Shown: positions 1 through 64,000 of the stretch, piece after piece
Layout: the number at the start of each line of letters is the position of its first letter
How positions within the stretch are numbered: position 1 is the first letter of the stretch
Sequence record: MZ502379.1
Direction: 5' to 3' (one strand)
Length of the DNA stretch: 64,000 nt
Source of the DNA: Escherichia phage vB_EcoM_Shinka
Program-made: the position numbers and the translations under genes
Notes under the pieces: model-generated
Told to the model about the DNA's origin: nothing
Seen by the model: the letters and a program-made list of their open reading frames with translations, nothing else
Database searches by the model: none

Positions 1-25
1 CTGTTATTTGAGGGATGTAAACATT

Positions 26-424
26 TTATTTCATTTTTGCGAGGCAGATTTCATTGGCTTCCCATTGAGCTTGCTTAATAATAGCTTTGGATACAGGAAC
101 CTTTTGACCATAAGTTTTTGACGTTGAGAGAACAATATATTTGTTTGCCTCATTATGCCAACCCCATGATTTTTCGCCATGAGTACCTTTAATTACGGCC
201 GACACTTCAACAGAGCATCCATCAGAACTAATCTTGGTGTCTACAATCCATTCATTTCTCTCGACAGCTTCATTTTCCGATCTCATTTTTTCTTCATACA
301 CGGCGGCCCAATCAGTTTTTGTCAAGCTTAAACTAAGAGCTTTCTCTAATTCTTTGGCAGCCTTTTGTTGTTCGGGTGTTAATGAATTATATAACTCTCG
401 CATTTCTTTATCTTCAATATTCAT
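26..424 (-). CDS. hypothetical early protein (132 aa)
   Basis: ORF with ATG at 424, strong SD (GAGGAGAA) just upstream, early-promoter-like motif further upstream; no recognisable catalytic motif. Confidence 0.5.
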   Translation of the reverse strand: MNIEDKEMRELYNSLTPEQQKAAKELEKALSLSLTKTDWAAVYEEKMRSENEAVERNEWIVDTKISSDGCSVEVSAVIKGTHGEKSWGWHNEANKYIVLSTSKTYGQKVPVSKAIIKQAQWEANEICLAKMK

Positions 425-449
425 TATGTTCTCCTCAAGTTATAGGCTC

Positions 450-478
450 ATAATATCTCAATCATGAGCCTATGTAAA
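450..478 (-). promoter_or_regulatory. T4-type early (sigma70-like) promoter
   Basis: minus-strand GTTTACA (-35) with ~16 nt spacer to an AT-rich -10; motif recurs upstream of other minus-strand early ORFs. Confidence 0.35.
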
Positions 479-479
479 C

Positions 480-743
480 TTATTTCATATTATTGAAATA
501 TTCTTCTGCGATTTCATCGTTATCATGGTAAACTTTAGAAGACAGTTTAACATAACCTTCAGCAGTGAACATGTTAATCACAACCTTTACAGTATACCAC
601 TGACCATCTTCATTACCCATTACTGCGTAAGTTTCAAACATCGGATGATCAGGACCGATAACTTTAATATCATTCACTGTACGACCAAAATCTTCTGAAA
701 CACATTTCATAAAGAAGTTGAACAGTTCGCCGTAATTATCCAT
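480..743 (-). CDS. hypothetical early protein (~87 aa)
   Basis: track ORF 480..806 starts at TTG inside the predicted promoter; first ATG with SD (GGAGA) is at 743 (MDNYGELF...). Confidence 0.45.
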   Translation of the reverse strand: MDNYGELFNFFMKCVSEDFGRTVNDIKVIGPDHPMFETYAVMGNEDGQWYTVKVVINMFTAEGYVKLSSKVYHDNDEIAEEYFNNMK

Positions 744-786
744 TTCATTCTCCAAGTTGTTTTCTGTATCAGTAGTTGATAGTTGT

Positions 787-816
787 ATAGTACCATGGAA
801 GGACAAGGATGTAAAC
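787..816 (-). promoter_or_regulatory. T4-type early promoter
   Basis: minus-strand GTTTACA (rc of 810..816), 17 nt spacer, TACTAT -10 (rc of 787..792). Confidence 0.4.
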
Positions 817-950
817 CGTTTTGTGAAAAAATTTTTTAAAAAGTTTTAGGGAATTCTAGGGTAGGGAGGGGCAATTAAAAGATAGGATAATATATTATAA
901 AGGGTAGAAACTAAATGATGCCTAGAGAGGCCCGGAAAGGCCTAGATACC

Positions 951-978
951 AAAAAGCCCCAACCTTTTGGTCGGGGCT
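951..978 (-). terminator. rho-independent terminator hairpin (minus strand)
   Basis: minus-strand stem AGCCCCGACC/GGTTGGGGCT with 4-nt loop followed by TTTTT; immediately downstream of CDS 986..1459. Confidence 0.55.
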
Positions 979-985
979 AAGAATG

Positions 986-1459
986 TTATTTGATTTGTTT
1001 AGCAGACCAAATGCGGTCTTTAATAATTTTTTGGATGTCTTCAACATACTCAAGAGAGTGAGCATGTGGGTTATCTTTGAAACTATAAGCACGAGCTAAC
1101 TTTTGACCTTCAGTTTTGATTACTAAAAGCTCTTTAAGGATAGCTTCATATCTGGAGATAATTCCTTTAACGATATTTTTCTCTTGTGTGACTTTAGGAT
1201 CTGCTTTAGGAGCAGGTTTACCTGAAGCCTTTGCAAAAGCAGCTCCAGTAGCAACTAAACTTTTCCAAGCCATACTAACTGCATTCCCTGTAAATCCTTC
1301 GGCTTTCATATCACGAGCAAATTGGAATCGTGATTCATCGGAAGCATCTTTATAGGAATATTTACCCGCGGCAATGGCTGCTTTTGCGACAGCTTGAATT
1401 TCGGTGCTAGATGCTTCATTTAACACCGCTTCATTTAAAAATTGAGCATATGATTTCAT
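986..1459 (-). CDS. internal-protein-like protein with capsid-targeting-type N-terminus (157 aa)
   Basis: N-terminus MKSYAQFLNEA resembles the MKTYQEFIAEA-type capsid targeting sequence of T4 internal proteins; late TATAAATA promoter upstream; Ala/Lys-rich. Confidence 0.5.
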   Translation of the reverse strand: MKSYAQFLNEAVLNEASSTEIQAVAKAAIAAGKYSYKDASDESRFQFARDMKAEGFTGNAVSMAWKSLVATGAAFAKASGKPAPKADPKVTQEKNIVKGIISRYEAILKELLVIKTEGQKLARAYSFKDNPHAHSLEYVEDIQKIIKDRIWSAKQIK

Positions 1460-1495
1460 CTTATTTCCTGTTTTAATTCGTGGTTTTAATATACT

Positions 1496-1503
1496 TATTT
1501 ATA
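1496..1503 (-). promoter_or_regulatory. late promoter TATAAATA (minus strand)
   Basis: exact TATAAATA on minus strand ~35 nt upstream of ATG at 1459. Confidence 0.45.
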
Positions 1504-1505
1504 CT

Positions 1506-1533
1506 AAAAAGCCCCAACCTTTCGGTCGGGGCT
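1506..1533 (-). terminator. rho-independent terminator hairpin (minus strand), repeat of 951..978
   Basis: same stem sequence as 951..978 (one loop difference) followed by TTTTT on minus strand. Confidence 0.55.
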
Positions 1534-1584
1534 AAGCCTTGCGGCAACCTTGTCGGGGTTCCACCTGCTAAGGCAAGTGTTTGT

Positions 1585-1676
1585 ACGAAACGCCGGGATT
1601 CGAACCCGGTTATTAAGTAGTTGACGCTACTCAATATTTTTAAAAGGCCATATCTCGACCATATCCGAACGTTCCG
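1585..1676 (-). ncRNA. tRNA-like structured RNA (non-canonical; possible stable-RNA species)
   Basis: canonical T-arm (CCGGG-TTCGAAT-CCCGG) and 7-bp acceptor stem (one G-U) but a 10-bp hairpin with 6-nt loop where the anticodon arm should be; no encoded CCA. Confidence 0.35.
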
Positions 1677-1850
1677 TCAAAAACGCTACTCGGCTTATGG
1701 CAAAGATATTTCCTCGAATCGATAATTCGGTGCGCCGTTTCTGCTGTGATATAAGGGGGCATTAACAAAAACATAAAGATTTATTAATGCCAGTCCTTAA
1801 ACAGGGAACATCAGTCCGACGACTTGCCGGTAGCGACCCGGCTTCTTGTC

Positions 1851-1926
1851 TGGTCGAGGCAGTAGGGATCGAACCTACGACCCAGGACTTAGAAGGTCCT
1901 TGCTCTTCCTTCTGAGCTATGCCTCG
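1851..1926 (-). tRNA. tRNA-Arg (anticodon TCT)
   Basis: 76 nt cloverleaf built by hand: 7-bp acceptor, anticodon loop CTTCTAA, T-loop TTCGATC, CCA encoded. Confidence 0.8.
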
Positions 1927-1930
1927 TATT

Positions 1931-2005
1931 TGGCGGACGTGATAGGATTCGAACCTATAACCAATCGCTTAACAGGCGATCGCTCTGCCATTGAGCTACA
2001 CATCC
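1931..2005 (-). tRNA. tRNA-Asn (anticodon GTT)
   Basis: 75 nt; acceptor with one G-U, anticodon stem ATCGC/GCGAT, loop CTGTTAA, T-loop TTCGAAT, CCA encoded. Confidence 0.7.
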
Positions 2006-2009
2006 AAAT

Positions 2010-2096
2010 TGGTGGGGAGTGATGGAGTCGAACCACCCGAGTCGCAATGACAATGGATTTACAGTCCACACCGCTACCTCTACGGGATAACTCCCC
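2010..2096 (-). tRNA. tRNA-Tyr (anticodon GTA), type II
   Basis: 87 nt; perfect 7-bp acceptor GGGGAGT/ACTCCCC, anticodon loop CTGTAAA, long variable arm, T-loop TTCGACT, CCA encoded. Confidence 0.7.
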
Positions 2097-2105
2097 AAAT
2101 TAATT

Positions 2106-2180
2106 TGGTGGCCCTGGGTAGAATTGAACCACCATCTGGCGATTATGAGTCGCTTGCTTGAACCTTCCAGCTACAGGGCC
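2106..2180 (-). tRNA. tRNA-Ile/Met (anticodon CAT)
   Basis: 75 nt; acceptor GGCCCTG/CAGGGCC, anticodon loop CTCATAA, T-loop TTCAATT, CCA encoded; T4 tRNA-Ile uses CAU. Confidence 0.75.
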
Positions 2181-2181
2181 T

Positions 2182-2257
2182 TGGTGCTGATTGACGGAAT
2201 CGAACCGCCGACGTCCTCATTACAAGTGAGGTGCTCTACCTACTGAGCTAAATCAGC
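2182..2257 (-). tRNA. tRNA-Thr (anticodon TGT)
   Basis: 76 nt; acceptor GCTGATT/AATCAGC, anticodon loop CTTGTAA, T-loop TTCGATT, CCA encoded. Confidence 0.8.
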
Positions 2258-2262
2258 AAAAC

Positions 2263-2352
2263 TGGCGGAGGCGATAGGATTTGAACCTATGAGTCGCCGG
2301 AGCGACTGCCGGTTTTCAAGACCGGTGCATTAAACCACTCTGCCACGCCTCC
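2263..2352 (-). tRNA. tRNA-Ser (anticodon TGA), type II
   Basis: 90 nt; acceptor GGAGGCG/CGCCTCC, anticodon loop CTTGAAA, long variable hairpin AGTCGC/GCGACT, T-loop TTCAAAT, CCA encoded. Confidence 0.8.
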
Positions 2353-2354
2353 AG

Positions 2355-2428
2355 TCTCCATACAAGGATTTGAACCTTGGACCTCCTGATCCCAAATCAG
2401 GCGCTCTACCAAACTGAGCTACACGGAG
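2355..2428 (-). tRNA. tRNA-Pro (anticodon TGG)
   Basis: 74 nt; anticodon stem CCTGA/TCAGG, loop TTTGGGA, T-loop TTCAAAT; no encoded CCA; 2 nt from tRNA-Ser. Confidence 0.8.
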
Positions 2429-2438
2429 TAAATTAAAT

Positions 2439-2512
<74 letters not shown>

Positions 2513-2517
2513 AAATT

Positions 2518-2604
2518 TGGTGCGAGAAGTGGGACTCGAACCCACAAGGAAATCATTCCGCAGCATTTTAAGTGCTGTGCCTTTACCAATTTGACCATTC
2601 TCGC
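2518..2604 (-). tRNA. tRNA-Leu (anticodon TAA), type II
   Basis: 87 nt; acceptor GCGAGAA/TTCTCGC, anticodon stem CAGCA/TGCTG, loop CTTAAAA, long variable arm, T-loop TTCGAGT, CCA encoded. Confidence 0.8.
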
Positions 2605-2605
2605 G

Positions 2606-2678
2606 CTGGGAATAAAGGACTCGAACCTTTGCATCCTGGAATCAAAATCCAGTGCCTTACCAACTTGGCTAATTCCCA
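2606..2678 (-). tRNA. tRNA-Gln (anticodon TTG)
   Basis: 73 nt; acceptor TGGGAAT/ATTCCCA, anticodon stem CTGGA/TCCAG, loop TTTTGAT, T-loop TTCGAGT; 1 nt from tRNA-Leu (dimeric-precursor arrangement). Confidence 0.8.
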
Positions 2679-2744
2679 ATTATTAACAAAGGCTCTCAAG
2701 CAAGAACCCTTGATGATAGAGGGTATTAATCAGTGCGGTATGAG

Positions 2745-2773
2745 TTAATAATAACAAATAATTCTTAAAGCAT
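2745..2773 (-). promoter_or_regulatory. MotA-box middle promoter upstream of the tRNA array
   Basis: minus-strand ATGCTTTAA (MotA box TGCTTtA) ~12 nt upstream of TATTAT; identical 29-nt element recurs at 61481..61509 upstream of gene 31. Confidence 0.4.
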
Positions 2774-2775
2774 AT

Positions 2776-3063
2776 TTACCATTTATGATAATACATATTT
2801 ACGATGCATTCAAGACCCAAAGGATTCTTGAAAATATCATATTTAAGAGGACCTTTTTCTGTTTCAATAAAGAAATCAAAATTTACTGTATTAAATTTAC
2901 GGTCTTCCTTCACTAATTTAACTTGAGAAGATGAACGGTCAACATAAACCTTTTCAACTTCAAAACATGTTAAAATGCCATAATCATCAATCAAGGCTTT
3001 AGCTGCTTCTTGATCATATTTATATCCATTTTCAATGGACGATACTTTAGCATAAAGAATCAT
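2776..3063 (-). CDS. hypothetical protein (95 aa)
   Basis: ATG-initiated ORF, no recognisable motif. Confidence 0.5.
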   Translation of the reverse strand: MILYAKVSSIENGYKYDQEAAKALIDDYGILTCFEVEKVYVDRSSSQVKLVKEDRKFNTVNFDFFIETEKGPLKYDIFKNPLGLECIVNMYYHKW

Positions 3064-3065
3064 TA

Positions 3066-3446
3066 TTAGCCTTCATCAACAATAGTATGAGTATGGGCAT
3101 TTACAATTTGCCACCAATCAAAGCGATTGGAACCATACATTGGTTTGTTTTCATTTTCTTTGATAATGTCACGGAGTTCATCTTCGGTAGCGGCTTTCGC
3201 GATTAAATCAGCATATCCACCACGAGGATAATAATTATCACCTGCAAAAAGTAAAAAGTTTGGTTTAATGTTATTGAACTCTTCAATAGTAATAACTTTT
3301 CCTGTTGGTTGAACAATCTCTACATATTTATATCCCAATTTTTGAGCAGCATCTACTGCTTCAAGCAAAGTATCATGAGCCCATCCAATTTGACAACCTG
3401 GCTTTTCAGATGGATTAGCCTGATAATCCGCATACACTTTGTACAT
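3066..3446 (-). CDS. hypothetical protein (~126 aa)
   Basis: track ORF starts at TTG; first ATG (MYKVYADY...) at 3446 has SD AAGGTG and overlaps the stop of the upstream ORF (TAGAATG). Confidence 0.5.
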   Translation of the reverse strand: MYKVYADYQANPSEKPGCQIGWAHDTLLEAVDAAQKLGYKYVEIVQPTGKVITIEEFNNIKPNFLLFAGDNYYPRGGYADLIAKAATEDELRDIIKENENKPMYGSNRFDWWQIVNAHTHTIVDEG

Positions 3447-3447
3447 T

Positions 3448-3633
3448 CTATTCACCTTTAGAAATTTTATCCATAACGATAGCAATTAAACCAATTAAAA
3501 ATGCTACTACAAGTGAAAACACATTTTCTGCTGTAGTCAATAATCCGCATATAAATCCAACAAACATTGAAAAACTAAAAGCAGAAGCAGAAATTGCAAT
3601 AGCAACATTTCGAATTAATTCACAACGTTTCAT
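3448..3633 (-). CDS. small hydrophobic (two-helix membrane) protein (61 aa)
   Basis: two hydrophobic stretches (AIAISASAFSFSMFVGFICGLL and VFSLVVAFLIGLIAIV); early promoter upstream. Confidence 0.45.
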   Translation of the reverse strand: MKRCELIRNVAIAISASAFSFSMFVGFICGLLTTAENVFSLVVAFLIGLIAIVMDKISKGE

Positions 3634-3661
3634 TTTATTCTCCTCGGTAGTTGATAGGGTA

Positions 3662-3691
3662 ATAGTATCACAACTAAAACCCTATGTAAAC
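3662..3691 (-). promoter_or_regulatory. T4-type early promoter
   Basis: minus-strand GTTTACA (rc 3685..3691), 17-nt spacer, TACTAT. Confidence 0.4.
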
Positions 3692-3709
3692 AACTTTGTG
3701 AAATATTTA

Positions 3710-3997
3710 TTACAAAAGATTTTTAGCAATAATCTTGAGATGTGCCGCAGAAATGTGTTTAGCTTTAAACAACGCAGTTTCTTCAGCAGGAGAGATAACG
3801 ATTGTAGCACCATCCTTTTTAGCAGACCACCCATCACCTAGGTAAACAGTACCTTTGATTTCTTCGCCATCAACCAGACTAATCATTGGTTTACCTTCTC
3901 GTCCTTTATTTGCTTTAATAACTTCAGAAGTAAGAGTAGCCTCGGTAATGGTAGAAACCGGGGTAGTTGTAGAAGTAAATTCTTTGAAAGTTTTCAT
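3710..3997 (-). CDS. internal-protein-like protein (95 aa) at the T4 ipI position
   Basis: N-terminus MKTFKEF... matches the MKTxxEF capsid-targeting pattern; 95 aa; sits between the tRNA region and 57B as ipI does in T4. Confidence 0.5.
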   Translation of the reverse strand: MKTFKEFTSTTTPVSTITEATLTSEVIKANKGREGKPMISLVDGEEIKGTVYLGDGWSAKKDGATIVISPAEETALFKAKHISAAHLKIIAKNLL

Positions 3998-4027
3998 TTT
4001 ATTTTCCTAATTAATTTTGATGAGATA

Positions 4028-4057
4028 ATAGTATCACTACCTCATCAACGTGTAAAC
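4028..4057 (-). promoter_or_regulatory. T4-type early promoter
   Basis: minus-strand GTTTACA-N17-TACTAT. Confidence 0.45.
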
Positions 4058-4069
4058 AACTATGTGAAA

Positions 4070-4766
<697 letters not shown>

Positions 4767-4767
<1 letters not shown>

Positions 4768-5480
4768 TATAGTACCTTTAGTGTATTTTTAATTTTAGAA
4801 AAAAGTTCTTCAAGAGAACCATCGTTTGTAATTACTAAATCGCCATCACGAATTGGCAATCCAGCTTCTGTAATATGAGTATCATTGGATTTTTGACCAG
4901 GACGAACTACATGAATTACTGTAGCACCCATCGCCCTAGCCGCATCCATTTCATGATCTTGACGAGTATCAGGAACGATATAATAATCATAACCTGAGTT
5001 AAATTTATCAAGATAATCTAAAGCAAATAATTTTACCCAATACATGCGGTCGAAGTTATTAACAATCAAATCCGTACCTAGGGCTTGCATCAGACGACGG
5101 ACTGACCATTGATCTTCAATATTATTTATAACGTCAGCAATCTTGTTAAATGCTACGAAATTAACTGCGTCATCAAAAACAAACACACCTTTAATTGGGC
5201 TTTTACTATTAAGATAGCAAAATGCTTGTTCCATAATCGTGATTACTTCTGATTTAGTCAGATTTAAATTAGTCTCACGATCATAGTCAATTCCTTCAAA
5301 CTCTTTACGAGTTAAGCAAGGATAGTCAGTGTTTGCTGCAAATACTCCCCATGCATAAGCCAATGCATCCTTAATAGGACCAGCAAGTTGGTATTTAACT
5401 GCAGAATAATTGCTCATGATAAAATCAGCAGTAGTATCTTTTCCACTACGCTTTACACCGCTTAAAAAGATTAGTTTCAT
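4767..5480 (-). CDS. 1: deoxynucleoside monophosphate kinase gp1
   Basis: P-loop GVKRSGKDT; ATG at 5480 with SD (track ORF extends to 5519 from a non-ATG start). Confidence 0.85.
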
Positions 5481-5529
5481 GTGTTTCTCCTCAAATTTAA
5501 TTAAGATTATAACACACAAAACTGAAGCA

Positions 5530-6060
5530 TTAAACTTCTGCTATAATTTTTCCATCTTTTTCTACTTGAAAATAGGTGTAAGGAATCGTAGCTGTACATA
5601 CTAAAGCCGGGTCTGAATCTTCTGTGTAGCTAAATTCTACTTCAGATAGGTCAGAAACCCAAGGCTTATAAAAATTTATTGACATCACGATTTCAGTTTT
5701 GCTATTATCTAAGATGTAAAGCGTAATGTATTCAGGACCTGTTTTTTGAGCAGTATTTTCACCTGTAAGATAGTTGCTAGTTCCTAGCATCCATTCATAC
5801 ATTCCTATCCACGACTTAAGTTCTTCATCAACTATAAATCTCACAATGAGTGGATCATACTCAAATGTAACACCTGGACGCTGTGCTCGGCCCAGTCCAA
5901 ACGGCCCAGTCACGGTATCAGTAACAGGTATTCTAATTCCTGGAATAGGAACTGACTGAGCATTTAAAGTAAAAGCAGATGTAGTATTACTATGTGGTAT
6001 TGATACTACAAAGTTAGTTGTATTTGCTTGGTTAAAAATTTGTTGCAGAGCTTGCGACAT
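5530..6060 (-). CDS. 3: tail completion / sheath stabiliser gp3
   Basis: 176 aa from ATG at 6060 (MSQALQQIF...) with SD; gene order 1-3-2-4. Confidence 0.8.
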   Translation of the reverse strand: MSQALQQIFNQANTTNFVVSIPHSNTTSAFTLNAQSVPIPGIRIPVTDTVTGPFGLGRAQRPGVTFEYDPLIVRFIVDEELKSWIGMYEWMLGTSNYLTGENTAQKTGPEYITLYILDNSKTEIVMSINFYKPWVSDLSEVEFSYTEDSDPALVCTATIPYTYFQVEKDGKIIAEV

Positions 6061-6166
6061 ATATTCCTCATAATGCTTTATAACTGTTGGTGGTATAATG
6101 GGTCTAAGTCCCTTCCATTCAATTCCATTTAGAACAAACAACAGAAAAGAATGGAAGATAATAGAA

Positions 6167-6991
6167 TTAGATATTTGACCAGACTTTGTTTGCAGAGAAA
6201 CGTTTTCCTTTTGAAACGAACTGCTGAAGTGGCATCAACACAACGTTCGCCCAGTCTTTCGGGGCGATTTCAACAAGGCTACCCATAATATTACCAGGTA
6301 TATATGCCTTAATCATTTGGTCTGCACCCCTAAATCCTTTCACTTGACTCCAATCAATTTTTAATTTCGTTTTATTAGTAATAGTAGGTGTATTTGCATA
6401 TTGCTTTAAAAGCTCTTCTAGGAATTGCTGACGAGCTTTAGGTGGAATATAGTGCAAGTTTAATCCGTACATTAAATTATGCTTACCTAAACCAAGGTAA
6501 ATTATCAAAGGAAATTTATCCCAGTAAGGAAGAGTTTCCTTGTGTTTAGCATCATAAGCAAAAGCATATATTCGTCCCGGCTGCGGGCGAACAACTTTAT
6601 GTCCTTTTACTTGCTTAATAGTTTCAGCAAACCACTTTCTGGTTTTATTATTAATTGCTGCGCCTTCATTACGAATTTTATCACGCAATGTTTGCCTGAA
6701 TGAATTTATCATAAGCAGTTGTCTTTCTTGCTTATTGAGTTTATTCATTGGTTTTGATTCAAGCTTTTGAATCTTTTCAGCCGTTTTAATTCCTGAAGCA
6801 TATTTTGACATTGCCGAAGTAAACGTAGAGTATTTGATTCCTCTTTCTTCAGCAAATTGCTTTCCTGTCATTCCTTTTGCTTTGGCCTTTCTGTATTCAA
6901 GACCTATCTGAATCCATTTCTTTTCGTTTAATGATTGCTTAACCTTTGGAACTTGGGGAGTGCTTTCATTAATTATTTGAAAAATAGCCAT
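6167..6991 (-). CDS. 2: DNA end-protector protein gp2
   Basis: 274 aa, basic protein, conserved position. Confidence 0.8.
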
Positions 6992-7443
6992 TATGCCCCC
7001 TTAAAGCCAAGAGCTCGTAATCCATCTTCTGTTAGAATTCTAAATTTTATTCCACGCTTTTCAGCTAAAGCTTGCGCTGCTTTCCATTTATCAGTGTTCA
7101 CAGACCAGGTATAAATTTCATTCATAAATCTTTTCTTCGCTGCGGTTGTTAGATGTGCTGGTTTAACTGGTGGTTGTGTTTCTTTTTTAGGTTTTATTTC
7201 AATAAAAAATTCTTGTCCAGAAGAATCTTTCATCCAAATATCCATGAAGTATCTACGTTTTTTCCCTTCGGCATTACAAAAATAAGGAATTACTGCTGTT
7301 TCACTACCCCATGCAATAATTTCTGGATTTTTATCTAACCATTCAAAAAAGAATTTTTCCCAATTTGATCTATACGTAATTTTTTTAGGGTCACCTCTAT
7401 ACTTTGATATATTTTTAGGAACCCATTTTCCAGAATATGCCAT
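6991..7443 (-). CDS. 4: head completion protein gp4
   Basis: 150 aa; overlapping start/stop with gene 2; late promoter upstream. Confidence 0.8.
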
Positions 7444-7454
7444 TGGATTCTCCT

Positions 7455-7462
7455 TATAAATA
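7455..7462 (+). promoter_or_regulatory. late promoter TATAAATA (gene 53)
   Basis: exact TATAAATA ~30 nt upstream of ATG 7491. Confidence 0.5.
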
Positions 7463-7469
7463 GATAATA

Positions 7470-7477
7470 TATTTATA
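7470..7477 (-). promoter_or_regulatory. late promoter TATAAATA (gene 4, divergent)
   Basis: exact TATAAATA on minus strand ~27 nt upstream of ATG 7443. Confidence 0.45.
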
Positions 7478-7490
7478 AACAGGAGGGCCC

Positions 7491-8081
7491 ATGCTCTTTA
7501 CATTTTTTGATCCGATTGAATATGCGGCCAAAACGGTGAATAAAAACGCGCCGACTATTCCTATGACAGATATTTTTAGAAACTATAAAGACTATTTCAA
7601 ACGTGCTCTTGCGGGATACCGCTTACGTACTTATTATATTAAAGGTTCACCACGCCCGGAAGAATTAGCAAATGCTATATATGGAAATCCGCAGTTGTAT
7701 TGGGTTTTATTGATGTGTAATGATAATTATGATCCGTATTATGGATGGATTACTTCGCAAGAAGCTGCTTATCAAGCATCTATACAAAAATACAAAAACG
7801 TAGGTGGAGACCAAATAGTATATCATGTGAATGAGAACGGTGAAAAATTTTATAATTTAATATCATATGATGATAATCCATATGTTTGGTATGACAAAGG
7901 CGATAAAGCTAGAAAATATCCTCAATATGAAGGAGCACTTGCCGCGGTCGATACGTATGAAGCTGCTGTTCTTGAAAATGAAAAACTTCGTCAAATAAAA
8001 ATAATAGCAAAATCAGACATCAATTCATTTATGAACGACCTTATACGTATAATGGAGAAATCTTATGGAAATGATAAGTAA
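7491..8081 (+). CDS. 53: baseplate wedge protein gp53
   Basis: 196 aa; precedes gene 5. Confidence 0.8.
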   Translation: MLFTFFDPIEYAAKTVNKNAPTIPMTDIFRNYKDYFKRALAGYRLRTYYIKGSPRPEELANAIYGNPQLYWVLLMCNDNYDPYYGWITSQEAAYQASIQKYKNVGGDQIVYHVNENGEKFYNLISYDDNPYVWYDKGDKARKYPQYEGALAAVDTYEAAVLENEKLRQIKIIAKSDINSFMNDLIRIMEKSYGNDK

Positions 8082-9792
8082 TAACCTTAATTGGTTTGTT
8101 GGTGTTGTTGAAGATAGAATGGACCCATTAAAATTAGGTCGTGTTCGTGTTCGTGTAGTTGGTCTGCATCCACCTCAAAGAGCACAAGGCGACGTAATGG
8201 GTATTCCAACTGATAAATTACCATGGATGTCAGTTATTCAACCTATAACTTCTGCAGCAATGTCTGGAATTGGAGGCTCCGTTACTGGTCCGGTAGAAGG
8301 AACTAGAGTTTATGGTCATTTTTTAGACAAATGGAAAACTAACGGAATTGTCCTTGGCACGTATGGTGGAATAGTTCGCGAAAAACCGAATAGACTTGAA
8401 GGATTTTCTGACCCAACTGGGCAGTATCCTAGACGTTTAGGAAATGATACTAACGTACTAAACCAAGGCGGAGAAGTAGGATATGATTCCTCTTCTAATA
8501 TTATCCAAGATAGCAATCTAGACACTGCAATAAATCCTGATGATAGACCACTATCAGAGATTCCAACTGATGATAATCCAAACATGTCAATGGCTGAAAT
8601 GCTTCGCCGTGATGAAGGATTAAGACTAAAAGTTTATTGGGATACCGAAGGATATCCGACAATTGGTATTGGTCATCTTATCATGAAGCAGCCAGTTCGT
8701 GATATGACCCAAATTAATAAAGTTTTATCAAAACAAGTTGGTCGTGAAATTACCGGAAATCCAGGTTCTATTACAATGGAAGAAGCGGTAACTTTATTTG
8801 AACGTGATTTAGCTGATATGCAACGCGACATTAAATCGCATTCTAAAGTTGGCCCAGTCTGGCAAGCTGTCAACCGTTCTCGTCAAATGGCATTAGAAAA
8901 TATGGCATTTCAGATGGGTGTTGGCGGTGTAGCTAAATTTAACACAATGTTAACTGCTATGTTAGCAGGAGATTGGGAAAAAGCATATAAAGCCGGTCGT
9001 GATTCATTGTGGTATCAACAAACAAAAGGCCGTGCATCCCGTGTTACTATGATTATTCTTACGGGGAATTTGGAATCATATGGTGTTGAAGTGAAAACTC
9101 CAGCTAGGTCTTTATCGGCAATGGCTGCGACTGTAGCTAAATCTTCTGACCCTGCTGACCCTCCTATTCCAAATGACTCGAGAATTTTATTCAAAGAACC
9201 AGTTTCTTCATATAAAGGCGAATATCCTTATGTGCATACAATGGAAACTGAAAGTGGGCATATTCAGGAATTTGATGATACCCCTGGGCAAGAACGATAT
9301 AGATTAGTTCATCCAACTGGAACTTATGAAGAAGTATCACCGTCAGGAAGAAGAACAAGAAAAACTGTTGATAATTTGTATGATATAACAAATGCTGATG
9401 GTAATTTTTTGGTAGCCGGTGATAAAAAGACTAACGTCGGTGGGTCAGAAATTTATTACAACATGGATAATCGTCTTCACCAGATAGATGGAAGCAATAC
9501 AATATTTGTGCGCGGCGACGAAACTAAGACGGTTGAAGGTAATGGAACTATCCTAGTTAAAGGTAATGTTACTATTGTAGTTGAAGGTAATGCTGACATT
9601 ACAGTTAAAGGAGATGCTACCACTTTAGTTGAAGGAAATCAAACTAATACAGTAAATGGAAATCTTTCTTGGAAAGTTGCCGGGACAGTTGATTGGGACG
9701 TTGGTGGTGATTGGACAGAAAAAATGGCATCTATGAGTTCTATTTCATCTGGTCAATACACAATTGATGGATCGAGGATTGACATTGGCTAA
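8065..9792 (+). CDS. 5: baseplate central spike / tail lysozyme gp5
   Basis: 575 aa; lysozyme motif LRLKVYWDTEGYPTIGIGH; C-terminal VxGxxxxx beta-helix repeats. Confidence 0.9.
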   Translation: MEMISNNLNWFVGVVEDRMDPLKLGRVRVRVVGLHPPQRAQGDVMGIPTDKLPWMSVIQPITSAAMSGIGGSVTGPVEGTRVYGHFLDKWKTNGIVLGTYGGIVREKPNRLEGFSDPTGQYPRRLGNDTNVLNQGGEVGYDSSSNIIQDSNLDTAINPDDRPLSEIPTDDNPNMSMAEMLRRDEGLRLKVYWDTEGYPTIGIGHLIMKQPVRDMTQINKVLSKQVGREITGNPGSITMEEAVTLFERDLADMQRDIKSHSKVGPVWQAVNRSRQMALENMAFQMGVGGVAKFNTMLTAMLAGDWEKAYKAGRDSLWYQQTKGRASRVTMIILTGNLESYGVEVKTPARSLSAMAATVAKSSDPADPPIPNDSRILFKEPVSSYKGEYPYVHTMETESGHIQEFDDTPGQERYRLVHPTGTYEEVSPSGRRTRKTVDNLYDITNADGNFLVAGDKKTNVGGSEIYYNMDNRLHQIDGSNTIFVRGDETKTVEGNGTILVKGNVTIVVEGNADITVKGDATTLVEGNQTNTVNGNLSWKVAGTVDWDVGGDWTEKMASMSSISSGQYTIDGSRIDIG

Positions 9793-9826
9793 TATACTTC
9801 CAATGAGCGCTGATTTAGGAGAATCC

Positions 9827-10321
9827 ATGGAAGGTTCTTCTATCGACGTCACCTTTACCGCTCAATTAGAAACAGGTGAAACGTTAGTATCTATAAATAT
9901 AACTAGTTACGAAGAAACTCCTGGGGTTTTAGTAGAAGAAAATCGCTTATATGGAACATATGAATCTGTGTTTGGATTTGGAAATAACGCGTTGAAATAT
10001 CGTTTAGGCGATGAATTTAAAACTGCTGCTTCATGGGAAGACCTTCCAACTGATTCTAATACTCAGCTATATCTATGGAAAGCTCCTCAAAACCTCCAGA
10101 AGACATTCACTTACGAAGTAACATTAATATATGACTACCAAGAACAAAGTGAATCTGGAGGTTCTGGCAGTAATTCTAGGTCATCTTCTGATACTACTGA
10201 ACCGACAGATCCTCCTGCTCCAGTAAGAAAAACTCTCGTTAAAAATTATACTAAAACTATAGTTGGAAATTGGAGTCGTTGGGCTAATAAATTAAGAAGC
10301 TATGTGTATGAGAGGTCATAG
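9827..10321 (+). CDS. 5.1: gp5.1-like hypothetical protein
   Basis: ATG at 9827 with SD AGGAG (track ORF starts earlier, overlapping gene 5). Confidence 0.55.
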
Positions 10322-10615
10322 ATGTCAGGATTAAGTTATGATAAATGTGTTACTGCTGGTCATGAAGCATGGCCTCCAACAGTTGTGAATGCTACACAAA
10401 GTAAAGTATTCACTGGAGGAATTGCTGTTCTCGTAGCAGGTGATCCAATTACAGAACATACAGAAATTAAAAAGCCATATGAAACACATGGCGGAGTGAC
10501 ACAACCCAGAACTTCTAAGGTATATGTCACTGGAAAGAAAGCTGTTCAAATGGCTGATCCAATATCATGCGGTGATACTGTGGCTCAGGCATCATCTAAA
10601 GTATTCATTAAATAG
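10322..10615 (+). CDS. 5.4: PAAR-type spike tip protein gp5.4
   Basis: 97 aa between gene 5 and gene 6. Confidence 0.7.
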
Positions 10616-10623
10616 GATTTAAA

Positions 10624-12606
10624 ATGGCAAATACCCCTGTAAATTATCAATTAACAAGAACAGCAAATGCTATTCCCGAGATATTCGTCGGGGGTACGTT
10701 TGCTGAAATAAAACAAAACCTCATTGAATGGCTTAATGGCCAAAATGAATTTTTGGATTATGATTTTGAAGGCTCAAGATTAAACGTTCTGTGTGACCTT
10801 TTAGCTTATAATACATTGTACATTCAACAGTTTGGTAATGCTGCTGTGTATGAAAGCTTTATGCGTACTGCTAACTTACGAAGTTCAGTTGTTCAAGCTG
10901 CACAAGATAACGGATATTTACCTACTTCAAAATCCGCTGCGCAGACCGAAATTATGTTAACATGCACCGACGCATTGAATAGGAATTACATTACTATTCC
11001 TCGCGGAACTCGCTTTTTAGCATATGCAAAAGATACTTCTGTTAATCCATATAACTTCGTTTCTACCGAAGACGTTATTGCTATTCGTGATAAAAATAAC
11101 CAATATTTTCCGCGTTTAAAATTGGCCCAGGGACGTATAGTAAGAACTGAAATCATTTATGATAAATTAACACCTATTATCATTTATGATAAAAATATTG
11201 ATAGAAACCAGGTTAAATTATACGTTGATGGAGCAGAATGGATTAACTGGACAAGAAAGTCAATGGTTCATGCTGGTTCTACATCGACAATTTACTACAT
11301 GCGTGAAACTATTGATGGAAATACTGAATTCTATTTTGGTGAAGGTGAAATTTCTGTTAATGCTTCTGAAGGAGCTTTGACCGCTAATTATATCGGAGGT
11401 CTTAAACCTACCCAGAACTCTACGATTGTTATTGAGTACATCAGTACTAACGGTGCAGATGCGAATGGCGCAGTCGGATTTTCATATGCAGATACATTAA
11501 CAAATATAACTGTCATCAACATTAATGAAAATCCAAACGATGACCCAGATTTTGTTGGGGCAGATGGCGGCGGCGATCCAGAAGATATTGAACGTATTCG
11601 CGAATTGGGTACTATTAAACGCGAAACCCAGCAGCGCTGCGTAACTGCGACTGACTATGATACATTCGTTTCAGAGAGATTTGGTTCTATTATTCAAGCA
11701 GTTCAGACGTTCACTGATTCTACTAAACCTGGTTATGCATTTATTGCTGCTAAACCTAAATCAGGTCTGTATTTAACTACTGTACAGCGTGAAGATATTA
11801 AAAATTATCTCAAAGACTATAATTTAGCTCCTATTACGCCATCAATTATTTCTCCTAATTATCTTTTTATTAAGACTAATTTAAAAGTCACATATGCTTT
11901 AAATAAGCTGCAAGAATCCGAACAGTGGCTCGAAGGTCAAATAATTGATAAAATTGATCGTTATTATACCGAAGACGTAGAAATTTTTAATTCATCTTTC
12001 GCTAAATCTAAGATGTTGACATATGTAGATGATGCAGATCATTCTATCATTGGCTCATCAGCGACAATTCAAATTGTTCGTGAAGTACAAAACTTCTATA
12101 AAACGCCTGAAGCAGGTATTAAATACAATAATCAAATAAAAGATCGTTCTATGGAATCTAATACGTTTTCATTTAATTCTGGACGAAAGGTTGTAAATCC
12201 TGATACTGGTTTAGAAGAAGATGTATTATATGACGTTCGCATAGTATCAACAGACCGAGATTCTAAAGGAATTGGTAAAGTTATTATTGGTCCATTTGCT
12301 TCTGGCGATGTTACAGAAAATGAAAACATTCAGCCATATACAGGCAACGATTTTAACAAATTAGCAAATTCTGATGGACGCGACAAATACTATGTTATCG
12401 GTGAAATAAATTATCCAGCTGATGTGATTTATTGGAATATCGCTAAAATTAATTTAACATCTGAAAAATTTGAAGTTCAGACCATCGAATTATATTCTGA
12501 CCCAACCGATGATGTTATCTTTACTCGCGACGGTTCACTGATTGTATTTGAAAATGACTTACGTCCACAATACTTAACTATCGATTTGGAGCCTATATCA
12601 CAATGA
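10624..12606 (+). CDS. 6: baseplate wedge protein gp6
   Basis: 660 aa; order. Confidence 0.85.
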   Translation: MANTPVNYQLTRTANAIPEIFVGGTFAEIKQNLIEWLNGQNEFLDYDFEGSRLNVLCDLLAYNTLYIQQFGNAAVYESFMRTANLRSSVVQAAQDNGYLPTSKSAAQTEIMLTCTDALNRNYITIPRGTRFLAYAKDTSVNPYNFVSTEDVIAIRDKNNQYFPRLKLAQGRIVRTEIIYDKLTPIIIYDKNIDRNQVKLYVDGAEWINWTRKSMVHAGSTSTIYYMRETIDGNTEFYFGEGEISVNASEGALTANYIGGLKPTQNSTIVIEYISTNGADANGAVGFSYADTLTNITVININENPNDDPDFVGADGGGDPEDIERIRELGTIKRETQQRCVTATDYDTFVSERFGSIIQAVQTFTDSTKPGYAFIAAKPKSGLYLTTVQREDIKNYLKDYNLAPITPSIISPNYLFIKTNLKVTYALNKLQESEQWLEGQIIDKIDRYYTEDVEIFNSSFAKSKMLTYVDDADHSIIGSSATIQIVREVQNFYKTPEAGIKYNNQIKDRSMESNTFSFNSGRKVVNPDTGLEEDVLYDVRIVSTDRDSKGIGKVIIGPFASGDVTENENIQPYTGNDFNKLANSDGRDKYYVIGEINYPADVIYWNIAKINLTSEKFEVQTIELYSDPTDDVIFTRDGSLIVFENDLRPQYLTIDLEPISQ

Positions 12607-15600
12607 CAGTAAAAGCACCTTCAGTCACTAGTCTCAGAATTTCCAAGTTATCCGCAAATCAGGTGCAAGTACGCTGGGATGACGTTGGTGCTAATTTCTA
12701 CTATTTTGTAGAAATCGCTGAGACAAAAACGAACTCGGGGGAAAATCTCCCGAGTAATCAATACAGATGGATTAACTTAGGATATACTGCAAATAACAGC
12801 TTCTTTTTTGATGATGCTGACCCATTGACATCATACATTATCAGAGTAGCTACAGCTGCGCAAGATTTTGAGCAGTCTGATTGGATTTATACCGAAGAGT
12901 TTGAAACTTTTGCTACAAATGCTTATACATTTCAAAACATGATTGAAATGCAATTAGCCAATAAATTCATTCAGGAAAAATTTACTCTTAATAATTCTGA
13001 TTATGTTAATTTTAACAATGACACTATAATGGCTGCATTGATGAATGAATCATTTCAATTCAGCCCATCGTATGTTGATGTTTCATCAATAAGTAATTTT
13101 ATTATTGGTGAAAATGAGTATCATGAAATACAAGGTTCTATTCAGCAAGTATGTAAGGATATTAACCGAGTTTATTTGATGGAATCAGAAGGAATTCTAT
13201 ATCTTTTTGAGCGCTATCAACCTGTAGTTAAAGTATCCAATGATAAAGGACAAACCTGGAAAGCCGTAAAGCTCTTCAATGACCGTGTAGGATATCCTTT
13301 ATCTAAGACAGTATATTACCAATCTGCGAACACAACATACGTTCTAGGATACGACAAGATTTTCTATGGCCGTAAATCGACTGACGTTAGATGGTCAGCA
13401 GATGATGTCAGATTCAGTTCGCAGGATATAACATTTGCTAAACTTGGCGACCAGTTACATTTAGGATTTGATGTAGAAATCTTTGGTACTTATGCGACTT
13501 TACCAGCGAATGTATATCGTATAGCTGAAGCCATTACTTGTACGGATGATTATATCTATGTTGTTGCCAGAGATAAAGTTAGATATATAAAAACGAGCAA
13601 TGCACCTATAGATTCTGATCCATTATCTCCAACATATTCGGAAAGGCTATTTGAATCTGATACAATGACTATAACTGGAAATCCTAAAGCAGTATGCTAT
13701 AAAATGGATTCTATTGGTGATAAAGTTTTTGCTCTTATTATCGGTGAAGTTGAAACATTAAATGCTAATCCTAGAACGTCAAAAATAATTGATTCTACTG
13801 ATAAAGGAATATATGTTTTAAATCATGACACAAAAACGTGGAAAAGAGTTTTTGGCAACACTGAAGAAGAAAGAAGACGTATTCAACCTGGGTATGCGAA
13901 TATGTCAACTGATGGTAAATTAGTTTCTCTATCTTCGAGTAATTTTAAATTTTTAAATGATAACGTTGTTAATGACCCTGAAACTGTAGCAAAATATCAG
14001 TTAATCGGTGCCGTTAAATATGAATTTCCTCGTGAATGGTTAGCTGATAAGCATTATCATATGATGGCATTTATAGCAGATGAAAAGTCTGATTGGGAAA
14101 CTTTTACGCCTCAGCCAATGAAATACTACGCAGAACCGTTCTTTAATTGGTCTAAAAAATCTAACACACGCTGTTGGATAAACAACTCTAATAGAGCTGT
14201 AGTAGTTTATGCTGATTTAAAATACACTAAAGTTATAGAAAATATTCCGGAAACATCACCAGATAGATTAGTTCATGAATACTGGGATGATGGTGATTGT
14301 ACGATAGTAATGCCAAATGTTAAATTCACGGGATTTAAAAAATATACGTCTGGGATGCTTTTTTATAAATCTTCTGGTGAAATAATTTCTTATTATGATT
14401 TTAACTATCGTGTGAGAGATACAGTAGAAATTATTTGGAAGCCGACTGGAGTATTTTTAAAAGCATTTTTACAAAACCAAGAGCATGAGACTCCTTGGTC
14501 GCCAGAAGAAGAGCATGGATTAGCTGACCCTGATTTAAGACCATTAATTGGCACAATGATGCCTGATTCTTATTTGTTGCAGGATTCGAATTTTGAGGCA
14601 TTTTGTGAAGCATATATTCAATATCTTTCTGACGGATACGGAACTCAGTATAATAATTTACGAAATTTAATTCGTAATCAGTATCCACGAGAAGAGCATG
14701 CGTGGGAATATTTGTGGTCAGAGATATATAAAAGAAACATTTATTTAAATGCTGACAAACGTGATGCTGTTGCAAGATTTTTTGAATCACGTAGTTATGA
14801 TTTTTATTCTACTAAAGGAATTGAAGCATCATACAAATTTCTTTTTAAAGTTCTTTATAATGAAGAAGTTGAAATTGAAATTGAATCTGGAGCTGGTACT
14901 GAATATGATATAATCGTTCAATCTGATTCTTTGACTGAGGATTTAGTAGGACAAACGATTTATACAGCTACAGGAAGATGTAATGTTACTTATATAGAAA
15001 GAAGTTATTCTAATGGTAAATTGCAATGGACCGTGACTATACATAATCTTTTGGGGCGTTTAATAGCAGGGCAAGAAGTTAAAGCAGAAAGACTCCCTAG
15101 TTTTGAAGGCGAAATTATTCGTGGAGTTAAAGGAAAGGATTTGCTTCAAAACAATATAGACTATATTAATAGAAGTAGATCATACTATGTAATGAAAATT
15201 AAATCCAATTTACCTTCTTCCCGCTGGAAATCTGACGTTATTCGTTTTGTTCATCCAGTAGGATTTGGATTTATAGCAATTACCCTTTTAACGATGTTTA
15301 TTAATGTTGGTTTAACTCTTAAACATACAGAGACCATAATTAATAAATACAAAAACTATAAATGGGATTCTGGATTGCCTACTGAATATGCTGATAGAGT
15401 AGCTAAATTAACTCCAACCGGTGAAATTGAGTATGATTCAGTAACAGGCGAAGCAATTTATGAGCCTGGCCCAATGGCTGGTGTAGAATATCCTCTTCCT
15501 GATGACTATAATGCTGAAAATAATAATTCAATATTTCAAGGTCAATTGCCGTCTGAACGACGTAAATTAATGAGTCCCCTATTTGATGCTTCTGGAACAA

Positions 15601-15701
15601 CATTTGCGCAATTTAGGGATTTAGTTAATAAACGTCTAAAAGATAATATAGGAAATCCAAGAGACCCTGAAAATCCAACACAGGTTAAAATAGATGAATG
15701 A
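12603..15701 (+). CDS. 7: baseplate wedge protein gp7
   Basis: 1032 aa; order. Confidence 0.85.
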   Translation: MTVKAPSVTSLRISKLSANQVQVRWDDVGANFYYFVEIAETKTNSGENLPSNQYRWINLGYTANNSFFFDDADPLTSYIIRVATAAQDFEQSDWIYTEEFETFATNAYTFQNMIEMQLANKFIQEKFTLNNSDYVNFNNDTIMAALMNESFQFSPSYVDVSSISNFIIGENEYHEIQGSIQQVCKDINRVYLMESEGILYLFERYQPVVKVSNDKGQTWKAVKLFNDRVGYPLSKTVYYQSANTTYVLGYDKIFYGRKSTDVRWSADDVRFSSQDITFAKLGDQLHLGFDVEIFGTYATLPANVYRIAEAITCTDDYIYVVARDKVRYIKTSNAPIDSDPLSPTYSERLFESDTMTITGNPKAVCYKMDSIGDKVFALIIGEVETLNANPRTSKIIDSTDKGIYVLNHDTKTWKRVFGNTEEERRRIQPGYANMSTDGKLVSLSSSNFKFLNDNVVNDPETVAKYQLIGAVKYEFPREWLADKHYHMMAFIADEKSDWETFTPQPMKYYAEPFFNWSKKSNTRCWINNSNRAVVVYADLKYTKVIENIPETSPDRLVHEYWDDGDCTIVMPNVKFTGFKKYTSGMLFYKSSGEIISYYDFNYRVRDTVEIIWKPTGVFLKAFLQNQEHETPWSPEEEHGLADPDLRPLIGTMMPDSYLLQDSNFEAFCEAYIQYLSDGYGTQYNNLRNLIRNQYPREEHAWEYLWSEIYKRNIYLNADKRDAVARFFESRSYDFYSTKGIEASYKFLFKVLYNEEVEIEIESGAGTEYDIIVQSDSLTEDLVGQTIYTATGRCNVTYIERSYSNGKLQWTVTIHNLLGRLIAGQEVKAERLPSFEGEIIRGVKGKDLLQNNIDYINRSRSYYVMKIKSNLPSSRWKSDVIRFVHPVGFGFIAITLLTMFINVGLTLKHTETIINKYKNYKWDSGLPTEYADRVAKLTPTGEIEYDSVTGEAIYEPGPMAGVEYPLPDDYNAENNNSIFQGQLPSERRKLMSPLFDASGTTFAQFRDLVNKRLKDNIGNPRDPENPTQVKIDE

Positions 15702-16698
15702 TTCAAGTGTTATCTATCGTGCGATAGTTACTTCAAAATTTAGAACAGAAAAAATGCTGAATTTTTATAATTCAATTGGAAGTGGTCCGGATAAAAACAC
15801 TATCTTTATCACATTTGGAAGATCAGAACCGTGGTCATCAAATGAAAATGAGGTGGGCTTTGCCCCACCTTATCCAACCGATTCTGTATTAGGCGTAACT
15901 GACATGTGGACGCATATGATGGGAACAGTAAAAGTTCTTCCATCAATGCTTGATGCTGTTATTCCTCGCAGAGATTGGGGAGATACTAGATATCCGGATC
16001 CATACACATTTAGAATTAACGATATTGTAGTGTGTAACTCAGCTCCTTACAACGCTACTGAATCAGGCGCAGGCTGGTTAGTATATCGTTGTTTAGATGT
16101 TCCTGATACTGGAATGTGTTCAATCGCATCTTTAACTGATAAGGATGAATGCCTTAAATTAGGCGGAAAATGGACACCTTCTGTTAGGTCAATGACTCCT
16201 CCTGAAGGTCGAGGAGATGCTGAAGGAACAATTGAACCTGGGGACGGGTATGTATGGGAATATCTTTTTGAGATTCCACCCGATGTATCTATAAATAGAT
16301 GCACGAATGAATATATCGTAGTTCCTTGGCCTGAGGAATTAAAAGAAGACCCGACTAGATGGGGATATGAAGATAATCTCACTTGGCAGCAAGATGATTT
16401 TGGATTAATTTACCGGGTTAAGGCAAATACTATCCGTTTTAAAGCATATTTAGATTCAGTTTATTTTCCTGATGCTGCATTGCCAGGAAATAAAGGATTT
16501 AGACAAATATCAATAATCACGAATCCTCTTGAAGCTAAAGCTCATCCAAATGACCCAAACGTTAAAGCTGAAAAGGATTATTATGACCCAGAAGATTTAA
16601 TGAGGCATTCGGGCGAAATGATTTATATGGAAAATAGGCCACCTATTATTATGGCAATGGATCAAACAGAAGAAATCAATATTCTGTTTACATTTTAA
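15694..16698 (+). CDS. 8: baseplate wedge protein gp8
   Basis: 334 aa; order. Confidence 0.85.
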   Translation: MNDSSVIYRAIVTSKFRTEKMLNFYNSIGSGPDKNTIFITFGRSEPWSSNENEVGFAPPYPTDSVLGVTDMWTHMMGTVKVLPSMLDAVIPRRDWGDTRYPDPYTFRINDIVVCNSAPYNATESGAGWLVYRCLDVPDTGMCSIASLTDKDECLKLGGKWTPSVRSMTPPEGRGDAEGTIEPGDGYVWEYLFEIPPDVSINRCTNEYIVVPWPEELKEDPTRWGYEDNLTWQQDDFGLIYRVKANTIRFKAYLDSVYFPDAALPGNKGFRQISIITNPLEAKAHPNDPNVKAEKDYYDPEDLMRHSGEMIYMENRPPIIMAMDQTEEINILFTF

Positions 16699-16703
16699 AT
16701 TAA

Positions 16704-16729
16704 GGGAGCCCATGGGCTCCCTTTTTTCT
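16704..16729 (+). terminator. rho-independent terminator after gene 8
   Basis: stem GGGAGCC/GGCTCCC, loop CATG, then TTTTTT. Confidence 0.6.
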
Positions 16730-16730
16730 T

Positions 16731-16738
16731 TATAAATA
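16731..16738 (+). promoter_or_regulatory. late promoter TATAAATA (gene 9)
   Basis: exact TATAAATA 25 nt upstream of ATG 16763. Confidence 0.5.
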
Positions 16739-16762
16739 TTATAAACTCATAAGGAAACCGCT

Positions 16763-17629
16763 ATGTTCATTCAAGAACCAAAGAAATTGATTGATACCGG
16801 CGAAATTGGTAACGTTTCTACTGGTGATATCTTATTCGACGGTGGTAATAAAATTAATAGTGATTTTAACGCAATTTATAATGCGTTTGGCGATCAGCGT
16901 AAAATGGCAGTAGCAAATGGCACTGGAGCAGATGGTCAAATTATCCATGCTACTGGGTATTATCAAAAACACTCTATTACAGAGTACGCAACTCCAGTGA
17001 AAGTTGGCACTAGACATGATATTGATACCTCTACTGTAGGTGTTAAAGTTATTATTGAAAGAGGCGAACTCGGCGATTGTGTTGAATTCATTAACTCTAA
17101 TGGATCAATATCAGTTACTAATCCTTTAACAATTCAAGCTATTGATTCAATTAAAGGTGTTTCAGGTAATTTAGTAGTAACTAGCCCATATAGTAAAGTA
17201 ACTTTACGCTGTATTTCATCTGATAATTCTACATCGGTTTGGAATTATTCTATTGAAAGTATGTTTGGACAAAAGGAATCACCAGCTGAAGGTACATGGA
17301 ATATTTCTACATCCGGATCAGTTGACATTCCATTGTTTCATCGTACTGAATATAACATGGCTAAATTGTTAGTTACATGCCAATCAGTAGATGGAAGAAA
17401 AATTAAAACGGCAGAAATAAATATTCTTGTAGATACTGTTAATTCAGCGGTCATTTCTTCTGAATATGCTGTCATGCGGGTTGGAAATGAAACAGAAGAA
17501 GACGAAATCGCTAATATTGCATTTAGTATTAAAGAAAATTATGTAACGGCAACTATAAGTTCTTCAACTGTCGGTATGAGAGCAGCAGTTAAAGTTATCG
17601 CTACGCAGAAAATCGGGGTGGCTCAATAA
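16763..17629 (+). CDS. 9: baseplate protein gp9 (long tail fibre socket)
   Basis: 288 aa; order. Confidence 0.85.
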   Translation: MFIQEPKKLIDTGEIGNVSTGDILFDGGNKINSDFNAIYNAFGDQRKMAVANGTGADGQIIHATGYYQKHSITEYATPVKVGTRHDIDTSTVGVKVIIERGELGDCVEFINSNGSISVTNPLTIQAIDSIKGVSGNLVVTSPYSKVTLRCISSDNSTSVWNYSIESMFGQKESPAEGTWNISTSGSVDIPLFHRTEYNMAKLLVTCQSVDGRKIKTAEINILVDTVNSAVISSEYAVMRVGNETEEDEIANIAFSIKENYVTATISSSTVGMRAAVKVIATQKIGVAQ

Positions 17630-19434
17630 TGAAACAAAATATTAATATCGGTAATGTTGTTGATGATGGTACCGGTGACTACCTGCGTAAAGGTGGTATA
17701 AAAATAAATGAAAACTTTGATGAACTTTATTATGAACTTGGCGATGGAGATGTTCCATATTCAGCCGGTGCCTGGAAAACTTATAATGCTTCATCCGGTC
17801 AAACATTAAAAGCTAAGTGGGGAAAATCATACGCTATTAATACCTCTTCTGGAAGAGTAACTTTACAACTTCCTAAAGGAACTGTTAATGATTATAATAA
17901 AGTAATTAGAGCTAGGGATGTATTTGCAACATGGAACATTAATCCAGTTACTTTAGTAGCTGCTTCTGGGGATACAATTAAAGGGTCGTCATCGTCAGTT
18001 GAAATTAATATTCAATTTAGTGATTTAGAGCTCGTTTATTGTGCTCCAGGACGTTGGGAATATGTCAAAAACAAACAAATTGACAAAATTATTAGTTCAG
18101 ATATTAGTAATGTAGCACGTAAAGAATTTTTAGTCGAAGTTCAAGGACAAACAGACTTTTTAGATGTTTTCCGCGGAACTAGCTATAATGTTAATAACAT
18201 CCGAGTAAAACACCGCGGTAATGAATTATATTATGGCGATGTATTTAGTGAAAACAGTGACTTTGGCTCTCCTGGGGAAAATGAAGGAGAATTGATTCCT
18301 CTTGATGGATTTAATATTAGGTTAAGACAGCCTTGTAATATTGGTGACACTGTTCAAATTGAAACATTTATGGATGGTATATCACAATGGAGAAGTTCAT
18401 ATACAAGACGCCAAATAAAAGTATTAGATTCAAAATTAACGTCAAAAACTTCTTTAGAAGGAAGTATTTACGTTACTGATTTATCAACAATGAAATCAAT
18501 TCCATTCTCTGCATTTGGATTAATTCCTGGAGAACCTATTAATCCTAATTCTCTTGAAGTTCGTTTTAATGGAATTTTACAACAACAAGCTGGAACAGCA
18601 GGATATCCTCTGTTTTTGTGTGAAGGTGCTAACTCAGATACGCAAGCAGGATGTATATCTCTTGGTGGTGAATGGAAAGAATCTAACACAGATTATTCTA
18701 TAGAATATGAAGATGGAAAACCTGTCAGTCTTTTATTTGATAGAAAATTTGAATCAGGTGATATAATCGTTATAACATGGTTTAATAATGATTTAGGAAC
18801 TCTTTTAGAAAAAGATGACATTATTGAATTAACTGATGACCGTTATGTTAGTAAAGGATCATCTACTGAAGTTACTGGGGATGTAGCCTTAACAGATTTT
18901 GATAAAATCGGTTGGCCAAATGTTGAAAAAGTTGATTCTTATACTAGAACGTATAATTCAATATCATCTATTTTCGATAGCATTTATCCTGTAGGTTCAA
19001 TTTATGAAAATGCTATAAACCCAAATAATCCGGTGACTTATATGGGGTTTGGTTCGTGGAAATTATTTGGTAAAGGACAAGTTTTAGTAGGATGGAACGA
19101 TGATGTTACAGATCCAAACTTTGCATTAAACAATAATGATTTAGATTCTAGCGGAAATCCTTCACACACTGCCGGTGGAACAGTTGGAACAACATCGGTG
19201 ACACTTGAGAACGCAAATCTTCCTGCGACTAAAACTGATGAAAAAGTTTTAATTGAAGATGAAAACGGATCAGTTATTATTGGAGGTTGTCAATATGACC
19301 CAGACGAAACTGGTCCTATATATACAAAATATCGTGAAGACTACGCAACAACAAACTCTTCACATACTCCTCCTGCTAATATTAGTAATATTCAACCGTC
19401 TATTACTGTATACCGTTGGATAAGGATTGCATAA
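17629..19434 (+). CDS. 10: baseplate wedge protein gp10
   Basis: 601 aa, N-terminus [23 protein letters not shown]. Confidence 0.85.
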
Positions 19435-20093
19435 TGAGTTTACTTAATAATAAAGCGGGAGTTATTTCCCGCTTAGCAGATTTTCTTGGTTTTAGAACTA
19501 AGAAAAATGATATTTCGGTTATGAATAATCAGCCAGTAGGCGCTGTAACAATTTCACAAATAGCAAAAGGTTTTTATGACCCAAATGTAGAATCTGCTAT
19601 CAATGATGTTAGAAATATGGCAGAGCAACAGGTTGGAGCTGTATTAGTTAATATAAGCGGCGTATCTCCTACTGGCGTGCAACAAACAGACTATTGGTCA
19701 TTTGAAGGAACCGTTACTGATACTTCAGCCAAACCAGGTGATCCAGTTATTGTTAACATGTTTGGTATTCCAGTTAAAGCTACTAATGGAATGACTTCAA
19801 TTGAATTTACTAGTGCTGTTAGAACAGCTCTACAGGAAATGGTTGTAAAATTTATTGCAATTGATTCATTTGAAGACCATCCTACTATAGGGAATAAAAT
19901 ACAAGTTAAGTATTTAGATAACCAAGAACATATCTTAGAGCAATACTCTGATAAAGGAATTACTTTCAAACAAGAAATAATTTCTCCTTCTAAACCCGGG
20001 TATGGAACTTGGCAATTATTAGGTGCGCAAACTGTTACGCTAGATAGTCACACACAACCTACAGTATTTTATTATTTTGAGAGAATAGCATGA
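19434..20093 (+). CDS. 11: baseplate wedge protein gp11
   Basis: 219 aa from ATG at 19434 (TAATG overlap with gene 10 stop). Confidence 0.8.
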
Positions 20094-21640
20094 GTAACAA
20101 TACATATCAGCACGTATCAAATGAATCAAAATATGTTAAATTCGATCCCACTGGATCGAATTTTCCTGGCACTGTTACGACAGTACAGTCTGCATTATCA
20201 AAAATAAGTAATATCGGCGTAAATGGTATTCCTGATGCAACTATGGAAGTTAAAGGAATAGCAATGATTGCATCAGAGCAAGAGGTTTTAGATGGAACAA
20301 ATAATTCTAAAATCGTTACACCAGCTACATTAGCAACAAGATTATTGTATCCAAATGCTACTGAAACTAAATATGGTTTAACGCGCTATTCAACAAATGA
20401 AGAAACATTAGAAGGCTCAGATAATAATTCATCAATAACGCCGCAAAAACTGAAATACCATACTGATGATGTGTTCCAAAATAGATATTCGTCTGAGTCA
20501 TCAAACGGGGTTATTAAAATATCATCTACGCCTGCAGCTTTGGCTGGTGTCGATGATACTACGGCGATGACTCCGTTGAAAACCCAAAAACTTGCAATAA
20601 AATTAATTTCACAAATAGCTCCTTCCGAAGATACTGCATCAGAATCTGTGAGAGGTGTGGTTCAATTATCAACTGTTGCGCAAACTCGTCAAGGAACTCT
20701 CCGCGAAGGATATGCAATTTCTCCGTATACCTTTATGAATTCTGTTGCAACACAAGAATATAAGGGTGTTATACGTTTAGGAACACAATCGGAAATTAAC
20801 AGTAATTTAGGAGATGTTGCAGTAACAGGTGAAACACTAAATGGTCGAGGAGCTACCGGTTCTATGCGTGGAGTAGTTAAATTAACGACGCAAGCCGGTA
20901 TTGCCCCTGAAGGTGATAGCTCTGGAGCATTAGCATGGAACGCAGATGTAATTAATACTCGTGGTGGACAAACTATTAATGGTTCTTTAAATTTAGACCA
21001 TCTTACAGCAAACGGAATTTGGTCGCGCGGTGGAATGTGGAAAAATGGCGATCAACCTGTTGCCACTGAAAGATATGCGTCCGAACGAGTTCCGGTTGGA
21101 ACTATTATGATGTTTGCGGGTGATTCAGCACCTCCAGGTTGGATTATGTGTCATGGTGGAACCGTGTCAGGTGACCAATTTCCTGATTATAGAAACGTAG
21201 TTGGAACAAGATTTGGTGGTGATTGGAATAATCCTGGTATTCCTGATATGCGAGGTCTTTTCGTCAGAGGAGCCGGCACAGGCGGTCATATTTTAAATCA
21301 ACGGGGACAAGATGGTTATGGGAAGGATAGACTTGGCGTAGGATGTGACGGAATGCATGTTGGTGGTGTTCAAGCACAACAAATGTCATACCATAAACAC
21401 GCCGGTGGTTGGGGGGAATATAACAGAAGTGAAGGCCCATTTGGCGCGTCTGTTTATCAAGGATATCTTGGAACTAGAAAATATTCCGACTGGGATAACG
21501 CTTCATACTTCACTAATGATGGATTTGAATTAGGTGGACCGAGAGATGCTCATGGTACACTTAATCGTGAAGGATTAATTGGTTATGAAACTAGACCATG
21601 GAATATATCATTAAACTATATTATTAAAGTTCATTACTAA
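20090..21640 (+). CDS. 12: short tail fibre gp12
   Basis: 516 aa, N-terminus [26 protein letters not shown]. Confidence 0.85.
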
Positions 21641-21649
21641 GGATTACAA

Positions 21650-23107
21650 ATGATTGAATTAAAAGAGTTACCTTTTGTTGATAGCGTTCCTGACGAAGGT
21701 CAGGAACGTATTTCATGGATTAAAAATGGTGAAGAAATATTAGGAGCTAGTACTAAGTATGGAAATGATGGATCAATGAATAGACCAATTGTTTCCGTGT
21801 TTAAAAACGTCGAAGTTCTTGATGAAAATGTGGGAATTCTTAAAACTGCCATTGAAACATCACAGAAAGATATTAAAACAATTCAAGGAGTTTTAGATGT
21901 ATCAGGAGATATAGAAGCACTATCGCAGATCAGTGTTAATAAAAATGACATATCGAATTTAAAGACACTTACCAGTGAACACACTGATATATTAACTGGA
22001 ACTAATAATACAGTTGACAAAATTATTGCTGATATAGGTCCATTTAATGATGAAGAAAACTCTGTTTATAGAACAATTAGAAATGATTTATTGTGGATTA
22101 AACAGGAATTAGGACAATATTCTGGCCAAGACATTAACGGTCTTCCTGTTGTTGGTAATGCTAGCACAGGAATGAAACACAGAATAATAACAAATAGTAC
22201 ATTATTATCTTCACAGGGCATTCGTTTAAGCGAATTAGAAAATAAATTTACTGAATCTGACGTAGGATCATTAACTGTTGAAGTTGGTAAATTACGTGAT
22301 GAACTTGGTAATAAACCAGTAGATTTTGGGCCAAATATTTATAATAGATTAAACACCATAGATGATAAACAAACTTTAATAATTTCTGATATAGCAGAAA
22401 TTAAATCTTCTATTGGATACCCAGAAAATGTTTCTATAATAACAGAAATTAATAATAACAAAAGTAGCATTGAAGCTATTAATAATGAATTAAATCAGAG
22501 TGAAGGTGTTAAACAGCGCTTAACGGCTATTGAAACTTCTATAGGTTCAGATGATATTCCTTCTAGTATTAAAGGAAAAATTAAAAATCACACAACTTCT
22601 ATTGAGTCTTTAAACGGAATTGTTGGTGAAAACACTTCGTCTGGTTTAAGAGCGAATGTTTCGTGGTTAAATCAAATTGTTGGAACTGACTCCAGCGGAG
22701 GACAACCGTCTCCTTCTGGATCTCTATTAAATAAAGTTTCAGTGCTTGAAGGAGAAGTTTCAGTTTTAAACAATAATGTTCAAAATATACAAGTTGAAAT
22801 AGGAAATAATAGAACAGGAATTAAAGGTCAAGTTATTGAACTTACTTCACTTATAAATGGAAATAATCCTGACGGATCAACTGTTGAAGAACGAGGATTA
22901 ACTAATTCTATAAAAACGAATGAAACCAACATTGCGGCAGTCACACATGAAGTAAATACAGCTAAAGACAATATATCCTCTTTACAGAGCAGCGTTCAAG
23001 CTCTACAAGAAGCAGGTTATATTCCTGAAGCTCCAAAAGATGGCCAAGCTTACGTTCGTAAAGACGGCGAATGGGTACTACTTTCTACCTTTTTATCACC
23101 AGCATAA
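21650..23107 (+). CDS. wac: fibritin (whisker) Wac
   Basis: 485 aa coiled-coil; C-terminal foldon [27 protein letters not shown]. Confidence 0.9.
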
Positions 23108-23138
23108 CATGGGGCCGCAAGGCCCCAAAGGATTTTAA

Positions 23139-24840
<1,702 letters not shown>

Positions 24841-24881
24841 TAAATATTATAAACTAATTAAAGCCCAGATTAGGAGAAATC

Positions 24882-28022
<3,141 letters not shown>

Positions 28023-28050
28023 TATTAAAGCATATTAAAGAGGATTAAAA

Positions 28051-30030
28051 ATGACTTTATTATCTCCGGGCATTGAGCTCAAAGAAACTACGGTTCAAAG
28101 CACCGTGGTTAATAACTCTACTGGTACAGCAGCTTTGGCCGGTAAATTCCAGTGGGGTCCTGCTTTTCAGATTAAACAGGTTACAAACGAAGTAGATTTA
28201 GTTAATACTTTTGGTCAACCTACAGCTGAAACTGCTGACTATTTTATGTCTGCAATGAATTTCTTACAATATGGAAATGATTTGCGAGTTGTGCGCGCTG
28301 TCGATAGAGATACCGCTAAAAACTCATCTCCGATTGCTGGTAATATTGAATACACAATTTCTACCCCAGGTAGTAACTACGCGGTTGGAGATAAAATCAC
28401 GGTCAAATATGTTTCAGAAGATGTTGAAACAGAAGGTAAAATTACCGAAGTAGATGCTGATGGAAAAATTAAGAAAATTAATATTCCTACTGCAAAAATT
28501 ATTGCTAAAGCTAAAGAAGTTGGCGAATACCCAACATTAGGTTCTAACTGGACTGCAGAAATTTCTTCATCTTCTTCCGGTTTAGCTGCAGTAATAACTC
28601 TTGGAAAAATTATTACTGATTCCGGTATTTTATTAGCTGAAATCGAGAGCGCTGAAACTGCTATGACAGCAGTTGATTTTCAGGCAAATCTTGAAAAATA
28701 TGGAATTCCAGGAGTAGTAGCTCTCTATCCAGGCGAATTAGGCGATAAAATTGAAATTGAAATCGTATCTAAAGCTGACTATGCGAAAGGCGCTTCTGCA
28801 TTACTGCCAATTTATCCAGGTGGTGGTACTCGTGCATCTACTGCCAAGGCAGTATTTGGATATGGGCCGCAGACTGACTCACAGTACGCTATTATAGTTC
28901 GTCGAAATGATGCTATTGTTCAAAGCGTTGTTCTTTCAACTAAGCGTGGTGAAAAAGATATTTACGATAGTAACATCTATATTGATGACTTTTTCGCAAA
29001 AGGTGGTTCAGAATATATTTTCGCAACTGCGCAAAACTGGCCAGAAGGCTTCTCTGGAATTTTAACTCTGTCTGGTGGATTATCATCAAATGCTGAAGTA
29101 ACAGCAGGAGATTTGATGGAAGCTTGGGACTTCTTTGCTGACCGCGAATCTGTTGACGTTCAGTTGTTTATTGCGGGTTCTTGTGCCGGTGAATCTTTAG
29201 AAACAGCATCTACTGTCCAAAAACACGTCGTTTCAATTGGAGATGCTCGCCAAGATTGCTTAGTATTGTGCTCACCACCGCGTGAAACTGTTGTTGGAAT
29301 TCCTGTAACTCGTGCAGTAGATAATTTAGTTAACTGGAGAACTGCGGCAGGTTCATATACTGATAATAACTTTAATATTAGTTCAACCTACGCAGCAATT
29401 GATGGTAACTACAAATATCAGTATGACAAATATAATGATGTAAATCGTTGGGTTCCATTAGCAGCTGACATTGCTGGTTTATGCGCGAGAACTGATAACG
29501 TTTCTCAGACTTGGATGTCTCCAGCTGGTTATAATCGTGGTCAGATTCTTAACGTTATTAAACTTGCTATTGAAACTCGCCAAGCTCAGCGCGACCGTTT
29601 ATATCAAGAAGCTATCAACCCAGTAACTGGTACAGGTGGTGATGGTTACGTATTGTATGGTGATAAAACAGCTACTTCTGTTCCTTCTCCATTTGATCGT
29701 ATTAACGTTCGTCGTCTGTTTAATATGTTGAAAACGAATATCGGACGTAGTTCAAAATATCGTTTGTTCGAATTAAACAACGCGTTTACTCGTTCATCAT
29801 TCCGCACAGAAACTGCCCAATACTTACAGGGAATTAAAGCTCTCGGTGGAATTTATGAATATCGTGTAGTTTGCGATACAACAAATAACACTCCGTCAGT
29901 AATTGATAGAAATGAGTTTGTTGCAACATTCTACATTCAACCGGCTAGAAGCATTAACTACATTACCTTGAACTTCGTAGCAACTGCTACTGGTGCAGAT
30001 TTCGATGAGTTAACTGGTCTTGCTGGTTAA
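28051..30030 (+). CDS. 18: tail sheath protein gp18
   Basis: 659 aa; order. Confidence 0.9.
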   Translation: MTLLSPGIELKETTVQSTVVNNSTGTAALAGKFQWGPAFQIKQVTNEVDLVNTFGQPTAETADYFMSAMNFLQYGNDLRVVRAVDRDTAKNSSPIAGNIEYTISTPGSNYAVGDKITVKYVSEDVETEGKITEVDADGKIKKINIPTAKIIAKAKEVGEYPTLGSNWTAEISSSSSGLAAVITLGKIITDSGILLAEIESAETAMTAVDFQANLEKYGIPGVVALYPGELGDKIEIEIVSKADYAKGASALLPIYPGGGTRASTAKAVFGYGPQTDSQYAIIVRRNDAIVQSVVLSTKRGEKDIYDSNIYIDDFFAKGGSEYIFATAQNWPEGFSGILTLSGGLSSNAEVTAGDLMEAWDFFADRESVDVQLFIAGSCAGESLETASTVQKHVVSIGDARQDCLVLCSPPRETVVGIPVTRAVDNLVNWRTAAGSYTDNNFNISSTYAAIDGNYKYQYDKYNDVNRWVPLAADIAGLCARTDNVSQTWMSPAGYNRGQILNVIKLAIETRQAQRDRLYQEAINPVTGTGGDGYVLYGDKTATSVPSPFDRINVRRLFNMLKTNIGRSSKYRLFELNNAFTRSSFRTETAQYLQGIKALGGIYEYRVVCDTTNNTPSVIDRNEFVATFYIQPARSINYITLNFVATATGADFDELTGLAG

Positions 30031-30065
30031 TACGGTGCATTCTAAAGGCCTGTTTCGGCAGGCCA

Positions 30066-30073
30066 TATAAATA
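30066..30073 (+). promoter_or_regulatory. late promoter TATAAATA (distal, gene 19)
   Basis: exact TATAAATA, overlaps a GC hairpin 30047..30064. Confidence 0.4.
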
Positions 30074-30124
30074 CACTATATCCTTAATTCTTTAATTCTA
30101 TATGCCCTAGGTTAAACATAGGGA

Positions 30125-30132
30125 TATAAATA
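30125..30132 (+). promoter_or_regulatory. late promoter TATAAATA (proximal, gene 19)
   Basis: exact TATAAATA 15 nt upstream of ATG 30147. Confidence 0.5.
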
Positions 30133-30146
30133 CTACAGAGGCTAAT

Positions 30147-30638
30147 ATGTTTGTAGATGATGTAACACGAGCGTTTGAATCTGGTGATTTTGCTCGACCT
30201 AACTTATTCCAAGTAGAAATTTCTTATCTTGGACAAAATTTTACATTCCAATGTAAAGCCACTGCTTTACCAGCTGGTATTGTAGAAAAAATTCCAGTCG
30301 GATTTATGAACCGTAAAATTAACGTAGCAGGCGATCGTACATTCGATGACTGGACTGTTACAGTAATGAACGATGAAGCTCATGATGCTCGCCAGAAGTT
30401 TGTTGATTGGCAAAGCATTGCTGCTGGTCAAGGAAACGAAATTACTGGTGGAAAACCTGCAGAGTATAAAAAGAGCGCTATTGTTCGTCAATATGCTCGT
30501 GATGCTAAAACAGTAACAAAAGAAATTGAAATTAAAGGTCTGTGGCCTACTAACGTGGGTGAACTTCAATTAGATTGGGATTCAAACAATGAAATCCAAA
30601 CCTTTGAAGTAACTCTTGCTCTCGATTATTGGGAATAA
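30147..30638 (+). CDS. 19: tail tube protein gp19
   Basis: 163 aa; order. Confidence 0.9.
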   Translation: MFVDDVTRAFESGDFARPNLFQVEISYLGQNFTFQCKATALPAGIVEKIPVGFMNRKINVAGDRTFDDWTVTVMNDEAHDARQKFVDWQSIAAGQGNEITGGKPAEYKKSAIVRQYARDAKTVTKEIEIKGLWPTNVGELQLDWDSNNEIQTFEVTLALDYWE

Positions 30639-30670
30639 AATGAATGGGGAGAAATCCCCATCCTGCTTAA

Positions 30671-32295
<1,625 letters not shown>

Positions 32296-32296
<1 letters not shown>

Positions 32297-32535
32297 TGGA
32301 AGGTTTAATTGAAGCTATTAAATCAAACGACCTCGTAGCCGCTCGTAAATTATTTGCTGAAGCCATGGCTGCAAGAACGATTGATTTAATTAAAGAAGAA
32401 AAAATCGCTATCGCTCGTAATTTCTTAATCGAAGGTGAAGAACCTGATGACGAGGATGATGACGAAGACGAAGATAGTGATGATAAAGACGACAAAAAAG
32501 ACAAAGACTCTGACGAAGACGAGGATGATGAATAA
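32296..32535 (+). CDS. 67: prohead core protein gp67
   Basis: 79 aa with highly acidic D/E-rich C-terminal tail. Confidence 0.8.
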
Positions 32536-32960
32536 TGCTTCTGATCCCTGAAACTCATGAATTAGTTCTCGAGAATGTCGAAGCACTTATTCCTGAAGCA
32601 CAGGGTCGCTTTGACGAATTGTCTTCTGCTTTAAATAAAGACGATATAAATACAATTGTCGAGAATATGCTTGATGATGAAACTGATTTAGCGGTTGCAT
32701 TAGCTTCTATTAATGAAAATATGCCGTTAAATGAATTTATCGTTAAACATGTTTCTGCCCGTGGTGAAATTACTCGCACTAAAGATCGCAAAACCCGCGA
32801 ACGTAATGCATTTCAAACTACCGGGTTGTCTAAAGCAAAACGTAGACAAATTGCTCGTAAAGCTACCAAAACGAAGATTGCCAATCCAGCAGGTCAATCT
32901 CGTGCTCAGCGTAAGCGTAAAAAAGCTCTTAAACGCCGTAAAGCATTAGGATTAAGCTAA
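32535..32960 (+). CDS. 68: prohead core protein gp68
   Basis: 141 aa, basic C-terminus; order. Confidence 0.8.
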
Positions 32961-33598
32961 TGAATGAACCCCAATTACTAATTGAAACTTGGGGTCAACC
33001 TGGCGAAATTATTGATGGCGTACCAATGCTTGAATCTCATGATGGAAAAGACTTAGGTTTAAAACCGGGTTTATACATCGAAGGAATATTCATGCAAGCG
33101 GAAGTCGTCAATAGAAATAAACGTCTTTATCCAAAACGTATATTAGAAAAAGCGGTAAAAGACTATATTAATGAGCAAGTTTTAACTAAACAAGCTCTCG
33201 GAGAATTAAATCATCCTCCACGCGCTAATGTTGACCCGATGCAAGCCGCTATCATTATAGAAGATATGTGGTGGAAAGGAAATGACGTATACGGACGAGC
33301 TCGTGTTATTGAAGGTGACCACGGTCCTGGAGATAAATTAGCAGCTAATATTCGTGCCGGATGGATTCCAGGAGTTTCTTCTCGTGGATTAGGTTCATTG
33401 ACTGACACAAATAAAGGTTATCGTATCGTAAACGAAGGATTCAAATTAACTGTAGGTGTTGATGCAGTATGGGGTCCAAGTGCTCCAGATGCATGGGTAA
33501 CTCCTAAGGAAATTACCGAATCACAGACGGCGGAAGCCGATACAAGTGCCGATGACGCCTATATGGCTCTCGCAGAGGCCATGAAAAAAGCGTTATAA
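32960..33598 (+). CDS. 21: prohead core protease gp21
   Basis: 212 aa; order. Confidence 0.85.
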   Translation: MNEPQLLIETWGQPGEIIDGVPMLESHDGKDLGLKPGLYIEGIFMQAEVVNRNKRLYPKRILEKAVKDYINEQVLTKQALGELNHPPRANVDPMQAAIIIEDMWWKGNDVYGRARVIEGDHGPGDKLAANIRAGWIPGVSSRGLGSLTDTNKGYRIVNEGFKLTVGVDAVWGPSAPDAWVTPKEITESQTAEADTSADDAYMALAEAMKKAL

Positions 33599-33601
33599 AT
33601 A
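33594..33601 (+). promoter_or_regulatory. late promoter TATAAATA (gene 22)
   Basis: exact TATAAATA overlapping gene 21 stop, ~28 nt upstream of ATG 33629. Confidence 0.45.
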
Positions 33602-33628
33602 TTATTATCTAAACAACAGGACTACAAA

Positions 33629-34438
33629 ATGCTTAAAGAACAACTGATTGCTGAAGCGCAAAAAATTGATGCTTCCGTTGCTCTTGATAGTATTTTCGAA
33701 TCAGTTAATATTTCTCCGGAAGCAAAAGAAACTTTCGGCACTGTATTCGAAGCTACCGTCAAGCAGCACGCCGTTAAATTAGCTGAATCTCATATCGCTA
33801 AAATTGCTGAAAAAGCAGAAGAAGAAGTAGAAAAAAATAAAGAAGAAGCAGAAGAAAAAGCTGAGAAGAAAATCGCTGAGCAAGCTTCTAAATTCCTTGA
33901 CCATCTTGCAAAAGAATGGCTCACTGAAAATAAATTAGCAGTAGATAAAGGTATCAAAGCCGAACTGTTTGAATCCATGCTTGGTGGATTGAAAGAGCTC
34001 TTCGTTGAACACAACGTTGTTGTTCCAGAAGAATCAGTTGATGTTGTAGCTGAAATGGAAGAAGAACTGCAAGAACATAAAGAAGAATCAGCTCGTCTGT
34101 TCGAAGAACTCAATAAGCGTGACGCATATATCAATTATGTGCAGCGTGAAGTGGCATTGAGCGAAAGTACTAAAGATCTGACTGAGTCTCAAAAAGAAAA
34201 AGTCTCTGCTCTGGTCGAAGGTATGGATTATTCAGATGCATTCTCAAGTAAATTGAGTGCAATCGTAGAAATGGTGAAGAAATCTAATAAAGATGAAAGC
34301 ACTATTACTGAGAGTATAAATACTCCTGATACTGAAGCAGCCGGACTGAATTTCGTCACTGAAGCTGTAGAAGATAAATCTGCACAAGGTGCAGAAGATA
34401 TTGTAAGTGTATATGCGAAAGTCGCATCTCGTTTCTAA
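33629..34438 (+). CDS. 22: prohead core scaffold protein gp22
   Basis: 269 aa, E/K-rich coiled coil. Confidence 0.85.
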   Translation: MLKEQLIAEAQKIDASVALDSIFESVNISPEAKETFGTVFEATVKQHAVKLAESHIAKIAEKAEEEVEKNKEEAEEKAEKKIAEQASKFLDHLAKEWLTENKLAVDKGIKAELFESMLGGLKELFVEHNVVVPEESVDVVAEMEEELQEHKEESARLFEELNKRDAYINYVQREVALSESTKDLTESQKEKVSALVEGMDYSDAFSSKLSAIVEMVKKSNKDESTITESINTPDTEAAGLNFVTEAVEDKSAQGAEDIVSVYAKVASRF

Positions 34439-34456
34439 TTTTAAAGGTTAACACAA

Positions 34457-36022
34457 ATGACTATCAAAACTAAAGCTGAACTTTTGAACAAATGGAAGCC
34501 ATTACTGGAAGGTGAAGGTTTACCGGAAATTGCTAATAGCAAACAAGCGATTATCGCTAAAATCTTTGAAAACCAGGAAAAAGATTTCCAGACAGCTCCG
34601 GAATATAAAGACGAAAAAATTGCTCAGGCATTCGGTTCTTTCTTAACAGAAGCTGAAATCGGTGGTGACCACGGTTACAATGCTACCAACATCGCTGCAG
34701 GTCAGACTTCTGGAGCAGTAACTCAGATTGGCCCAGCTGTTATGGGTATGGTACGTCGTGCTATTCCTAACCTGATTGCTTTCGATATTTGTGGTGTTCA
34801 GCCAATGAACAGCCCGACTGGCCAAGTATTCGCACTGCGCGCAGTATATGGTAAAGACCCAATCGCTTCCGGTGCTAAAGAAGCATTCCACCCAATGTAT
34901 GGTCCAGATGCAATGTTCTCTGGTCAGGGTGCTGCTAAGAAATTCGCTGCTTTGAAAGCAAGTGATACTCTTGAAGTCGGAACTATTTACACTCACTTCT
35001 TCCAGGAAACTGGTACAGTATATCTGCAAGCTACAGAAGTTAAACAAATTGATTCAAGCGCATCTGACGCAGACAAATTAGATGCTGAAATTAAGAAACA
35101 AATGGAAGCTGGTGTACTGGTAGAAATCGCTGAAGGTATGGCTACTTCTATCGCTGAACTTCAGGAAGGTTTTAACGGTTCTACCGATAACCCATGGAAT
35201 GAAATGGGCTTCCGTATCGATAAGCAAGTTATCGAAGCTAAATCTCGTCAGCTGAAAGCTGCTTACTCTATTGAATTAGCACAAGACCTTCGCGCTGTTC
35301 ACGGTATGGATGCTGATGCTGAACTGTCTGGTATTCTGGCTACCGAAATTATGCTGGAAATCAACCGCGAAGTTGTTGATTGGATTAACTACTCCGCTCA
35401 GGTTGGTAAATCTGGTATGACCCTGACTCCGGGTTCTAAAGCTGGTGTATTTGACTTCCAGGACCCAATCGATATTCGTGGTGCTCGCTGGGCAGGTGAA
35501 TCCTTTAAAGCTCTGTTGTTCCAGATTGACAAAGAAGCAGTTGAAATTGCTCGTCAGACTGGTCGCGGCGAAGGTAACTTCATTATCGCTTCCCGTAACG
35601 TAGTTAACGTTCTGGCTTCAGTTGATACTGGCATTTCTTATGCTGCACAGGGTCTGGCTACCGGCTTCAACACTGATACTACCAAGTCAGTATTTGCTGG
35701 TGTTCTGGGTGGTAAATACCGCGTATATATCGACCAGTATGCTAAACAGGATTATTTCACTGTAGGTTATAAAGGTCCGAACGAAATGGATGCTGGTATT
35801 TACTATGCTCCATATGTAGCTCTGACTCCGCTGCGTGGTTCCGATCCGAAGAACTTCCAACCGGTAATGGGATTCAAAACTCGTTACGGTATCGGTATCA
35901 ACCCATTTGCAGAATCCGCTGCTCAGGCTCCGGCTTCTCGCATTCAGAGCGGTATGCCTTCTATTCTGAATAGCCTTGGTAAAAACGCTTACTTCCGCCG
36001 TGTATATGTTAAAGGTATCTAA
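34457..36022 (+). CDS. 23: major capsid protein gp23
   Basis: 521 aa; order; strong codon bias. Confidence 0.9.
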   Translation: MTIKTKAELLNKWKPLLEGEGLPEIANSKQAIIAKIFENQEKDFQTAPEYKDEKIAQAFGSFLTEAEIGGDHGYNATNIAAGQTSGAVTQIGPAVMGMVRRAIPNLIAFDICGVQPMNSPTGQVFALRAVYGKDPIASGAKEAFHPMYGPDAMFSGQGAAKKFAALKASDTLEVGTIYTHFFQETGTVYLQATEVKQIDSSASDADKLDAEIKKQMEAGVLVEIAEGMATSIAELQEGFNGSTDNPWNEMGFRIDKQVIEAKSRQLKAAYSIELAQDLRAVHGMDADAELSGILATEIMLEINREVVDWINYSAQVGKSGMTLTPGSKAGVFDFQDPIDIRGARWAGESFKALLFQIDKEAVEIARQTGRGEGNFIIASRNVVNVLASVDTGISYAAQGLATGFNTDTTKSVFAGVLGGKYRVYIDQYAKQDYFTVGYKGPNEMDAGIYYAPYVALTPLRGSDPKNFQPVMGFKTRYGIGINPFAESAAQAPASRIQSGMPSILNSLGKNAYFRRVYVKGI

Positions 36023-36036
36023 TCTTTGACGATTTA

Positions 36037-36066
36037 AGGGACCTTCGGGTCCCTTTAGTTGTTTTT
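36037..36066 (+). terminator. rho-independent terminator after gene 23
   Basis: stem AGGGACC/GGTCCCT, loop TTCG, then T-rich tract. Confidence 0.6.
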
Positions 36067-36070
36067 ATGG

Positions 36071-36078
36071 TATAAATA
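36071..36078 (+). promoter_or_regulatory. late promoter TATAAATA (gene 24)
   Basis: exact TATAAATA ~28 nt upstream of ATG 36106. Confidence 0.5.
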
Positions 36079-36105
36079 AATCATATAAACCAAAAGGAAA
36101 GCGCA

Positions 36106-37389
36106 ATGGCTAAAATCAACGAACTTCTGCGCGAATCAACCACAACGAATAGCAACTCAATCGGTCGCCCAAATCTCGTTGCTTTGACTCGCGCTACCAC
36201 TAAATTAATATATTCTGACATTGTAGCAACGCAAAGAACTAATCAACCTGTTGCTGCTTTTTATGGTATCAAATACCTTAACCCAGACAATGAATTTACA
36301 TTTAAAACTGGTGCTACTTATGCTGGCGAAGCTGGATATGTAGACCGAGAACAAATCACAGAATTAACAGAAGAGTCTAAATTAACTCTCAATAAGGGCG
36401 ATTTATTCAAATATAATAATATCGTTTATAAAGTATTAGAAGATACACCATTTGCTGATATTGAAGAAAGCGATTTAGAATTAGCTCTTCAGATTGCAAT
36501 CGTTCTTTTAAAGGTTCGTCTATTTTCTGATGCTGCAGTAACAAGCAAATTTGAAAACTCTGATAGCGAAATTGCGGATGCTAGATTCCAGATTAATAAA
36601 TGGCAAACCGCAGTTAAATCTCGTAAACTTAAAACTGGCATCACAGTTGAATTAGCACAAGATTTAGAAGCAAATGGATTCGATGCTCCTAATTTCTTGG
36701 AAGATTTGCTTGCAACTGAAATGGCGGATGAAATCAATAAAGATATTCTGCAGTCTTTGATTACAGTGTCAAAACGTTATAAAGTTACAGGAATTACTGA
36801 TACTGGATTCATTGATTTGAGTTATGCATCTGCACCTGAAGCTGGTCGTTCATTATACCGAATGGTATGTGAAATGGTTTCGCATATCCAAAAAGAATCA
36901 ACTTATACAGCAACGTTCTGTGTTGCTTCAGCTCGTGCCGCTGCGATTCTTGCTGCATCAGGTTGGTTAAAACATAAACCAGAAGATGATAAATATCTTT
37001 CACAAAATGCCTATGGGTTCTTAGCTAATGGTTTACCGCTTTATTGCGATACCAACAGTCCATTAGATTATGTAATCGTTGGCGTAGTAGAAAATATCGG
37101 TGAAAAAGAAATTGTTGGATCAATTTTCTATGCTCCGTATACAGAAGGTCTCGACTTAGATGACCCTGAACATGTAGGTGCATTTAAAGTTGTTGTTGAT
37201 CCAGAAAGCTTACAGCCGTCTATCGGTTTATTAGTTAGATATGCTTTATCAGCAAATCCTTATACCGTAGCAAAAGATGAAAAAGAAGCAAGAATAATTG
37301 ATGGTGGAGACATGGATAAAATGGCGGGTCGTTCAGATTTGTCTGTTTTATTAGGTGTTAAATTACCAAAAATTATCATTGATGAATAA
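36106..37389 (+). CDS. 24: capsid vertex protein gp24
   Basis: 427 aa; paralogous in fold to gp23; order. Confidence 0.9.
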   Translation: MAKINELLRESTTTNSNSIGRPNLVALTRATTKLIYSDIVATQRTNQPVAAFYGIKYLNPDNEFTFKTGATYAGEAGYVDREQITELTEESKLTLNKGDLFKYNNIVYKVLEDTPFADIEESDLELALQIAIVLLKVRLFSDAAVTSKFENSDSEIADARFQINKWQTAVKSRKLKTGITVELAQDLEANGFDAPNFLEDLLATEMADEINKDILQSLITVSKRYKVTGITDTGFIDLSYASAPEAGRSLYRMVCEMVSHIQKESTYTATFCVASARAAAILAASGWLKHKPEDDKYLSQNAYGFLANGLPLYCDTNSPLDYVIVGVVENIGEKEIVGSIFYAPYTEGLDLDDPEHVGAFKVVVDPESLQPSIGLLVRYALSANPYTVAKDEKEARIIDGGDMDKMAGRSDLSVLLGVKLPKIIIDE

Positions 37390-37394
37390 AACAA

Positions 37395-37420
37395 AGGGAC
37401 CTTTCGGTCCCTTTTTATTT
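37395..37420. terminator. bidirectional terminator hairpin between gene 24 and rnlB
   Basis: stem AGGGACC/GGTCCCT, loop TTTC, T-tract on plus side, A-tract on the other. Confidence 0.55.
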
Positions 37421-38423
37421 AACTTACCAATTCAATCCAAGCCGGACGAAGTACATCTTGTACCATTTTAACTAATTCCTTTTTAATCAAAGAAGGATTA
37501 TCCGCTTGAGTTAGAGTAATACCTTCACGAGAAGTTTCTTCCAAAATATCTTGAACAGTTAGCCCCATCACCTTTCCAAAATCCTTTGGACCAATTTCGC
37601 CAATTTTAGAAATAACGTTATTTACTCGGTTTAGTGTAACGTAACAAGCTAAAATCCCCACCAATTTGTTATCAGCTTCTGACAGTTCAACTTTAGCTTT
37701 AATAGGCTTATCAGACTTTTTCTTTTCACTAAATTTAGAATTCTTGCATTTGATGGCTACACGATTGCGATTAGGCAGCCAAGAAGGATAACAAGGTTTC
37801 AATACATATCCTTCAGCGGTAAATACTTCGCCTTTGTCTTCAGCTTTCCAAACACATTTGTTAGCGTCAATTAAACCTGCATTATCTACGGTAAAATTAT
37901 AAGACGGAACAACAGAATCCAAATCATTTGGCAATTTAATAAGCTCTTCAAATTTACCGCGACCTAAAAGTGGAGCTATTTTAAATTTAAATGTATTGCA
38001 GAATGATTCCATCATATAATCGTCGACATAAGTCACATCGCCACTTTCTGTAGTGACAATAATGTCAAATACATAAAAATCTTTATCACCATAATCGACA
38101 TTCTTCTGAATGCCAGGTCCAGCGAATTCGCCAAATACTTGATAAGATACAACTGCTGAAGTTTCCATAATATCTTGTACTGCTTTAATGGAATCAGCGT
38201 AATTCTTTAGAATAATTTCATACCCAAAGAAATCTTCAGCAGGAAGAATAGGACCAGTACGTTTAGCGCAAGTTACTTTATCACGCTCAATAATCAATGA
38301 GAAATTTGTGCCGTGAATCTTTTCACGAGCTACCCACTCCCCACCAGTCAATCCCAAGCTGTAAAGTTTTTCAATGAATTTAGAATTGTAATGATTTTCA
38401 AGACTACTATACTTTTTAAACAT
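37419..38423 (-). CDS. rnlB: RNA ligase 2 (RnlB)
   Basis: 334 aa; nucleotidyltransferase motif I KIHGTN. Confidence 0.85.
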
Positions 38424-38432
38424 AATTAATCC

Positions 38433-38711
38433 TCAAAATGTAATTTCTAACCAATCACCATCACGCTGATCACTATTAACTTTAAAGATGAATCCTTCTT
38501 TTCTCAGCCAATCACCAATTTCTTCAGTAATCAATTTATCACGAGCAATACAATAATAATTAAAATGTGTTTTACCCTGTTCAGCTGCTTTATTAGCAAG
38601 TTCCGAAAAATCTTTAATAAAACACTCTAGCTTAAACTGTTTACTTTTAAATGCTTTTTCGCGTAATTGATTAGCAAAAGATTCATTTTCATAAAGATCA
38701 TACTGTTCCAT
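38433..38711 (-). CDS. hypothetical protein (92 aa)
   Basis: ORF in the T4 24.2/24.3 position. Confidence 0.5.
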   Translation of the reverse strand: MEQYDLYENESFANQLREKAFKSKQFKLECFIKDFSELANKAAEQGKTHFNYYCIARDKLITEEIGDWLRKEGFIFKVNSDQRDGDWLEITF

Positions 38712-38714
38712 TTT

Positions 38715-38912
38715 TCACCTTTTATTAATATGTCTTTTTCTATAGACAACTTTTTCTCGAGTTTCAAATTTATTCTTAGCAGTCATAGCTCGAGCCCATA
38801 ATACAGCCACTTCTTTTGCCTGTAAGTTTAATTCACGAGCAATTTCAATGAATGACTTTCCAGACTCATGAAGAGTAAACACCACAACCTCAGTTCTCAT
38901 AATCAATCTCAT
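38715..38912 (-). CDS. small helix-turn-helix-like protein (65 aa)
   Basis: ESGKSFIEIARELNLQAKEVAVLWARA resembles an HTH; basic C-terminus. Confidence 0.45.
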   Translation of the reverse strand: MRLIMRTEVVVFTLHESGKSFIEIARELNLQAKEVAVLWARAMTAKNKFETREKVVYRKRHINKR

Positions 38913-38980
38913 GTTATCGAGTTGATGCCATTATATACATCATTTTCTGAGTATGTTTTGTGTGCTTTCAAAATGAAGAA

Positions 38981-38996
38981 AGGGGCCGAAGCCCCT
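38981..38996 (-). terminator. terminator hairpin after hoc (minus strand)
   Basis: stem AGGGGC/GCCCCT, loop TTCG, then T-rich on minus strand. Confidence 0.45.
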
Positions 38997-39007
38997 TATG
39001 ATTATGA

Positions 39008-40138
39008 TTATGGATAGGTATAGATGATACCAGTTTCTAAAGCAGTTTTATGAATGATGTATCCATTACGCGATTCTTGAACATCAACTTCTGGATAGTC
39101 TTTCATCATCTTCTGAAGAGTGTAACGATGTAGGTAATATTTACTATCTGGGTCGTCAGTTTTCCAATCTTTACCTTCTTCGGTCATTTTTTGGATTTCA
39201 TCCATAACCCACCAACCGCACCAGATATAAGCTGAAGTACGATGTGGAAGAGGATGAACATAAGGTAGTTCACCTTCTGGTTCTGGAGCAACTTTATCAG
39301 TTACCTGAACTTGACCTTCTGCTGTAATAGTTTTGCTATCGTAATCAGTTGCAGTAACAGTTGCAGTAACTTCAATAGTTTGACTTCCAATAGATGAGGT
39401 ATCAACGGTATATACATTAGTTGACCCTTCTACAGGAGAAGAATCTTTCTTCCACGAGTAAGTAATTTGTGCTGCGCCAGGTGCGCTAGTAACATTAGCG
39501 GTAAATGTAGCCGAAGCATCTTGCTGAACGTTAATAGAAGGAGGAGTCAATGTAACCTGTGGATTCATTGTCTTCTTATTAACTGTCAATGATACTTCAT
39601 TCGAAGTAACGCTCAGTGCATCATAATCTTTCGCTGTTACTTGAGCTACACACTTGATTTTTTTAACTCCACTTGCGGTAGGAGTGTAATTGAATGTAGC
39701 AGAAGTTGCTTCGACCACAGGAGAACCGTCAACGTGCCATTGATACGTAGCAGATGCGCCTGATGGTTGAGAAGCTAAAGCAGCAGTAAATTCAACAGCT
39801 GTTCCAATCACTCCAGCCGCAGGACTAGCAGGAGTTACAGCTAAGGTAGTCGTCTGTGTCTTATTTTGAACTGTGATAGTTGTTGTCGCTTCAGCCGTTT
39901 CCGGGCCTCCTTCAGAAAGTGTATTTGTTGCAACAACTTTAATTGTTTTTGTTCCAGCAGGTCCTTTTAACACATAATCAAAAGTTTCTGCCGATCCTAC
40001 TTGAGGAGCATCGTCTATACTCCATGCATAGGTAATAGTTCCACCTCCAGTTTCACCACTGGGTGTAGCAGTAAACTGCTTGGTTTCATCAATAACCCCT
40101 GTTGGTGTTTTAGGAGTTATATCAACTGTAAAAGTCAT
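39008..40138 (-). CDS. hoc: highly immunogenic outer capsid protein Hoc
   Basis: 376 aa; three Thr/Ser-rich Ig-like repeats plus a C-terminal domain. Confidence 0.85.
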   Translation of the reverse strand: MTFTVDITPKTPTGVIDETKQFTATPSGETGGGTITYAWSIDDAPQVGSAETFDYVLKGPAGTKTIKVVATNTLSEGGPETAEATTTITVQNKTQTTTLAVTPASPAAGVIGTAVEFTAALASQPSGASATYQWHVDGSPVVEATSATFNYTPTASGVKKIKCVAQVTAKDYDALSVTSNEVSLTVNKKTMNPQVTLTPPSINVQQDASATFTANVTSAPGAAQITYSWKKDSSPVEGSTNVYTVDTSSIGSQTIEVTATVTATDYDSKTITAEGQVQVTDKVAPEPEGELPYVHPLPHRTSAYIWCGWWVMDEIQKMTEEGKDWKTDDPDSKYYLHRYTLQKMMKDYPEVDVQESRNGYIIHKTALETGIIYTYP

Positions 40139-40147
40139 AAGTTATCC

Positions 40148-40828
40148 TTATTTTAATGTTACGAAAGAAGAGTTGCGTGTTTCACGAATTAAAACTGATC
40201 CATCACGATTAATGTAATAAATTAAGCTAAATAAAGTTTGGTGTGCTGACGCATGTTCAAAACTTGTTGGGTGAGATTTCCAATCAGGAGTTTCAGCAAT
40301 CCATTGATAAATCCACCAAGGAACAGTACAGAATCCTGGATTTTTTCCAATCAACTGAAGATTCGGGCTAAAGTTTTCCGGAAGAGTAAATACAGACGGC
40401 TTTTCAGATTCAATAATCTCAGCTACAGCCTGTTCAAATTTTTCTTCAACAAATGGAGTATCTTCAATCAAAACATCGGTATTTTCAGGAATTTTATCTG
40501 TTTCTACTACTTCAATTTTAATGTCAGATTTAACCGGAGAATCAATCAAAAGTGCTGCTTCTGGATTGACTTCTTCATCGTCATATTTTAACCCCTCTGC
40601 AGCATCAGCAGCATCAATTAAGTCTTTAATAGATAACCCATCAGTCTCCGGCATAGGTTCACTAGCGAGCTTCTGGAGGGCTTCTTCAATATCAACAACG
40701 ATATTATCAAAAGATTTATTCTTTTTGACCTTTATACCAAACTGTTCAGCATATTCAGCTAATTTAGCTTTAGCTTCTTTGTTATCATCAAGAGCCTTCA
40801 GCTCTGCAATATAATCTTTATCTATCAT
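40148..40828 (-). CDS. inh: Inh, inhibitor of prohead protease
   Basis: 226 aa; follows hoc. Confidence 0.7.
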   Translation of the reverse strand: MIDKDYIAELKALDDNKEAKAKLAEYAEQFGIKVKKNKSFDNIVVDIEEALQKLASEPMPETDGLSIKDLIDAADAAEGLKYDDEEVNPEAALLIDSPVKSDIKIEVVETDKIPENTDVLIEDTPFVEEKFEQAVAEIIESEKPSVFTLPENFSPNLQLIGKNPGFCTVPWWIYQWIAETPDWKSHPTSFEHASAHQTLFSLIYYINRDGSVLIRETRNSSFVTLK

Positions 40829-40878
40829 AATATTTCCTCAGTATAAATATAGATATATTTATTACATGGTATTTAGAC

Positions 40879-42390
40879 ATGACTGACATTAAAGTACATT
40901 TTTATGATTTTAGTCACGTGAGAATTGATTGTGAAGAAAGTACATTTCATGAACTCCGTGATTTCTTTAGCTTTGAAGCTGATGGGTATCGTTTTAATCC
41001 GAAGTACAGATATGGCCACTGGGATGGACGAATCCGTCTGTTAGATTATAATCGTCTTCTTCCATTCGGCTTAGTCGGGCAAATTAAAAAGTTCTGTGAT
41101 AACTTTGGCTATAAAGCCTGGATTGACCCACAAATTAACGAAAAAGAAGAATTATCAAGAAAAGATTTTGATGAATGGCTTTCTAAATTAGAAATCTATT
41201 CAGGAAATAAAAGAATTGAACCACACTGGTATCAAAAAGATGCAGTGTTCGAAGGATTAGTTAATCGTCGTAGAATTCTTAATCTTCCAACATCCGCTGG
41301 TAAATCGTTAATTCAAGCTTTGCTTGCGCGATATTATTTGGAAAATTATGAAGGTAAAATTCTTATCATTGTTCCAACAACTGCTCTGACAACTCAGATG
41401 GCTGATGACTTTGTTGACTATCGTTTATTCAGTCATGCAATGATAAAGAAAATTGGTGGCGGAGCATCAAAAGATGATAAATATAAAAATGATGCACCAG
41501 TCGTTGTTGGTACATGGCAAACTGTAGTTAAACAACCAAAAGAATGGTTCTCACAGTTTGGAATGATGATGAATGATGAATGCCATCTTGCTACAGGAAA
41601 AAGTATTTCATCTATCATATCAGGTTTAAATAACTGTATGTTTAAATTTGGTCTATCAGGTTCATTACGTGATGGCAAAGCCAATATCATGCAGTATGTT
41701 GGAATGTTTGGTGAAATATTTAAGCCAGTAACGACTTCTAAGTTAATGGAAGATGGACAAGTAACTGAGCTAAAAATTAATAGTATTTTTCTTCGCTATC
41801 CCGATGAGTTCACTACTAAATTAAAGGGAAAAACTTATCAAGAAGAAATAAAAATTATTACTGGGCTCAGTAAAAGAAATAAATGGATCGCTAAATTAGC
41901 TATTAAGCTTGCACAAAAAGATGAAAACGCTTTTGTCATGTTTAAACATGTATCGCATGGTAAAGCTATTTTCGATTTAATTAAAAACGAATACGATAAA
42001 GTTTATTACGTATCAGGGGAAGTTGATACCGAAACCCGCAATATAATGAAAACCTTAGCTGAAAATGGTAAAGGAATAATTATAGTAGCTAGTTATGGTG
42101 TATTTTCTACTGGTATTTCAGTTAAAAATCTGCATCACGTTGTTTTAGCGCACGGTGTTAAATCAAAAATCATTGTATTACAAACAATCGGTCGTGTATT
42201 ACGTAAGCATGGTTCTAAGACAATAGCAACAGTCTGGGATCTTATAGATGACGCGGGCGTCAAGCCAAAATCTGCTAATACGAAAAAGAAATATGTTCAT
42301 TTGAACTATCTTTTAAAACACGGCATTGATCGTATTCAGCGCTACGCAGATGAAAAATTTAATTACGTAATGAAAACAGTTAATTTATAA
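40879..42390 (+). CDS. uvsW: UvsW DNA/RNA helicase
   Basis: 503 aa; Walker A PTSAGKS, DECH box. Confidence 0.9.
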   Translation: MTDIKVHFYDFSHVRIDCEESTFHELRDFFSFEADGYRFNPKYRYGHWDGRIRLLDYNRLLPFGLVGQIKKFCDNFGYKAWIDPQINEKEELSRKDFDEWLSKLEIYSGNKRIEPHWYQKDAVFEGLVNRRRILNLPTSAGKSLIQALLARYYLENYEGKILIIVPTTALTTQMADDFVDYRLFSHAMIKKIGGGASKDDKYKNDAPVVVGTWQTVVKQPKEWFSQFGMMMNDECHLATGKSISSIISGLNNCMFKFGLSGSLRDGKANIMQYVGMFGEIFKPVTTSKLMEDGQVTELKINSIFLRYPDEFTTKLKGKTYQEEIKIITGLSKRNKWIAKLAIKLAQKDENAFVMFKHVSHGKAIFDLIKNEYDKVYYVSGEVDTETRNIMKTLAENGKGIIIVASYGVFSTGISVKNLHHVVLAHGVKSKIIVLQTIGRVLRKHGSKTIATVWDLIDDAGVKPKSANTKKKYVHLNYLLKHGIDRIQRYADEKFNYVMKTVNL

Positions 42391-42415
42391 GGGCTTCGGC
42401 CCTTTGGAGAAAAAG

Positions 42416-42646
42416 ATGTTACTAGGATTTAAACAATTTCTTTATGAAGCTTCTATTGATGAATTTATGGGTAAAATTGCCTCTTGTCAAACATTAGAAG
42501 GTCTAGAAGAACTTGAAGCTTATTATAAGAAAAGAGTCAAAGAAACTGAATTAAAAGATACTGATGACATCTCTGTGAGAGATGCTTTGGCAGGAAAAAG
42601 AGCTGAATTAGAAGATTCAGACGATGAAGTAGAAGAAAGCTTTTAA
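42416..42646 (+). CDS. uvsW.1: UvsW.1 small acidic protein
   Basis: 76 aa from ATG 42416 with SD GGAGA (track ORF begins at TTG 42404). Confidence 0.7.
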   Translation: MLLGFKQFLYEASIDEFMGKIASCQTLEGLEELEAYYKKRVKETELKDTDDISVRDALAGKRAELEDSDDEVEESF

Positions 42647-42701
42647 ATTAAAAAAGGCCCAACCAAAAAGGAAGGGCCAAAACTATAGACTAAAGGTCAC
42701 A

Positions 42702-42869
42702 CTATAGCAAAAGTTGTGTTTCATTTAATTGTTCTTCCGAACTTTCTGAAACTGGTAGTTCTTTAATGTAATTATAGCAAGGCCCAGGATGTACAGGACC
42801 TTTGTCTGTTTCAACAACCAATGCAGAATCGATTGGAGTTTTACAGACAACACAAATCTTATCTGACAT
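42702..42869 (-). CDS. small Cys-containing ORF (55 aa, uvsY.-1 position)
   Basis: hand-translated MSDKICVVCKTPIDS...; below the ORF-track length cutoff. Confidence 0.3.
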   Translation of the reverse strand: MSDKICVVCKTPIDSALVVETDKGPVHPGPCYNYIKELPVSESSEEQLNETQLLL

Positions 42870-42897
42870 GATTGTCTCCTCTGAATTATATATCTAT

Positions 42898-43122
42898 TTA
42901 TACAACTCTCATATGCATATCAATGCCCATATCTTTAGAATAAAAATATTCATCAAGATATCCAGCAAATTTTCCTTTAATATAAAGGACATCTTCACCG
43001 CACGGGTGATCGGCCAGGATACGAATATCCTGACGCTTGAGATTATACTTTTTCATTAAGAATTGAATTTCCGTTTCAAATTCTTCTTCATAATTAAAAG
43101 CATCATCAATGCTATATCTCAT
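42898..43122 (-). CDS. hypothetical protein (uvsY.-2 position)
   Basis: 74 aa ORF directly downstream of uvsY. Confidence 0.55.
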   Translation of the reverse strand: MRYSIDDAFNYEEEFETEIQFLMKKYNLKRQDIRILADHPCGEDVLYIKGKFAGYLDEYFYSKDMGIDMHMRVV

Positions 43123-43535
43123 TATTTTCCAGCCTCAAATGCCCGCATGTCTTGAATATGCTTAATAGCAAATCCACGTGATTTGATAGCATCAAGAGCT
43201 CCGCTACAGAAATCTAATAAAATTCCCCAATATTGTAATGAAGTATCAACCTTTAAAACATCCTTATCAGCTGATAGAACTGTCTTCATTTCTGATTTCT
43301 CGTAACGATCCATACTAAATTCATCACCATCTCCTCGTCCCGAGTAGTAGTCTAATTTAGCTTTAAGAGCAACTTTTTTCTGTGCTTCAATTCTAAGCAT
43401 TTCCTTTTTAATACTTGAATGCTTATTAAGCCATTTACTATATAACATCACATTATTAGCTGCTTCATACTGTAATTTAGTCGAATCTATAAACACATCT
43501 TTCTTCAATTCTTCTTGAAGATCTTCTAATCTCAT
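43122..43535 (-). CDS. uvsY: recombination mediator UvsY
   Basis: 137 aa; order. Confidence 0.85.
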   Translation of the reverse strand: MRLEDLQEELKKDVFIDSTKLQYEAANNVMLYSKWLNKHSSIKKEMLRIEAQKKVALKAKLDYYSGRGDGDEFSMDRYEKSEMKTVLSADKDVLKVDTSLQYWGILLDFCSGALDAIKSRGFAIKHIQDMRAFEAGK

Positions 43536-43601
43536 ATTGTTCTCTATTCAATTGTTATTGGATGGACTTAGATTCATTATACCACGTTTATACGTGAAGC
43601 A

Positions 43602-44000
43602 TTATACTCTATTACTGGAAGCCAGTTGCAGTTTTATCTGCTCAATATCATCAGGGTTATCGATGACCGAAAAGCGTATTTCTACTATCAGAGTATAATC
43701 ATCATAAACGGGTATCACATTAACTGCTAATTTATCAATACGTGGCTCATAGTTTCTTACTGCGCTTTCGATATTGCGCTCAACCGTATCAGCAGTAAGA
43801 GGAGTCATATTTTCAAAAAGCTGATCTGATAAATCACATCCAAATTCAGGGTCAAACGGTCTTGAACCTTTTCTTGTTGTAATAATTCCCAAAAGACTGT
43901 TTTTAATTGACCTTAATCCAAGCGATCTGGAAACGTCTTTGTTCCAATCCATTTTCATTTCCGGGTCAATGTCAGAATAAAGCTTATTAATATTTGACAT
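43602..44000 (-). CDS. 25: baseplate wedge protein gp25
   Basis: 132 aa; order. Confidence 0.85.
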   Translation of the reverse strand: MSNINKLYSDIDPEMKMDWNKDVSRSLGLRSIKNSLLGIITTRKGSRPFDPEFGCDLSDQLFENMTPLTADTVERNIESAVRNYEPRIDKLAVNVIPVYDDYTLIVEIRFSVIDNPDDIEQIKLQLASSNRV

Positions 44001-44626
44001 TATAGTAACTCAAAGAACTCTTTGAGGCCTCTTATTACGTGAGCATGGGTTTTTCCACACTCTGGACACTTAATTGGAACAGCCAAATAAACAGTAGGCT
44101 TTAAAAGCATATCTTTTATAGCTACAATATCTGACTCTGTGATGATAGAATATAAATCTTCCAGTTCTTTTTCATTTAAGTCTTCAACTGGAATGCTTTC
44201 CCCGTTAGCATGAATCGTTTCTATACATGATACTATCATGTGGGCTATATTTTTATCATCAAAAATTTTAGGGTAATGGAATTTAATTTTAATGTCACCC
44301 AGTGTATACCAGAGGTCTTCTGGTGCATCTATTTGTGTATGTAATAGATTTATATGGGTTGGTATTTCAGTTCCACAGGTGCACTTCCAGGAGTTTTCGT
44401 GATTAACTTCTCCGAGAGAATGTGCCCATAAATGAATCAACAATAGTTCTGATTCTTGGCGGTTTAAATCTTTTGCATTTGTGCAGTCTTTGATTAGCTT
44501 TTTAACAATTACTTCTACGGAACCATTATTTTTGGCAGTAATAAGTTCTAGATATTCTTTAAGAGTAAATGCGCGACAATTGATTATTTTAGAACCAACT
44601 CTCACATCAAATTTGTATTCATACAT
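44000..44626 (-). CDS. 26: baseplate hub protein gp26
   Basis: 208 aa; CxC and CPEC motifs; order. Confidence 0.8.
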
Positions 44627-44648
44627 ATTTTAGCTCCTTTATTTATCA

Positions 44649-44660
44649 TATTTATAAATA
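44649..44660. promoter_or_regulatory. divergent overlapping late promoters (genes 26 and 51)
   Basis: TATTTATAAATA contains TATAAATA on both strands. Confidence 0.5.
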
Positions 44661-44677
44661 GAATAAAAGGAGCATCT

Positions 44678-45427
44678 ATGGCAAACATTATTCGTTGTAA
44701 ATTACCAGATGGTGTTCATCGTTTTAAACCATTTACGGTAGAAGATTATCGAGATTTTTTGTTAGTTCGAAACGATATAGAACATCGGTCACCACAAGAA
44801 CAAAAAGAAATAATTACTGATTTAATTGATGATTATTTTGGAGACTATCCGAAGACTTGGCAACCATTTATATTTTTGCAGGTATTTGTAGGGTCAATAG
44901 GTAAAACTAAAGTACCAGTCACATTCGTATGTCCAAAATGTAAAAAAGAAAAGACAGTTCCATTTGAAATATATCAAAAAGAATTAAAGGAACCTGTTTT
45001 TGATGTAGCTAATGTTAAAATTAAATTAAAGTTTCCTTCTGAGTTTTATGAAAATAAAGCAAAGATGATTACTGAAAATATTCATTCTGTTCAAGTAAAT
45101 GAAATATGGTATGATTGGAAGGAAATTAGTGAATCAAGTCAAATAGAACTAGTTGACGCCATCGAGATAGAAACATTAGAAAAAATTCTCGATTCAATGA
45201 ATCCTATTAATTTAACTCTACATATGTCATGCTGTAATAAGTACATTAAAAAATACACTGATATAGTAGACGTGTTTAAGCTATTAGTTAACCCAGATGA
45301 GATATTTACTTTTTATCAAATTAATCACACACTTGTAAAAAGTAATTATAGCTTAAATTCAATAATGAAAATGATTCCTGCTGAGCGCGGATTCGTATTA
45401 AAACTGATTGAGAAGGATAAACAATAA
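44678..45427 (+). CDS. 51: baseplate hub assembly protein gp51
   Basis: 249 aa; CPKC motif; order. Confidence 0.8.
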
Positions 45428-46602
45428 TGAGTATGTTGCAACGCCCCGGATATCCAAATCTCAGCGTTAAATTATTTGATAGCTACGACGCTTGGAGTAA
45501 TAATAGATTTGTTGAATTAGCTGCTACTATTACCACATTAACTATGCGTGACTCTCTTTATGGTCGAAATGAAGGAATGCTACAATTTTATGATTCTAAA
45601 AACATCCATACAAAAATGGATGGAAATGAAATAATTCAGATTTCTGTAGCTAATGCAAACGATATTAATAATGTTAAAACACGAATTTATGGATGCAAGC
45701 ATTTTTCCGTGTCAGTAGATTCAAAAGGCGATAACATCATTGCTATTGAATTGGGAACTATTCATTCTATAGAAAATCTTAAATTTGGTAGACCGTTTTT
45801 CCCTGATGCAGGTGAATCTATAAAAGAAATGCTTGGCGTCATTTATCAAGACCGTACATTATTAACTCCAGCGATAAATGCTATAAATGCTTATGTTCCT
45901 GATATTCCATGGACTAGCACATTTGAAAACTATTTGTCATATGTCAGAGAAGTTGCTCTAGCTGTAGGAAGCGACAAATTTGTATTTGTGTGGCAAGACA
46001 TCATGGGAGTTAACATGATGGACTATGATATGATGATAAATCAAGAACCGTATCCAATGATTGTCGGTGAGCCATCTTTAATAGGTCAATTCATCCAAGA
46101 ATTAAAATATCCATTAGCGTATGATTTCGTTTGGTTGACTAAATCGAATCCTCACAAACGTGACCCAATGAAAAACGCTACTATCTATGCTCATTCATTT
46201 TTAGATTCTTCATTGCCAATGATTACTACAGGAAAGGGCGAAAACTCTATTGTAGTGTCAAGGTCAGGTGCTTATTCTGAAATGACTTATAGGAATGGAT
46301 ATGAAGAAGCTATTCGTCTTCAAACTATGGCGCAATATGACGGCTATGCTAAATGTTCTACTGTCGGTAATTTTAACTTGACTCCTGGTGTTAAAATTAT
46401 TTTTAATGATAGTAAAAACCAATTTAAAACAGAATTTTACGTTGATGAAGTTATCCATGAATTATCCAATAATAATTCAGTAACTCATCTATATATGTTC
46501 ACTAATGCAACGAAACTGGAAACAATAGACCCAGTTAAGGTTAAAAATGAATTTAAATCTGATACTACCACTGAAGAAAGTAGTTCTTCCAATAAGCAAT
46601 AA
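45427..46602 (+). CDS. 27: baseplate hub protein gp27
   Basis: 391 aa; order. Confidence 0.85.
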
Positions 46603-47080
46603 AGAAGTTTCTATTCCTAAAATGGGTCTTAAACATTATAACATTTTAAAAGATGTTAAAGGTCCTGATGAAAATTTAAAACTTCTTATTGATTCTATTT
46701 GTCCGAATTTATCACCGGCAGAAGTTGATTTCGTTTCTATTCATTTATTGGAATTTAATGGAAAGATTAAATCTCGCAAAGAAATAGATGGTTATACTTA
46801 TGACATTAATGATGTTTATGTATGCCAAAGATTGGAATTTCAATACCAAGGAAATACATTTTATTTTAGACCGCCTGGAAAATTTGAACAATTTTTAACT
46901 GTGAGCGATATGTTATCCAAATGCTTGCTTAAGGTCAATGATGAAGTTAAAGAAATTAATTTTCTTGAGATGCCAGCATTCGTTTTAAAATGGGCAAATG
47001 ACATTTTTACAACTTTAGCAATTCCTGGCCCTAATGGTCCAATAACCGGAATTGGCAATATTATTGGATTATTTGAATGA
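46547..47080 (+). CDS. 28: baseplate hub protein gp28
   Basis: 177 aa, overlaps gene 27 end. Confidence 0.75.
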
Positions 47081-48849
47081 AAAAGCCACAAGAAATGCAA
47101 ACGATGCGTAGAAAAGTTATTTCAGATAATAAACCAACACAGGAAGCGGCTAAATCCGCTTCCAATACTTTATCTGGACTTAACGATATATCTACGAAAT
47201 TGGATGATGCTCAAGCTGCTTCTGAATTAATTGCTCAAACTGTCGAAGAAAAATCGAATGAAATAATTGGAGCAATTGACAATGTAGAAAGCGCAGTGAG
47301 TGATACTACTGCTGGTTCTGAGTTAATTGCTGAAACTGTTGAAATTGGCAACAATATTAATAAAGAAATCGGTGAATCGCTCGGGAGTAAATTAGATAAA
47401 TTAACGAGTTTATTAGAGCAAAAAATTCAGACAGCTGGAATTCAACAAACAGGAACCAGTTTAGCCACTGTTGAAAGCGCTATTCCTGTTAAAGTTGTTG
47501 AGGATGATACAGCTGAATCTGTGGGTCCTTTATTACCGGCTCCTGAAGCAGTTAATAATGATCCTGACGCTGATTTTTTCCCTACCCCTCAGCCAGTTGA
47601 ACCTAAACAAGAATCACCAGAAGAAAAACAGAAAAAAGACGCATTTAACTTAAAATTATCTCAAGCTTTAGATAAATTAACAAAGACTGTTGATTTTGGA
47701 TTTAAGAAATCCATTTCAATTACTGATAAAATATCAAGCATGTTATTTAAGTACACCGTCAGTGCTGCTATTGAAGCTGCTAAAATGACTGCAATGATAT
47801 TGGCTGTTGTTGTTGGAATAGACCTGTTGATGGTTCATTTTAAATATTGGTCAGATAAATTTTCACAGGCTTGGGATTTGTTTAGTACAGACTTTACTAA
47901 ATTCTCTAGCGAAACCGGAACATGGGGTCCTTTATTACAGAGCATCTTTGGTTCTATCGATGAAATTAAAAAATTCTGGGAAGCGGGAGATTGGGGTGGT
48001 TTGACGGTAGCTATTGTAGAAGGGCTTGGAAAGGTTCTTTATAATTTAGGTGAACTTATTCAGCTTGGAATGGCTAAATTATCTGCGGCAATTCTTCGAG
48101 TTATTCCTGGTATGAAGGATACCGCTGATGATGTAGAAGGAAGAGCACTAGAAAATTTCCAAAATACTACAAATGCTTCTCTTAGCAAAGAAGACCAAGA
48201 AAAAGTTGCAAATTATCAATATAAAAGAATGAATGGAGAACTTGGTCCGATAGCAAAAGGACTAGACAAAATTGCGAACTGGAAAACTCGCGCATCTAAC
48301 TGGATTCGTGGTGTTGATAATAAAGAAGCACTAACGACTGATGAAGAGAGAGAAGAGGAAGAAGAAAAATTAAAGCAACTTTCTCCGGAGGAAGCTAAAA
48401 TTGCTTTAATGAAAGCTAATGAAGCTCGTGCTGCTATGAATCGTTTTGATGAATACGCTAATTCGGCTGATATGAGTAAAGATTCAACAGTTAAATCAGT
48501 TGAAGCTGCCTATGAAGACCTTAAAAAACGGATGGATGACCCGGATTTAAATAATTCACCGGCAGTTAAAAAAGAACTTGCTGCTAGATTTTCTAAAATT
48601 GATGCTACTTATCAAGAACTAAAGAAAAATCAACCTAATGCCAAACCTGAAACTTCTGCTAAATCGCCAGAAGCAAAACAAGTCCAGGTAATAGAAAAGA
48701 ACAAAGCACAGCAAGCTCCTGTTCAACAAGCATCTCCTTCGATCAATAATACTAATAATGTTATTAAGAAAAATACTGTCGTTCATAATATGACACCTGT
48801 TACGAGTACAACTGCTCCCGGTGTATTTGACGCGACTGGAGTTAATTAA
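47077..48849 (+). CDS. 29: tail tape-measure / baseplate hub protein gp29
   Basis: 590 aa; order. Confidence 0.85.
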   Translation: MKKPQEMQTMRRKVISDNKPTQEAAKSASNTLSGLNDISTKLDDAQAASELIAQTVEEKSNEIIGAIDNVESAVSDTTAGSELIAETVEIGNNINKEIGESLGSKLDKLTSLLEQKIQTAGIQQTGTSLATVESAIPVKVVEDDTAESVGPLLPAPEAVNNDPDADFFPTPQPVEPKQESPEEKQKKDAFNLKLSQALDKLTKTVDFGFKKSISITDKISSMLFKYTVSAAIEAAKMTAMILAVVVGIDLLMVHFKYWSDKFSQAWDLFSTDFTKFSSETGTWGPLLQSIFGSIDEIKKFWEAGDWGGLTVAIVEGLGKVLYNLGELIQLGMAKLSAAILRVIPGMKDTADDVEGRALENFQNTTNASLSKEDQEKVANYQYKRMNGELGPIAKGLDKIANWKTRASNWIRGVDNKEALTTDEEREEEEEKLKQLSPEEAKIALMKANEARAAMNRFDEYANSADMSKDSTVKSVEAAYEDLKKRMDDPDLNNSPAVKKELAARFSKIDATYQELKKNQPNAKPETSAKSPEAKQVQVIEKNKAQQAPVQQASPSINNTNNVIKKNTVVHNMTPVTSTTAPGVFDATGVN

Positions 48850-48857
48850 GGAATAAT

Positions 48858-49952
48858 ATGGCAATTGTTAAAGAAATAACTGCTGATTTAATTAAAAAGT
48901 CCGGTGAGAAAATTTCAGCCGGACAGAGTACTAAATCAGAAGTAGGAACTAAAACATACACTGCCCAGTTTCCAACTGGGCGTGCTAGTGGTAATGACAC
49001 TACAGGGGACTTCCAGGTAACAGATCTATATAAGAATGGATTATTATTTACTGCATACAATATGTCATCTAGGGATTCTGGAAGTCTTAGATCGATGAGA
49101 TCTAACTACTCTTCTTCATCTTCGAGTATTTTACGTACAGCCAGAAACACTATCAGTAATACAGTATCAAAACTGTCAAATGGATTAATATCAGATAATA
49201 ATTCAGGAACAATAAGTAAAGCTCCTGTCGCAAACATTCTTTTACCGAGATCTAAATCTGATGTTGATACATCATCGCATAGATTTAATGATGTTCAAGA
49301 AAGTCTTATCAGCAGAGGCGGAGGTACTGCTACTGGTGTGCTAAGTAATATTGCTTCAACTGCAGTATTTGGAGCACTGGAAAGTATAACACAAGGTATA
49401 ATGGCTGATAATAATGAACAGATTTATACGACAGCCAGAAGTATGTATGGTGGTGCTGAGAATAGAACTAAAGTGTTTACATGGGATTTGACTCCACGTT
49501 CAACAGAAGATTTAATGGCTATTATTAATATCTATCAATATTTTAACTATTTTTCTTATGGTGAAACAGGCAAATCTCAATATGCTGCTGAAATAAAGGG
49601 GTATTTAGATGATTGGTATCGTTCTACGTTAATTGAACCTTTATCTCCAGAAGACGCAGCTAAAAATAAAACACTATTTGAGAAAATGACATCGAGTTTA
49701 ACTAACGTTCTAGTAGTTTCAAACCCGACAATTTGGATGGTGAAAAACTTTGGTGCAACATCTAAGTTTGATGGAAAAACGGAAATATTTGGCCCATGCC
49801 AAATACAGAGTATCAGATTTGATAAAACACCTAATGGTAACTTTAACGGATTAGCTATTGCTCCAAACCTCCCTAGTACATTTACTCTCGAGATTACTAT
49901 GAGAGAAATTATCACGTTAAACCGTGCTTCTTTATATGCGGGGACTTTTTAA
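48858..49952 (+). CDS. 48: baseplate-tail tube junction protein gp48
   Basis: 364 aa; order. Confidence 0.85.
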   Translation: MAIVKEITADLIKKSGEKISAGQSTKSEVGTKTYTAQFPTGRASGNDTTGDFQVTDLYKNGLLFTAYNMSSRDSGSLRSMRSNYSSSSSSILRTARNTISNTVSKLSNGLISDNNSGTISKAPVANILLPRSKSDVDTSSHRFNDVQESLISRGGGTATGVLSNIASTAVFGALESITQGIMADNNEQIYTTARSMYGGAENRTKVFTWDLTPRSTEDLMAIINIYQYFNYFSYGETGKSQYAAEIKGYLDDWYRSTLIEPLSPEDAAKNKTLFEKMTSSLTNVLVVSNPTIWMVKNFGATSKFDGKTEIFGPCQIQSIRFDKTPNGNFNGLAIAPNLPSTFTLEITMREIITLNRASLYAGTF

Positions 49953-50917
49953 TGTATTCTTTAGAGGAATTTAATAATCAAGCAATAAACGCAGATTTCC
50001 AACGTAATAATATGTTTAGCTGCGTTTTTGCAACAACTCCATCAACTAAAAGCTCTTCGTTGATAAGTTCAATTAGCAACTTTTCTTATAATAACTTGGG
50101 CCTAAATTCAGATTGGTTAGGATTAACTCAAGGTGATATTAATCAGGGAATTACTACGCTAATTACAGCTGGCACACAAAAACTGATAAGAAAATCAGGA
50201 GTCAGTAAATATCTTATTGGTGCCATGAGTCAACGTACAGTTCAAAGTTTATTAGGCTCATTTACAGTTGGTACATATTTAATTGACTTCTTTAACATGG
50301 CATATAACTCATCTGGATTGATGATATACTCTGTAAAAATGCCAGAGAATAGATTATCCTATGAAACTGACTGGAACTATAATTCTCCTAATATTCGTAT
50401 AACTGGGAGAGAATTAGACCCTTTGGTTATTTCATTCAGAATGGATTCAGAAGCTTGTAACTATCGTGCAATGCAAGACTGGGTTAACGCTGTTCAAGAC
50501 CCAGTAACTGGACTGCGTGCTTTGCCACAAGATGTCGAGGCAGACATTCAGGTTAATCTTCATGCTCGTAATGGATTACCTCATACTGCTGTGATGTTCA
50601 CCGGATGCATTCCGGTGTCAGTGAGCGCTCCTGAGTTATCATACGATGGAGATAACCAAATAACTACATTTGATGTTACTTTTGCGTATAGAGTCATGCA
50701 GGCTGGAGCGGTTGATAGACAAGCTGCGCTTGAGTGGCTTGAATCTGCTACTATAAATGGCATTCAAAGCGTTCTCGGAAATAGCGGAGGTGTTACTGGA
50801 CTATCTAATTCGCTTTCACGACTTAGTAGATTAGGAGGAACTGCAGGAAGCATTTCAAACATTAATACTATGACAGGAATTGTCAATTCGCAAAGTAAAA
50901 TATTAGGAGCAATATAA
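49952..50917 (+). CDS. 54: baseplate-tail tube initiator gp54
   Basis: 321 aa; order. Confidence 0.85.
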   Translation: MYSLEEFNNQAINADFQRNNMFSCVFATTPSTKSSSLISSISNFSYNNLGLNSDWLGLTQGDINQGITTLITAGTQKLIRKSGVSKYLIGAMSQRTVQSLLGSFTVGTYLIDFFNMAYNSSGLMIYSVKMPENRLSYETDWNYNSPNIRITGRELDPLVISFRMDSEACNYRAMQDWVNAVQDPVTGLRALPQDVEADIQVNLHARNGLPHTAVMFTGCIPVSVSAPELSYDGDNQITTFDVTFAYRVMQAGAVDRQAALEWLESATINGIQSVLGNSGGVTGLSNSLSRLSRLGGTAGSISNINTMTGIVNSQSKILGAI

Positions 50918-50920
50918 CAA

Positions 50921-50948
50921 TGGGGACCGAAAGGTCCCCATATTTTTA
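50921..50948. terminator. terminator hairpin after gene 54
   Basis: stem TGGGGACC/GGTCCCCA, loop GAAA, then TATTTTTA. Confidence 0.6.
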
Positions 50949-51236
50949 TTTACGGAATGAAATAAAAGCAGCAACTGAAGCAACTAAACTGTCTTCAATA
51001 TAAACTTCAATTTTTACCGGAGCTTCTGACTCAAATTTACCTGTTACTACACCTTGGAAAATGCTTTCAGTCTGTTCTGGCTTTGAAAAATTTTCAGAAG
51101 GAAAAATTCCGAACTTTTTATCTGTTCCAAAAATTTTGATAAATTCGTCGTAAACCGCTTCATTAAAAGCGTTATCAGCAGGAATAACGCCTTCAACTAC
51201 AAGTTCTTGACCTAAAAAGCGTAAAGAAGATTTCAT
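50946..51236 (-). CDS. hypothetical protein (96 aa) downstream of the alt genes
   Basis: ORF with early-promoter-like motif upstream. Confidence 0.5.
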   Translation of the reverse strand: MKSSLRFLGQELVVEGVIPADNAFNEAVYDEFIKIFGTDKKFGIFPSENFSKPEQTESIFQGVVTGKFESEAPVKIEVYIEDSLVASVAAFISFRK

Positions 51237-51296
51237 TTTGTGTTCCTCATGTTATGTCAGTAAGACTACTATAACACAACACGAGGGACTTGTAAA

Positions 51297-53354
51297 CTAC
51301 ATTTTGAACTTTTTAGACATTCCGTTGATGTTAACCAAAGAAGCTAAGATTTGAGAAACTTCATTTTCCTCTTCTTTTGATTCTTCTACAAGGAATTGAT
51401 TAAATCCAGCCATTGGACGAACTTCACCAGTTTCCATTAGATGGTCTCCATCATATACTGATTCTTCTAATTGTTCAGAAGGAGGAACGATTGTACCTTC
51501 GATTAGATACTTGTTATAAGCAGTTTCTTTCATAAAGTACGTACTTACTTTATTAATCTTCAGTAAAATTCCACGCGGTAGAATAACTTCAGCTTCTGAT
51601 GGAAATCCTGATAAATGACCTGGAACGATAACTTTGATTCGCTCAGCTCCTTTAATTACCATACCCACACTAGTTTCAGCATCTTCATTAGCATATGTAG
51701 AATGACTACCCATATGCATCAAATCTTCTGCATCAACGGAACCTTCTCCTTCACCAGAAAATACTGCTCCGGAATCATCTAGAGCCATATAGTTTTTACC
51801 ATGCTCACCGAAGATATTTGGTTTAAGCGATGTGGATACGAAGTTCTTGAAATAGAACATTTTGTTTTCAATGTTATGACGCAAAGTTTTAAATGTAACT
51901 TCTTGTCCACGGTAAAGTGTAGTTCCTGGAGGAAGAACTGAACCTTTAGCGAATGCAGAATCCAACGTCTCGATGTGCTTAATAGCTCGTTCCATATATT
52001 CTTCACGGGTAGAATCTGGTTTACCCAAAAGGAACGAGTTCATTTCAACATATGAATCTGCACAATAATCTTCAATTACATCAGATTCAGCCTGAGTCAG
52101 TCCTTTTGGAGCTACTTCGGTGCTTGCGTATTCATATGCCTGGGCAGCAGATTCATTAATCAATTTATAAATGCCATTCATGACAAATTGAATAATAGCT
52201 GTCTTTTCATCTGGTGTGGTTTTAGAACCTTTAACTAAATCATTAATAATTTTCTTAATAACATCAAAGCTATTAGAAATATTAATGTCAGCAAGATCGC
52301 TTAAAATTTTATCAGTTTTATAATCAAAGAATTCTTTATTCTTTAAATATTCTTGAGAACCTTGATATGTTATATCGCTCTGCAACTTGATAGATGGATC
52401 ACGTAAACGTGCATGGGCCAATGCAATATGATTTCGGAAGCTTTCTAGTTCATAATCGTTAGATTTAAAACGAGAAGCACTTCTCATACCACCGATAGCT
52501 CCTTTGCTGAAGTTTGAACCAATCTGAATAACGCCAGAGTTCATTGGTCCTTCTGCTTTATATACCGGAACTTTAGATTCAAACTCTTGATATTTCTTAG
52601 CAGCGAAGCTATCACCCTGAAGTGAAGCATCAACAGTAGAATATTGAGCTTGTGCTGCTAATCGACGACTAATTTTAGTTTTCTGAATAACAGCTTGGTC
52701 CGTGCGCTTATCATTTTCTAAAGCAATAGAAGCAGCAACAGCGACAGCTTTAGGAACAGCATTACCTGTTTTAACATCTACATAAACATCACCGACCTTT
52801 GATTCAACTTTTGTGAATAACTCAGTTGAAATAGGAGGTACACCTGGAATGTCTTCTAAATTGGCATTTTTACGGTAAACCATAATATATGCGTACTTTT
52901 TATCATAGTCCCAGATTTCCTTTAAAAGAACATATCGACCTGCTCCTTTAGTACGTACTAAACGGTCAGCAATAACTTGCATTTGACGAGCTGCGCCATT
53001 TGTTTTACTCTTTAGTACGCGGAATAGGCATGCGTCGATTTTATACTGCTTCATTGTTTGAAGAGCAGTATCAAAAACAGCATTAATGACGCCAATTGGA
53101 TTTCCACCCAAGTTTCTAAGCTTAACCAGCGATAATTTCTCGTTGACACCTATCATTACGATATGCATCATTTTATCGCCTGGCTTAACGTTTTTATTTG
53201 TATCACCACCAGAGGTGTATGTACAAAATCTAAATCCAGGAAGCACGCTTTCTTCGCCGGCTTGGATAGCAAAAATTTGTGGTATTTTATGCTTAGGATT
53301 TAAGTTAACAACCGGCGCCGAAGCGCCGTCAAATAATTCTGTAATAAGTTCCAT
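51297..53354 (-). CDS. Alt-like ADP-ribosyltransferase, paralog 2
   Basis: 685 aa; N-terminal ~200 aa near-identical to the adjacent alt; ART-like motifs YRGQ, FVSTSL, SEAEVILPRG. Confidence 0.75.
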   Translation of the reverse strand: MELITELFDGASAPVVNLNPKHKIPQIFAIQAGEESVLPGFRFCTYTSGGDTNKNVKPGDKMMHIVMIGVNEKLSLVKLRNLGGNPIGVINAVFDTALQTMKQYKIDACLFRVLKSKTNGAARQMQVIADRLVRTKGAGRYVLLKEIWDYDKKYAYIMVYRKNANLEDIPGVPPISTELFTKVESKVGDVYVDVKTGNAVPKAVAVAASIALENDKRTDQAVIQKTKISRRLAAQAQYSTVDASLQGDSFAAKKYQEFESKVPVYKAEGPMNSGVIQIGSNFSKGAIGGMRSASRFKSNDYELESFRNHIALAHARLRDPSIKLQSDITYQGSQEYLKNKEFFDYKTDKILSDLADINISNSFDVIKKIINDLVKGSKTTPDEKTAIIQFVMNGIYKLINESAAQAYEYASTEVAPKGLTQAESDVIEDYCADSYVEMNSFLLGKPDSTREEYMERAIKHIETLDSAFAKGSVLPPGTTLYRGQEVTFKTLRHNIENKMFYFKNFVSTSLKPNIFGEHGKNYMALDDSGAVFSGEGEGSVDAEDLMHMGSHSTYANEDAETSVGMVIKGAERIKVIVPGHLSGFPSEAEVILPRGILLKINKVSTYFMKETAYNKYLIEGTIVPPSEQLEESVYDGDHLMETGEVRPMAGFNQFLVEESKEEENEVSQILASLVNINGMSKKFKM

Positions 53355-53357
53355 GAT

Positions 53358-55448
53358 TTATCCTTGAACGAACTTGTAAGGCATGTTTGTAATATCTATG
53401 CAAGACGCAATAATTCCAAGAGATGATTCTGCTTTCTGTTTAACATTTGATGAAACAAATGATGCAAAGTCAACTCTGTCTTCTATTTCACCTGTCATTG
53501 CAACTACTTCGCCGGTTTCCATTAAACGGTCACCGTCATAAATTACCGATTCGGTGAGTTCTTCGGTGGTCATAACTTCAGCTTGAATGAGTTTTGTATT
53601 GTTAGATGTTGTTCCGTCATTATTAGAAGCATCAGTTATTTTATTAACTTTGACCATCAATCCGCGCGGTAGAATAACTTCAGCTTCTGTTGCTATTCCG
53701 AGACTTCCTGGATATACAACATTAACTTTATGTGCGCCGTCAATTGCCCATCCTATTTGAACTTTAACGTATTCAGGATTTTCTTTATACGCTCTTATTT
53801 CGTTTGGATTAATAGTTATTCCTTCTTCATTTTTATCAACTGTTAATTCATTGCGAGCTTCTGGTTCTAAAAGACCAATACCAGCATGTGTAATTCCAAA
53901 ACGTCCAAAAATGATAGGAGTTAAAGAAGTAGATACAAAATTTCTGAAATAGAACACTTTATTTTTAACTAGCGCTTCATATATAGGAGCAGTCATACTT
54001 TGAGCACGATAAACTGTAATGCCTTCCGGTATACGGTCACCATTTTCAAAAGCTGAATCTAAATTATTTATAGCAGATTCAATTTCTTTTTCACTCATTG
54101 CATCATATCGTTCTGGATTGTAACGACCTAAAAGAAGATTATTAATGTCTGTATATCCTGAGCCACAATATTCTCTAATGCCGCGCTTTTGTGATGGAGT
54201 ATATTTAGAACCATCACGGGCAATAGTAATATCAATCATTGGACCAGCACCAATTCCAGAAAAACTATAAATCATTCGTTTGAGGAATTTAGTTTTTGCT
54301 GCATTCCAGGCATTTTTAGTTATTTCTCCCCAGACTTCATCTGGCTGCCCTTTACGAGTTTTATTATGTTTATCAAGCCAATTATCTTTATATTCTTCAA
54401 AGAATTTATTAATAGCTGCTGCGTATTTCTCTAAACATTTTATTGAAGTAGTTGGTTCATTTTTTATCGCGTTAAAAATTACATCTTTAATTTTTTCTGA
54501 AACTTCATCAACCTCACTTTTTGAAAAGAATTTATAGTCATAGTGAAGTTCATTCGCAGTTCCTTCGGCAATAATTTTTGCTGCCTTAATTTTAGAAGCT
54601 AATGAATTAATTCCAAGCTTCATTTCTTCTGCTTCGGGAATTAAAGGAGCGGTAGCAGGTTTATTGAAATTAGCTGCGGTAGATTCATACTTATGGAATA
54701 ATTCACTTTCAAATCTAGAAGATTCTAATGATTGACTTTGTGCAATTGCTCTACGGGAAATTTTAACTTTAACGATTACAGCTTGGTCAGAACGTTTATC
54801 ATTTTCTTGCGCAATAGATGCAGCAATTGCCTCATTTTTAGTTACTTGAGCTCCAGTATCTTTATTGATATAAACATCACCGACCTTCGATTCAACTTTA
54901 GTAAAGAGCTCGGTACTAATTTCCGGAACTCCTGGAATGTCTTCTAGTGATACATTTTTGCGATGTATAAGAATATATGCATACTTTTTATCGTAATCCC
55001 AGAGTTCCTTAAGAAGGACGTATCTGCCACCTGAACGACTACGGATAAGTCTATCAGCAATAACTTGAATTTGTCGAGCTTGGCCAGCAGTTTTAGACTT
55101 AAGAATACGAAGCATACAAGCATCAATTTTATATTGACGCATAGTTTGCATTGCAACAGTAAAAACTGAATTGATATAATTAATTGGGCTTGGACCAAGA
55201 CCTTTTAATTTAGCAATTGAACCTTTAGCAGTTAATGTAAAAGGAACAATATGCATCATTTTATCGCCCATTTTTAAATCGCGATTAGTATCACCTCCAG
55301 ATGTATAGGTACATAAACGAAAGCCTGGTTGTTCAATTGCGTCATCAACATGAACTGAAAAAATTTGTGGTATTTTCTTCTTTGGATTTAAGTTTGTAAT
55401 CGGAAGAGTAGTATCTTCGTCAAATAATTCTGTAATAAGTTCCATCAT
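53358..55448 (-). CDS. alt: Alt ADP-ribosyltransferase
   Basis: 696 aa; N-terminus MMELITELFDEDTTLPITNL...; motifs YRAQ, FVSTSL, TEAEVILPRG; adjacent to gene 30 as in T4. Confidence 0.8.
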   Translation of the reverse strand: MMELITELFDEDTTLPITNLNPKKKIPQIFSVHVDDAIEQPGFRLCTYTSGGDTNRDLKMGDKMMHIVPFTLTAKGSIAKLKGLGPSPINYINSVFTVAMQTMRQYKIDACMLRILKSKTAGQARQIQVIADRLIRSRSGGRYVLLKELWDYDKKYAYILIHRKNVSLEDIPGVPEISTELFTKVESKVGDVYINKDTGAQVTKNEAIAASIAQENDKRSDQAVIVKVKISRRAIAQSQSLESSRFESELFHKYESTAANFNKPATAPLIPEAEEMKLGINSLASKIKAAKIIAEGTANELHYDYKFFSKSEVDEVSEKIKDVIFNAIKNEPTTSIKCLEKYAAAINKFFEEYKDNWLDKHNKTRKGQPDEVWGEITKNAWNAAKTKFLKRMIYSFSGIGAGPMIDITIARDGSKYTPSQKRGIREYCGSGYTDINNLLLGRYNPERYDAMSEKEIESAINNLDSAFENGDRIPEGITVYRAQSMTAPIYEALVKNKVFYFRNFVSTSLTPIIFGRFGITHAGIGLLEPEARNELTVDKNEEGITINPNEIRAYKENPEYVKVQIGWAIDGAHKVNVVYPGSLGIATEAEVILPRGLMVKVNKITDASNNDGTTSNNTKLIQAEVMTTEELTESVIYDGDRLMETGEVVAMTGEIEDRVDFASFVSSNVKQKAESSLGIIASCIDITNMPYKFVQG

Positions 55449-55497
55449 AGCCTCTCTAGTGTTTATTCTATTTATAAAATTAAAGGCCCGAAGGCCT

Positions 55498-55686
55498 TTA
55501 ATAATCTATTGGTAAGAGAGTACGATATATTTCAAACTTTGGACCTTTTTCATAGGCATCAAATGTTTCTGTAAATTTATTATAAGCATATGCATCTACA
55601 AATTCGAGAATGACTTGTGATACAGAAGTAGAAACATCTCCACCTTCTTTTTGAGCAATGACAATTGTTTCTAAGTAAGCTTTCAT
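55498..55686 (-). CDS. hypothetical small protein (62 aa)
   Basis: ATG overlaps the ligase stop (ATGA), suggesting translational coupling. Confidence 0.45.
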   Translation of the reverse strand: MKAYLETIVIAQKEGGDVSTSVSQVILEFVDAYAYNKFTETFDAYEKGPKFEIYRTLLPIDY

Positions 55687-57146
55687 AGACCAGTTACCTC
55701 ATGAAAATCACCAAATACATCCTCGAACGTATTAGCTTTAGTTTTATCTTCACGTAAACGAATCGCAATCGGAAGAAATAATTTAACGTAATCAGTGCGA
55801 CCATCAGATTTTAACCAACCGTTGCATTCGCACTCTAGAATTTTTCCAATATAATAATTTTGATTTTCCATAATGCGAGTACGATCAAGTTCATGCGATT
55901 TTACACCGGCTTTATCTTTTAAGCCTGAACCAGCATTTACTTTAATTTTTCCACACTCTGATTCAAGAACGAAACCACCTGCTTTAGTAGGGTCTTTACG
56001 GTGAGGATAAATTCCTACAATTTTTAAATCAACATCAATTACTTCTTTGAATTTATAGAGATTTTTTGAACGAGCATTTTCCCATAATCCATCGATATTT
56101 TTGAGAATAATACCTTCAAGACCTTGGTCAATATACTTTTTGTAAATTACCTTAGCTTCATCTATGTTATTTACTAATTGGTTTTCAATTAAAATTACTT
56201 TATCATAGCCTGATGTCATTTGTTCTAGTTTAGAAAAACGTACATCATATTTTAAACGAAATGCTGGAAGACCATATATTTCTACTAATGGAACATAGTC
56301 CCAGACCTGAAACTTCATGCATTGTGCTTCTTTTTCAGAAATGGTTCCCTTTAAAGATTTATTGGCGATGCCATTAGATGCAGTACGTGATTCAGCTACT
56401 TCGGCGAATTCTTTAGCTTTACTAATTTCAGGATAAGCATCAAAAAGAAAATCTAGGCCTTCTGGTTCCTTTTCAACTTGCTCATGGTATACCAATTCGC
56501 CATCAATTAACACACCTTCTGGATGAATCTGGCGGGCTTCAGCGGTCATTTTGATTAACTCTTCCTTAAGAAGATCTAATCCTAGATATTCATTACCAGC
56601 TCGTGATAAAAGACGGACATCATCTAATTCATCACCTCTAACTTCAGCAAAACACCGAGCTCCATCTGCTTTTAATTGTGCAAAGGCTGGAAATTTGATA
56701 TTCTTACTAATGCCTTTTTCATCATAAGAACTTGCGAGCATTTGAGGTTGTTCAGGAATTAAACCTGGCCAAACTTTGTTTGCAATAGATACTGAAGCAC
56801 CACATTCAAGGTCTCGCATCATCACTCGACGCAAAACTTCAACATCATCTTTTTTACCATCGGTGATGTATCCAGTTAATTCCTCAATCGCCGCATTTCC
56901 AGTCAATTTCCGAGTAGCTAACGTGAATTCAATGAAGTCAAGCATATCGGTAAGAGTCAACATTCCAAAACTCTGGGTAGCAATACCAGGTTTAGGCCAT
57001 TTCTTGATATAATACTGTAACCCACGAGAATAAGTCAGACGATATACTCGTTTAAGCAATTCATTATCTTTATTCTTTTCAAGAATTGCTTGCTTCTGCT
57101 TAGTTGAACCAATAGATGCTATTTCGTTCAGAATTTTAAGAATCAT
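55683..57146 (-). CDS. 30: ATP-dependent DNA ligase gp30
   Basis: 487 aa; N-terminus MILKILNEIASIGSTKQKQAILEKN; adenylation motif KADGARC. Confidence 0.95.
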   Translation of the reverse strand: MILKILNEIASIGSTKQKQAILEKNKDNELLKRVYRLTYSRGLQYYIKKWPKPGIATQSFGMLTLTDMLDFIEFTLATRKLTGNAAIEELTGYITDGKKDDVEVLRRVMMRDLECGASVSIANKVWPGLIPEQPQMLASSYDEKGISKNIKFPAFAQLKADGARCFAEVRGDELDDVRLLSRAGNEYLGLDLLKEELIKMTAEARQIHPEGVLIDGELVYHEQVEKEPEGLDFLFDAYPEISKAKEFAEVAESRTASNGIANKSLKGTISEKEAQCMKFQVWDYVPLVEIYGLPAFRLKYDVRFSKLEQMTSGYDKVILIENQLVNNIDEAKVIYKKYIDQGLEGIILKNIDGLWENARSKNLYKFKEVIDVDLKIVGIYPHRKDPTKAGGFVLESECGKIKVNAGSGLKDKAGVKSHELDRTRIMENQNYYIGKILECECNGWLKSDGRTDYVKLFLPIAIRLREDKTKANTFEDVFGDFHEVTGL

Positions 57147-57412
57147 TGTTCATCCTTTAGAGTTTGGTTTACAGCTCTATTATAAATCAATTCATCATTA
57201 AGCTCAGTCAAAGACCTGTGGTACGTTGTTCTAACTTTATTTCCTTGCATCCAGTGCTTGACGTAAATGAAACCTTGCTCTACACATTTTTTAAAAATTC
57301 GTTCGTCTTTTTGAGCTCGGAATTCTGGATTGCATCTAAAAAATTGATTTACGTGACCGTAATCACGTGTAGTATTACCTTCATTTTCATAAATAGTGTG
57401 AACGACAAACAT
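57143..57412 (-). CDS. hypothetical protein (89 aa)
   Basis: first ORF of the 30.x-position cluster. Confidence 0.55.
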   Translation of the reverse strand: MFVVHTIYENEGNTTRDYGHVNQFFRCNPEFRAQKDERIFKKCVEQGFIYVKHWMQGNKVRTTYHRSLTELNDELIYNRAVNQTLKDEQ

Positions 57413-58248
57413 TAGAATGCTCCTTGGAAAATATTATCACCACTAGTAGGTCTATTATACAAATACTCTATGCCACCAGGTTTAATATAGTTCCATGTCT
57501 GAAACGGATGCGTCTGATATGGATGATATGGATGATATGGATTAAATCCAGGAGTTCTCCAGGTAGTGTTCCAAGGAAAAGAATCGTTTTTAATCATCTT
57601 TTCAATTACATCTTTTATAGCTTTTTCACTATCAAAACTTTCTTTATTTTCCTTCGGTGAAAAAAGCTTATTTTCTACATCATTCCATGTATAAACTCGC
57701 TGAGCAGTTTTTGGAATATTGTCACGCTCTCCTCGAGCCATCCAATAAACAGGAACATTTAATATTTCACTCGCATGATCGCAATGGTGAGCGAGATCGT
57801 CAATATAACAAATCACGTTATATTTCTCTTTTGCCTTTTTAAACAACTCTTCTTTTGAAGAATCATGACCACACATCAGTACTTCTGAGAAGGCACCAGG
57901 AAAAAGAGCGTTTAAATTAAATTGACGATTCAGCAGAGCGTCAATAGAATCACCCAATGCTGTAACAGCTACAAAATTATAATCTTCTTTTAATTTGTTA
58001 ATTACACACAGAGCATCTTTATATGGAGACAAGTAACGAATAAAATCTGAACGATTGTATTTTTCAATTAGCTTGACGCCAAGTTCTTCGTCACAATTAA
58101 AGAGTTTACCTGGAGAAATAAATTTCTCATCCTGGATCATTTTTAAAATATGTTCTAACGGAAGATTATATTTCTGAGCAAAATAAGGAAGACCTGATTG
58201 CCAGCTTAAACATACTCCATCAATATCAGTTAAAATAGTAGGCTTCAT
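57412..58248 (-). CDS. HAD-superfamily hydrolase-like protein with C-terminal PYH repeats
   Basis: motif I DIDGV near N-terminus, later YIDDLAHH; C-terminal PYHPYHPYQTHP. Confidence 0.6.
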   Translation of the reverse strand: MKPTILTDIDGVCLSWQSGLPYFAQKYNLPLEHILKMIQDEKFISPGKLFNCDEELGVKLIEKYNRSDFIRYLSPYKDALCVINKLKEDYNFVAVTALGDSIDALLNRQFNLNALFPGAFSEVLMCGHDSSKEELFKKAKEKYNVICYIDDLAHHCDHASEILNVPVYWMARGERDNIPKTAQRVYTWNDVENKLFSPKENKESFDSEKAIKDVIEKMIKNDSFPWNTTWRTPGFNPYHPYHPYQTHPFQTWNYIKPGGIEYLYNRPTSGDNIFQGAF

Positions 58249-58709
58249 AGAGAGTCTCTTAATAGGTTTAACACATCAATAAATTCAGCTTCGGTTAGTA
58301 TTGTATCATCTTTTGTTAGACCACTAGCCATGCTGTGCTTCAAAACTTTTCCTTTCGAGGCTTGTAATGCATCACGAAAGCCCTTGTTTTGAATCGCTGC
58401 TTCAAAATATGCATTTGTGTATAATTCTTTCCACGCCGGGGAGTATCTTGAAAATGGAACTCCAAGCCAGAAGAGGGTCCCACGGTCCTGAGCTCTAGCA
58501 TAAGACCTTCCAGCTTGTTGAGCGGCAAGCCCGGATAACCCAAATATACGACGTTGTTGTTCAACGTTTTTCACCTTGCATCCTTGGAGGAATCCTTCAA
58601 GACCTCCAAATTGAATACCATCCATAACGAAAGGCCAATGGGCGAAATTACTTAATGCACATGATGGCCACCTAAAATTACTTCTAATCTCTAACTCAGA
58701 CATTTTCAA
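58245..58709 (-). CDS. NADAR (YbiA-like) domain protein
   Basis: 154 aa; SNFAHWPF...DG..F...E.F.Q..K pattern typical of YbiA/NADAR. Confidence 0.6.
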   Translation of the reverse strand: MKMSELEIRSNFRWPSCALSNFAHWPFVMDGIQFGGLEGFLQGCKVKNVEQQRRIFGLSGLAAQQAGRSYARAQDRGTLFWLGVPFSRYSPAWKELYTNAYFEAAIQNKGFRDALQASKGKVLKHSMASGLTKDDTILTEAEFIDVLNLLRDSL

Positions 58710-58902
58710 TGCTTATAATTTCAACATCAGCCCAATGACCATAGTTTGGTAGACGAAATTCAACTGGCCAGTCACTGCCTTTTTCTAATATAATAGACTC
58801 AATTTGTGGTTCTTCATGTTCATCGGTATATGGATTTTTATCTGTTACTTTATATGTGACCTTAATGTACTGAATTCCAAAAATCTTATTAATTATATTC
58901 AT
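58696..58902 (-). CDS. hypothetical protein (68 aa)
   Basis: ORF in overlapping early gene string. Confidence 0.5.
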   Translation of the reverse strand: MNIINKIFGIQYIKVTYKVTDKNPYTDEHEEPQIESIILEKGSDWPVEFRLPNYGHWADVEIISIENV

Positions 58903-59096
58903 ACTAATTCCTTTAATCCGTAGATAGGAGATAATTCATCACCCATACGAAGGTCTTCATTTCCATCTACCCAGGAAACAATATAAGCCTCTTTTATTTG
59001 AATACCACTCCATTTAAATGGAGGTAAAACCTTAGAAATTAATCCAGGTATACCAACTCCCTTTAATTCAACGGTTTGACCTAAAAAGAATTTCAT
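58899..59096 (-). CDS. hypothetical protein (65 aa)
   Basis: ORF in overlapping early gene string. Confidence 0.5.
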   Translation of the reverse strand: MKFFLGQTVELKGVGIPGLISKVLPPFKWSGIQIKEAYIVSWVDGNEDLRMGDELSPIYGLKELV

Positions 59097-59434
59097 TAAA
59101 ACCTCATCTGAAAACCGTGCGATTTAACATTACCGCCGCCAATATCAGAGATATTAATTTCGCGCGCAATTGAAGGGTCAATGTCAATTTCGCGATTGAG
59201 TTTAGTGATAGCTAAAGTATCACGCCCATTTACAGTACGGAACTCTAAAGGACAAACCACATCAACGTAGTTTTTAATAGATTCGCTAGTAGGTTGCAAA
59301 TGAGCAGGAAGGTCTTTGGGCGCCTTTGAGAAAACCACTTCACAGAAATTTTTACGGGTATCAAAATAAGTAGTCATAAACATAACATTTTCCTCAGTAA
59401 GGGGCCAAAGCCCCTCATTTATTTTAAATATCAA
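59096..59434 (-). CDS. hypothetical protein (112 aa)
   Basis: ORF in overlapping early gene string. Confidence 0.5.
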   Translation of the reverse strand: MIFKINEGLWPLTEENVMFMTTYFDTRKNFCEVVFSKAPKDLPAHLQPTSESIKNYVDVVCPLEFRTVNGRDTLAITKLNREIDIDPSIAREINISDIGGGNVKSHGFQMRF

Positions 59435-59789
59435 ATTCGTTAAGAACTACATCAAAGATTGCTTCAAGATGCTCAGGTTTAGCTCTGTTACTCAGAATAT
59501 GACGAATCCAAGTTTTAACCAAAAGCTTGCGATTAACGCCATTCCAGCAAGGATGAGTCCCTAAATCGCGTTCACGGAAATCATCATCCAGAGCGATTTT
59601 AAAGTTGGAACCTTCCATCGTGATTGAAACCGTGATACCGTTTTCAAATCGCATATAAACGTAATTAGGAGTCATATACTGCTCAATTTCGCATACTGAT
59701 CCATTTTGATGTTTCCAAAGGCAAATAGTATCAATAGAACCTGCAATACCATTAGAAACATATTTACGTTCAAAGTTGATGTAGTTCAT
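59424..59789 (-). CDS. hypothetical protein (121 aa)
   Basis: ORF in overlapping early gene string. Confidence 0.5.
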   Translation of the reverse strand: MNYINFERKYVSNGIAGSIDTICLWKHQNGSVCEIEQYMTPNYVYMRFENGITVSITMEGSNFKIALDDDFRERDLGTHPCWNGVNRKLLVKTWIRHILSNRAKPEHLEAIFDVVLNEFDI

Positions 59790-59857
59790 TTTTATTCTCC
59801 AAGATGTTTAATTGCGGTACAGGTATATAATATCATATCCTGTACCAAAGTAAACAA

Positions 59858-60190
59858 TTATTTTACTACTTTCCAATGCTGCATGTCAAGTTTACCAACT
59901 TTTTTCATCTTCTCAATTAAGCGTTCGGCACGTTGGCGAGCTGTAACATAATACCATTCACCTAATTCATTTTGTTCAATTTTTCCAACGATTACTGTAT
60001 TCAATTCATAAATCCAACCAGTAAAGAAATTATGAACTTGAATTGTAAAGGTGAAATCTGTTCCCATACCTTCTGTTGTTTCTACTTCAATAATATCACC
60101 TTCAACTGCCATTAAGAACCACATAGTTTCATCATATTTACCATTGAAGCATTTAGTTTTAACTGCAGCGTTCAGATTAATCGTTTTCAT
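59858..60190 (-). CDS. hypothetical protein (110 aa)
   Basis: ORF preceded by an early promoter motif (60213..60247). Confidence 0.5.
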   Translation of the reverse strand: MKTINLNAAVKTKCFNGKYDETMWFLMAVEGDIIEVETTEGMGTDFTFTIQVHNFFTGWIYELNTVIVGKIEQNELGEWYYVTARQRAERLIEKMKKVGKLDMQHWKVVK

Positions 60191-60212
60191 TTTATTCTCC
60201 TTTGTTTGTGTA

Positions 60213-60247
60213 AGATAATACTATCACAAAGGAACCATACTGTAAAC
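60213..60247 (-). promoter_or_regulatory. T4-type early promoter
   Basis: minus-strand GTTTACA (rc 60241..60247) with AT-rich -10 ~17 nt downstream. Confidence 0.4.
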
Positions 60248-60300
60248 AACTTTATGCAATCTTTGGAAAATAAAAAAGGACTCCCGAAGGAGTCCTCAAC

Positions 60301-60477
60301 TTATGCTTTCTGCTTACCAAAACGAGAAGCATCATCTCGAAGAACCGCACGTGCTCGGCGCATGATCTTCTCAACAGTTTGATTGATACGAGAGTTCGAC
60401 CCACGCTTGTAGCCAGCGCGTTTAGAATCACCAACTTTCTTTTCAACTGCTTTCTTTGCTTTAGCTTGTTTTGCCAT
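60301..60477 (-). CDS. small lysine/arginine-rich protein (58 aa)
   Basis: ATG at 60477 (MAKQAKAKKAVEKK...); track ORF extends upstream to a non-ATG start; GC hairpin terminator directly downstream. Confidence 0.5.
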   Translation of the reverse strand: MAKQAKAKKAVEKKVGDSKRAGYKRGSNSRINQTVEKIMRRARAVLRDDASRFGKQKA

Positions 60478-60721
60478 TATAAATTCTCTTTTAAATGAAA
60501 ATGCAGGACTTATTGGCATTGCCTGCGCAAGCCCTCAAGGGGAACATAGGTTTTTGGATATTTAACGACCAGGATAACCATAAACCCGTCATCATTCACA
60601 TTCAAGAGGTACACCGTAAAACTGCCGGGGTCTTAAAACTATAATGATTCGCAAATCATTAATCAGACAGTTCGACGGCTCCTCGATTTAGCTCACACTA
60701 AGGCAGTGAATCTCCAATAAA

Positions 60722-60970
60722 TTACTTCAATGTTACCACAAAGTGACGAACTGCTTTTCGCGCAGCAGAAGCCAAAGGCTTAGCATATTTAAGTTCATCT
60801 TTTTCCTGAAGCTCAGCAGCTAATGCAGTTTGAGCAGGATTCAGATGTTTGAAATAACGCAGGATTTCAAGAGCTTCGGCTTCAACATCAATAGATGCGC
60901 CATAGTTTTCGTGACCATTATTCCATGCGTTTCGTTGCAGTTCAAGAGCGTGTTGTAATTGTTTAATCAT
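60722..60970 (-). CDS. rIII: lysis inhibition accessory protein rIII
   Basis: 82 aa; precedes gene 31 region as in T4. Confidence 0.8.
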   Translation of the reverse strand: MIKQLQHALELQRNAWNNGHENYGASIDVEAEALEILRYFKHLNPAQTALAAELQEKDELKYAKPLASAARKAVRHFVVTLK

Positions 60971-61117
60971 TTAAAAATTCTCGTTAGAGATTAAAACTCG
61001 GTAGTCACGTTCTTCTGAATTTCATCTTCTTTCGACAGATCTCTCAGTTGTAGACTACCACATAGAATTGTTCGGTTAACTTATTATTCCGACACCCAAT
61101 TCATATTATTATTTATA

Positions 61118-61453
61118 TCACTTATAAAGACACGGAATAGCTTTATAGTGACAGGTAACGAATTTTTGTTTAATTTCTTTTGGCTGCTTAAGACCCAGAG
61201 CTACAAAAGGATGCGGAACATTTCGAATTTGACCAACTGGAAGAGAAGTCAAATCGCCAACTTCGCAGAAACCTTCAGGAACATCAGGACCGACAGAGTG
61301 AACTACACACAGTTCAGGAACTTCACCTTGAACACGTTTACCGATAATAAGTCCTGATTCTGTAACTTCTTCATCACCGGCTTGTGCAGGTTCAGAAACT
61401 AAAATAACATATTCACCGACAGCACGAATTGGTAGCTGTTGTACTTCAGACAT
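61118..61453 (-). CDS. 31: GroES-like co-chaperonin gp31
   Basis: 111 aa; [21 protein letters not shown]... Confidence 0.9.
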
Positions 61454-61480
61454 CGTTTTTCCTTTTTGTTAACAGATGAA

Positions 61481-61509
61481 TTAATAATAACAAATAATTC
61501 TTAAAGCAT
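61481..61509 (-). promoter_or_regulatory. MotA-box middle promoter upstream of gene 31
   Basis: 29-nt element identical to 2745..2773; minus-strand TGCTTTA box plus TATTAT. Confidence 0.45.
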
Positions 61510-61818
61510 TTATTTACCAATAAATTGAAGCAAATGCTCAACTTTCATACCATTAACGGAAATCAATTTGTCAATAGAAAAACCTCGCCATGCACCAAGC
61601 TCAACATCAAATACCGGAATCATGTCAGTAGATTCTTTCCGAGTAGATTCAGTCAATTTGCCAGTTTGCATGGTTGGCATAAAGTCCGCGTCGCGAGTAC
61701 CTTTCATAACACGAATAGTACCGTCAGACTTTTCAAAAACTACGTTTGAAACACCCATGGACAATTTAGTTTTCAAAATTTCACGAATTGCTACTTTCTG
61801 CTCAGTTGTCAGTTTCAT
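61510..61818 (-). CDS. hypothetical protein (102 aa)
   Basis: ORF at the T4 31.1 position. Confidence 0.55.
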   Translation of the reverse strand: MKLTTEQKVAIREILKTKLSMGVSNVVFEKSDGTIRVMKGTRDADFMPTMQTGKLTESTRKESTDMIPVFDVELGAWRGFSIDKLISVNGMKVEHLLQFIGK

Positions 61819-62055
61819 TTATTTACCTATTACAGTTTTAATATGAGTTGTTCCACGTTCTTTAAGGGTGGAAAGTAATTTTTGGCATTTTTCTAAATCA
61901 GATTTCCAACTATATGGTCTATCAATACAAACCCATTCTGACTTATAATACTGCTTCCATTTAGAGAAAAAATATTTCTTATACTCTACAGCAAATGAAA
62001 TGTTCTCGTTGGAATAAGAACTAATTGCTGTGAGTTGTACCAAACGAAATTTCAT
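61819..62055 (-). CDS. hypothetical protein (78 aa)
   Basis: ORF at the T4 31.2 position. Confidence 0.5.
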   Translation of the reverse strand: MKFRLVQLTAISSYSNENISFAVEYKKYFFSKWKQYYKSEWVCIDRPYSWKSDLEKCQKLLSTLKERGTTHIKTVIGK

Positions 62056-62636
62056 TATTCACCACAGAATTCGTTGATATTTTCCCAGTTTAACTTATTC
62101 AAGTTTTTCTTAGGAACATTAAACACTTCAATACCTGCATTTCGCAGAATATCATCCCAGCCAGGTTTATTTTTATCATATGTTTCGCAATAAACCAGCT
62201 TTTTAATACCAGATTGAGCTATCGCTTTTGCACAATCTGGACAAGGAGAAAGTGTTACATACATAGTAGCACCTTCAATAGAAGAGCCATTTCGTGCAGC
62301 AAACAAAATCGCATTTAGTTCAGCATGAATTTCATTTTTAGATGACCATTCCGAGTGAGCACTACGATGTTCTTTCGCCAAGACAAAACGATCAGTTGAA
62401 CCAAATGATACGCATTCAGGCTTATGACCTTGAATGATAGTATGTTTAGGCTTATTCAATAACCAACCTTGCTCAGCAGCATAATCACAACAGTTCACAC
62501 CCCCTGCGGGTGAACCATTATACCCAGTAGAAATAATACGTCCATTCTTTTCAATTACTGCTCCTACCTTCCAGGAGCAACATTTTGATTCTTGTGATAC
62601 TAAATATGCAATTTGAAGTACTGTACTCGCTTTCAT
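62055..62636 (-). CDS. cd: dCMP deaminase
   Basis: 193 aa; zinc motifs HAELNAI and PCPDCAKAI. Confidence 0.9.
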   Translation of the reverse strand: MKASTVLQIAYLVSQESKCCSWKVGAVIEKNGRIISTGYNGSPAGGVNCCDYAAEQGWLLNKPKHTIIQGHKPECVSFGSTDRFVLAKEHRSAHSEWSSKNEIHAELNAILFAARNGSSIEGATMYVTLSPCPDCAKAIAQSGIKKLVYCETYDKNKPGWDDILRNAGIEVFNVPKKNLNKLNWENINEFCGE

Positions 62637-62971
62637 TTCATAATCACCAGATAAGCAGATTTAGCAGTTTCAACACGATAAATTTCGTGACGAAGTTTAG
62701 TTATACTTTTAATAACAGAACTAATTATATTCTGCCCATCTTTAAAGCGGTTTTTCTTATCAATAAAAATTGCGCCAACCATCTTTTTGTGAAGCTCAAC
62801 TGGATACTTCGTCACAATAATAGCATCATACACAGAAGGATGAATACTATTCACTAGAGTGTCATTCATTAAAGTTATTCTAATGAACTGTACTGTTTCA
62901 GAGTCAAGCGCTCTATGATCGCCAGTATCATTTTCAAGACAATTATCAATTATATCAGTTAAATTCATCAT
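62633..62971 (-). CDS. hypothetical protein (112 aa)
   Basis: ORF overlapping cd start. Confidence 0.5.
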   Translation of the reverse strand: MMNLTDIIDNCLENDTGDHRALDSETVQFIRITLMNDTLVNSIHPSVYDAIIVTKYPVELHKKMVGAIFIDKKNRFKDGQNIISSVIKSITKLRHEIYRVETAKSAYLVIMK

Positions 62972-63204
62972 AGTACGCCATACACCCTTTGTGCTTCAAC
63001 TAATCCATCAAAATCCAGTTTAAGATGCGATATTTGATCGCCATCACCTGGATTCACAATTACTAATACTGAACGAGGAGTTTCGGTAATAACACGAACC
63101 GACGTTTCAGGAAATCGTTCAGAAACCTTATTTACTAATTCCTGTGCAAATAGTTTAACTTTTTCTTGGAATTCTTTAACAGTAATTGGTTTTTCACTTA
63201 GCAT
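62968..63204 (-). CDS. hypothetical protein (78 aa)
   Basis: ORF in overlapping gene string. Confidence 0.5.
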   Translation of the reverse strand: MLSEKPITVKEFQEKVKLFAQELVNKVSERFPETSVRVITETPRSVLVIVNPGDGDQISHLKLDFDGLVEAQRVYGVL

Positions 63205-63725
63205 GTTGATCCCAGCTCCTTACTTTCAACGTTTTTAACTAATTTGACAGAAACTAATTCAGCATCTTGAGTAATCATTACCGGACCTTCTTCATACTCT
63301 TCAAGATATTCTAGAGCTTTATTTTTAGCTTCTTCCTTCGTATCAGTTTGAGCATAGATATAAAACATACAACCAGTAATACCTACTACTTTCCACTTAA
63401 TTTCTTTATCAGTTTTAATTTCAAATTTACTGGCAGAATCATCTTTTTGAACTTCTTCGAAAAAAGAATATTCTAACATATAAGCAATTGAAAATAACGG
63501 GCTAACTTTATAGGATTCGCCCATTACATCAACAGCTTTATACCAGCAGTCATCAATTTCGCGTTTAATGCTAATAACATTTTTCGCAGGATCTATTTTT
63601 ACTTTAAATGAATTTTCCCCAATAAACTGGGCAATTCGTTTATTAGCCCCGCAAGTTTCATTAAAAATATCTTTATACCCAGTTTTAAAGCGATAAACCT
63701 TATCTTCTTCAAACCATTCGCTCAT
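63198..63725 (-). CDS. hypothetical protein (175 aa)
   Basis: ORF; early promoter motif at 63753..63787. Confidence 0.5.
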   Translation of the reverse strand: MSEWFEEDKVYRFKTGYKDIFNETCGANKRIAQFIGENSFKVKIDPAKNVISIKREIDDCWYKAVDVMGESYKVSPLFSIAYMLEYSFFEEVQKDDSASKFEIKTDKEIKWKVVGITGCMFYIYAQTDTKEEAKNKALEYLEEYEEGPVMITQDAELVSVKLVKNVESKELGSTC

Positions 63726-63786
63726 TTCAATTTCCTCGTTTGTTTTGGTAGAGCTATAATATCACAACTCTACCGTAAAGTAAACT

Positions 63787-64000
63787 TTAAATTGCTTTGA
63801 ATTCTGATGTCTGTGATTCAAAGCGAATATCGCCTTTGATGACTAGCTCAGCATCAAGACCGAATACGACAATGATATGCGCGGAACCTGGATACAACGT
63901 GATGGCAACAGAATCCACCTGGTCTGGAAGCAAAGTGTTCAATACATGAGTCACTTGAGCATGGATTCGAAGCTCAGCTGCGTTATCAAGTTTTTCAAAC
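63787..64000 (-). CDS. partial CDS, 5' end beyond window
   Basis: one minus-strand frame is open from the window edge to a TAA at 63787..63789 (hand translated ...LPDQVDSVAITLYPGSAHIIVVFGLDAELVIKGDIRFESQTSEFKAI*). Confidence 0.35.
   Translation of the reverse strand, partial: FEKLDNAAELRIHAQVTHVLNTLLPDQVDSVAITLYPGSAHIIVVFGLDAELVIKGDIRFESQTSEFKAI

Follow-up and report, generated by a model that had tools for sequence, protein, structure and literature searches.

The window analysed in this study is a 64,000-nt stretch of the genome of Escherichia phage vB_EcoM_Shinka (sequence record MZ502379.1), a Tequatrovirus. Near its start, reading along the minus strand, lie the end of the tRNA–rnaD–rnaC unit, a single gene encoding a 157-residue protein (gene 1 in what follows) and e.8 (Table 1). 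Gene 1 is bracketed by a 36-nt direct repeat, the upstream (B) and downstream (A) copies of which are identical at 34 of 36 positions. An earlier note on this DNA had placed a near-identical element at 951–981 and 1506–1536, described each copy as a minus-strand hairpin with a T-run, and pointed out that the two enclose the coding sequence—a description borne out by our analysis. The core of the repeat, AAAAAGCCCCAACCTTTYGGTCGGGGCTAAG, was found exactly at these two places; a search of all 64 kb that tolerated up to three mismatches gave no further site. The full repeat proved slightly longer than first noted. On the minus strand, each copy forms a 10-bp stem of the GCCCC...GGGGC type with seven G–C pairs, closed by a 4-nt loop and followed by U5, and the minus-strand ORF of gene 1 lies between them.

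Table 1. Features between rnaC and e.8, in the order of transcription (positions in the window).
Feature	Position	Strand	Remarks
rnaC (species 1 RNA)	1584–1722	−	Last gene of the tRNA–rnaD–rnaC unit; aligned to T4 rnaC, 70908–71046
Structured 3' trailer, rnaC to terminator	1537–1583	−	Two small hairpins; invariant in 6/6 aligned genomes, including a Mosigvirus
Repeat copy B (upstream)	1501–1536	−	Stem 1510–1533, loop GAAA, U-run 1506–1510; predicted intrinsic terminator of the tRNA/rnaC unit
T4-type late promoter box, TATAAATA	1496–1503	−	Exact consensus match
Shine-Dalgarno sequence, AGGAAA	1464–1469	−	4 nt upstream of ATG; conserved in the alignment of relatives
Gene 1 (157 aa, phrog_2280)	986–1459	−	Candidate internal (injected) protein
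Repeat copy A (downstream)	946–981	−	Stem 955–978, loop AAAA, U-run 951–955; predicted terminator of gene 1
Early promoter of e.8, TTTACA-17-TACTAT	787–815	−	T4 type; opens the next transcription unit; early-promoter repeat families D1/D6
e.8	480–743	−	Conserved right-hand flank of the slot; aligned to T4 e.8, 70360–70623; phrog_2678

Both hairpins are in sense orientation, with copy B standing 51 nt past rnaC and copy A beginning 5 nt past the stop codon of gene 1. Folding of the two copies in 51-nt contexts gave energies of −24.9 and −19.7 kcal/mol (z = −4.4 and −3.3), and a terminator scan ranked them as the two strongest terminator-like sites within the first 6 kb, where such sites number four in total against a shuffled expectation of 4.3, i.e., without excess. 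Copy B is orthologous to the T4 terminator past rnaC: the hairpin follows rnaC by approximately 50 nt in both phages, its 24-nt stem-loop, AGCCCCGACCGAAAGGTTGGGGCT, is identical in T4, and the depositors of the GiZh, R5505 and fPS-90 genomes annotated its equivalent as a predicted terminator. Termination at this T4 site has reportedly been mapped experimentally in the older T4 tRNA literature. Copy B is present as a single copy at the same position in T4, T2, VR7, JS09 and RB69, downstream of an rnaC gene that is 98–100% identical across genera; copy A varies more among relatives. Across 16 hairpin copies collected from relatives, 91% of the cells were paired, with one-sided G–U/A–U switches only and zero two-sided compensatory changes, so that covariation lends no support to the stem; the Mosigvirus copies contain a 2 × 2 internal loop. 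An Rfam scan of positions 1–4000 returned tRNAs and sub-threshold noise; neither the hairpins nor rnaC or rnaD matched a family. The repeat occurs at one or two places per complete genome (685 records) and is thus not a dispersed repeat family. Moreover, variants of the stem arms are common to both copies by lineage—CCTTCC in Mosigvirus, CCGACC and its relatives in Tequatrovirus. The best explanation is that the hairpins are paralogous copies of one sequence predicted to act as a Rho-independent terminator.

The promoter signals around gene 1 complete this arrangement. The late promoter box starts 2 nt past the U-run of copy B and has its first 3 nt (TAT) in common with the repeat; matches to the late-promoter consensus number 25 in the window, against 9.1 expected. 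The same order of terminator, then late promoter, was found in RB27, RPN226, fPS-90, JS09, the Jiaodavirus phiKp_22 and a Gaprivervirus-like contig (L012, see below), and the depositors of fPS-90 annotated a late promoter at the equivalent of TATAAATA as well as an early promoter at the equivalent of the e.8 promoter. T4 differs from the window in having one copy of the rnaC terminator followed by no late promoter (GGTATCTAAGCC in place of AGTATAAATA). Judging from these signals, copy B would end the early/middle tRNA–rnaD–rnaC transcript, the promoter box immediately beyond it would drive gene 1 late in infection, and copy A would end the resulting late transcript ahead of the early promoter of e.8. 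With two terminators, a late promoter and a Shine-Dalgarno sequence around it, gene 1 would constitute an insulated, self-sufficient late unit; for annotation purposes, the hairpins deserve a terminator label and the 8-mer a late-promoter label.

The protein encoded by this unit resembles the internal proteins (IPs) of T-even phages at its N-terminus. Its first residues, MKSYAQFLNEA, parallel the leader of T4 IPII and IPIII (MKTYQEFIAEA) and that of a second leader-bearing gene found at the same site in some relatives (gene 2, 187 aa, MKTYAEFLTEA); the leader pattern matched 2 of the 481 ORFs in the window, i.e., ipI and gene 1, so the IP-like label that the earlier note had given this coding sequence holds at the level of sequence. 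The T4 prohead protease gp21 recognises L/I-x-E and cuts after it. Such an LNE-A sequence occurs in gene 1 at residues 8–11 and 13–16, with LTE, LAE and MTE-A in orthologs, and the product would most likely be packaged in the phage head, undergo cleavage after LNE and be injected together with the DNA. Beyond the leader, a search of Pfam with the gene 1 product gave no match (IPI_T4 matched only the ipI of the window), and alignment to known IPs was confined to the leader—homology of the mature part to a known IP being a weak criterion, since the known IPs are themselves mutually unrelated past this segment. The profile match of gene 1 was to phrog_2280 (6.8e-60), a PHROG of unassigned function. 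Homologues were found in 511 phage records, all named hypothetical. AlphaFold modeled the 157-residue protein, with moderate confidence (pLDDT 71.5, pTM 0.41), as all-helical, and a Foldseek search of this model against BFVD and PDB retrieved nothing except its own ortholog. Between gene 1 and gene 2, BLASTP aligned the 11-residue leader only, yet both match phrog_2280 end to end; on these grounds, the two are probably paralogs, though distant ones.

To follow the locus across related genomes, as the earlier note had proposed, we compared the site past the rnaC terminator between isolates, and found that the flanking repeats are kept among relatives while the content between them varies. In T4, T2, RB9, F2, BF15 and SHFML-11, the slot is empty and holds one hairpin. 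The window and T4 differ by a clean indel of 555 bp, each end of which falls in the repeat, and the single T4 hairpin combines the left flank of copy A with the right flank of copy B. Gene 1 alone occupies the slot in the window and in most relatives, and gene 2 alone in RB69, where, compared with ChristianSchoenbein, one hybrid element remains. Both genes stand in tandem with three terminators, spaced by approximately 557 and 687 nt, in fPS-90, SCS4, ChristianSchoenbein and phiE142. JS09 carries a third leader-bearing type, a phrog_2280 gene of 208 aa. Finally, the slot of the Gaprivervirus-like contig L012 contains an unrelated DUF7338 gene bounded by a 13-nt repeat, GGGCTTTTTTATA, and that of its sister contig L014 is empty; both contigs were recovered from IMG/VR by a scan with the 3' end of rnaC, which yielded six contigs—too few for population statistics. 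Among 60 evenly spaced records of 768, 9 had an empty, 21 a single and 9 a double slot. Gene 2 was present in 165 records, and rough arithmetic, not a census, puts the totals at ~165 empty, ~225 single and ~165 double slots. The earlier suggestion of a swappable cassette is thus supported. Gene 1 itself is not hypervariable, 355 of its 511 homologues being at least 95% identical. On this comparative evidence, the site past the rnaC terminator is probably a cassette site for zero, one or two late units, mostly from the leader-bearing phrog_2280 family.

The junctions between these states indicate where the exchanges could have occurred. Every junction across slot states falls in the 3' arm or the T-run of a terminator, and at least four different indels—the gene 1 losses of T4 and of RB69, and the units of gene 2 and of DUF7338—end on both sides in such sequences. 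The repeats that bound the indels of gene 2 and DUF7338 measure only 9–13 nt (GGGC plus a T-run), features that any two terminators have for functional reasons. Homology of under 50 bp suffices for recombination in T4, GGGC/GCCC motifs are often involved in T4 deletions, and ORFs flanked by promoter-early stem-loop elements (PeSLs) are excised via recombination of the flanking elements (PMC2839356). By analogy, the 36-nt repeats would offer a crossover site to the T4 homologous-recombination machinery; a crossover there would excise the 555-bp unit and leave one hybrid hairpin, the state of T4 and T2, and a crossover at neighbouring terminators would generate gene 2 alone, as in RB69, from an array of both genes. 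Empty sites also carry differing hairpin haplotypes, which is consistent with crossovers at different points of the repeat: that of BF15 corresponds to the upstream copy of RPN226 joined to the downstream flank, and that of F2 has the downstream-type GATAT, with the A/G difference past the U-run that separates these haplotypes being possibly a recurrent point mutation. Units would probably be regained or exchanged in mixed infections, via the conserved rnaC and e.8 flanks or via the terminators. In agreement with such traffic, gene 2 is 97% identical between a Tequatrovirus and a Mosigvirus next to a gene 1 that is 74% identical, and the same level of 97% extends over Tequatrovirus, Mosigvirus and Carettavirus, the neighbouring alleles of gene 1 being only ~75% identical. 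Divergence between the window and RB27 is restricted to the unit, with identities of 94–96% in the flanks, 60% in the late-promoter spacer and 67, 77 and 84% in the successive thirds of the gene; in the Mosigvirus O157tp3, homology to Tequatrovirus stops just past copy A. We therefore regard it as likely, with the comparative pattern computed and the mechanism inferred from it, that the hairpins double as terminators and recombination sites.

An alternative account is that the hairpins are merely terminators, the repeat being a relic of an old duplication, and that the slot states spread by ordinary recombination in the rnaC and e.8 flanks. These flanks offer long homology, with 94–100% identity even across genera, and breakpoints do occur inside the gene. 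RPN226 is an intragenic mosaic, and the divergent allele of RB27 has its 3' edge within the coding sequence; crossovers are therefore not limited to the hairpins. Moreover, a neighbour-joining tree of the e.8 flank from 12 genomes groups T4 with T2 and splits the two-cassette genomes among single-cassette ones; built on 2–6% divergence, without support values and amid rampant recombination, this tree is suggestive only, and its T4–T2 grouping means that many empty sites could derive from one deletion spread by flank recombination. The Jiaodavirus phiKp_22 possesses the unit between terminators that are not repeats of each other, so the repeat is not required for the existence of the unit. This account fits the best explanation as far as spread is concerned and parts from it on origin only: it leaves the first origin of each state without explanation, and the four or more indels ending in terminator 3' arms or T-runs and the several junction haplotypes at empty sites speak against it. 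We consider it unlikely.

The earlier note had invoked, as precedent, the repeated promoter/stem-loop elements proposed to shuffle genes in T4-type phages. Shuffling at the present slot would be of this general kind. Membership of the PeSL family, with the gene moving via mini-circles, we judge very improbable in spite of a GGGG...CCCC-type stem-loop beside an accessory gene missing in close relatives and a lone remaining element that is hybrid, as for ORF192 of RB49/phi1 (PMC2839356). No σ70-like −35/−10 sequence lies within or overlaps copy A or copy B, the repeat therefore not being a PeSL; copy B adjoins a late promoter instead, the nearest early promoter, that of e.8, lies approximately 135 nt past copy A, and Arbiol et al. 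refer to the T-even elements as analogues, not homologues, of PeSLs (PMC2839356). Promoter type, together with copy number, led us to reject this assignment. Also very improbable is a scenario in which SegB, a homing endonuclease encoded nearby, or some other site-specific enzyme drives the polymorphism by co-conversion of flanking markers, with no part played by the hairpin repeat. Through SegB, the T4 tRNA region is inherited preferentially, and segB or GIY-YIG genes lie within approximately 0.5–1 kb of the site in T4, RPN226, fPS-90 and SHFML-11. However, the window lacks segB, as do many cassette-bearing relatives, genomes with segB span all three states, the slot being empty in T4, single in RPN226 and double in fPS-90, and co-conversion passes on the donor allele and makes no hairpin junctions. 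Chance or convergence of unrelated terminators was ruled out as the source of the likeness, for a GC stem with a T-run is common to all intrinsic terminators, but the 34/36 identity extends to the loop and to flanking bases outside the stem (CTTA, GTAT), 100 shuffles gave zero matches to the core (chance expectation 0.00), and lineage-specific arm variants are common to both copies.

The terminator-bounded late-gene cassette slot is real; shuffling of this kind is known for phages, and the site is not known to have been described as an IP locus. We propose, tentatively and as a possibility we would not yet call probable, that the slot represents an unrecognised third IP locus, in which linkers made of a terminator and a late promoter would mediate the deletion, stacking and exchange, also across genera, of injected anti-defence proteins belonging to phrog_2280. 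If so, the terminator with its late promoter would be the late-gene counterpart of PeSLs, and a phrog_2280 family of at least four diverged types would be what the slot exchanges. Every T-even IP characterised so far (IPI, IPII, IPIII and Bas37_0260) is injected and inhibits type IV restriction systems, and the field regards such proteins as limited to two small loci. The leader-bearing family, spread over ~500 T4-like phages and named hypothetical throughout, would accordingly offer a list of candidate injected anti-defence proteins, with GmrSD, McrBC or other defences as possible targets. The locus also bears on recombination in general, as a clean natural case of a regulatory element that would double as a recombination linker: all presence/absence states of two adjacent units exist in sequenced isolates, and their junctions can be placed to within a few nucleotides, which renders repeat-mediated loss and gain measurable here.

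Set against known systems, the unit resembles lambdoid morons: one extra gene, equipped with a promoter and a terminator of its own, sits between two transcription units that were already there and is missing from the close relatives T4 and T2. It differs from them in that one slot is reused, the junctions fall in homologous or terminator-like sequence and the gene is oriented as its neighbours; morons, in the account of moron accretion (Hendrix) as summarised in PMC2839356, would be acquired through illegitimate recombination at a variety of sites. With the PeSLs of RB49/phi1, it has in common a dispensable ORF with a stem-loop terminator element, predicted as such here, at each end, a relative in which precise loss keeps one hybrid element, a GGGG/CCCC stem and a transcriptionally insulated unit, the last being predicted here. 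PeSLs are promoter-early stem-loop cassettes with an AT-rich upstream region and a stable, often polyG/polyC stem-loop that serves as terminator or attenuator; they are concentrated in hyperplastic regions and number about 50 per genome (PMC2839356; PMC4122927), and the present elements differ in having a late promoter in place of the σ70-type early one and in numbering one or two per genome.

The closest comparison is with the T-even IP loci, where polymorphic genes lie between conserved regulatory repeats for which shuffling has been proposed (Repoila et al. 1994, as cited in PMC2839356, PMC4122927 and PMC12373910). The slot is distinct in location, lying between rnaC and e.8, and not at the site of ipI (57B–trna.4; 3710–3997 in the window) or of ipII/ipIII (denV–e, the genes beside them in T4); according to Arbiol et al. 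(PMC2839356), T-even genomes carry no IP genes outside those loci. It is also distinct in its elements. T4 early promoters with weak AT-rich stem-loops flank ipI of the window and T4 ipII/ipIII, those of the classical loci having the stem-loop over the −10 box, and no element of this type was found at 946–981 or 1501–1536, where a GC-rich terminator and a late promoter stand instead. The phrog_2280 proteins, for their part, differ from IPI–III in having the leader alone in common with them. In other respects the two systems agree: both contain accessory genes with a capsid-targeting leader of ~11 residues, the number and identity of which vary among close relatives, and, as at the T-even loci, a repeated regulatory sequence brackets gene 1 of the window.

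Among relatives of phage vB_EcoM_Shinka, the hairpin repeats of the rnaC-e.8 interval (hereafter, the slot) are kept and go on flanking its content while that content varies, and the swappable cassette proposed in the earlier note thereby passes the comparative test. The window derives from a Tequatrovirus with ~97% identity to vB_Eco_Geo, slur07 and RB18-like phages, and all genes of the region lie on the minus strand. Within the slot, an exact T4 late-promoter box starts 2 nt past the U-run of copy B, the upstream repeat, shares its first three bases with the repeat and ends 36 nt ahead of the ATG of a 157-aa gene. This placing therefore defines a unit made up of a terminator, a late promoter, a Shine-Dalgarno sequence, the gene and a further terminator—an arrangement predicting late transcription that would end at the hairpins.

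Features in and around the rnaC-e.8 slot, in transcription order except for the last row
Feature	Window position	Strand	Remark
gene 1 (dNMP kinase), 57A, 57B, ipI		-	first in order; ipI is Pfam IPI_T4
trna.4, trna.3, trna.2		-	next after ipI
ten tRNAs	2678-1851	-	next after trna.2
tRNA called Met(CAT)	2106-2180		Ile(CAU) in the GiZh annotation
rnaD, rnaC and ~50-nt rnaC 3' trailer	1537-1849	-	from alignment to the T4 record; next after the tRNAs
copy B (upstream hairpin repeat)	1501-1536	-	next after rnaC; exact element at 1506-1536
late-promoter box TATAAATA	1503-1496	-	exact match
157-aa gene	986-1459	-	between the repeats
copy A (downstream hairpin repeat)	946-981	-	exact element at 951-981
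weaker hairpin CTAGGCCTTTCCGGGCCTCTCTAG	905-945	-	directly after copy A
e.8 early promoter	815-787	-	followed by e.8, last in order
repeated early promoters	442-479, 769-847, 3644-3722, 4028-4056		upstream of e.7, e.8, trna.4 and ipI

The RNA genes upstream of the slot showed patterns of their own. The segment spanning rnaD, rnaC and the trailer is 98-100% identical among Tequatrovirus, Mosigvirus and Gaprivervirus-like genomes, in which the adjoining protein genes share at most 75% identity or are unrelated; no Rfam 15 family was found for rnaD or rnaC, stable RNAs of unknown function. The tRNA cluster varies in content: the window carries ten tRNAs without segB, T4 eight plus segB, R5505/RB18-like genomes an extra tRNA-His and ~550 bp more, and RPN226 and fPS-90 a GIY-YIG/segB-like gene.

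The near-identical hairpins that the earlier note had described on either side of the gene were recovered as such, with a repeat finder extending them to 36 nt at 34/36 identity. Read on the minus strand, each copy folds into a tetraloop hairpin with U5 behind it and seven G-C pairs in its 10-bp stem, and their folding energies of -24.9 and -19.7 kcal/mol (z -4.4 and -3.3) lie well under those of shuffles. No further copy of the 951-981 element exists in the window at up to three mismatches (shuffles gave 0 matches), and no compensatory covariation was found in the stem. Copies A and B are the two strongest terminator-like sites within the first 6 kb in a consensus terminator scan, which proves nothing by itself because its total of 4 sites, with 4.3 expected, represents no enrichment. 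The weaker hairpin behind copy A is probably not functional, since its stem is poorly kept in T4 and RB9.

Comparison with T4 revealed an exact indel. T4 has a single hairpin and no gene from e.8 to rnaC. Sequence to the left of this hairpin matches that left of copy A, sequence to its right matches that right of copy B, and exactly 555 bp are absent, as would be expected after crossing-over of two direct repeats. T2, RB9, F2, BF15 and SHFML-11 share this empty state, and VR7 likewise has the hairpin and lacks the unit. The empty sites display several hairpin haplotypes: BF15 joins the upstream copy of RPN226 (CCAGCC arm, AGTAT) to the downstream flank CTAGG, SHFML-11 is also AGTAT|CTAGG, F2 has the downstream-type GATAT, and T4, T2 and RB9 combine GACC with GGTAT. 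This variety would fit crossovers at different repeat positions. Recombination in the flanks could have spread one deletion to many of the empty sites, because T4 and T2 group together in the e.8 flank tree; the A/G site difference among the haplotypes may also represent recurrent point mutation. The arm variants are lineage-specific and common to both copies (CCTTCC in Mosigvirus; CCGACC, CCAGCC or CTAGCC in Tequatrovirus), and the loop variant TTAY occupies the downstream copy in one Mosigvirus and the upstream copy in another, which hints at exchange between copies. We infer that recombination at the repeats caused the indels.

To survey the states of the slot, the T4 empty allele was used as query and 60 of the 768 matching records were sampled at even steps: nine were empty, 21 held a single unit, and in nine the homology ended exactly at the hairpin, the latter being two-unit genomes. 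In fPS-90, for instance, rnaC is followed by hairpin 1, TATAAATA and the 157-aa gene, hairpin 2 (stem identical to hairpin 1), a 187-aa gene (gene 2), hairpin 3 (a differing stem with the same 3' end, GGGCTTTTTGGTATCTAGG) and the e.8 promoter, and the depositors' annotation of this stretch lists three terminators along with a late promoter. Gene 2, present in 165 records, starts with MKTYAEFLTEA and matches phrog_2280 end to end, with BLASTP aligning it to the 157-aa gene in the leader only. Mosigvirus ChristianSchoenbein and Carettavirus phiE142 carry both genes, and in RB69 gene 2 stands by itself, immediately after the rnaC hairpin; therefore, all four presence/absence combinations exist. 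In the RB69 reference (NC_004928; locus positions 7429-7991), the gene 2 homologue is frameshifted into overlapping ORF149c and ORF148c, either a pseudogene or a sequencing error. JS09 holds a phrog_2280 gene of yet another, third type (208 aa; MYTFNEFLAE…ITEA), which has a distinct terminator of its own. Moreover, two Gaprivervirus-like metagenomic contigs from IMG/VR differ by one unit, L014 being empty and L012 (2934-3488) having, behind the rnaC terminator, TATAAATA, a DUF7338 (phrog_2143) gene and its own terminator, bounded by the 13-nt repeat GGGCTTTTTTATA; this gene lacks the internal protein (IP) leader and has a hydrophobic N-terminus. The occupants of the slot come from at least two unrelated gene families, and every unit junction maps to the 3' arm or the T-run of a terminator.

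Neighbouring units diverge discordantly. Between fPS-90 (Tequatrovirus) and ChristianSchoenbein (Mosigvirus), gene 2 is 97% identical and the adjacent 157-aa gene 74%. The window shares 94-96% identity with RB27 over the flanks, 60% over the late-promoter spacer and 67, 77 and 84% over successive gene thirds, the divergent allele starting at copy B and fading within the gene 3' end; similarity of Mosigvirus O157tp3 to Tequatrovirus runs at 98-100% through rnaC and ends immediately after copy A. The RPN226 gene is a mosaic, placing recombination inside the gene as well, and the junction repeats of gene 2 and the DUF7338 gene are short (9-13 nt) and made of features common to all terminators.

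By tblastn, the 157-aa gene occurs in 511 phage records, at amino-acid identities of ≥95% in 355, 80-95% in 35, 60-80% in 94 (RB27, Mosigvirus) and <60% in 27 (Klebsiella Jiaodavirus). In RB27, RPN226, O157tp3 and Jiaodavirus phiKp_22 it sits at the same place, directly behind the tRNA/rnaC cluster, in every case with a hairpin, U-run and TATAAATA (or AATAAATA) ahead and a terminator behind. This shared position and architecture suggest that its presence is probably ancestral and the T4 state a deletion. In Tequatrovirus and Mosigvirus, the gene is flanked by two copies of one terminator; in Jiaodavirus, by two different hairpins.

The product belongs to phrog_2280, a family of unknown function, has no Pfam domain and is named 'hypothetical' in all databases. 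Its leader, MKSYAQFLNEA, aligns with those of T4 IPII and IPIII (MKTYQEFIAEA) and of T4 and window IPI (MKTFKEF…ITEA), and only two of the 481 Met-initiated window ORFs match the leader pattern—ipI and the 157-aa gene. The T4 prohead protease recognizes L/I-x-E, which the LNE-A at the leader end would suit. Leader, pattern specificity and terminus together support, at the sequence level, the IP-like label of the earlier note, and the protein may be packaged and cleaved. According to published work, the leader is the sole feature common to internal proteins, otherwise mutually unrelated. The AlphaFold model, of moderate confidence, consists of helices throughout and matched no known fold; residues 80-87 belong to a low-confidence Pro/Lys-rich linker (SGKPAPKADPK) joining two helical halves, which has grown into a long PK-rich stretch in the JS09-type protein. 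The slot is of interest mainly as a lead to a so far unrecognised protein family whose members are probably injected.

The behaviour of the slot is a variant of already known phage gene shuffling. Promoter-early stem-loop cassettes (PeSLs) comprise a sigma70-like early promoter, an AT-rich upstream region and a stem-loop, number ~50 per genome, flank ORFans that differ among close relatives and form mini-circles (Arbiol et al., PMC2839356). The slot shares their stem-loop and indel pattern. Its element contains no early promoter and is associated with a late one, and genomes carry one or two copies of the repeat (1087 places in 685 records), so the hairpin repeat is not a PeSL. According to the same authors, the two classical IP loci carry PeSL analogues built from T4 early promoters and weak AT-rich stem-loops, and T-even genomes have no IP genes at other sites (Arbiol et al., PMC2839356). 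We confirmed this architecture, which differs from that of the slot element, around window ipI and T4 ipII/III. The repeated T4 early promoters of the window (GTTTAC...TAnnAT), with AT-rich inverted repeats over the -10 box, are likewise PeSL-analogue elements, unlike the slot hairpins. In recent functional work, the characterised IPs all map to the classical loci, and the curated RB69 record lists ipI-locus genes as internal proteins and slot genes as hypothetical. The arrangement is best described as a moron-like late unit occupying a reusable slot; it resembles the IP loci and PeSL cassettes in behaviour and has a terminator plus a late promoter as its common linker.

Follow-up and report, generated by a model that had tools for sequence, protein, structure and literature searches.

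Does the short minus-strand gene at the e.8/rnaC junction of a T4-like phage encode an internal protein, packaged in the head together with the DNA, and if so, what would such a protein do after delivery to the next host? We addressed this question in a stretch of 64,000 nucleotides of Escherichia phage vB_EcoM_Shinka (MZ502379.1), referred to here in its entirety as the window, which was identified as Tequatrovirus DNA. Our analysis indicates that the gene probably encodes a member of an unrecognised family of T4-type internal proteins, judging from the features collected in Table 1.

Table 1. Features of the candidate gene, its cassette and related genes. Coordinates are window positions unless a locus handle is given; a slash within a peptide marks a predicted cleavage point.
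Feature	Position	Strand	Basis or remark
Candidate gene	986..1459	-	157 aa + stop; PHROG 2280; predicted internal (head-packaged) protein precursor
Predicted capsid targeting sequence / propeptide	1415..1459	-	codons 1-15, MKSYAQFLNE/AVLNE/A
Small N-domain, three helices (predicted)	1220..1414	-	residues 16-80; invariant family-alignment columns + AF2
Long antiparallel helical hairpin (predicted)	998..1198	-	residues 88-154; preceded by Pro/Lys/Ala-rich linker, residues 72-87
Shine-Dalgarno AGGA	1466..1469	-	6 nt before ATG
T4-type late promoter box TATAAATA	1496..1503	-	sequence scan
Upstream intrinsic-terminator hairpin + T-run	1505..1533 (hairpin 1510..1533)	-	-20.3 kcal/mol
Downstream intrinsic-terminator hairpin + T-run	950..978 (hairpin 955..978)	-	-19.5 kcal/mol
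Direct repeat, left copy, 36 nt	946..981	.	34/36 identical to 1501..1536
Direct repeat, right copy, 36 nt	1501..1536	.	bounds 555-bp indel with left copy
rnaC	1584..1722	-	blastn vs T4 rnaC 98.6%; upstream of cassette
rnaD	1729..1846	-	blastn vs T4 rnaD 85.7%; upstream of cassette
ipI, positive control	3710..3997	-	translation identical to T4 IPI; Pfam IPI_T4 7e-54
Early-type ip promoters	L003 7880..7960; L006 1219..1334, 1917..2010; window 3998..4075		T4 ip genes, window ipI
gp21 prohead protease	32960..33598	+	Pfam Peptidase_S77 1.5e-111
gp22 scaffold	33629..34438	+	Pfam T4_CASP 5e-90

The candidate gene and its product

The original prediction described a 157-aa product beginning MKSYAQFLNEA, in agreement with the open reading frame found at this position, which opens with an ATG and is translated to the N-terminus MKSYAQFLNEAVLNEASS; no in-frame start lies upstream of this ATG in the ORF reading of the window. 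The protein matches PHROG 2280, a group labelled 'unknown function' (E=7e-60). Comparison with the RB27 and Mosigvirus orthologs gave a dN/dS of 0.08-0.12, at a dS of about 1.4-1.7 that is near saturation, and we conclude that the gene is genuine and that purifying selection acts on it.

The AF2 model of the whole protein has a pLDDT of 75.6 and consists of an N-domain (residues 18-71), a linker and a hairpin (residues 88-154). Within the N-domain, helices at residues 18-30, 41-53 and 59-71 were modelled at pLDDT 80-90, and the invariant columns of the family alignment define the signature AGKYSYKD.SDESRF.F..DMKAEGF..N.V..AWKS. The mature protein is thus predicted by the model to be all-helical, two-domain and basic, and its computed properties (142-147 aa, about 15.5-16 kDa, pI 9.5-9.6) are akin to those of mature IPII and IPIII; before cleavage the product would have a mass of 17.3 kDa. 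The two parts of the protein evolve at different rates. Among coliphage orthologs, pN is 0.16-0.26 in the N-domain versus 0.04-0.05 in the C-terminal half, so that non-synonymous change runs 3-6 times faster in the N-domain than in the C-terminal hairpin, while in comparisons of coliphage with Klebsiella-phage members the order is reversed and the C-terminus diverges faster than the N-domain.

A probable terminator-flanked late transcription unit

Both the minus-strand late promoter and the two near-identical bracketing hairpins of the original prediction were recovered at this locus: the promoter box reads TATAAATA, and the hairpins, each with a 10-bp stem containing 7 GC pairs, a 4-nt loop and a T-run, are one loop base apart. 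The octamer TATAAATA is abundant in the window, with 25 copies against 9.1 expected and a count that was reached in 0 of 100 shuffles, and with so many copies present a single one is weak evidence alone. The box upstream of the candidate gene is credible despite this abundance because of its placement, beginning 2 nt past the upstream T-run and ending 36 nt before the candidate ATG, and because other genera share this arrangement. At the equivalent position, TATAAATA occurs in RB27 and in Jiaodavirus phiKp_22 (with a different hairpin), AATAAATA in Mosigvirus SF, and CATAAATA in Marfavirus and Winklervirus, and the order of hairpin, [T/A/C]ATAAATA, Shine-Dalgarno sequence and ATG recurs in five genera with differing hairpin sequences. 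No sigma-70-like promoter was found on the minus strand upstream of the candidate gene. Elsewhere in the window, a TATAAATA box on one strand overlaps another on the complementary strand (44649..44660).

The upstream hairpin follows the annotated 3' end of rnaC by ~50 nt, is marked as a terminator in Kha5h, and is present as a single copy in T4. It presumably terminates transcription of the tRNA/rnaD/rnaC unit and insulates the candidate gene from upstream transcription. The ipI, ipII and ipIII genes of T4 and the ipI gene of the window, which is located 2.3 kb from the candidate gene, each follow a stem-loop that contains a promoter of the early type (GTTTAC, N17, TAnTAT). Because the ip genes sit behind promoters of this type, the late-only, terminator-insulated design of the candidate cassette is distinct from theirs.

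In addition to gp21 and gp22, the window encodes 57B, 57A, gene 1, portal gp20, gp67, gp68 and gp23, and therefore the machinery for packaging and processing a tagged protein is encoded in the same DNA as the candidate gene.

Predicted capsid targeting sequence and protease sites

In IPIII, the first 10 residues are enough for incorporation into the head, also of foreign proteins, and amber-suppressor substitutions assign targeting to residues 4 and 7 and processing to residues 8 and 10; cleavage by gp21 follows L/I-x-E (PMC9026906). With Y4, F7, L8 and E10, the candidate protein has all four of the positions defined by mutagenesis for the capsid targeting sequence (CTS), and its N-terminus, MKSYAQFLNE/A, can be compared with MKTYQEFIAE/A in T4 IPII and IPIII. 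The combination of Y/F4, F7, L/I8 and E10 is expected by chance at 4e-5 per protein, or about 0.012 per 280-protein phage, and occurs once in the ORF set of the window. We also built a weight matrix from 14 annotated Ip genes of the fetched loci, all of which begin MKT(Y/F)(Q/K/N)EF, with the candidate's own family excluded. Among 564 ATG-start N-termini of the window, ipI ranked first and the candidate second (z=4.3), and the ortholog P0003 (78% identical; MKTYNEFLNES) scored 26.2, close to the 26.8 of IPI. The capsid-targeting-type N-terminus that had been proposed is borne out by the four CTS positions and by this rank, and on the strength of the sequence the resemblance is real rather than a product of chance.

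A search for the L/I-x-E protease site, suggested as a check at the outset, found the motif twice, at L8-N9-E10/A11 and as a duplicate at L13-N14-E15/A16. The second L-N-E-A site is due to a 15-nt tandem duplication at window positions 1412..1441 on the minus strand (TTTTTAAATGAAGCG / GTGTTAAATGAAGCA, 12/15 identical), and the RB27 and Mosigvirus alleles are without it. A further L-K-E site is found inside the protein at residues 108-110. Across the family, the aromatic-x-x-F motif is kept in all 13 tabulated N-termini, even at about 25% identity, and is followed by an [LIVM]-x-E site in 12 of the 13, P0017 having L-N-E-G and then M-E-V. The Marfavirus homolog, scored apart from these 13, has Ile at position 7.

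These data bear on whether the product is packaged at all. It may instead be a late accessory protein of the cytoplasm whose likeness to the tag reflects its fold, a constraint on translation initiation, or the remnant of a past recombination event involving an ip gene. The window allele departs from the MKT(Y/F)(Q/K/N)EF consensus at positions 3, 5 and 6 (S, A and Q), and both the locus and the promoter type are unlike those of classical ip genes, as a cytoplasmic role would allow. Against such a role, the targeting and cleavage positions are kept through about 75% divergence while adjacent positions vary, and the motif is found at the very N-terminus in every case, followed by L/I/M-x-E and a small residue. 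The tag is also detached from the fold in the AF2 model, where residues 4-15 (pLDDT<50) form the sole low-confidence segment. Finally, since the leader of IPIII by itself packages foreign proteins (PMC9026906), a tagged protein in a phage with gp21 and gp22 would be expected to be packaged. We therefore consider a purely cytoplasmic protein quite unlikely, and an internal protein the better reading of this N-terminus.

Homology searches

The Pfam search with the candidate protein returned sub-threshold noise only, with no match to PF11634 (IPI_T4) or GP67, and PADLOC gave no match. A sequence-profile search of the PDB with the mature protein gave nothing better than E>2, and Foldseek searches with the model gave no match in the PDB and only members of the candidate's own family in BFVD. 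An exhaustive profile search of 1.84 billion representative proteins recovered 13 members, all of them from the same family. Clear homology to a non-packaged enzyme, named by the original prediction as one of the findings that would speak against it, was thus looked for in sequence, profile and structure searches, and neither an enzyme nor any other non-packaged homolog was found by them. Taken together, the internal-protein-like reading is supported by the sequence of the tag, the protease sites and the late promoter, while the mature part of the protein is unrelated to IPI/IPI*.

A C-terminal domain swap between coliphage and Klebsiella-phage members was also considered and rejected in favor of homology over the whole length, because P0015 and P0019 bridge the two groups and P0010 gives a full-length profile match. 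We found no name for the family in the papers searched, and a look for the candidate sequence in the supplements to Silas et al. 2025, the study of ip1-10, gave no match.

Distribution, gain and loss of the cassette

A full-length homolog was detected by tblastn in 467 phage records, at one place per genome each time. Homologs of at least 90% identity are present in 365 records, and gp21-gp22 at 95% identity or above in about 505 Tequatrovirus-like records; about 70% of sequenced Tequatroviruses therefore carry the candidate gene. Orthologs at 74-80% identity occur in RB27 and Mosigvirus, and distant homologs in Jiaodavirus and Marfavirus (Klebsiella), Winklervirus (Serratia) and Yersinia phage fHe-Yen9-01, such that the family spans phages with glucosyl-hmC and with arabinosyl-type DNA hypermodifications. 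The gene is absent from T2, T4, T6 and ACG-C40, and from ValerieMcCarty03, one of the two phages (ValerieMcCarty03/04) covered by a CsCl virion proteome. Presence varies among close relatives, as it does for T4-type internal proteins, and truncated and frameshifted alleles occur, as expected for a dispensable accessory gene.

Alignment to T4 suggests how the cassette is gained or lost. In T4, the e.8 intergenic region leads to a single hairpin and then to rnaC, and the window has 555 extra bases at this point, flanked by the two hairpin copies, which presumably represent a duplicated rnaC terminator. T6 has the T4 arrangement and T2 also has a single hairpin. The flanks of the T2 hairpin are the outer flanks of the two copies in the window, which fits a precise recombinational deletion or insertion.

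Among the tblastn matches listed, the product label is 'hypothetical' or 'Phage protein' throughout. The named cluster members are likewise 'hypothetical', 'uncharacterized' or 'Phage protein' with one exception, a Klebsiella phage (Jiaodavirus) entry that was independently called 'Internal head protein' by its submitter. Its absence from T2, T4 and T6 probably explains why the family has been overlooked. Two annotation errors were seen among its members: in KpV477 (L005 2841..3231) an intact 177-aa homolog gene is split into two CDS, and in Serratia phage LC53 (L014 344..907) the CDS starts 19 codons too early and spans the CATAAATA box.

The candidate gene is located in a hyperplastic region. 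The T4 e.7 slot is occupied in the window by a 132-aa ORF (26..424, minus strand; PHROG 8232, unknown function) that is not homologous to e.7, and this replacement is a further sign of hyperplasticity. On the other side, the window carries 10 tRNAs at 1851..2678 (minus strand), including Asn, Tyr and Met and without Ile or the segB homing endonuclease; the T4 counterpart has 8 tRNAs and segB. Between rnaD and tRNA-Arg, a 351-bp ORF is present in T2 (L011 7003..7353) and ACG-C40 (L016 1175..1525), and the window and T4 are without it. Another tagged protein (MKTYQEFITEAA), also of 157 aa, is encoded directly upstream of the lysozyme gene in T2 (EcT2_00129, L011 2430..2903) and in phage fD1 (g129, L010 7786..8259). 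This is the site occupied by ipII and ipIII in T4, and the fD1 gene adjoins denV. EcT2_00129 is mislabelled 'valyl tRNA synthetase modifier'. The tagged protein has the same length as the candidate protein yet is unrelated to it.

Association with virions

Yersinia phage fD1 encodes a protein, g140, that is 98% identical to the candidate protein. In LC-MS/MS of ultracentrifuge-purified fD1 virions (dataset PXD026812), g140 was particle-associated at the strict threshold, and the canonical internal proteins g129 and g146 were flagged in the same way (PMC8309999 Table S3). These data confirm that g140 is expressed and that it co-purifies with the particles. The fD1 particle list is permissive, containing 113 of 277 proteins while missing some true virion proteins, and it includes thymidine kinase, DenV, lysozyme e, NudE, the 57A chaperone and dNMP kinase (PMC8309999). 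On account of this permissiveness the flag lifts the odds of packaging only about 2-3 fold, and the many cytoplasmic enzymes on the list count in favor of the cytoplasmic alternative considered above. Among the five major bands on the virion gel of phage HY01, one was assigned to a 'hypothetical protein' without a name (PMC5201272); HY01 carries the candidate gene (HY01_0126), and that band could be its product. The fPS-2 and RB69 papers contain no virion proteome.

The protein might also enter the prohead only transiently, as a core component like gp67 and gp68 that is cleaved and then degraded or expelled before DNA packaging and is never injected. Its late expression is that of core genes, and the additional L-K-E site in its interior could serve such a fate. 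It has no homology to gp67 or gp68, however, and that one internal gp21 site compares with 5-14 in gp68 and gp22. Peptides of the fD1 ortholog were recovered from mature particles, and T2, T4 and T6 assemble normal heads without the gene. A transient core component is thus very improbable, and a protein retained in the finished head accounts better for these observations.

Proposed role in infection

For an internal protein with these features, we propose the following sequence of events. The gene would be transcribed only late and in dependence on gp55/gp33, from its gp55-type promoter, as a monocistronic mRNA of ~0.5 kb that begins a few nt downstream of position 1496 and ends at the downstream hairpin, during the time in which proheads are built. 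MKSYAQFLNE would then act as a capsid targeting sequence by binding the gp22 scaffolding core. Cleavage by gp21 after Glu10 and/or Glu15 would convert the uncut N-terminus, SYTQFLNEAVLNEASSTEIQAVAK, to a mature N-terminus at Ala11 (AVLNEASSTEIQAVAK) or Ala16 (ASSTEIQAVAK), according to the site used, and the processed, basic helical protein would stay in the head with the DNA. From the sequence features described, we regard late expression, targeting and processing with packaging as likely. If the protein is processed and packaged, its injection with the DNA into the next host would follow almost as a matter of course. There, by direct binding, it may neutralise a first-line DNA-targeting host defence, as Ip1, Ip2 and Ip3 do with GmrSD; we offer this anti-defence role tentatively, by analogy, as a possibility somewhat short of probable.

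The nature of any such target is constrained by published work. Ip1, Ip2 and Ip3 each inhibit a distinct GmrSD type IV restriction enzyme and have only the leader in common, and a survey of ip1-10 against 15 GmrSD groups revealed no new inhibitory interactions (PMC12373910). Sensitivity to the GmrSD enzyme BrxU persists in the Durham phages EL, TB37, BGP and NR1 (PMC13390438). All four carry the candidate gene, and therefore BrxU is not its target at natural dose. Because the family is found in differently hypermodified phages, its target need not be modification-specific. We consider it doubtful that a GmrSD-family enzyme in particular is the target. A bolder version of the proposal, in which the protein is a pan-genus injected effector directed at another first-response defence or at a conserved host factor rather than at modification-dependent GmrSD, is speculative and seems improbable to us. 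If it is true, the role of T-even internal proteins would reach beyond type IV restriction, and the cassette of terminator and late promoter would be a distinct vehicle that shuffles packaged effectors between phages.

A further alternative accepts packaging and processing and contests the last, functional step only: the protein may be a DNA-associated or charge-neutralising filler of the head or a minor accessory of the core, with no role against host defences. Its pI of about 9.5, its Lys/Pro/Ala-rich linker and its long helices are compatible with such a role, as are the occurrence of the family across differing DNA modifications, the lack of new inhibition in the ip1-10 survey and the BrxU sensitivity of phages that carry the gene. 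A dispensable gene that is often lost or frameshifted, however, fits a conditional host-range factor better than a structural need, and the N-domain of the coliphage proteins changes faster than the C-terminal half. The three T4 internal proteins were themselves formerly seen as DNA-associated fillers, and all three are specific restriction inhibitors (PMC12373910). A head filler is therefore unlikely in our estimation, and we retain a role against host defences as the working proposal.

Following the 2025 assignment of all three T4 internal proteins to GmrSD inhibition, the other named Ips remain orphans. Most sequenced Tequatroviruses have a member of the family described here, as do T4-like phages that infect Klebsiella, Serratia and Yersinia, and therapeutic candidates are numerous among these phages. 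If packaged and injected, its members are candidate host-range determinants for which T2, T4 and T6 are natural knock-outs. Applications of the T4 protein-packaging system could also draw on the tag variant, in which the cleavage site is duplicated.

Comparison with known systems

The closest counterparts of the candidate protein are IPII and IPIII, which have nearly the same tag, an L/I-x-E/A site at residues 8-10 and a small, basic, non-essential mature product, and which are likewise found in a T-even genome encoding gp21 and gp22. Beyond the tag there is no sequence similarity, as seen from the single tblastn place per record and the lack of a Pfam match. The loci also differ, the candidate gene being at the e.8/rnaC junction and ipII/ipIII between denV and e, as do the controls, with a late-only promoter and flanking terminators in the former and an early promoter stem-loop in the latter. 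The known targets of Ip2 and Ip3 are the GmrSD enzymes of ECOR21 and ECOR17.

IPI/IPI* (PF11634), which inhibits the GmrSD of E. coli CT596, represents the same class of CTS-tagged, gp21-processed and injected proteins. The candidate protein is not homologous to it and has no PF11634 match, in contrast to the ipI product of the window. In IPI, a 19-residue propeptide precedes a compact 76-aa alpha/beta fold, whereas the mature candidate is predicted to be all-helical and nearly twice as long.

Ip4-Ip10 and later Ips (Repoila et al. 1994; Silas et al. 2025) are unrelated accessory proteins that share the tag alone, and they resemble the candidate family in their patchy presence among phages. 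They are encoded at the trna.4-57B hotspot, and with the candidate family there would be a third locus of ip genes, one that is regulated differently and expressed only late.

In its layout, the cassette also resembles the PeSL mobile cassettes, or 'morons', of T4-type phages reportedly described by Arbiol et al. in 2010. Both consist of a single accessory gene with its own promoter and a stem-loop, and both have short regulatory repeats that allow recombinational gain and loss. The PeSL promoter is of the early sigma-70 type, whereas the candidate gene has a late TATAAATA box and its repeat is a Rho-independent terminator.

What the first reader, a model, noticed from the sequence alone, without database searches (positions are those of the whole stretch)
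1585..1850. Non-canonical tRNA-like RNA and a 175-nt non-coding gap downstream of tRNA-Arg
At 1585..1676 (minus strand) there is a perfect T-arm and a 7-bp acceptor stem, but the anticodon arm is replaced by a 10-bp hairpin with a 6-nt loop, and no CCA is encoded. The interval 1677..1850 has no ORF and contains a GC hairpin (GCCGG-N7-CCGGC near 1824..1840). T4 is reported to encode two stable RNAs of unknown function next to tRNA-Arg; these may be their counterparts, or a decayed tRNA.
Basis: seen in the sequence. Interest (0 to 1): 0.45.

Follow-up and report, generated by a model that had tools for sequence, protein, structure and literature searches.

The report
T4 stable RNAs species 1 and 2

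Summary
Window 1585-1850 (minus strand) is not a new element. It is the ortholog pair of phage T4 rnaD (species 2 RNA, window 1849->1729) and rnaC (species 1 RNA, window 1721->1585). rnaC is 137/139 identical to T4 rnaC; rnaD is 99% identical to the annotated RB3 rnaD. Both lie between tRNA-Arg and the operon terminator (1533-1506).

The proposed 7-bp acceptor stem (ACGGAAC/GUUUCGU) is not the conserved pairing. Across at least 9 genera of T-even-like phages the 3' strand covaries with the true 5' end, 45 nt further upstream.

The whole 137-nt RNA is a four-way junction:
- a terminal stem stacked next to a canonical T arm;
- a ~70-nt long arm;
- a 10-bp hairpin.

The two distal loops (UUGACG and CGUCAA) are exact complements, with compensatory changes in two lineages, so they probably form a kissing loop. 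The 3' tail is U-ACA here and U-CCA in Marfavirus, i.e. tRNA-like.

No Rfam family covers either RNA. Function remains unknown. I infer a tRNA-processed tRNA mimic. The gene is already known; interest is modest.

The parts
1851..1926 (-). tRNA-Arg(UCU), last tRNA of the 10-gene cluster (context); CCA encoded, ends at 1851
   Evidence: ARAGORN; Rfam tRNA 65.8 bits
1729..1849 (-). rnaD (species 2 RNA) ortholog; encoded end is ...GCGCACC, followed by G at 1728 where T4 and RB3 have A (ACCA)
   Evidence: 99.2% identical to RB3 rnaD 'species II RNA' AJ884578; aligned to T4 rnaD; fold z=-3.0
   Evidence: Predicted in every variant. Outer pair covaries: A-U 8, G-C 6, G-U 2
1758..1791 (-). rnaD variable central hairpin (AU-rich version shared with RB3)
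   Evidence: At least four unrelated sequence versions occupy this position between invariant flanks in related phages, and each folds as a hairpin
1722..1728 (-). 7-nt spacer GAAUUAU between rnaD and rnaC; U at -1 of rnaC
   Evidence: In other genera the same short spacer follows the CCA of a real tRNA
1585..1721 (-). rnaC (species 1 RNA) ortholog, C1 to U73 (137 nt, the boundaries used in X03016; T4 RefSeq uses 1722->1584)
   Evidence: 137/139 identical to T4 rnaC; annotations; covariance model 176 bits; fold z=-4.9
1715..1721 (-). rnaC terminal (acceptor-like) stem, 5' strand CGAUUCG; pairs with 1592-1586 and has two central U.U mismatches
   Evidence: Pair 3 covaries (A-U 11, G-C 17). The U.U positions become U-A and C-G in Tegunavirus
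1645..1714 (-). rnaC long arm (AGG...CCU, about 27 bp with bulges).
   Evidence: On the CM-fitted alignment A5, 23 of the arm's 27 pairs show both-side changes and its five helices are 85-100% paired. RNAalifold recovers the arm independently
1675..1680 (-). Apical loop UUGACG of the long arm; proposed kissing partner of 1626-1621
   Evidence: Exact complement of CGUCAA in all 27 distinct homologs. Compensatory in Tegunavirus (UUGAUG/CAUCAA) and Marfavirus (UUGGCG/CGCCAA)
1611..1636 (-). rnaC 10-bp hairpin with 6-nt loop CGUCAA (1626-1621)
   Evidence: 9 of 10 pairs show both-side changes
1593..1609 (-). rnaC T arm: 5-bp stem plus loop UUCGAAU, contiguous with the terminal-stem 3' strand as in tRNA
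   Evidence: 2 of 5 pairs are compensatory and 99% of cells are paired
1582..1592 (-). Terminal-stem 3' strand CGUUUCG (1592-1586), U73 (1585), then ACA (1584-1582) in place of CCA
   Evidence: The homologous tail is UCCA in Marfavirus and UUCA in Tegunavirus
1536..1581 (-). 3' trailer with hairpin CACUUGC-CUUA-GCAGGUG (1579-1562); presumably removed during maturation
   Evidence: Conserved with T4 and RB3; fold. Removal is inferred, not shown
1506..1533 (-). Intrinsic terminator of the tRNA/rnaD/rnaC operon
   Evidence: Terminator scan: 10-bp stem, 7 G-C pairs, U tract. Annotated as terminator in Aplg8, X03016 and G9062

Best explanation
The interval encodes the orthologs of bacteriophage T4 species 2 RNA (rnaD, window 1849->1729) and species 1 RNA (rnaC, window 1721->1585). 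They are the last two genes of the phage tRNA operon, followed by a trailer and an intrinsic terminator (1533-1506).

Shown: rnaC is a 137-nt four-way junction.
- Its true 5' end (CGAUUCG) pairs with its 3' end (CGUUUCG) to make a 7-position acceptor-like stem. This stem is contiguous with a canonical 5-bp T arm, which is the geometry of a tRNA 'top half'.
- The 3' tail is U-ACA here and U-CCA in one genus.
- In place of the D and anticodon arms there is a ~70-nt long arm and a 10-bp hairpin. Their terminal loops (UUGACG and CGUCAA) are complementary and covary, so they most likely form a 6-bp kissing interaction.

Shown: rnaD is a separate structured RNA with a 5' hairpin and a long interrupted stem, ending in ...CACC(A).

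Inferred: both RNAs are cut out of the polycistronic tRNA precursor by the host tRNA-maturation machinery. RNase P would cut 5' of C1721, and the 3' end would be trimmed and repaired by the CCA-adding enzyme. That would explain why they accumulate as stable RNAs.

Inferred: rnaC cannot decode. It most likely acts in trans as a tRNA mimic whose top half engages a tRNA-binding host or phage protein. The partner is unknown.
For: Identity:
- Base-for-base alignment to T4 rnaD/rnaC, with rnaC 137/139 identical.
- 99.2% identity to the annotated RB3 'species II RNA', and the same tRNA order as RB3.
- Annotated rnaC/rnaD in Aplg8, T4 RefSeq and X03016.

rnaC structure:
- The full-length MFE is the four-way junction, -50.6 kcal/mol, z=-4.9.
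- MAFFT plus RNAalifold on 13 diverse homologs recovers it, with 26 of 39 pairs compensatory.
- On the 28-sequence alignment fitted to the covariance model, 93.7% of cells pair and 37 of 49 pairs change on both sides. Slid controls give about 40% paired and at most 13 such pairs.
- Terminal stem: pair 3 is A-U in 11 sequences and G-C in 17. The two U.U positions become U-A and C-G in Tegunavirus.

Kissing loop: 100% complementary in 27 sequences, with 2 pairs changed on both sides in two separate genera. Duplex energy is about -5.5 to -7.5 kcal/mol.

tRNA-like 3' end: UACA, UUCA or UCCA follows the stem. X03016 ends the species 1 gene at U73 and species 2 at ...ACCA.

tRNA-operon context: in Karamvirus, Gelderlandvirus, Moonvirus and an Erwinia phage, rnaC sits 5-8 nt from the flanking tRNA genes (Trp or Met upstream, Gly downstream).

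Transcript: northern blot and RNA-seq detect RNAC and RNAD as late RNAs in T4 (PMC9697503). They are described as part of a ~1.75-kb tRNA precursor that terminates after species I (PMC2330249).

Constraint: homologs occur in Tequatro-, Mosig-, Gapriver-, Karam-, Moon-, Kanagawa-, Gelderland-, Teguna- and Marfavirus.
Against: - Function is not shown by anything here. Reviews and recent papers state it is unknown.
- RNase P cleavage, CCA addition and T-loop modification are inferred from geometry and from my recollection of the 1970s-80s literature, which I could not read here.
- T4 RefSeq puts the 5' end one base upstream (U-1) and the 3' end at ...GUA. That does not fit a simple RNase P plus CCA picture.
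- The terminal stem carries two U.U mismatches in all lineages but one.
- One lineage has a non-canonical T loop (UGCAUGC).
- TH41 keeps rnaD but lacks rnaC, so rnaC is dispensable in at least one natural phage.
- The kissing interaction rests on two compensatory events. Whether it is intra- or intermolecular cannot be decided: the long arm is about 27 bp against 10 bp for the hairpin, so it would have to bend sharply.
- The A5 counts come from an alignment fitted to the model.
Confidence: 0.8

Rival explanations
1. A 93-nt non-canonical or decayed tRNA at 1677-1585, with acceptor stem ACGGAAC/GUUUCGU, a T arm, and an anticodon arm replaced by the 10-bp hairpin. The upstream 175 nt would be an unrelated spacer.
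For: In isolation the 93-nt segment folds this way (-30.1 kcal/mol, z=-2.9). Within Tequatrovirus the 8-bp complementarity is perfect apart from one G.U. ARAGORN and GenBank call the equivalent segment tRNA-Met, tRNA-Phe or tRNA-OTHER in PG7, KKP_3262 and G9062.
Against: The stem has no both-side change. There is an A.C mismatch in 9 of 22 sequences and three mismatches in Tegunavirus. The 5' strand is replaced by unrelated sequence in the divergent homologs, where it pairs inside the long arm. In the full-length RNA its pair probability is ~0 and forcing it costs 13.7 kcal/mol. The annotated mature RNA starts 45 nt upstream. The Rfam tRNA model does not reach gathering score in any lineage.
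Confidence: 0.04
2. A cis-acting element only. rnaC, rnaD and the trailer would serve as processing, stability or termination signals for the tRNA operon (for example entry sites for RNases, or 3' protection). The stable products would be by-products with no trans function.
For: They are co-transcribed with the tRNAs and lie at the 3' end of the operon before the terminator in Tequatrovirus (PMC2330249). The tRNA-like top half would make rnaC a processing substrate. TH41 lacks rnaC.
Against: In Karam-, Gelderland- and Moonvirus, rnaC sits in the middle of the cluster between two tRNAs, so it is not a 3'-end element. A processing signal would not need a conserved kissing-loop pair, an invariant linker, or a long arm preserved by compensatory changes across 9 genera. 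In RB69 and PEi20 it lies among ORFs with no adjacent tRNA.
Confidence: 0.12
3. Short protein-coding genes. Many GenBank records annotate one or two 'hypothetical protein' CDSs over this interval, for example the 44-aa ORF at 1640-1774.
For: ORFs of 25-53 aa exist on both strands. Several phage records carry CDS annotations here.
Against: Substitutions follow base-pair covariation rather than codon structure. The ORF spans the rnaD/rnaC boundary and has a different end in T4: GGUUGAG gives a stop where the window has GGUCGAG. It cannot exist where rnaC follows a tRNA. The products are experimentally detected as stable RNAs in T4.
Confidence: 0.02
4. Host-interaction RNAs. rnaD and/or rnaC would be sensed by, or would counteract, a strain-specific host factor such as a defence system. 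This is a specific version of the trans-acting idea.
For: [quoted passage not shown] The rnaD central hairpin is swapped among at least four unrelated versions between invariant flanks, a pattern typical of loci under diversifying pressure.
Against: This is one study with no reconstruction of the SNP. A SNP shared by all lines could be standing variation in the ancestral stock. No defence system is implicated. Nothing links rnaC to it. E. coli genomes contain no related sequence.
Confidence: 0.15

Closest known systems
Bacteriophage T4 species 1 RNA (rnaC) and species 2 RNA (rnaD); also annotated in RB3, Aplg8, RB59 and ATK47
   Same: Same genes. rnaC is 137/139 identical to T4 rnaC, and rnaD is 99% identical to RB3 rnaD. 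Both have the same position after tRNA-Arg, the same trailer and the same terminator.
   Different: The rnaD central hairpin is the RB3 version, not the T4 version. rnaD ends ACC-G instead of ACCA. A 555-bp ORF cassette follows the terminator here.
Canonical tRNA (Rfam RF00005), especially class II tRNAs with a long variable arm
   Same: A 7-position terminal stem made by the 5' and 3' ends and contiguous with a 5-bp T stem. T loop UUCGAAU. A single-stranded 3' tail of N-(C/A/U)-C-A. Location inside tRNA gene clusters with 5-8-nt spacers. U usually at position -1.
   Different: No D arm and no 5-bp/7-nt anticodon arm. 137 nt long. Two U.U mismatches in the terminal stem. CCA not encoded here. 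Scores below threshold with ARAGORN and Rfam. No anticodon, so it cannot decode.
tmRNA tRNA-like domain
   Same: An acceptor/T-arm top half with a CCA-type end, carrying a large non-tRNA body in place of the anticodon domain. Matured by tRNA enzymes (established knowledge for tmRNA).
   Different: ARAGORN predicts no tag reading frame. There is no G3:U70: pair 3 is A-U or G-C. There is no pseudoknot series, and the RNA is much smaller. ARAGORN finds no tmRNA, and the only Rfam tmRNA hit is a 10-bit match to the T loop.
Bacterial and phage Y-RNA-like YrlA RNAs and viral tRNA-like structures (tRNA mimics)
   Same: Non-decoding RNAs that imitate part of a tRNA and are thought to work by engaging tRNA-binding proteins.
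   Different: No Rfam match to any such family. In YrlA the tRNA-like module is internal and the ends form the Ro-binding stem. Here the ends form the acceptor-like stem.
Loop-loop 'kissing' complexes (ColE1 RNA I/RNA II, HIV-1 TAR-TAR*, DIS)
   Same: Two hairpin loops with 6 fully complementary nucleotides. TAR-TAR* shows that 6-nt loops can pair completely (established knowledge).
   Different: Here both loops belong to one RNA. Whether the contact is intramolecular or dimer-forming is untested.

Membership tests
T4 species 1 RNA (rnaC) | Sequence homology to the T4 rnaC gene over its full length | tested here: met
   137/139 identical; covariance model 176 bits
T4 species 1 RNA (rnaC) | Position in the tRNA operon, downstream of rnaD and upstream of the operon terminator | tested here: met
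T4 species 1 RNA (rnaC) | Accumulates as a stable ~140-nt transcript in infected cells | not testable with these tools
   Shown for T4 by northern blot (PMC9697503), not for this phage
T4 species 2 RNA (rnaD) | Sequence homology to annotated rnaD, immediately 3' of tRNA-Arg | tested here: met
   99.2% identical to RB3 rnaD; about 86% identical to T4 with an indel-rich central hairpin
Canonical tRNA | 7-bp acceptor stem formed by the 5' and 3' termini | tested here: inconclusive
   Seven positions, of which 5 are Watson-Crick and 2 are U.U. All 7 pair in Tegunavirus. Covariation at pair 3
Canonical tRNA | T arm: 5-bp stem plus 7-nt loop UUCRANY, contiguous with the acceptor 3' strand | tested here: met
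Canonical tRNA | D arm, and a 5-bp anticodon stem with a 7-nt loop and an anticodon | tested here: not met
   Replaced by a 70-nt long arm and a 10-bp hairpin with a 6-nt loop
Canonical tRNA | Recognised by tRNA predictors or the covariance model at threshold | tested here: not met
   ARAGORN: none. Rfam tRNA: no hit at gathering score in the window or in 9 homologous loci. Best match is tRNA-Sec, 17 bits, E=1.4
Canonical tRNA | 3' N73-CCA end (encoded or added) | tested here: inconclusive
   Encoded as UACA here, UCCA in Marfavirus and UUCA in Tegunavirus. Post-transcriptional CCA addition is not testable here
tmRNA | Tag-peptide reading frame, G3:U70, pseudoknots | tested here: not met
   ARAGORN finds no tmRNA. 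Pair 3 is A-U or G-C
Any curated Rfam family (4227 models) | Score at or above the gathering threshold | tested here: not met
   Only the ten tRNAs pass in the window. Nothing above noise in 1400-1950

The most novel reading that the evidence does not exclude
rnaC is the founding member of an uncurated RNA family conserved across at least 9 genera of T-even-like phages and absent from Rfam. In this reading it is a CCA-tailed tRNA mimic whose non-tRNA body is locked by a covarying 6-bp kissing loop. It acts in trans on a tRNA-binding host or phage factor, for example as a decoy for a tRNA-directed defence or as a modulator of a synthetase, EF-Tu or the CCA enzyme. rnaD would be a rapidly diversifying partner RNA that tunes host range.
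Probability: 0.2. Interest if true: 0.7.

Novelty: already known. Interest (0 to 1): 0.35.

Why it matters
The element itself is ordinary for a T4-like phage and has been annotated since the 1970s-80s. It still matters for three reasons.

- Species 1 and 2 RNAs are among the oldest unexplained products of a model phage, and reviews still list their role as unknown.
- The comparative analysis replaces an intuitive but wrong tRNA-like fold with a covariation-supported architecture. It also uncovers a loop-loop complementarity with two compensatory events and shows that the family spans many genera. That yields precise mutants to test: loop swaps and top-half changes.
- The RNAs are widely unannotated (e.g. 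RB69) or misannotated as tRNA-Met, tRNA-Phe, tRNA-OTHER or hypothetical proteins. A curated covariance model would clean up hundreds of phage genomes.

Tried and rejected
- Rfam at gathering and permissive thresholds: nothing but the true tRNAs and noise.
- ARAGORN: no call in the window. Its 95-nt 'tRNA-Met' call in PG7 has no credible anticodon stem, so I rejected it.
- Exact-pattern scans of IMG/VR and JGI metagenomes: mostly the same lineages. The loosened pattern GAGTAG-N-CGTTCGGNT gave 120 chance loci with no true homolog by covariance search.
- E. coli complete genomes: no related sequence.
- Reading the 10-bp hairpin as a class-II variable arm and GGUC/GGCC (or UCGG/UCGA) as anticodon or D arms: rejected, because those nucleotides covary with the 5' leader instead.
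- Looking for a tRNA-like terminal stem or T arm in rnaD: none. Only the ACC(A) tail is tRNA-like.
- Primary 1970s-80s literature (Paddock & Abelson; Mazzara, Plunkett & McClain; Broida & Abelson; Pragai & Apirion) and Miller et al. 2003: not held in the library. My recollections of RNase III/E/P processing and of the 140-nt RNA length are therefore unverified.
- Pfam and PHROGs on the neighbouring ORFs: uninformative.

Full report
**What is at the coordinates**

The window is a T4-like (Tequatrovirus) genome. On the minus strand, ten tRNA genes run from 2678 to 1851 in the order Gln-Leu-Gly-Pro-Ser-Thr-Met-Tyr-Asn-Arg. This is the order found in phage RB3. The finding covers the 266 nt that follow tRNA-Arg.

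BLAST against phage records found about 800 T-even-type genomes holding this stretch. Some of them annotate it as 'rnaD, species 2 RNA' and 'rnaC, species 1 RNA'. The same annotation appears in T4 RefSeq (rnaD 71053-71171, rnaC 70908-71046), in the RB3 cluster record and in the original T4 tRNA-region record X03016.

Pairwise mapping gives these coordinates:
- rnaC is window 1722->1584 with RefSeq boundaries, 137/139 identical to T4.
- rnaD is about 1849->1729 and 99.2% identical to RB3 rnaD.

A trailer (1581-1536) and a strong intrinsic terminator (1533-1506) follow. A late-promoter motif lies upstream of the cluster at 3017-3024.

**Checking the observation**

These features are all present:
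- the T arm at 1609-1593;
- the 10-bp hairpin with a 6-nt loop at 1636-1611;
- the lack of an encoded CCA;
- the GC hairpin at 1842-1826.

No tRNA predictor or Rfam family claims the region. The folds are better than shuffled controls, with z from -2.9 to -6.6.

'No ORF' is not strictly true. A 44-aa ORF runs 1640-1774. It straddles the two RNA genes, ends differently in T4, and is impossible in genera where rnaC follows a tRNA.

**The fold**

It is not what evolution preserves.

I collected homologs in three steps:
- BLAST with successively more distant queries;
- pattern scans of viral and metagenome contigs;
- a covariance model, R1, which found copies in nine genera: Tequatro-, Mosig- (unannotated in RB69), Gapriver-, Karam-, Moon-, Kanagawa-, Gelderland-, Teguna- and Marfavirus.

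Every full-length sequence folds into the same four-way junction:
- The real 5' end (CGAUUCG, 1721-1715) pairs with the 3' end (CGUUUCG, 1592-1586).
- AGG/CCU opens a ~70-nt long arm (1714-1645).
- An 8-9-nt A/U linker leads to the 10-bp hairpin.
- One A leads to the T arm, which runs straight into the terminal-stem 3' strand, as in tRNA.

MAFFT plus RNAalifold on 13 diverse sequences recovers this structure independently, with 26 of 39 pairs showing compensatory double changes. On the model-fitted 28-sequence alignment, 93.7% of cells pair and 37 of 49 pairs change on both sides. Slid controls give about 40% paired and at most 13 such pairs.

- It has no compensatory change.
- It has an A.C mismatch in 9 of 22 sequences and three mismatches in Tegunavirus.
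- Its 5' strand is simply the 3' side of the long arm's apical stem. That stem stays 98-100% paired and changes completely in sequence in the distant homologs.
- Forcing it in the full-length RNA costs 13.7 kcal/mol.

The terminal stem, by contrast, covaries: pair 3 is A-U in 11 sequences and G-C in 17. Its two U.U positions become U-A and C-G in Tegunavirus.

**A loop-loop interaction**

The apical loop of the long arm (UUGACG, 1680-1675) is the exact complement of the hairpin loop (CGUCAA, 1626-1621). This holds in all 27 distinct homologs. It is kept by double changes in two separate genera: UUGAUG/CAUCAA in Tegunavirus and UUGGCG/CGCCAA in Marfavirus. The duplex is worth about -5.5 to -7.5 kcal/mol.

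I read this as a 6-bp kissing contact. Arm lengths leave two possibilities open:
- Intramolecular ring. About 20 bp of proximal long arm roughly match 10 + 6 + 7 bp of hairpin, kiss and apical stem. This would need a sharp bend at the conserved 3-4-nt bulge.
- Dimer formation, with each loop pairing to the other molecule.

I could not check whether the old literature noted this pairing.

**tRNA likeness**

The terminal stem plus T arm reproduces the tRNA top half. The tail after the stem is U-ACA here, U-UCA in Tegunavirus and a genuine U-CCA in Marfavirus. X03016 ends the species 1 gene at U73 (137 nt) and species 2 at ...GCGCACCA.

In Karam-, Gelderland-, Moonvirus and an Erwinia phage, rnaC sits between tRNA-Trp or tRNA-Met and tRNA-Gly with 5-8-nt spacers. 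Position -1 is usually U.

These facts support, but do not prove, maturation by RNase P and by 3' trimming plus CCA addition. There is no D arm, anticodon arm or anticodon, so it is not a tRNA. Three GenBank records nonetheless call it tRNA-Met, tRNA-Phe or tRNA-OTHER.

**rnaD**

rnaD is a different kind of RNA:
- a 5' hairpin whose outer pair covaries;
- an invariant closing stem GUCGUCG/CGGCG-AC;
- a central hairpin that exists in at least four unrelated sequence versions between invariant flanks;
- a tail ACC(A), or ACC-G here.

I found it only in Tequatro-, Mosig- and Gaprivervirus. TH41 has rnaD without rnaC, so the two are separable.

**Function**

Papers from 2010, 2022 and 2025 all state that the roles of RNAC and RNAD are unknown. 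Northern and RNA-seq data class them as late RNAs.

The one functional hint comes from phage BW-1. A single SNP in its rnaD appeared in all lines adapted to host ECOR34, alongside a large gain in virulence. The SNP was not reconstructed in a clean background.

My best inference is that rnaC is a tRNA-processed, non-decoding tRNA mimic that acts in trans through its top half. The kissing-locked body would provide specificity or stability. Each is weighed in the rival-explanations section.

**Verdict**

The proposed fold is wrong in one important respect. Novelty: already known. Interest is modest. What is added here is a covariation-backed structure, a candidate tertiary contact, the family's breadth, and its absence from Rfam.

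Noticed in passing
window 946-981 and 1501-1536; ORF 986-1459 (minus); TATAAATA at 1496-1503 (minus): The operon terminator is duplicated as a 36-nt direct repeat, 94% identical. The two copies flank a 555-bp insert that is absent from T4 and RB3. The insert carries a T4 late-promoter motif and a 157-aa ORF (phrog_2280, no Pfam hit). It looks like a small cassette inserted at the terminator.
   Followed up: partly
L046 19156-19423 (RB69 NC_004928, about 74155-74422): RB69 RefSeq has intact rnaD and rnaC (171.7 bits with model R1) in a stretch where no RNA gene is annotated; the 3' part of rnaD runs a few bases into ORF150c. Here they follow an ORF rather than a tRNA.
   Followed up: partly
L003 1554-1648 (PG7), L006 1247-1342 (KKP_3262), L008 651-746 (G9062); many other records: The 3' domain of rnaC is annotated as tRNA-Met, tRNA-Phe or tRNA-OTHER in these three records. 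In many other genomes 'hypothetical protein' CDSs are laid over rnaC and rnaD. This is systematic misannotation.
   Followed up: yes
L005 883-994 (Escherichia virus TH41): This Gaprivervirus keeps a variant rnaD with a compensated, extended inner helix (GCCUG/CAGGC) but has no rnaC. Instead there is about 100 nt of other sequence, a late-promoter motif and an ORF before the usual trailer and terminator.
   Followed up: partly
rnaD central hairpin, window 1758-1791; L011, L031, L004, L005: The middle of rnaD is replaced by at least four unrelated hairpin sequences between invariant 5' and 3' modules. This is a cassette-like pattern.
   Followed up: partly
L009, L021, L022, L176 (Kanagawavirus-mime-like): In this lineage the rnaC T loop is UGCAUGC instead of UUCGAAU, while the stem and the rest of the RNA are kept. 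The canonical T loop is therefore not indispensable.
   Followed up: no
window 1536-1581 (minus): The trailer between rnaC and the terminator contains CCCCGACAAGGUUG, a partial copy of the terminator stem CCCCGACCGAAAGGUUGGGG, plus a 7-bp hairpin. Its role is unknown, though it could be a processing site.
   Followed up: no
window 1671-1686 vs 1585-1593 (minus): In Tequatrovirus the 5' strand of the long arm's apical stem (GCGUUUUUG) closely resembles the terminal 3' strand (GCGUUUCGU). It is lineage-specific and could allow an alternative precursor conformation.
   Followed up: partly
window 2015-2094 (minus): tRNA-Tyr only just passes the Rfam tRNA threshold (30.2 bits against 29), although ARAGORN calls it normally.
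   Followed up: no

Follow-up and report, generated by a model that had tools for sequence, protein, structure and literature searches.

A tandem pair of alt-type ADP-ribosyltransferase genes in Escherichia phage vB_EcoM_Shinka and the remnant of the second gene in phage T4

The gene pair and its expression signals

The stretch of Escherichia phage vB_EcoM_Shinka analyzed here (64,000 nucleotides of record MZ502379.1; hereafter the window) carries, as a preliminary description had reported, two adjacent minus-strand open reading frames of 685 and 696 aa. They occupy the slot between DNA ligase (gene 30) and alt.1 on one side and alt.-3 and gp54 (gene 54) on the other, on the strand opposite the baseplate genes. 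We refer to the upstream gene as A1 and to the downstream gene as A2. The features of the locus are as follows:

50946..51236, minus strand: alt.-3, a flanking gene of 96 aa (DUF5498; PF17602, E = 1.4e-64; phrog_1739), not an ADP-ribosyltransferase
51268..51296, minus strand: early-type sigma-70 promoter (TTTACA-17-TATAGT with an upstream TG), directly after the A2 stop
51297..53354, minus strand: A2, the downstream gene, a full-length Alt paralogue of 685 aa
53358..55448, minus strand: A1, that is alt, the upstream gene, a T2/T6/RB32-type allele (696 aa counted from the first ATG, 695 aa if translation begins at the probable start)
53361..53365, minus strand: AAGGA ribosome-binding site of A2, inside the last alt codons, read from the sequence
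55469..55476, minus strand: TATAAATA, matching the T4 late-promoter consensus exactly, 21 nt ahead of the start codon that alt probably uses
55479..55502, minus strand: intrinsic terminator hairpin after alt.1, with a 10-bp stem and a UUCG loop, followed by a U-run

The A1 frame opens with ATGATG, and a GAGAGG ribosome-binding site lies 5 nt ahead of the second ATG: because of this spacing, and because T4 Alt starts with MELITE, the true start is probably at 55445, giving a protein of 695 aa. Both genes are named Alt-like ADP-ribosyltransferases in RefSeq; in the RB32, RB14 and T6 records A2 goes under the name ‘alt.-2’. The second neighbor, alt.1, matches PF24647.

Paralogy of the two products is directly evident: they align with 41% identity (BLASTP, E = 5e-164), far beyond chance. 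The N-terminal regions had been called near-identical; this proved too strong, as the first ∼240 residues are well conserved at 67–68% identity (162/242). The divergence claimed for the middle and C-terminal parts was borne out, with identities of 14% (17-sequence alignment) to about 21% (three-sequence alignment) in the middle domain, 36% in the ADP-ribosyltransferase (ART) domain and 45% in the C-terminal tail (the last two from the 17-sequence alignment). Synonymous sites are saturated throughout, with a dS of about 1.5 in the N domain.

Signals at both ends of the pair delimit it as an operon. The terminator folds with −13.5 kcal/mol (z = −3.3; no equally stable fold among 200 shuffles) and has annotated counterparts at this position in fPS-65, G28 and Merlin; it shields the alt operon from early and middle transcription coming from upstream. 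Late-promoter consensus sites number 25 in the whole window against 9.1 expected. The alt stop codon (53358–53360) and the A2 ATG (53352–53354) are 3 nt apart, and a sequence scan for the late-promoter consensus returned nothing in the space between them. A late promoter belonging to A2 itself was rejected, the only other TATAAATA lying 700 nt upstream, within alt. A2 is probably co-transcribed with alt from one late promoter. The early-type promoter, which coincides with a ‘predicted early promoter’ annotated in fPS-65, appears to drive alt.-3 and to mark the 3′-end of the alt operon.

The tandem pair is already known: annotations exist for T2, T6, RB32, JS10 and SP18 and in hundreds of phage genomes, and Nolan et al. 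2006 (PMC1524935) had noted alt paralogues. At least 80% of the whole locus is covered in 341 phage records, and 401 records hold the A2-specific middle region with an identity of at least 90%. In T2 (KMC23_gp210/211), T6 (alt/alt.-2) and RB32 (alt/alt.-2) this slot holds the two genes in the same arrangement; their loci are ∼97% identical to that of the window and differ from it in nothing material. Pairs in this slot are also found in JS10 (EpJS10_0194/0193), SP18 (altA/altB), Merlin (gp220/219) and Aeromonas phage 31.2; the two members of the last cluster together in both the N-domain and the ART partitions and may represent an independent duplication.

Domains, catalytic residues and terminal motifs

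Both proteins are laid out alike: behind a short predicted propeptide come a conserved, basic alpha/beta N domain with linker helices, a middle domain that is all-helical and hypervariable, the ART domain and an acidic tail.

A1: predicted propeptide, 1–6; alpha/beta N domain, ∼16–195; helical middle domain, ∼248–411; ART domain, ∼412–626; tail, 627–695
A2: predicted propeptide, 1–6; N domain, ∼15–195; helical middle domain, ∼250–415; ART domain, ∼416–625; tail, 626–685

The motifs quoted in the preliminary description are all present (YRGQ, FVSTSL and SEAEVILPRG in A2; YRAQ, FVSTSL and TEAEVILPRG in A1), and neither copy is without its catalytic Arg or Glu. The R / S-T-S / E-x-E pattern corresponds to R482, S507-T-S509 and E587-A-E589 in A2 and to R480, S505-T-S507 and E587-A-E589 in A1; in a 46-sequence family alignment including both copies the R, S-x-S and E-x-E columns are invariant. 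Both proteins match phrog_802 over their full length (A2 residues 1–685, E = 9e-256; A1 residues 1–694, E = 1e-272) and score 72.3 bits (A2) and 129.4 bits (A1) against PF03496 (ADPrib_exo_Tox; gathering cutoff 23.4). Homologue searches retrieved proteins that bear the name Alt. Precomputed annotation assigns Pfam PF26846 to all family members; among NCBIfam families none matched A1 or A2.

The ART domains of A1 and A2 have the C3/VIP2-type fold, and their nearest structural matches are protein-arginine or actin/Rho-modifying toxins. A sequence search of the PDB returned weak ART-domain matches to binary toxins and nothing else, and no solved Alt structure was found there by sequence or fold search. 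A GNAT acetyltransferase fold for the N-terminal domain was considered and rejected, there being no profile-level relationship to GNATs or to any solved family. The comparisons support the view that A1 and A2 are paralogous Alt-family ADP-ribosyltransferases, apparently of the arginine type; the tandem pair is real and probably functional.

Relative to the C3, VIP2, iota-Ia and Vis toxins (PF03496), Alt proteins add ∼410 N-terminal residues (the N and helical domains) and a ∼40-residue insert between S-T-S and E-x-E, the spacer between these two motifs having a family median of 78 residues. They also differ in delivery: Alt comes from the phage head, whereas the R-S-E toxins depend on secretion systems or binding components. 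Across the family, entropy reaches 2.9 bits for the middle domain and 2.7 bits for the S-T-S...E-x-E insert but only 1.5–1.7 bits for the N domain and ART core. The inserts of A1 and A2 are not alignable with each other, that of A2 being strongly acidic (net charge −7), unlike the alt insert. These data support a concentration of A1/A2 divergence in the regions expected to set substrate choice.

Both termini carry motifs of the kind recognized by the prohead protease gp21. The N-terminal MELITE, followed by L, fits the rule of cleavage after L/I-x-E in both copies, and both tails hold the conserved gp21-type motif YDGDxLME-TGE (YDGDHLMETGE at residues 634–644 of A2), in which the cut would probably fall between LME and T. 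Conserved family-wide, the two motifs show some of the lowest variability along the protein, and they sit in low-pLDDT segments of the A1 and A2 models. In T4, the prohead core contains ∼40 copies of gpAlt, whose N-terminal peptide is taken off by gp21 (PMC9958956); processing of T4 Alt by gp21 at both termini is documented by mass spectrometry (PMC9026906), and packaging of T4 Alt in the head and its ejection into the host are likewise published (PMC9958956, PMC9026906). An Alt homologue has also been detected in virions of Morganella phage MP1 (PMC5384007).

The remnant in T4 and the exchange of effector cassettes

Alignment to T4 Alt and to the T4 alt.-1/alt.-2 run identifies A1 as the alt orthologue by position and A2 as the intact form of alt.-1/alt.-2. 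Two further features of the window are needed here:

51316..53007, minus strand: A2 segment missing in T4, with imperfect 9-nt direct repeats CTAAAGAGT and CTAAAAAGT at its ends (blastn and base-by-base reading of the junction)
53682..54707, minus strand: exchangeable effector cassette within alt, codons ∼247–588, comprising the middle domain and the ART domain as far as the E-x-E block (blastn breakpoints)

T4 alt.-1 (NP_049810, phrog_23015) and alt.-2 (NP_049809, phrog_15247) match A2 residues 1–56 and 62–117 almost exactly. The break consists of a 1.69-kb deletion between the 9-nt repeats together with a −1 frameshift (1 nt) in an A5 run; alt.-2 owes its odd C-terminus to out-of-frame reading of the final 20 nt of A2 and the sequence beyond. 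T4 alt.-1/alt.-2 are what a deletion plus a frameshift left of A2, and the junction indicates that the deletion took place in the T4 lineage. The T4 record presents alt.-1/alt.-2 as a duplicated beginning of alt, while those of RB32 and T6 label the intact A2 an ‘apparent insertion in alt.-2’. The T4-type deletion junction occurs in 91 phage records. Since the deletion is found in T4 and in about 90 further records, and since truncated A2-type protein clusters exist (P0007, P0008, P0010), A2 is dispensable, at least in the laboratory.

Where they are retained, both genes are under strong purifying selection: omega is 0.01–0.08 for both of them (compared with RB32, T2, T6, fPS-65, FL33 and G28). 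Each of these six phages has an intact A2 of 685 aa, for which omega is 0.01–0.07 and dS reaches 0.20. The alt cassette is deeply different from the T4-type allele between flanks that are about 97% identical at the nucleotide level; dS is ∼0.10 in the N-terminal flank and 0.07–0.16 in the tail but 1.0–1.3 inside the cassette. Since A2 is nearly invariant and alt polymorphic, the two genes would seem to experience different selective regimes.

Phylogenies point to the same modularity. Bootstrap trees were built for the N-domain and ART partitions; the middle domain is saturated and was compared by alignment identities. A2 groups with the downstream copies of JS10 and Merlin (bootstrap 0.98 and 0.83) and A1 with the upstream copy of JS10 (1.0), whereas the N-terminal domain groups by phage instead (0.88). 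The effector halves of A1 and A2 are separate orthologous lineages common to other genera. The preliminary description had read the pair as a duplication followed by diversification: the paralogy stands, but a local, recent divergence in place is not supported, given the orthologous effector lineages across genera, the saturated synonymous sites and an N domain that sorts by phage. With the N domain following the phage and the effector halves the paralogue, module-level recombination or homogenization is implied: the N-terminal domain tracks the phage lineage, and the middle domain and the catalytic cassette go with the paralogue and are recombined from phage to phage. Recent gene conversion as the source of the N-terminal similarity was rejected, dS between the paralogues being saturated there too.

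T4 Alt (gpAlt, NP_049811), an NAD+:arginine mono-ADP-ribosyltransferase, has its length, domain order and slot in common with A1 and A2, as well as the late expression signal, the terminal gp21-type motifs and the R-S-E residues. For A1, its positional orthologue, identities to T4 Alt are 100% (N domain), 31% (middle domain), 65% (ART domain) and 91% (tail), the effector cassette being a different one (dS above 1); for A2, a distinct paralogue, the corresponding values are 67%, 10%, 37% and 45%. Biochemical work cited in PMC9503650 and PMC5512222 documents NAD+-dependent ADP-ribosylation of host proteins by T4 Alt, including the RNA polymerase alpha subunit. The measured targets of T4 Alt are not directly transferable to A1 or A2; even those of A1 would be extrapolated, because the window alt differs from T4 Alt across the whole cassette.

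A proposed second injected enzyme and its possible targets

We consider it likely that the pair forms a two-gene late operon of a T2/T6/RB32-like Tequatrovirus, both products of which are packaged and injected, each with its own host targets. The single late promoter TATAAATA, just past the terminator, would transcribe alt and then A2, with A2 translated from its own ribosome-binding site. Both proteins would enter the prohead core by way of the terminal and N-domain determinants they have in common, be trimmed at both ends by gp21 to products of ∼70–71 kDa and be ejected together with the DNA. Each would then mono-ADP-ribosylate its own set of host proteins, with the middle domain and the S-T-S...E-x-E insert deciding which. 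Packaging, cleavage, ejection and enzymatic activity of A2, and targets differing from those of A1, are what we infer; distinct host targets for the two enzymes are plausible. Literature searches found no publication on the presence of A2 in virions, its activity or its targets.

It is possible, though we think it unlikely, that A2 is active and packaged but redundant with alt, acting on the same targets as an extra dose of enzyme. The two proteins share architecture, catalytic motif and operon, and T4 thrives without A2. Redundancy is hard to reconcile, however, with middle domains that are 14–21% identical and inserts that do not align, with effector lineages kept apart as orthologous groups across Tequatrovirus, Dhakavirus and Moonvirus, and with the contrast between a nearly invariant A2 and a polymorphic alt.

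Much less probable is that A2 is a packaged ART-fold protein whose substrate is something other than protein arginine (RNA or DNA, a small molecule, or an RNA chain to be attached in the manner of T4 ModB). Among C3/VIP2-type ARTs, E-x-E (not Q-x-E) is the signature of arginine-specific transferases; A2 has it, and the structural neighbors of the domain likewise argue for a protein substrate. Chemistry is nevertheless varied within the R-S-E clade, the acidic A2 insert is unlike that of alt, and there is a precedent in T4 ModB, which the abstract of a preprint describes as attaching NAD-capped RNA to proteins (bioRxiv 10.1101/2021.06.04.446905). That A2 is a decaying, functionless duplicate heading for the T4 state would explain the remnant in T4 and about 90 other records and the truncated A2-type clusters, but is strongly disfavored by dN/dS and by the intact A2 of all six comparison phages, and very improbable in view of the invariant catalytic residues, the about 400 records that keep the A2 middle region and the orthologous downstream copy retained in JS10 and Merlin.

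A broader proposal, to which we give even odds, builds on the reading of A2 as an injected enzyme: A2 would be a second head-packaged ADP-ribosyltransferase with its own conserved set of host targets, unstudied as T4 carries only its wreck, and the alt locus a polymorphic-effector system, in which a lineage-specific N-terminal head-delivery module is joined to target-recognition and catalytic cassettes swapped between phages and even genera, the upstream slot being highly polymorphic and the downstream one nearly fixed. A conserved, lineage-specific N-terminal module combined with a cassette exchanged between genomes is also found in polymorphic toxins and MuF-fused effectors, and the logic is that of the capsid-targeting sequences on T4 internal proteins (PMC9958956). 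Unlike the polymorphic toxin and MuF systems, the alt locus is without a MuF domain and no adjacent immunity gene was identified, the flanking alt.1 and alt.-3 having no known immunity role; the likeness is best taken as a resemblance in locus evolution, not as family membership.

Knowledge of injected ADP-ribosyltransferases in T-even phages rests mainly on T4, which this locus reveals to be the exception: two full-length Alt enzymes are carried by most Tequatroviruses (the classical T2 and T6 among them) and by several sister genera, and in most such phages the cassette of the upstream gene also differs from the one studied in T4. For annotation, T4 alt.-1 and alt.-2 are pseudogene fragments, and the ‘apparent insertion’ noted for RB32 and T6 states the event the wrong way round. 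If A2 has targets of its own, then most T-even phages would deploy an undescribed modification program in the earliest seconds of host takeover.

Two alt paralogues in tandem

The window is a segment of a T-even (Tequatrovirus) genome. Its Alt pair and the neighbouring genes are arranged as follows:

48858-49952, plus strand: gp48
49952-50917, plus strand: gp54
50946-51236, minus strand: alt.-3, a 96-aa DUF5498 gene just 3′ of the Alt pair
51297-53354, minus strand: 685-aa ORF, the downstream copy
53358-55448, minus strand: 696-aa ORF, the upstream copy (alt)
55498-55686, minus strand: alt.1 (62 aa), 5′ of alt
55683-57146, minus strand: DNA ligase gp30

The two long ORFs share 41% identity (BLASTP, E = 5e-164) and, on sequence comparison, are clear paralogues. 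The preliminary description of a tandem Alt-like pair is correct in this respect, and all the motif strings it quoted are found in the two ORFs; the N-terminal regions, described as near-identical, are 67-68% identical over ∼240 residues, that is, conserved but less so than claimed. The upstream ORF opens with ATGATG: because of the ribosome-binding-site spacing and the sequence of T4 Alt, the start of alt is probably the second ATG (55445), which gives a protein of 695 aa.

The product of alt.1 matches Pfam PF24647 ‘Phage blade protein’ (E = 2e-29) and phrog_1976. At alt.-3, T4 gains C-terminal extensions and so escapes the CmdTAC defence system (PMC11618068).

At the level of annotation the tandem pair is already known. 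Nolan et al. 2006 listed alt paralogues, including T4 alt.-1 and alt.-2 and a full-length duplicate in phage 44RR (PMC1524935). RefSeq labels both genes ‘Alt-like RNA polymerase ADP-ribosyltransferase’, and the second is named alt.-2 in the RB32 and T6 records. Literature searches found no functional work on the second Alt copy. A megablast search with 50900-55750 matched 543 phage records (database records, GenBank/RefSeq duplicates of one phage included). In 341 of these the query is covered to 80% or more, the best being ∼97.8% identical; T2, T6, RB32, RB27 and RB3 belong here, together with numerous recent isolates. Tandem pairs are found in the same slot in JS10 (Dhakavirus), SP18 (Gaprivervirus, where the genes are named altA and altB), Merlin (Moonvirus) and Aeromonas phage 31.2 (Biquartavirus); RB69, KPV15, Pet-CM3-4 and Acinetobacter phage DLP1 carry one alt copy only. 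The N-terminal domain, used as a tblastn query, was found at 1,816 places in 1,201 records.

Signs of function, expression and packaging

Both proteins score above the PF03496 cutoff and belong over their full length to phrog_802. None of the R, S-x-S and E-x-E columns varies in an alignment of 46 sequences from phages of Escherichia, Acinetobacter, Enterobacter, Kosakonia, Pectobacterium and Yersinia. The downstream gene is intact, with 685 codons, in all six of RB32, T2, T6, fPS-65, FL33 and G28, against which its dN/dS is 0.01-0.07; for same-type alleles of alt in this comparison set the value is 0.06-0.08. The private middle region of the downstream gene is present at ≥90% identity in 401 records. 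Judged by these signs both genes look functional.

Three clusters of truncated proteins match the 685-aa protein with 97-99% identity: P0007 (624 aa, n = 36), P0008 (528 aa, n = 7) and P0010 (415 aa, n = 12). They suggest either independently disrupted second copies elsewhere or gene calls that start late.

On the minus strand a 10-bp UUCG hairpin followed by a U-run (−13.5 kcal/mol, z = −3.3) lies 3′ of alt.1; after the hairpin come TATAAATA (55469-55476, minus strand), GAGAGG and the alt start codon. The downstream gene begins 3 nt past the alt stop codon, its AAGGA site falls within the 3′ end of alt, and no late-promoter consensus was found between the two genes. An early-type promoter for alt.-3 (51268-51296, minus strand) is located after the stop codon of the downstream gene, and the fPS-65 record annotates an early promoter at the same place. 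From this layout of promoters and ribosome-binding sites we infer that the pair is a bicistronic late operon. A second exact TATAAATA is found at 54065-54072 (minus strand), inside alt and ∼700 nt 5′ of the start codon of the second gene; the match may be fortuitous, or the site may act as a late promoter within alt that boosts the downstream copy.

AlphaFold models of the two proteins (pLDDT 79.9 for the downstream copy, 83.2 for alt) have the same order of parts: a disordered N-terminal peptide (residues ∼1-10), an alpha/beta N domain (∼15-195), linker helices (∼200-240), an all-helical middle domain (∼250-415), the ADP-ribosyltransferase (ART) domain (∼416-625) and a low-confidence acidic tail (∼626-end). 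The prohead core holds ∼40 copies of gpAlt, from which the prohead protease gp21 removes a small N-terminal peptide (PMC9958956), and mass spectrometry has Alt trimmed at both termini (PMC9026906). Both window proteins keep MELITE/L at the N terminus and YDGDxLME/TGE in the tail (the slash denotes the putative cleavage point). Conservation of both motifs extends from Escherichia phages to those of Aeromonas and Acinetobacter. With an entropy of 1.1-1.2 bits they rank with the least variable stretches of the family, and they fall in low-confidence segments of the models, which are presumably exposed. Cleavage at both putative sites would leave mature proteins with computed masses of 71.4 and 70.3 kDa. 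The downstream copy, we infer, is packaged and cut.

Departures from the general pattern are found in other phages. SP18 altA (L005:4995-6869) is without the conserved YDGDxLMETGE tail; the downstream copy of JS10 (L003:4287-6410) has S-A-S, and the upstream copy of Aeromonas phage 31.2 (L004:3049-4968) S-C-S, instead of S-T-S. Going by these sequences, some members of the Alt family may differ in processing or activity. In the RB69 record (AY303349; alt at L007:3495-5582) the annotated Alt is misframed for ∼55 codons over the catalytic R...S-T-S segment, and the canonical PLPEGQTLYRAQ...FYFRNYVSTSQAPIIFGGF is found in frame +2, which would reflect either two compensating sequencing errors or a genuinely inactive Alt.

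Modular evolution of the locus

Entropy across the family marks two regions as hypervariable: it is 2.9 bits in the middle domain and 2.7 bits in the insert separating S-T-S from E-x-E, where the spacer measures 56-100 residues, against 1.5-1.7 bits in the N domain and ART core. In C3-like ARTs the substrate-selecting loops lie in the segment directly before E-x-E.

Trees of the separate regions are mutually discordant. The N-domain tree places the window's two copies together, that is, by phage (bootstrap 0.88); in the ART tree the downstream copy groups with that of JS10 (0.98), and these two with the downstream copy of Merlin (0.83), and the upstream copy groups with its JS10 counterpart (1.0). 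Recent gene conversion as the source of the shared N domain is ruled out because synonymous sites between the window's copies are saturated in every region. In contrast to the enterobacterial pairs, the copies of Aeromonas phage 31.2 (L004:3049-6926) cluster with each other in the N-domain tree and in the ART tree alike (bootstrap 0.96-1.0), suggesting that this lineage had a duplication of its own.

Deeply different alt alleles occur within Tequatrovirus. The upstream copy is alt, and yet region by region its identity to T4 Alt falls from 100% (N domain) and 91% (tail) to 65% (ART domain) and 31% (middle domain). Measured against T4-type alleles (T4, fPS-65), the N domain has a dS of ∼0.10 and the tail one of 0.07-0.16, but dS rises to 1.0-1.3 from codon ∼247-269 to codon 588/589, a boundary that is exactly the E-x-E block. 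All identity bands are populated for the alt middle region, with 428 records below 60%; compared with it the downstream copy is nearly invariant. The upstream copy of JS10 is 80.6% identical to the window in nucleotide sequence over codons 227-645, and its N domain has no detectable nucleotide match.

Given the discordant trees and these patterns of alleles and identity, the Alt locus evolves modularly: it behaves as a conserved delivery module with exchangeable effector cassettes, which in alt comprise the middle domain and the ART domain up to the E-x-E block. The interpretation first offered, duplication followed by diversification of a packaged enzyme, stands insofar as the copies are paralogous, intact and probably packaged; as a history it is too simple, and its proposal of different host targets for the two copies is a hypothesis. 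In phage fPS-65 (L013) a T4-type alt cassette stands beside an intact second copy 99% identical to that of the window; alt allele type and second-copy presence therefore assort independently.

The second copy in T4

Unlike the window, T4 is without a full-length second gene and has the small ORFs alt.-1 (61 aa) and alt.-2 (67 aa). The T4 record speaks of a ‘duplication of the first part of alt’; the RB32 and T6 records note an ‘apparent insertion in alt.-2’. A deletion in the T4 lineage is the better reading of both notes. It is the 685-aa gene of the window, not T4 Alt, whose first ∼117 residues the two small ORFs match. The families phrog_23015 and phrog_15247, whose 61 and 67 positions equal the lengths of alt.-1 and alt.-2, match the 685-aa protein at 2e-40 and 1e-37; for the upstream copy the values are weaker, 1e-21 and 2e-19. 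The T4 nucleotide alignment tracks the window to 53007 and restarts at 51316; the junction, CGCGTACTAAA/AAGTTCAAAATGTAG, is a fusion of the imperfect 9-nt direct repeats CTAAAGAGT and CTAAAAAGT, which lie 1.69 kb apart in the window, and is shared by 91 records. The split between alt.-1 and alt.-2 comes from the loss of one base from an A5 run, and alt.-2 owes its unusual C-terminus to out-of-frame reading through the end of the 685-aa gene and on into the promoter region downstream.

The junction, the one-base loss and the out-of-frame end together argue that T4 holds a pseudogene remnant of the second copy. T4 is atypical, and its alt.-1 and alt.-2 are pseudogene fragments; neither effector cassette of vB_EcoM_Shinka is the one studied biochemically in T4.

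Follow-up and report, generated by a model that had tools for sequence, protein, structure and literature searches.

The protein gp30.3 of bacteriophage T4 is AdfN, a NADAR ADP-ribosylglycohydrolase that strips ADP-ribose from DNA guanine and neutralizes DarTG1 (Johannesman et al., Nat Commun 2025, PMC11825919; Cihlova et al., Toxins 2024, PMC11125620). According to these studies, it hydrolyzes ADP-ribosyl-guanine and is both required and sufficient to overcome DarTG1, but is inactive on ADP-ribosyl-thymidine and gives no protection from DarTG2. Mutation of E36 and K43 abolishes its function, and in RB69 the loss of the C-terminal helix inactivates gp30.3 (PMC11825919; PMC11125620). The T4 enzyme removes ADP-ribose from DNA unaided in vitro; in vivo, however, it works only during T-even infection; DNA modification was excluded as the cause, and the authors invoke another T-even protein (PMC11825919; PMC11125620). 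An earlier comparative study remarked that the NADARs of T4-like phages are encoded together with ADP-ribosyltransferases (ARTs). For phage nucleotidases, the deoxynucleoside-5'-monophosphatase Dmp of T5 (anti-Kongming) offers a precedent for a role in both nucleotide-pool control and counter-defence (bioRxiv 10.1101/2024.12.20.629578). A search of a literature library for the product of the adjoining T4 gene, gp30.2, found no paper mentioning it.

We analyzed a window of 64,000 nt from Escherichia phage vB_EcoM_Shinka, a Tequatrovirus (T4-like phage), focusing on positions 55498 to 58709. On the minus strand, this region corresponds to the T4 cluster 30.3-30.2-30.1-30 (DNA ligase)-alt.1, with the same gene order as in the T4 annotation and 98% identity to Tequatrovirus genomes. 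The 3.2-kb stretch has matches in 657 phage records (at least 80% of its length is covered in 496 of them), so that its ORFs are genuine genes and not chance reading frames. The original prediction had placed ORFs of 278 and 154 aa on the same strand upstream of the ligase and two ARTs; all of these ORFs were found where it had located them, on the minus strand, and the ligase and the two Alt proteins have Pfam matches. The features of the locus are as follows.

58696 to 58902, minus strand: gene 30.4 (68 aa), the stop codon end of which runs 8 nt into the start of adfN
58245 to 58703, minus strand: gene 30.3, adfN (anti-DarT factor NADAR), 152 aa; predicted NADAR-fold DNA ADP-ribosylglycohydrolase; PF08010
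57412 to 58248, minus strand: gene 30.2 (whole ORF), 278 aa
57649 to 58248, minus strand: residues 1-200 of gene 30.2, predicted capped (C1) HAD-superfamily phosphatase domain with motifs I-IV
57412 to 57648, minus strand: residues 201-278 of gene 30.2 and the stop codon; one helix, then a disordered Pro/Trp/Tyr/His-rich tail (PYHPYHPYQTHPFQ ... GGIEYLYNRPTSG)
57143 to 57412, minus strand: gene 30.1, 89 aa, DUF3045 (Pfam PF11243, E 3e-64)
55683 to 57146, minus strand: gene 30, ATP-dependent DNA ligase, 487 aa (Pfam PF01068 DNA_ligase_A_M, E 5e-32)
55498 to 55686, minus strand: gene alt.1 (T4 annotation), 62 aa, last gene of the cluster (Pfam PF24647, E 2e-29)
55479 to 55502, minus strand: intrinsic terminator, 10-bp stem, UUCG loop, then UUUU; predicted end of the 30.x-alt.1 unit
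55469 to 55476, minus strand: T4 late-promoter box TATAAATA, preceding the first alt gene by ca. 20 nt
53358 to 55448, minus strand: alt paralogue a, Alt ADP-ribosyltransferase, 696 aa (Pfam PF03496 ADPrib_exo_Tox, E 1e-37), 69% identity to T4 Alt
51297 to 53354, minus strand: alt paralogue b, full-length second Alt, 685 aa (PF03496, E 4e-20), 41% identity to T4 Alt

The best explanation, which we regard as very likely, is that this is the T4 cluster with adfN, an independent HAD phosphatase (gp30.2) and a separate, functionally unrelated alt unit. The genes 30.4-30.3-30.2-30.1-30-alt.1 are probably co-transcribed and translationally coupled, because at each junction the stop codon of one gene overlaps the start of the next and there is no internal terminator. 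The ligase is 99% identical to T4 gp30, and gene 30.1 was found in only some of the loci in which a HAD gene accompanies a ligase.

The smaller of the two predicted proteins, in which the string “SNFAHWPFVMDGIQF” was confirmed, is slightly shorter than first described. The 154-aa ORF (58245 to 58709) begins at a mechanical TTG (58709) that is not the genuine start. This is the ATG at 58703-58701, overlapping the stop codon of 30.4 (ATGTCTGA) and giving a product of 152 aa, in agreement with the T4 annotation and with the published residue numbering of E36 and K43. The length was therefore wrong, but the assignment as a NADAR stands, by fold, by residues and by identity to T4 gp30.3 (150 of 152 residues, the only substitutions being Q22H and I125M). 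The first of these adjoins the conserved SNFA.WP segment. E36 and K43, invariant across 11 family members, are both present in the Shinka protein, as is H123, also invariant in the family and located at the end of a predicted strand (120-123). Residues 138-152, missing in the RB69 protein, which ends at residue 137, are kept, and the C-terminal helix is intact (138-151 in the AF2 model). This model (pLDDT 84.5, pTM 0.82) has the NADAR alpha+beta fold, with a core of five helices and small beta hairpins on its flanks. For this model, Foldseek ranks the three NADAR structures 2b3w (YbiA), 8bat and 8bau highest in PDB (E 1e-4 to 0.17; all others have E>2), and they alone exceed a probability of 0.9. 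Single-sequence searches of Pfam, NCBIfam, PADLOC and PDB retrieved only PF08010 Phage_30_3 (E 8e-70, 233 bits against a cut-off of 36), and the Shinka protein did not reach the threshold of PF08719 NADAR, which divergent relatives match over positions 7-120, also below the cut-off of 35 (15-22 bits, E 1.5e-4 to 0.03). The family profile had YbiA as its best PDB match, not significant (E 0.055), with E36/K43 aligned to the YbiA Glu/Lys. Taken together, structure prediction, fold search and profile searches support the small protein as a NADAR.

Given that the Shinka copy is intact and nearly identical to that of T4, it is predicted to be a DNA guanine-ADP-ribose glycohydrolase with anti-DarTG1 function, transferred from the T4 protein. 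The host toxin DarT1 would modify guanine in DNA with ADP-ribose, and AdfN, as a stand-alone NADAR enzyme, would cleave the N-glycosidic bond between the two; the release of ADP-ribose and restoration of the base would allow phage replication in DarTG1 hosts, and Shinka is expected to resist DarTG1. The original prediction of a counter-defence against DarT thus holds for the NADAR, having been shown for T4 AdfN against DarTG1, but no support was found for the HAD protein as its partner; of the two hydrolase activities suggested there for assay, on ADP-ribosyl-guanine or -thymine, the published T4 work bears out the guanine activity and contradicts the thymidine one. The anti-DarT role of this NADAR is already known, shown by experiment for the same gene in T4 (2023-2025), and since that function is published, finding it again adds nothing new.

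The 278-aa protein, gp30.2, proved to be a HAD-type hydrolase as originally described, with a capped HAD fold, an intact DxD and all four motifs. TDIDGV occupies residues 7-12, and the motifs are I, D8-x-D10; II, T96; III, K132; and IV, D150-D151. Among 92 homologues D8, D10 and K132 are invariant, and T96, D150 and D151 are each conserved in at least 90%. In the structural model, which contains the Rossmannoid HAD core, they take the canonical positions, strands 4-7, 91-96 and 145-150 each ending, and helix 133-142 beginning, at one of them, and a four-helix C1 cap is inserted after motif I (residues 16-86). From residue 244 onward pLDDT is <50; this tail is missing or unrelated in many homologues, with a recurrent GIEYL..(Q/R)PT motif. 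The extra regions of longer relatives (P0125, P0164, P0172, P0224) contained no Pfam domain and gave no functional clue. Single-sequence searches of gp30.2 in NCBIfam, PADLOC, PDB and Pfam (the latter even at E<=10) returned no match. The original prediction was to be refuted by profile searches giving no NADAR or HAD match and, taken literally, single-sequence Pfam gave just that for both proteins, although structure prediction, fold searches and profile searches support the two assignments. Sub-threshold matches to PF00702 (HAD) appeared in 23 of the 92 relatives (best E 1e-4), and to NT5C (PF06941) in 20 (best E 1.2e-4, 22.7 bits against a cut-off of 24.8). A precomputed PF06941 match exists for 7 of 32 distant relatives, the Shinka protein itself having none. 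The gp30.2 profile placed mouse cdN on top in PDB, not significant (E 0.11), with DGV..[W/F].SGL aligned. All this supports placing gp30.2 among the HAD-fold hydrolases, its DxD active site being intact, and the closest specific family is that of the NT5C 5'(3')-deoxyribonucleotidases. We picture gp30.2 as an independent HAD phosphatase that depends on Mg2+ and has a closed C1 cap; because of this resemblance, it would most likely act on a small phosphomonoester, and probably on a (deoxy)nucleoside monophosphate.

The neighbourhood of gp30.2 was surveyed in 79 viral loci. In 65 of them the gene immediately precedes the ligase; 31 of these also carry a NADAR and 34 do not. Around ca. 9 divergent NADAR loci, the nearest 8 kb contain no HAD; the NADAR-HAD pairing is, for these reasons, not obligate. 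These figures, together with a NADAR chemistry that needs no phosphatase step, speak against treating HAD and NADAR as a pair, as originally proposed. Distant gp30.2 homologues occur in aquatic T4-like phages, where they are not beside a ligase and no single gene accompanies them consistently; MazG adjoins one in four loci and lies ca. 4 kb away in another pair. Within T4-like phages, gene 30.2 seems to be an old companion of the ligase gene and not a dedicated partner of the NADAR. Even so, some functional link between the two may exist, because the NADAR-HAD-ligase order persists in 31 loci, with ligase identity to that of Shinka down to 39%, and adfN and 30.2 overlap by 4 nt. In the 31 of 79 loci with the NADAR upstream of the HAD, it overlaps the HAD gene start in 15, and in a divergent phage (L070-L072) a NADAR-like gene, the ligase and the HAD are found within 4.5 kb in spite of a different order. 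Such a link could mean that gp30.2 is the T-even protein that AdfN needs for full in vivo activity, by stabilizing it, localizing it or removing a phosphorylated by-product. The restriction of AdfN to T-even infection would fit, as would the fact that RB69, rescued by AdfN in trans, encodes gp30.2. However, AdfN alone de-ADP-ribosylates DNA in vitro (PMC11825919; PMC11125620), no phosphomonoester arises from glycohydrolysis, and the in vivo data fit ca. 250 other T-even genes equally well; moreover, the surveyed loci all come from related phages, so common descent, and not selection, may account for the shared order, and we hold this cooperation to be improbable. Also unlikely, taken as one proposal, is that gp30.2 is either a T-even factor needed by AdfN or a nucleotide-pool counter-defence enzyme like T5 Dmp; if true, 30.3 and 30.2 would together make up an anti-defence module of two parts, instead of being unrelated neighbours. 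The genes that overlap adfN offer low-cost candidates for whatever confines AdfN activity to T-even infection.

The proximity to the ligase, which holds in those 65 loci even where the ligases are only ca. 36-40% identical, could instead suggest a DNA-end phosphatase that readies nicks for ligation, with NADAR, HAD and ligase forming a DNA damage-reversal cassette; in a single locus (L100), the NADAR is directly followed by the ligase. HAD enzymes do include polynucleotide 3'-phosphatases, e.g., the phosphatase domain of T4 Pnkp. Yet these are capless, while the gp30.2 model is capped, and capped HADs enclose small molecules. The best specific matches are nucleotidases, T4 already has Pnkp (T4 annotation), and the aquatic homologues are not beside a ligase, all of which makes an end-processing role very improbable. 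Finally, the original prediction contemplated the processing of ADP-ribose produced by Alt. The cluster might recycle it or reverse the Alt modification. The genes are adjacent and on one strand, and the co-encoding of NADARs and ARTs mentioned above would be in line with this. However, a terminator and a late promoter stand between alt.1 and alt. The hairpin (-13.5 kcal/mol, z -3.4) is annotated as a terminator in phage JB75, to whose JB75_0076 alt paralogue b is 100% identical, and the promoter box TATAAATA has 25 matches in the window vs 9 expected by chance. Judged from these sequence motifs, the alt genes would form a separate late transcription unit outside the AdfN cluster. Alt is a late product packaged in the virion, and moves ADP-ribose onto protein arginines, releasing nicotinamide and not free ADP-ribose. 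No Alt homologue was found within 10 kb in 28 of the 79 gp30.2 loci, and NADARs are guanine-specific, the T4 AdfN substrate being guanine-ADP-ribose in DNA (PMC11825919; PMC11125620). We find this connection barely credible. Under the preferred explanation, the alt genes would encode virion-packaged protein ADP-ribosyltransferases functionally unrelated to the cluster, their adjacency reflecting the conserved T4 gene order, and gp30.2 would stand as a conserved, catalytically intact HAD phosphatase kept beside the ligase gene across T4-like phages.

Compared with known systems, gp30.2 shares with T5 Dmp that it is phage encoded and has a DxDG HAD motif I, past which no homology is detectable, and Dmp is a pre-early T5 gene (bioRxiv 10.1101/2024.12.20.629578). 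Homology between the two was considered and rejected (hhalign probability 1.8%, only motif I aligned); a Pfam search of Dmp gave no match. Much closer in structure are the NT5C enzymes (mouse/human cdN and mdN, 2jao, 2i7d and 1mh9; Staphylococcus epidermidis 3bwv), with which the model shares the capped HAD fold (E 7e-8 to 1e-7 and TMt 0.63-0.70 by Foldseek); in the profile alignment, an aromatic residue and SGL likewise come after motif I (DxDGV). However, gp30.2 is only 13-22% identical to them and has an extra disordered tail of 80 residues, and no member of its family reaches the NT5C gathering score. For gp30.3, the best structural match (E 1e-4, TM 0.63) and best profile match is Escherichia coli YbiA (2b3w), the founding NADAR/DUF1768 protein, with the SNFA.WP...DG...E..Q..K segment aligned, although the identity is 19%, YbiA has Glu in place of H123, and it is a housekeeping enzyme tied to riboflavin intermediates. 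The DarT1-associated NADAR antitoxins, or DarG1 (Geobacter lovleyi NADAR, 8bat), and the Phytophthora NADAR (8bau) have the same fold (Foldseek probability 0.98 and 0.91, respectively) and, according to the literature, the same Glu/Lys catalytic pair and guanine-ADP-ribose glycohydrolase chemistry. Against these two, Shinka gp30.3 lacks the N-terminal extension, carries His for Asp/Glu in the last strand and is only 14-17% identical; unlike DarG1, it is encoded by an orphan gene that lacks a partner toxin, and T4 gp30.3 cannot substitute for DarG1 in uninfected cells (literature). The nearest system is T4 AdfN itself, the same gene at the same genomic position and of the same length, with E36, K43 and H123 shared, from which the Shinka allele differs by its two substitutions.

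By sequence, the window belongs to a T4-like phage. The 3.2-kb stretch matched 657 phage records, with 98% nucleotide identity to Tequatrovirus genomes such as vB_EcoM_JB75. The minus-strand ORFs correspond one-to-one, and in the same order, to T4 genes 30.4, 30.3, 30.2, 30.1, 30 (DNA ligase), alt.1 and then alt, and Pfam supported the ligase, DUF3045 (30.1), alt.1 and two Alt-type ADP-ribosyltransferases (696 and 685 aa), confirming the gene neighbourhood originally described. According to the ORF coordinates, neighbouring genes overlap at all the junctions from 30.4 through alt.1:

30.4/30.3, minus strand, overlap of 8 nt with the sequence ATGTCTGA
30.3/30.2, minus strand, overlap of 4 nt
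30.2/30.1, minus strand, overlap of 1 nt
30.1/30, minus strand, overlap of 4 nt
30/alt.1, minus strand, overlap of 4 nt

Two signals were also found farther upstream:

59860-59889, minus strand, near-consensus sigma-70 promoter (TTGACA-18-TAAAAT, 11/12 matches) upstream of 30.7
60276-60297, minus strand, strong GC hairpin terminator, further upstream of this promoter

The promoter is likely the start of an early transcription unit running from 30.7 to alt.1, and the terminator likely the end of the preceding one.

The ORF of 154 aa opens at a TTG that was assigned mechanically; the true start codon is the ATG at 58703, giving 152 aa, as in the T4 annotation, and the published residue numbering. 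This protein is AdfN (gp30.3), with two substitutions (Q22H and I125M) relative to T4. The proposal that it is NADAR-like failed in Pfam for the single sequence, the NADAR model giving no match and PF08010 “Bacteriophage protein GP30.3” (E 8e-70) being the sole one, but held through the family profile, the fold and divergent relatives. The best PDB match of the 11-member family profile was E. coli YbiA (E 0.055), with SNFA.WP..DG aligned to the same YbiA segment and E36/K43 to YbiA Glu/Lys. The AlphaFold2 model (pLDDT 84.5, pTM 0.82) retrieved as top PDB matches exactly the three solved NADARs, i.e., YbiA (2b3w, E 1e-4) and those of Geobacter lovleyi (8bat) and Phytophthora (8bau), and nothing else with E < 2. 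Divergent gp30.3 relatives matched Pfam NADAR (PF08719) below threshold over the greater part of its length (E 1.5e-4 to 0.03).

The T4 NADAR hydrolyses guanosine-ADP-ribose and not thymidine-ADP-ribose, and phage NADARs carry His on the last strand versus Glu or Asp in other NADARs (Cihlova et al. 2024, PMC11125620); this is H123 in the window, invariant in the family. The gene was named adfN by Johannesman et al. (bioRxiv 2024; Nat Commun 2025, PMC11825919), who found it necessary and sufficient for the DarTG1 resistance of T2 and T4, with function abolished by E36A and by K43A and no effect against DarTG2. The sensitivity of RB69 comes from a frameshift that deletes the final 15 AdfN residues (PMC11825919); its copy ends at residue 137, and that of the window is full length. 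The suggestion of a NADAR counter-defence against DarT was therefore right but already established by this published work. Inside adfN there is also an out-of-frame ORF of 74 aa (58340-58564, minus strand), the counterpart of T4 gene 30.3', which the T4 annotation attributes to internal translation in a different frame. Several database records (locus L002, 7748-8128, JB75_0070; proteins P0004-P0006) give a 126-aa version of 30.3 that starts at an internal Met and lacks the SNFA.WP segment as well as the N-terminal strand; here the records are annotated inconsistently, and the protein is not truly shortened.

Downstream of alt.1 there are two full-length Alt paralogues; in T4 there is a single alt, accompanied by the remnants alt.-1 and alt.-2 (an old partial duplication according to its annotation):

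51297-53354, minus strand, Alt copy with 41% identity to T4 Alt
53358-55448, minus strand, Alt copy with 69% identity to T4 Alt
55469-55476, T4 late-promoter box TATAAATA, with alt beginning about 20 nt downstream

Ahead of the box, directly behind the alt.1 stop codon, there is a hairpin (-13.5 kcal/mol, z -3.4) whose 10-bp stem is closed by a UUCG loop and trailed by a U-run; it is annotated as a terminator in JB75. The Alt enzyme is packaged in the virion and acts on arginines in proteins, with nicotinamide as the released product; unlike Alt, AdfN acts on guanine in DNA. Given the terminator, the late promoter and the different chemistry, processing of Alt-derived ADP-ribose by the NADAR-HAD pair is unsupported. 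That NADARs are encoded with ARTs in T4-like phages had been remarked by Iyer et al. 2022.

The single sequence of gp30.2 (278 aa, 57412-58248, minus strand) had zero matches in Pfam, NCBIfam and PDB, and its PHROGs class is phrog_420, “unknown function.” Homologues are many in T4-like phages, and an exhaustive profile search found 1,276 cluster representatives. AlphaFold2 with a 92-sequence alignment modelled residues 1-190 with pLDDT > 90, followed by a helix and a disordered tail. In alignment and model, the four HAD motifs are all conserved at canonical positions (D8-x-D10, T96, K132, D150-D151), which, with the predicted fold, bears out the HAD-type assignment at the superfamily level. 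Within the HAD enzymes, a motif I of the form DxD characterises the phosphotransferases. Against PDB, the profile placed mouse cdN on top, with DGV..[W/F].SGL in common; 20 of 92 relatives had sub-threshold Pfam NT5C matches, and a precomputed one was present in 7/32 distant relatives. The closest specific affinity is thus to NT5C. We consider the phosphatase assignment secure, and a nucleotidase plausible but unproven. The tail (residues 201-278; 57415-57648, minus strand), with its many Pro, Trp, Tyr and His residues (PYHPYHPYQTHPFQ), is highly variable among homologues, with recurring short motifs (GIEYL..(Q/R)PT, LRAYY, LLNKV.ANDS) that may be docking motifs for a partner protein. One metagenomic protein of 302 aa (P0037) joins a gp30.2-like region to DUF3045 (gp30.1); either a true fusion or a frameshift introduced by sequencing could account for it.

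We fetched 79 viral loci with a gp30.2 relative and scored the adjoining genes. A DNA ligase was found on the same strand ≤2.5 kb downstream in 65, down to ligases only about 36-40% identical to that of the window, and an AdfN-type NADAR ≤2 kb upstream in only 31; the stable association is therefore HAD-ligase, although, since all the surveyed phages are related, it may be inherited gene order. The NADAR is an accessory gene of patchy distribution, inserted immediately upstream. The pairing of HAD and NADAR assumed in the original prediction is not supported, given 34 loci with HAD and ligase and no NADAR; among 26 loci found via NADAR, gp30.2 was adjacent in 15 and no HAD lay within 8 kb in about 9 divergent ones. 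The more remote HAD homologues, from aquatic T4-like phages, have other contexts; in four loci (L074, 5395-6415; L075, L079 and L081) a nucleotide pyrophosphohydrolase resembling MazG (Pfam MazG, E 9.5e-4) directly follows the homologue, which fits a role in nucleotide metabolism. A divergent phage (locus L070, 5998-10591; also L071 and L072) has the same three genes close together in a different order, i.e., a NADAR-like gene (AdfN profile match with E 6e-15, nothing in Pfam), the ligase and, downstream of it, the HAD homologue.

AdfN does not protect uninfected E. coli, T5 or Bas25, and T4 with unmodified DNA is still adfN-dependent, which rules out DNA modification as the cause of its T-even restriction; the authors suggested that AdfN may need a further T-even protein (Nat Commun 2025, PMC11825919). 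As gp30.2 overlaps adfN and is encoded in RB69, it is a candidate for this helper by position only, and an improbable one, since AdfN is active stand-alone in vitro and the co-occurrence data on gp30.2 and NADAR speak against it.

The region is otherwise of low interest, the exception being gp30.2 itself, an uncharacterised and widely conserved HAD phosphatase; no paper in the library searched mentions it. A functional precedent is Dmp of phage T5, a dNMP phosphatase active against the Kongming defence, which it blocks (bioRxiv 10.1101/2024.12.20.629578); it has motif I alone in common with gp30.2.
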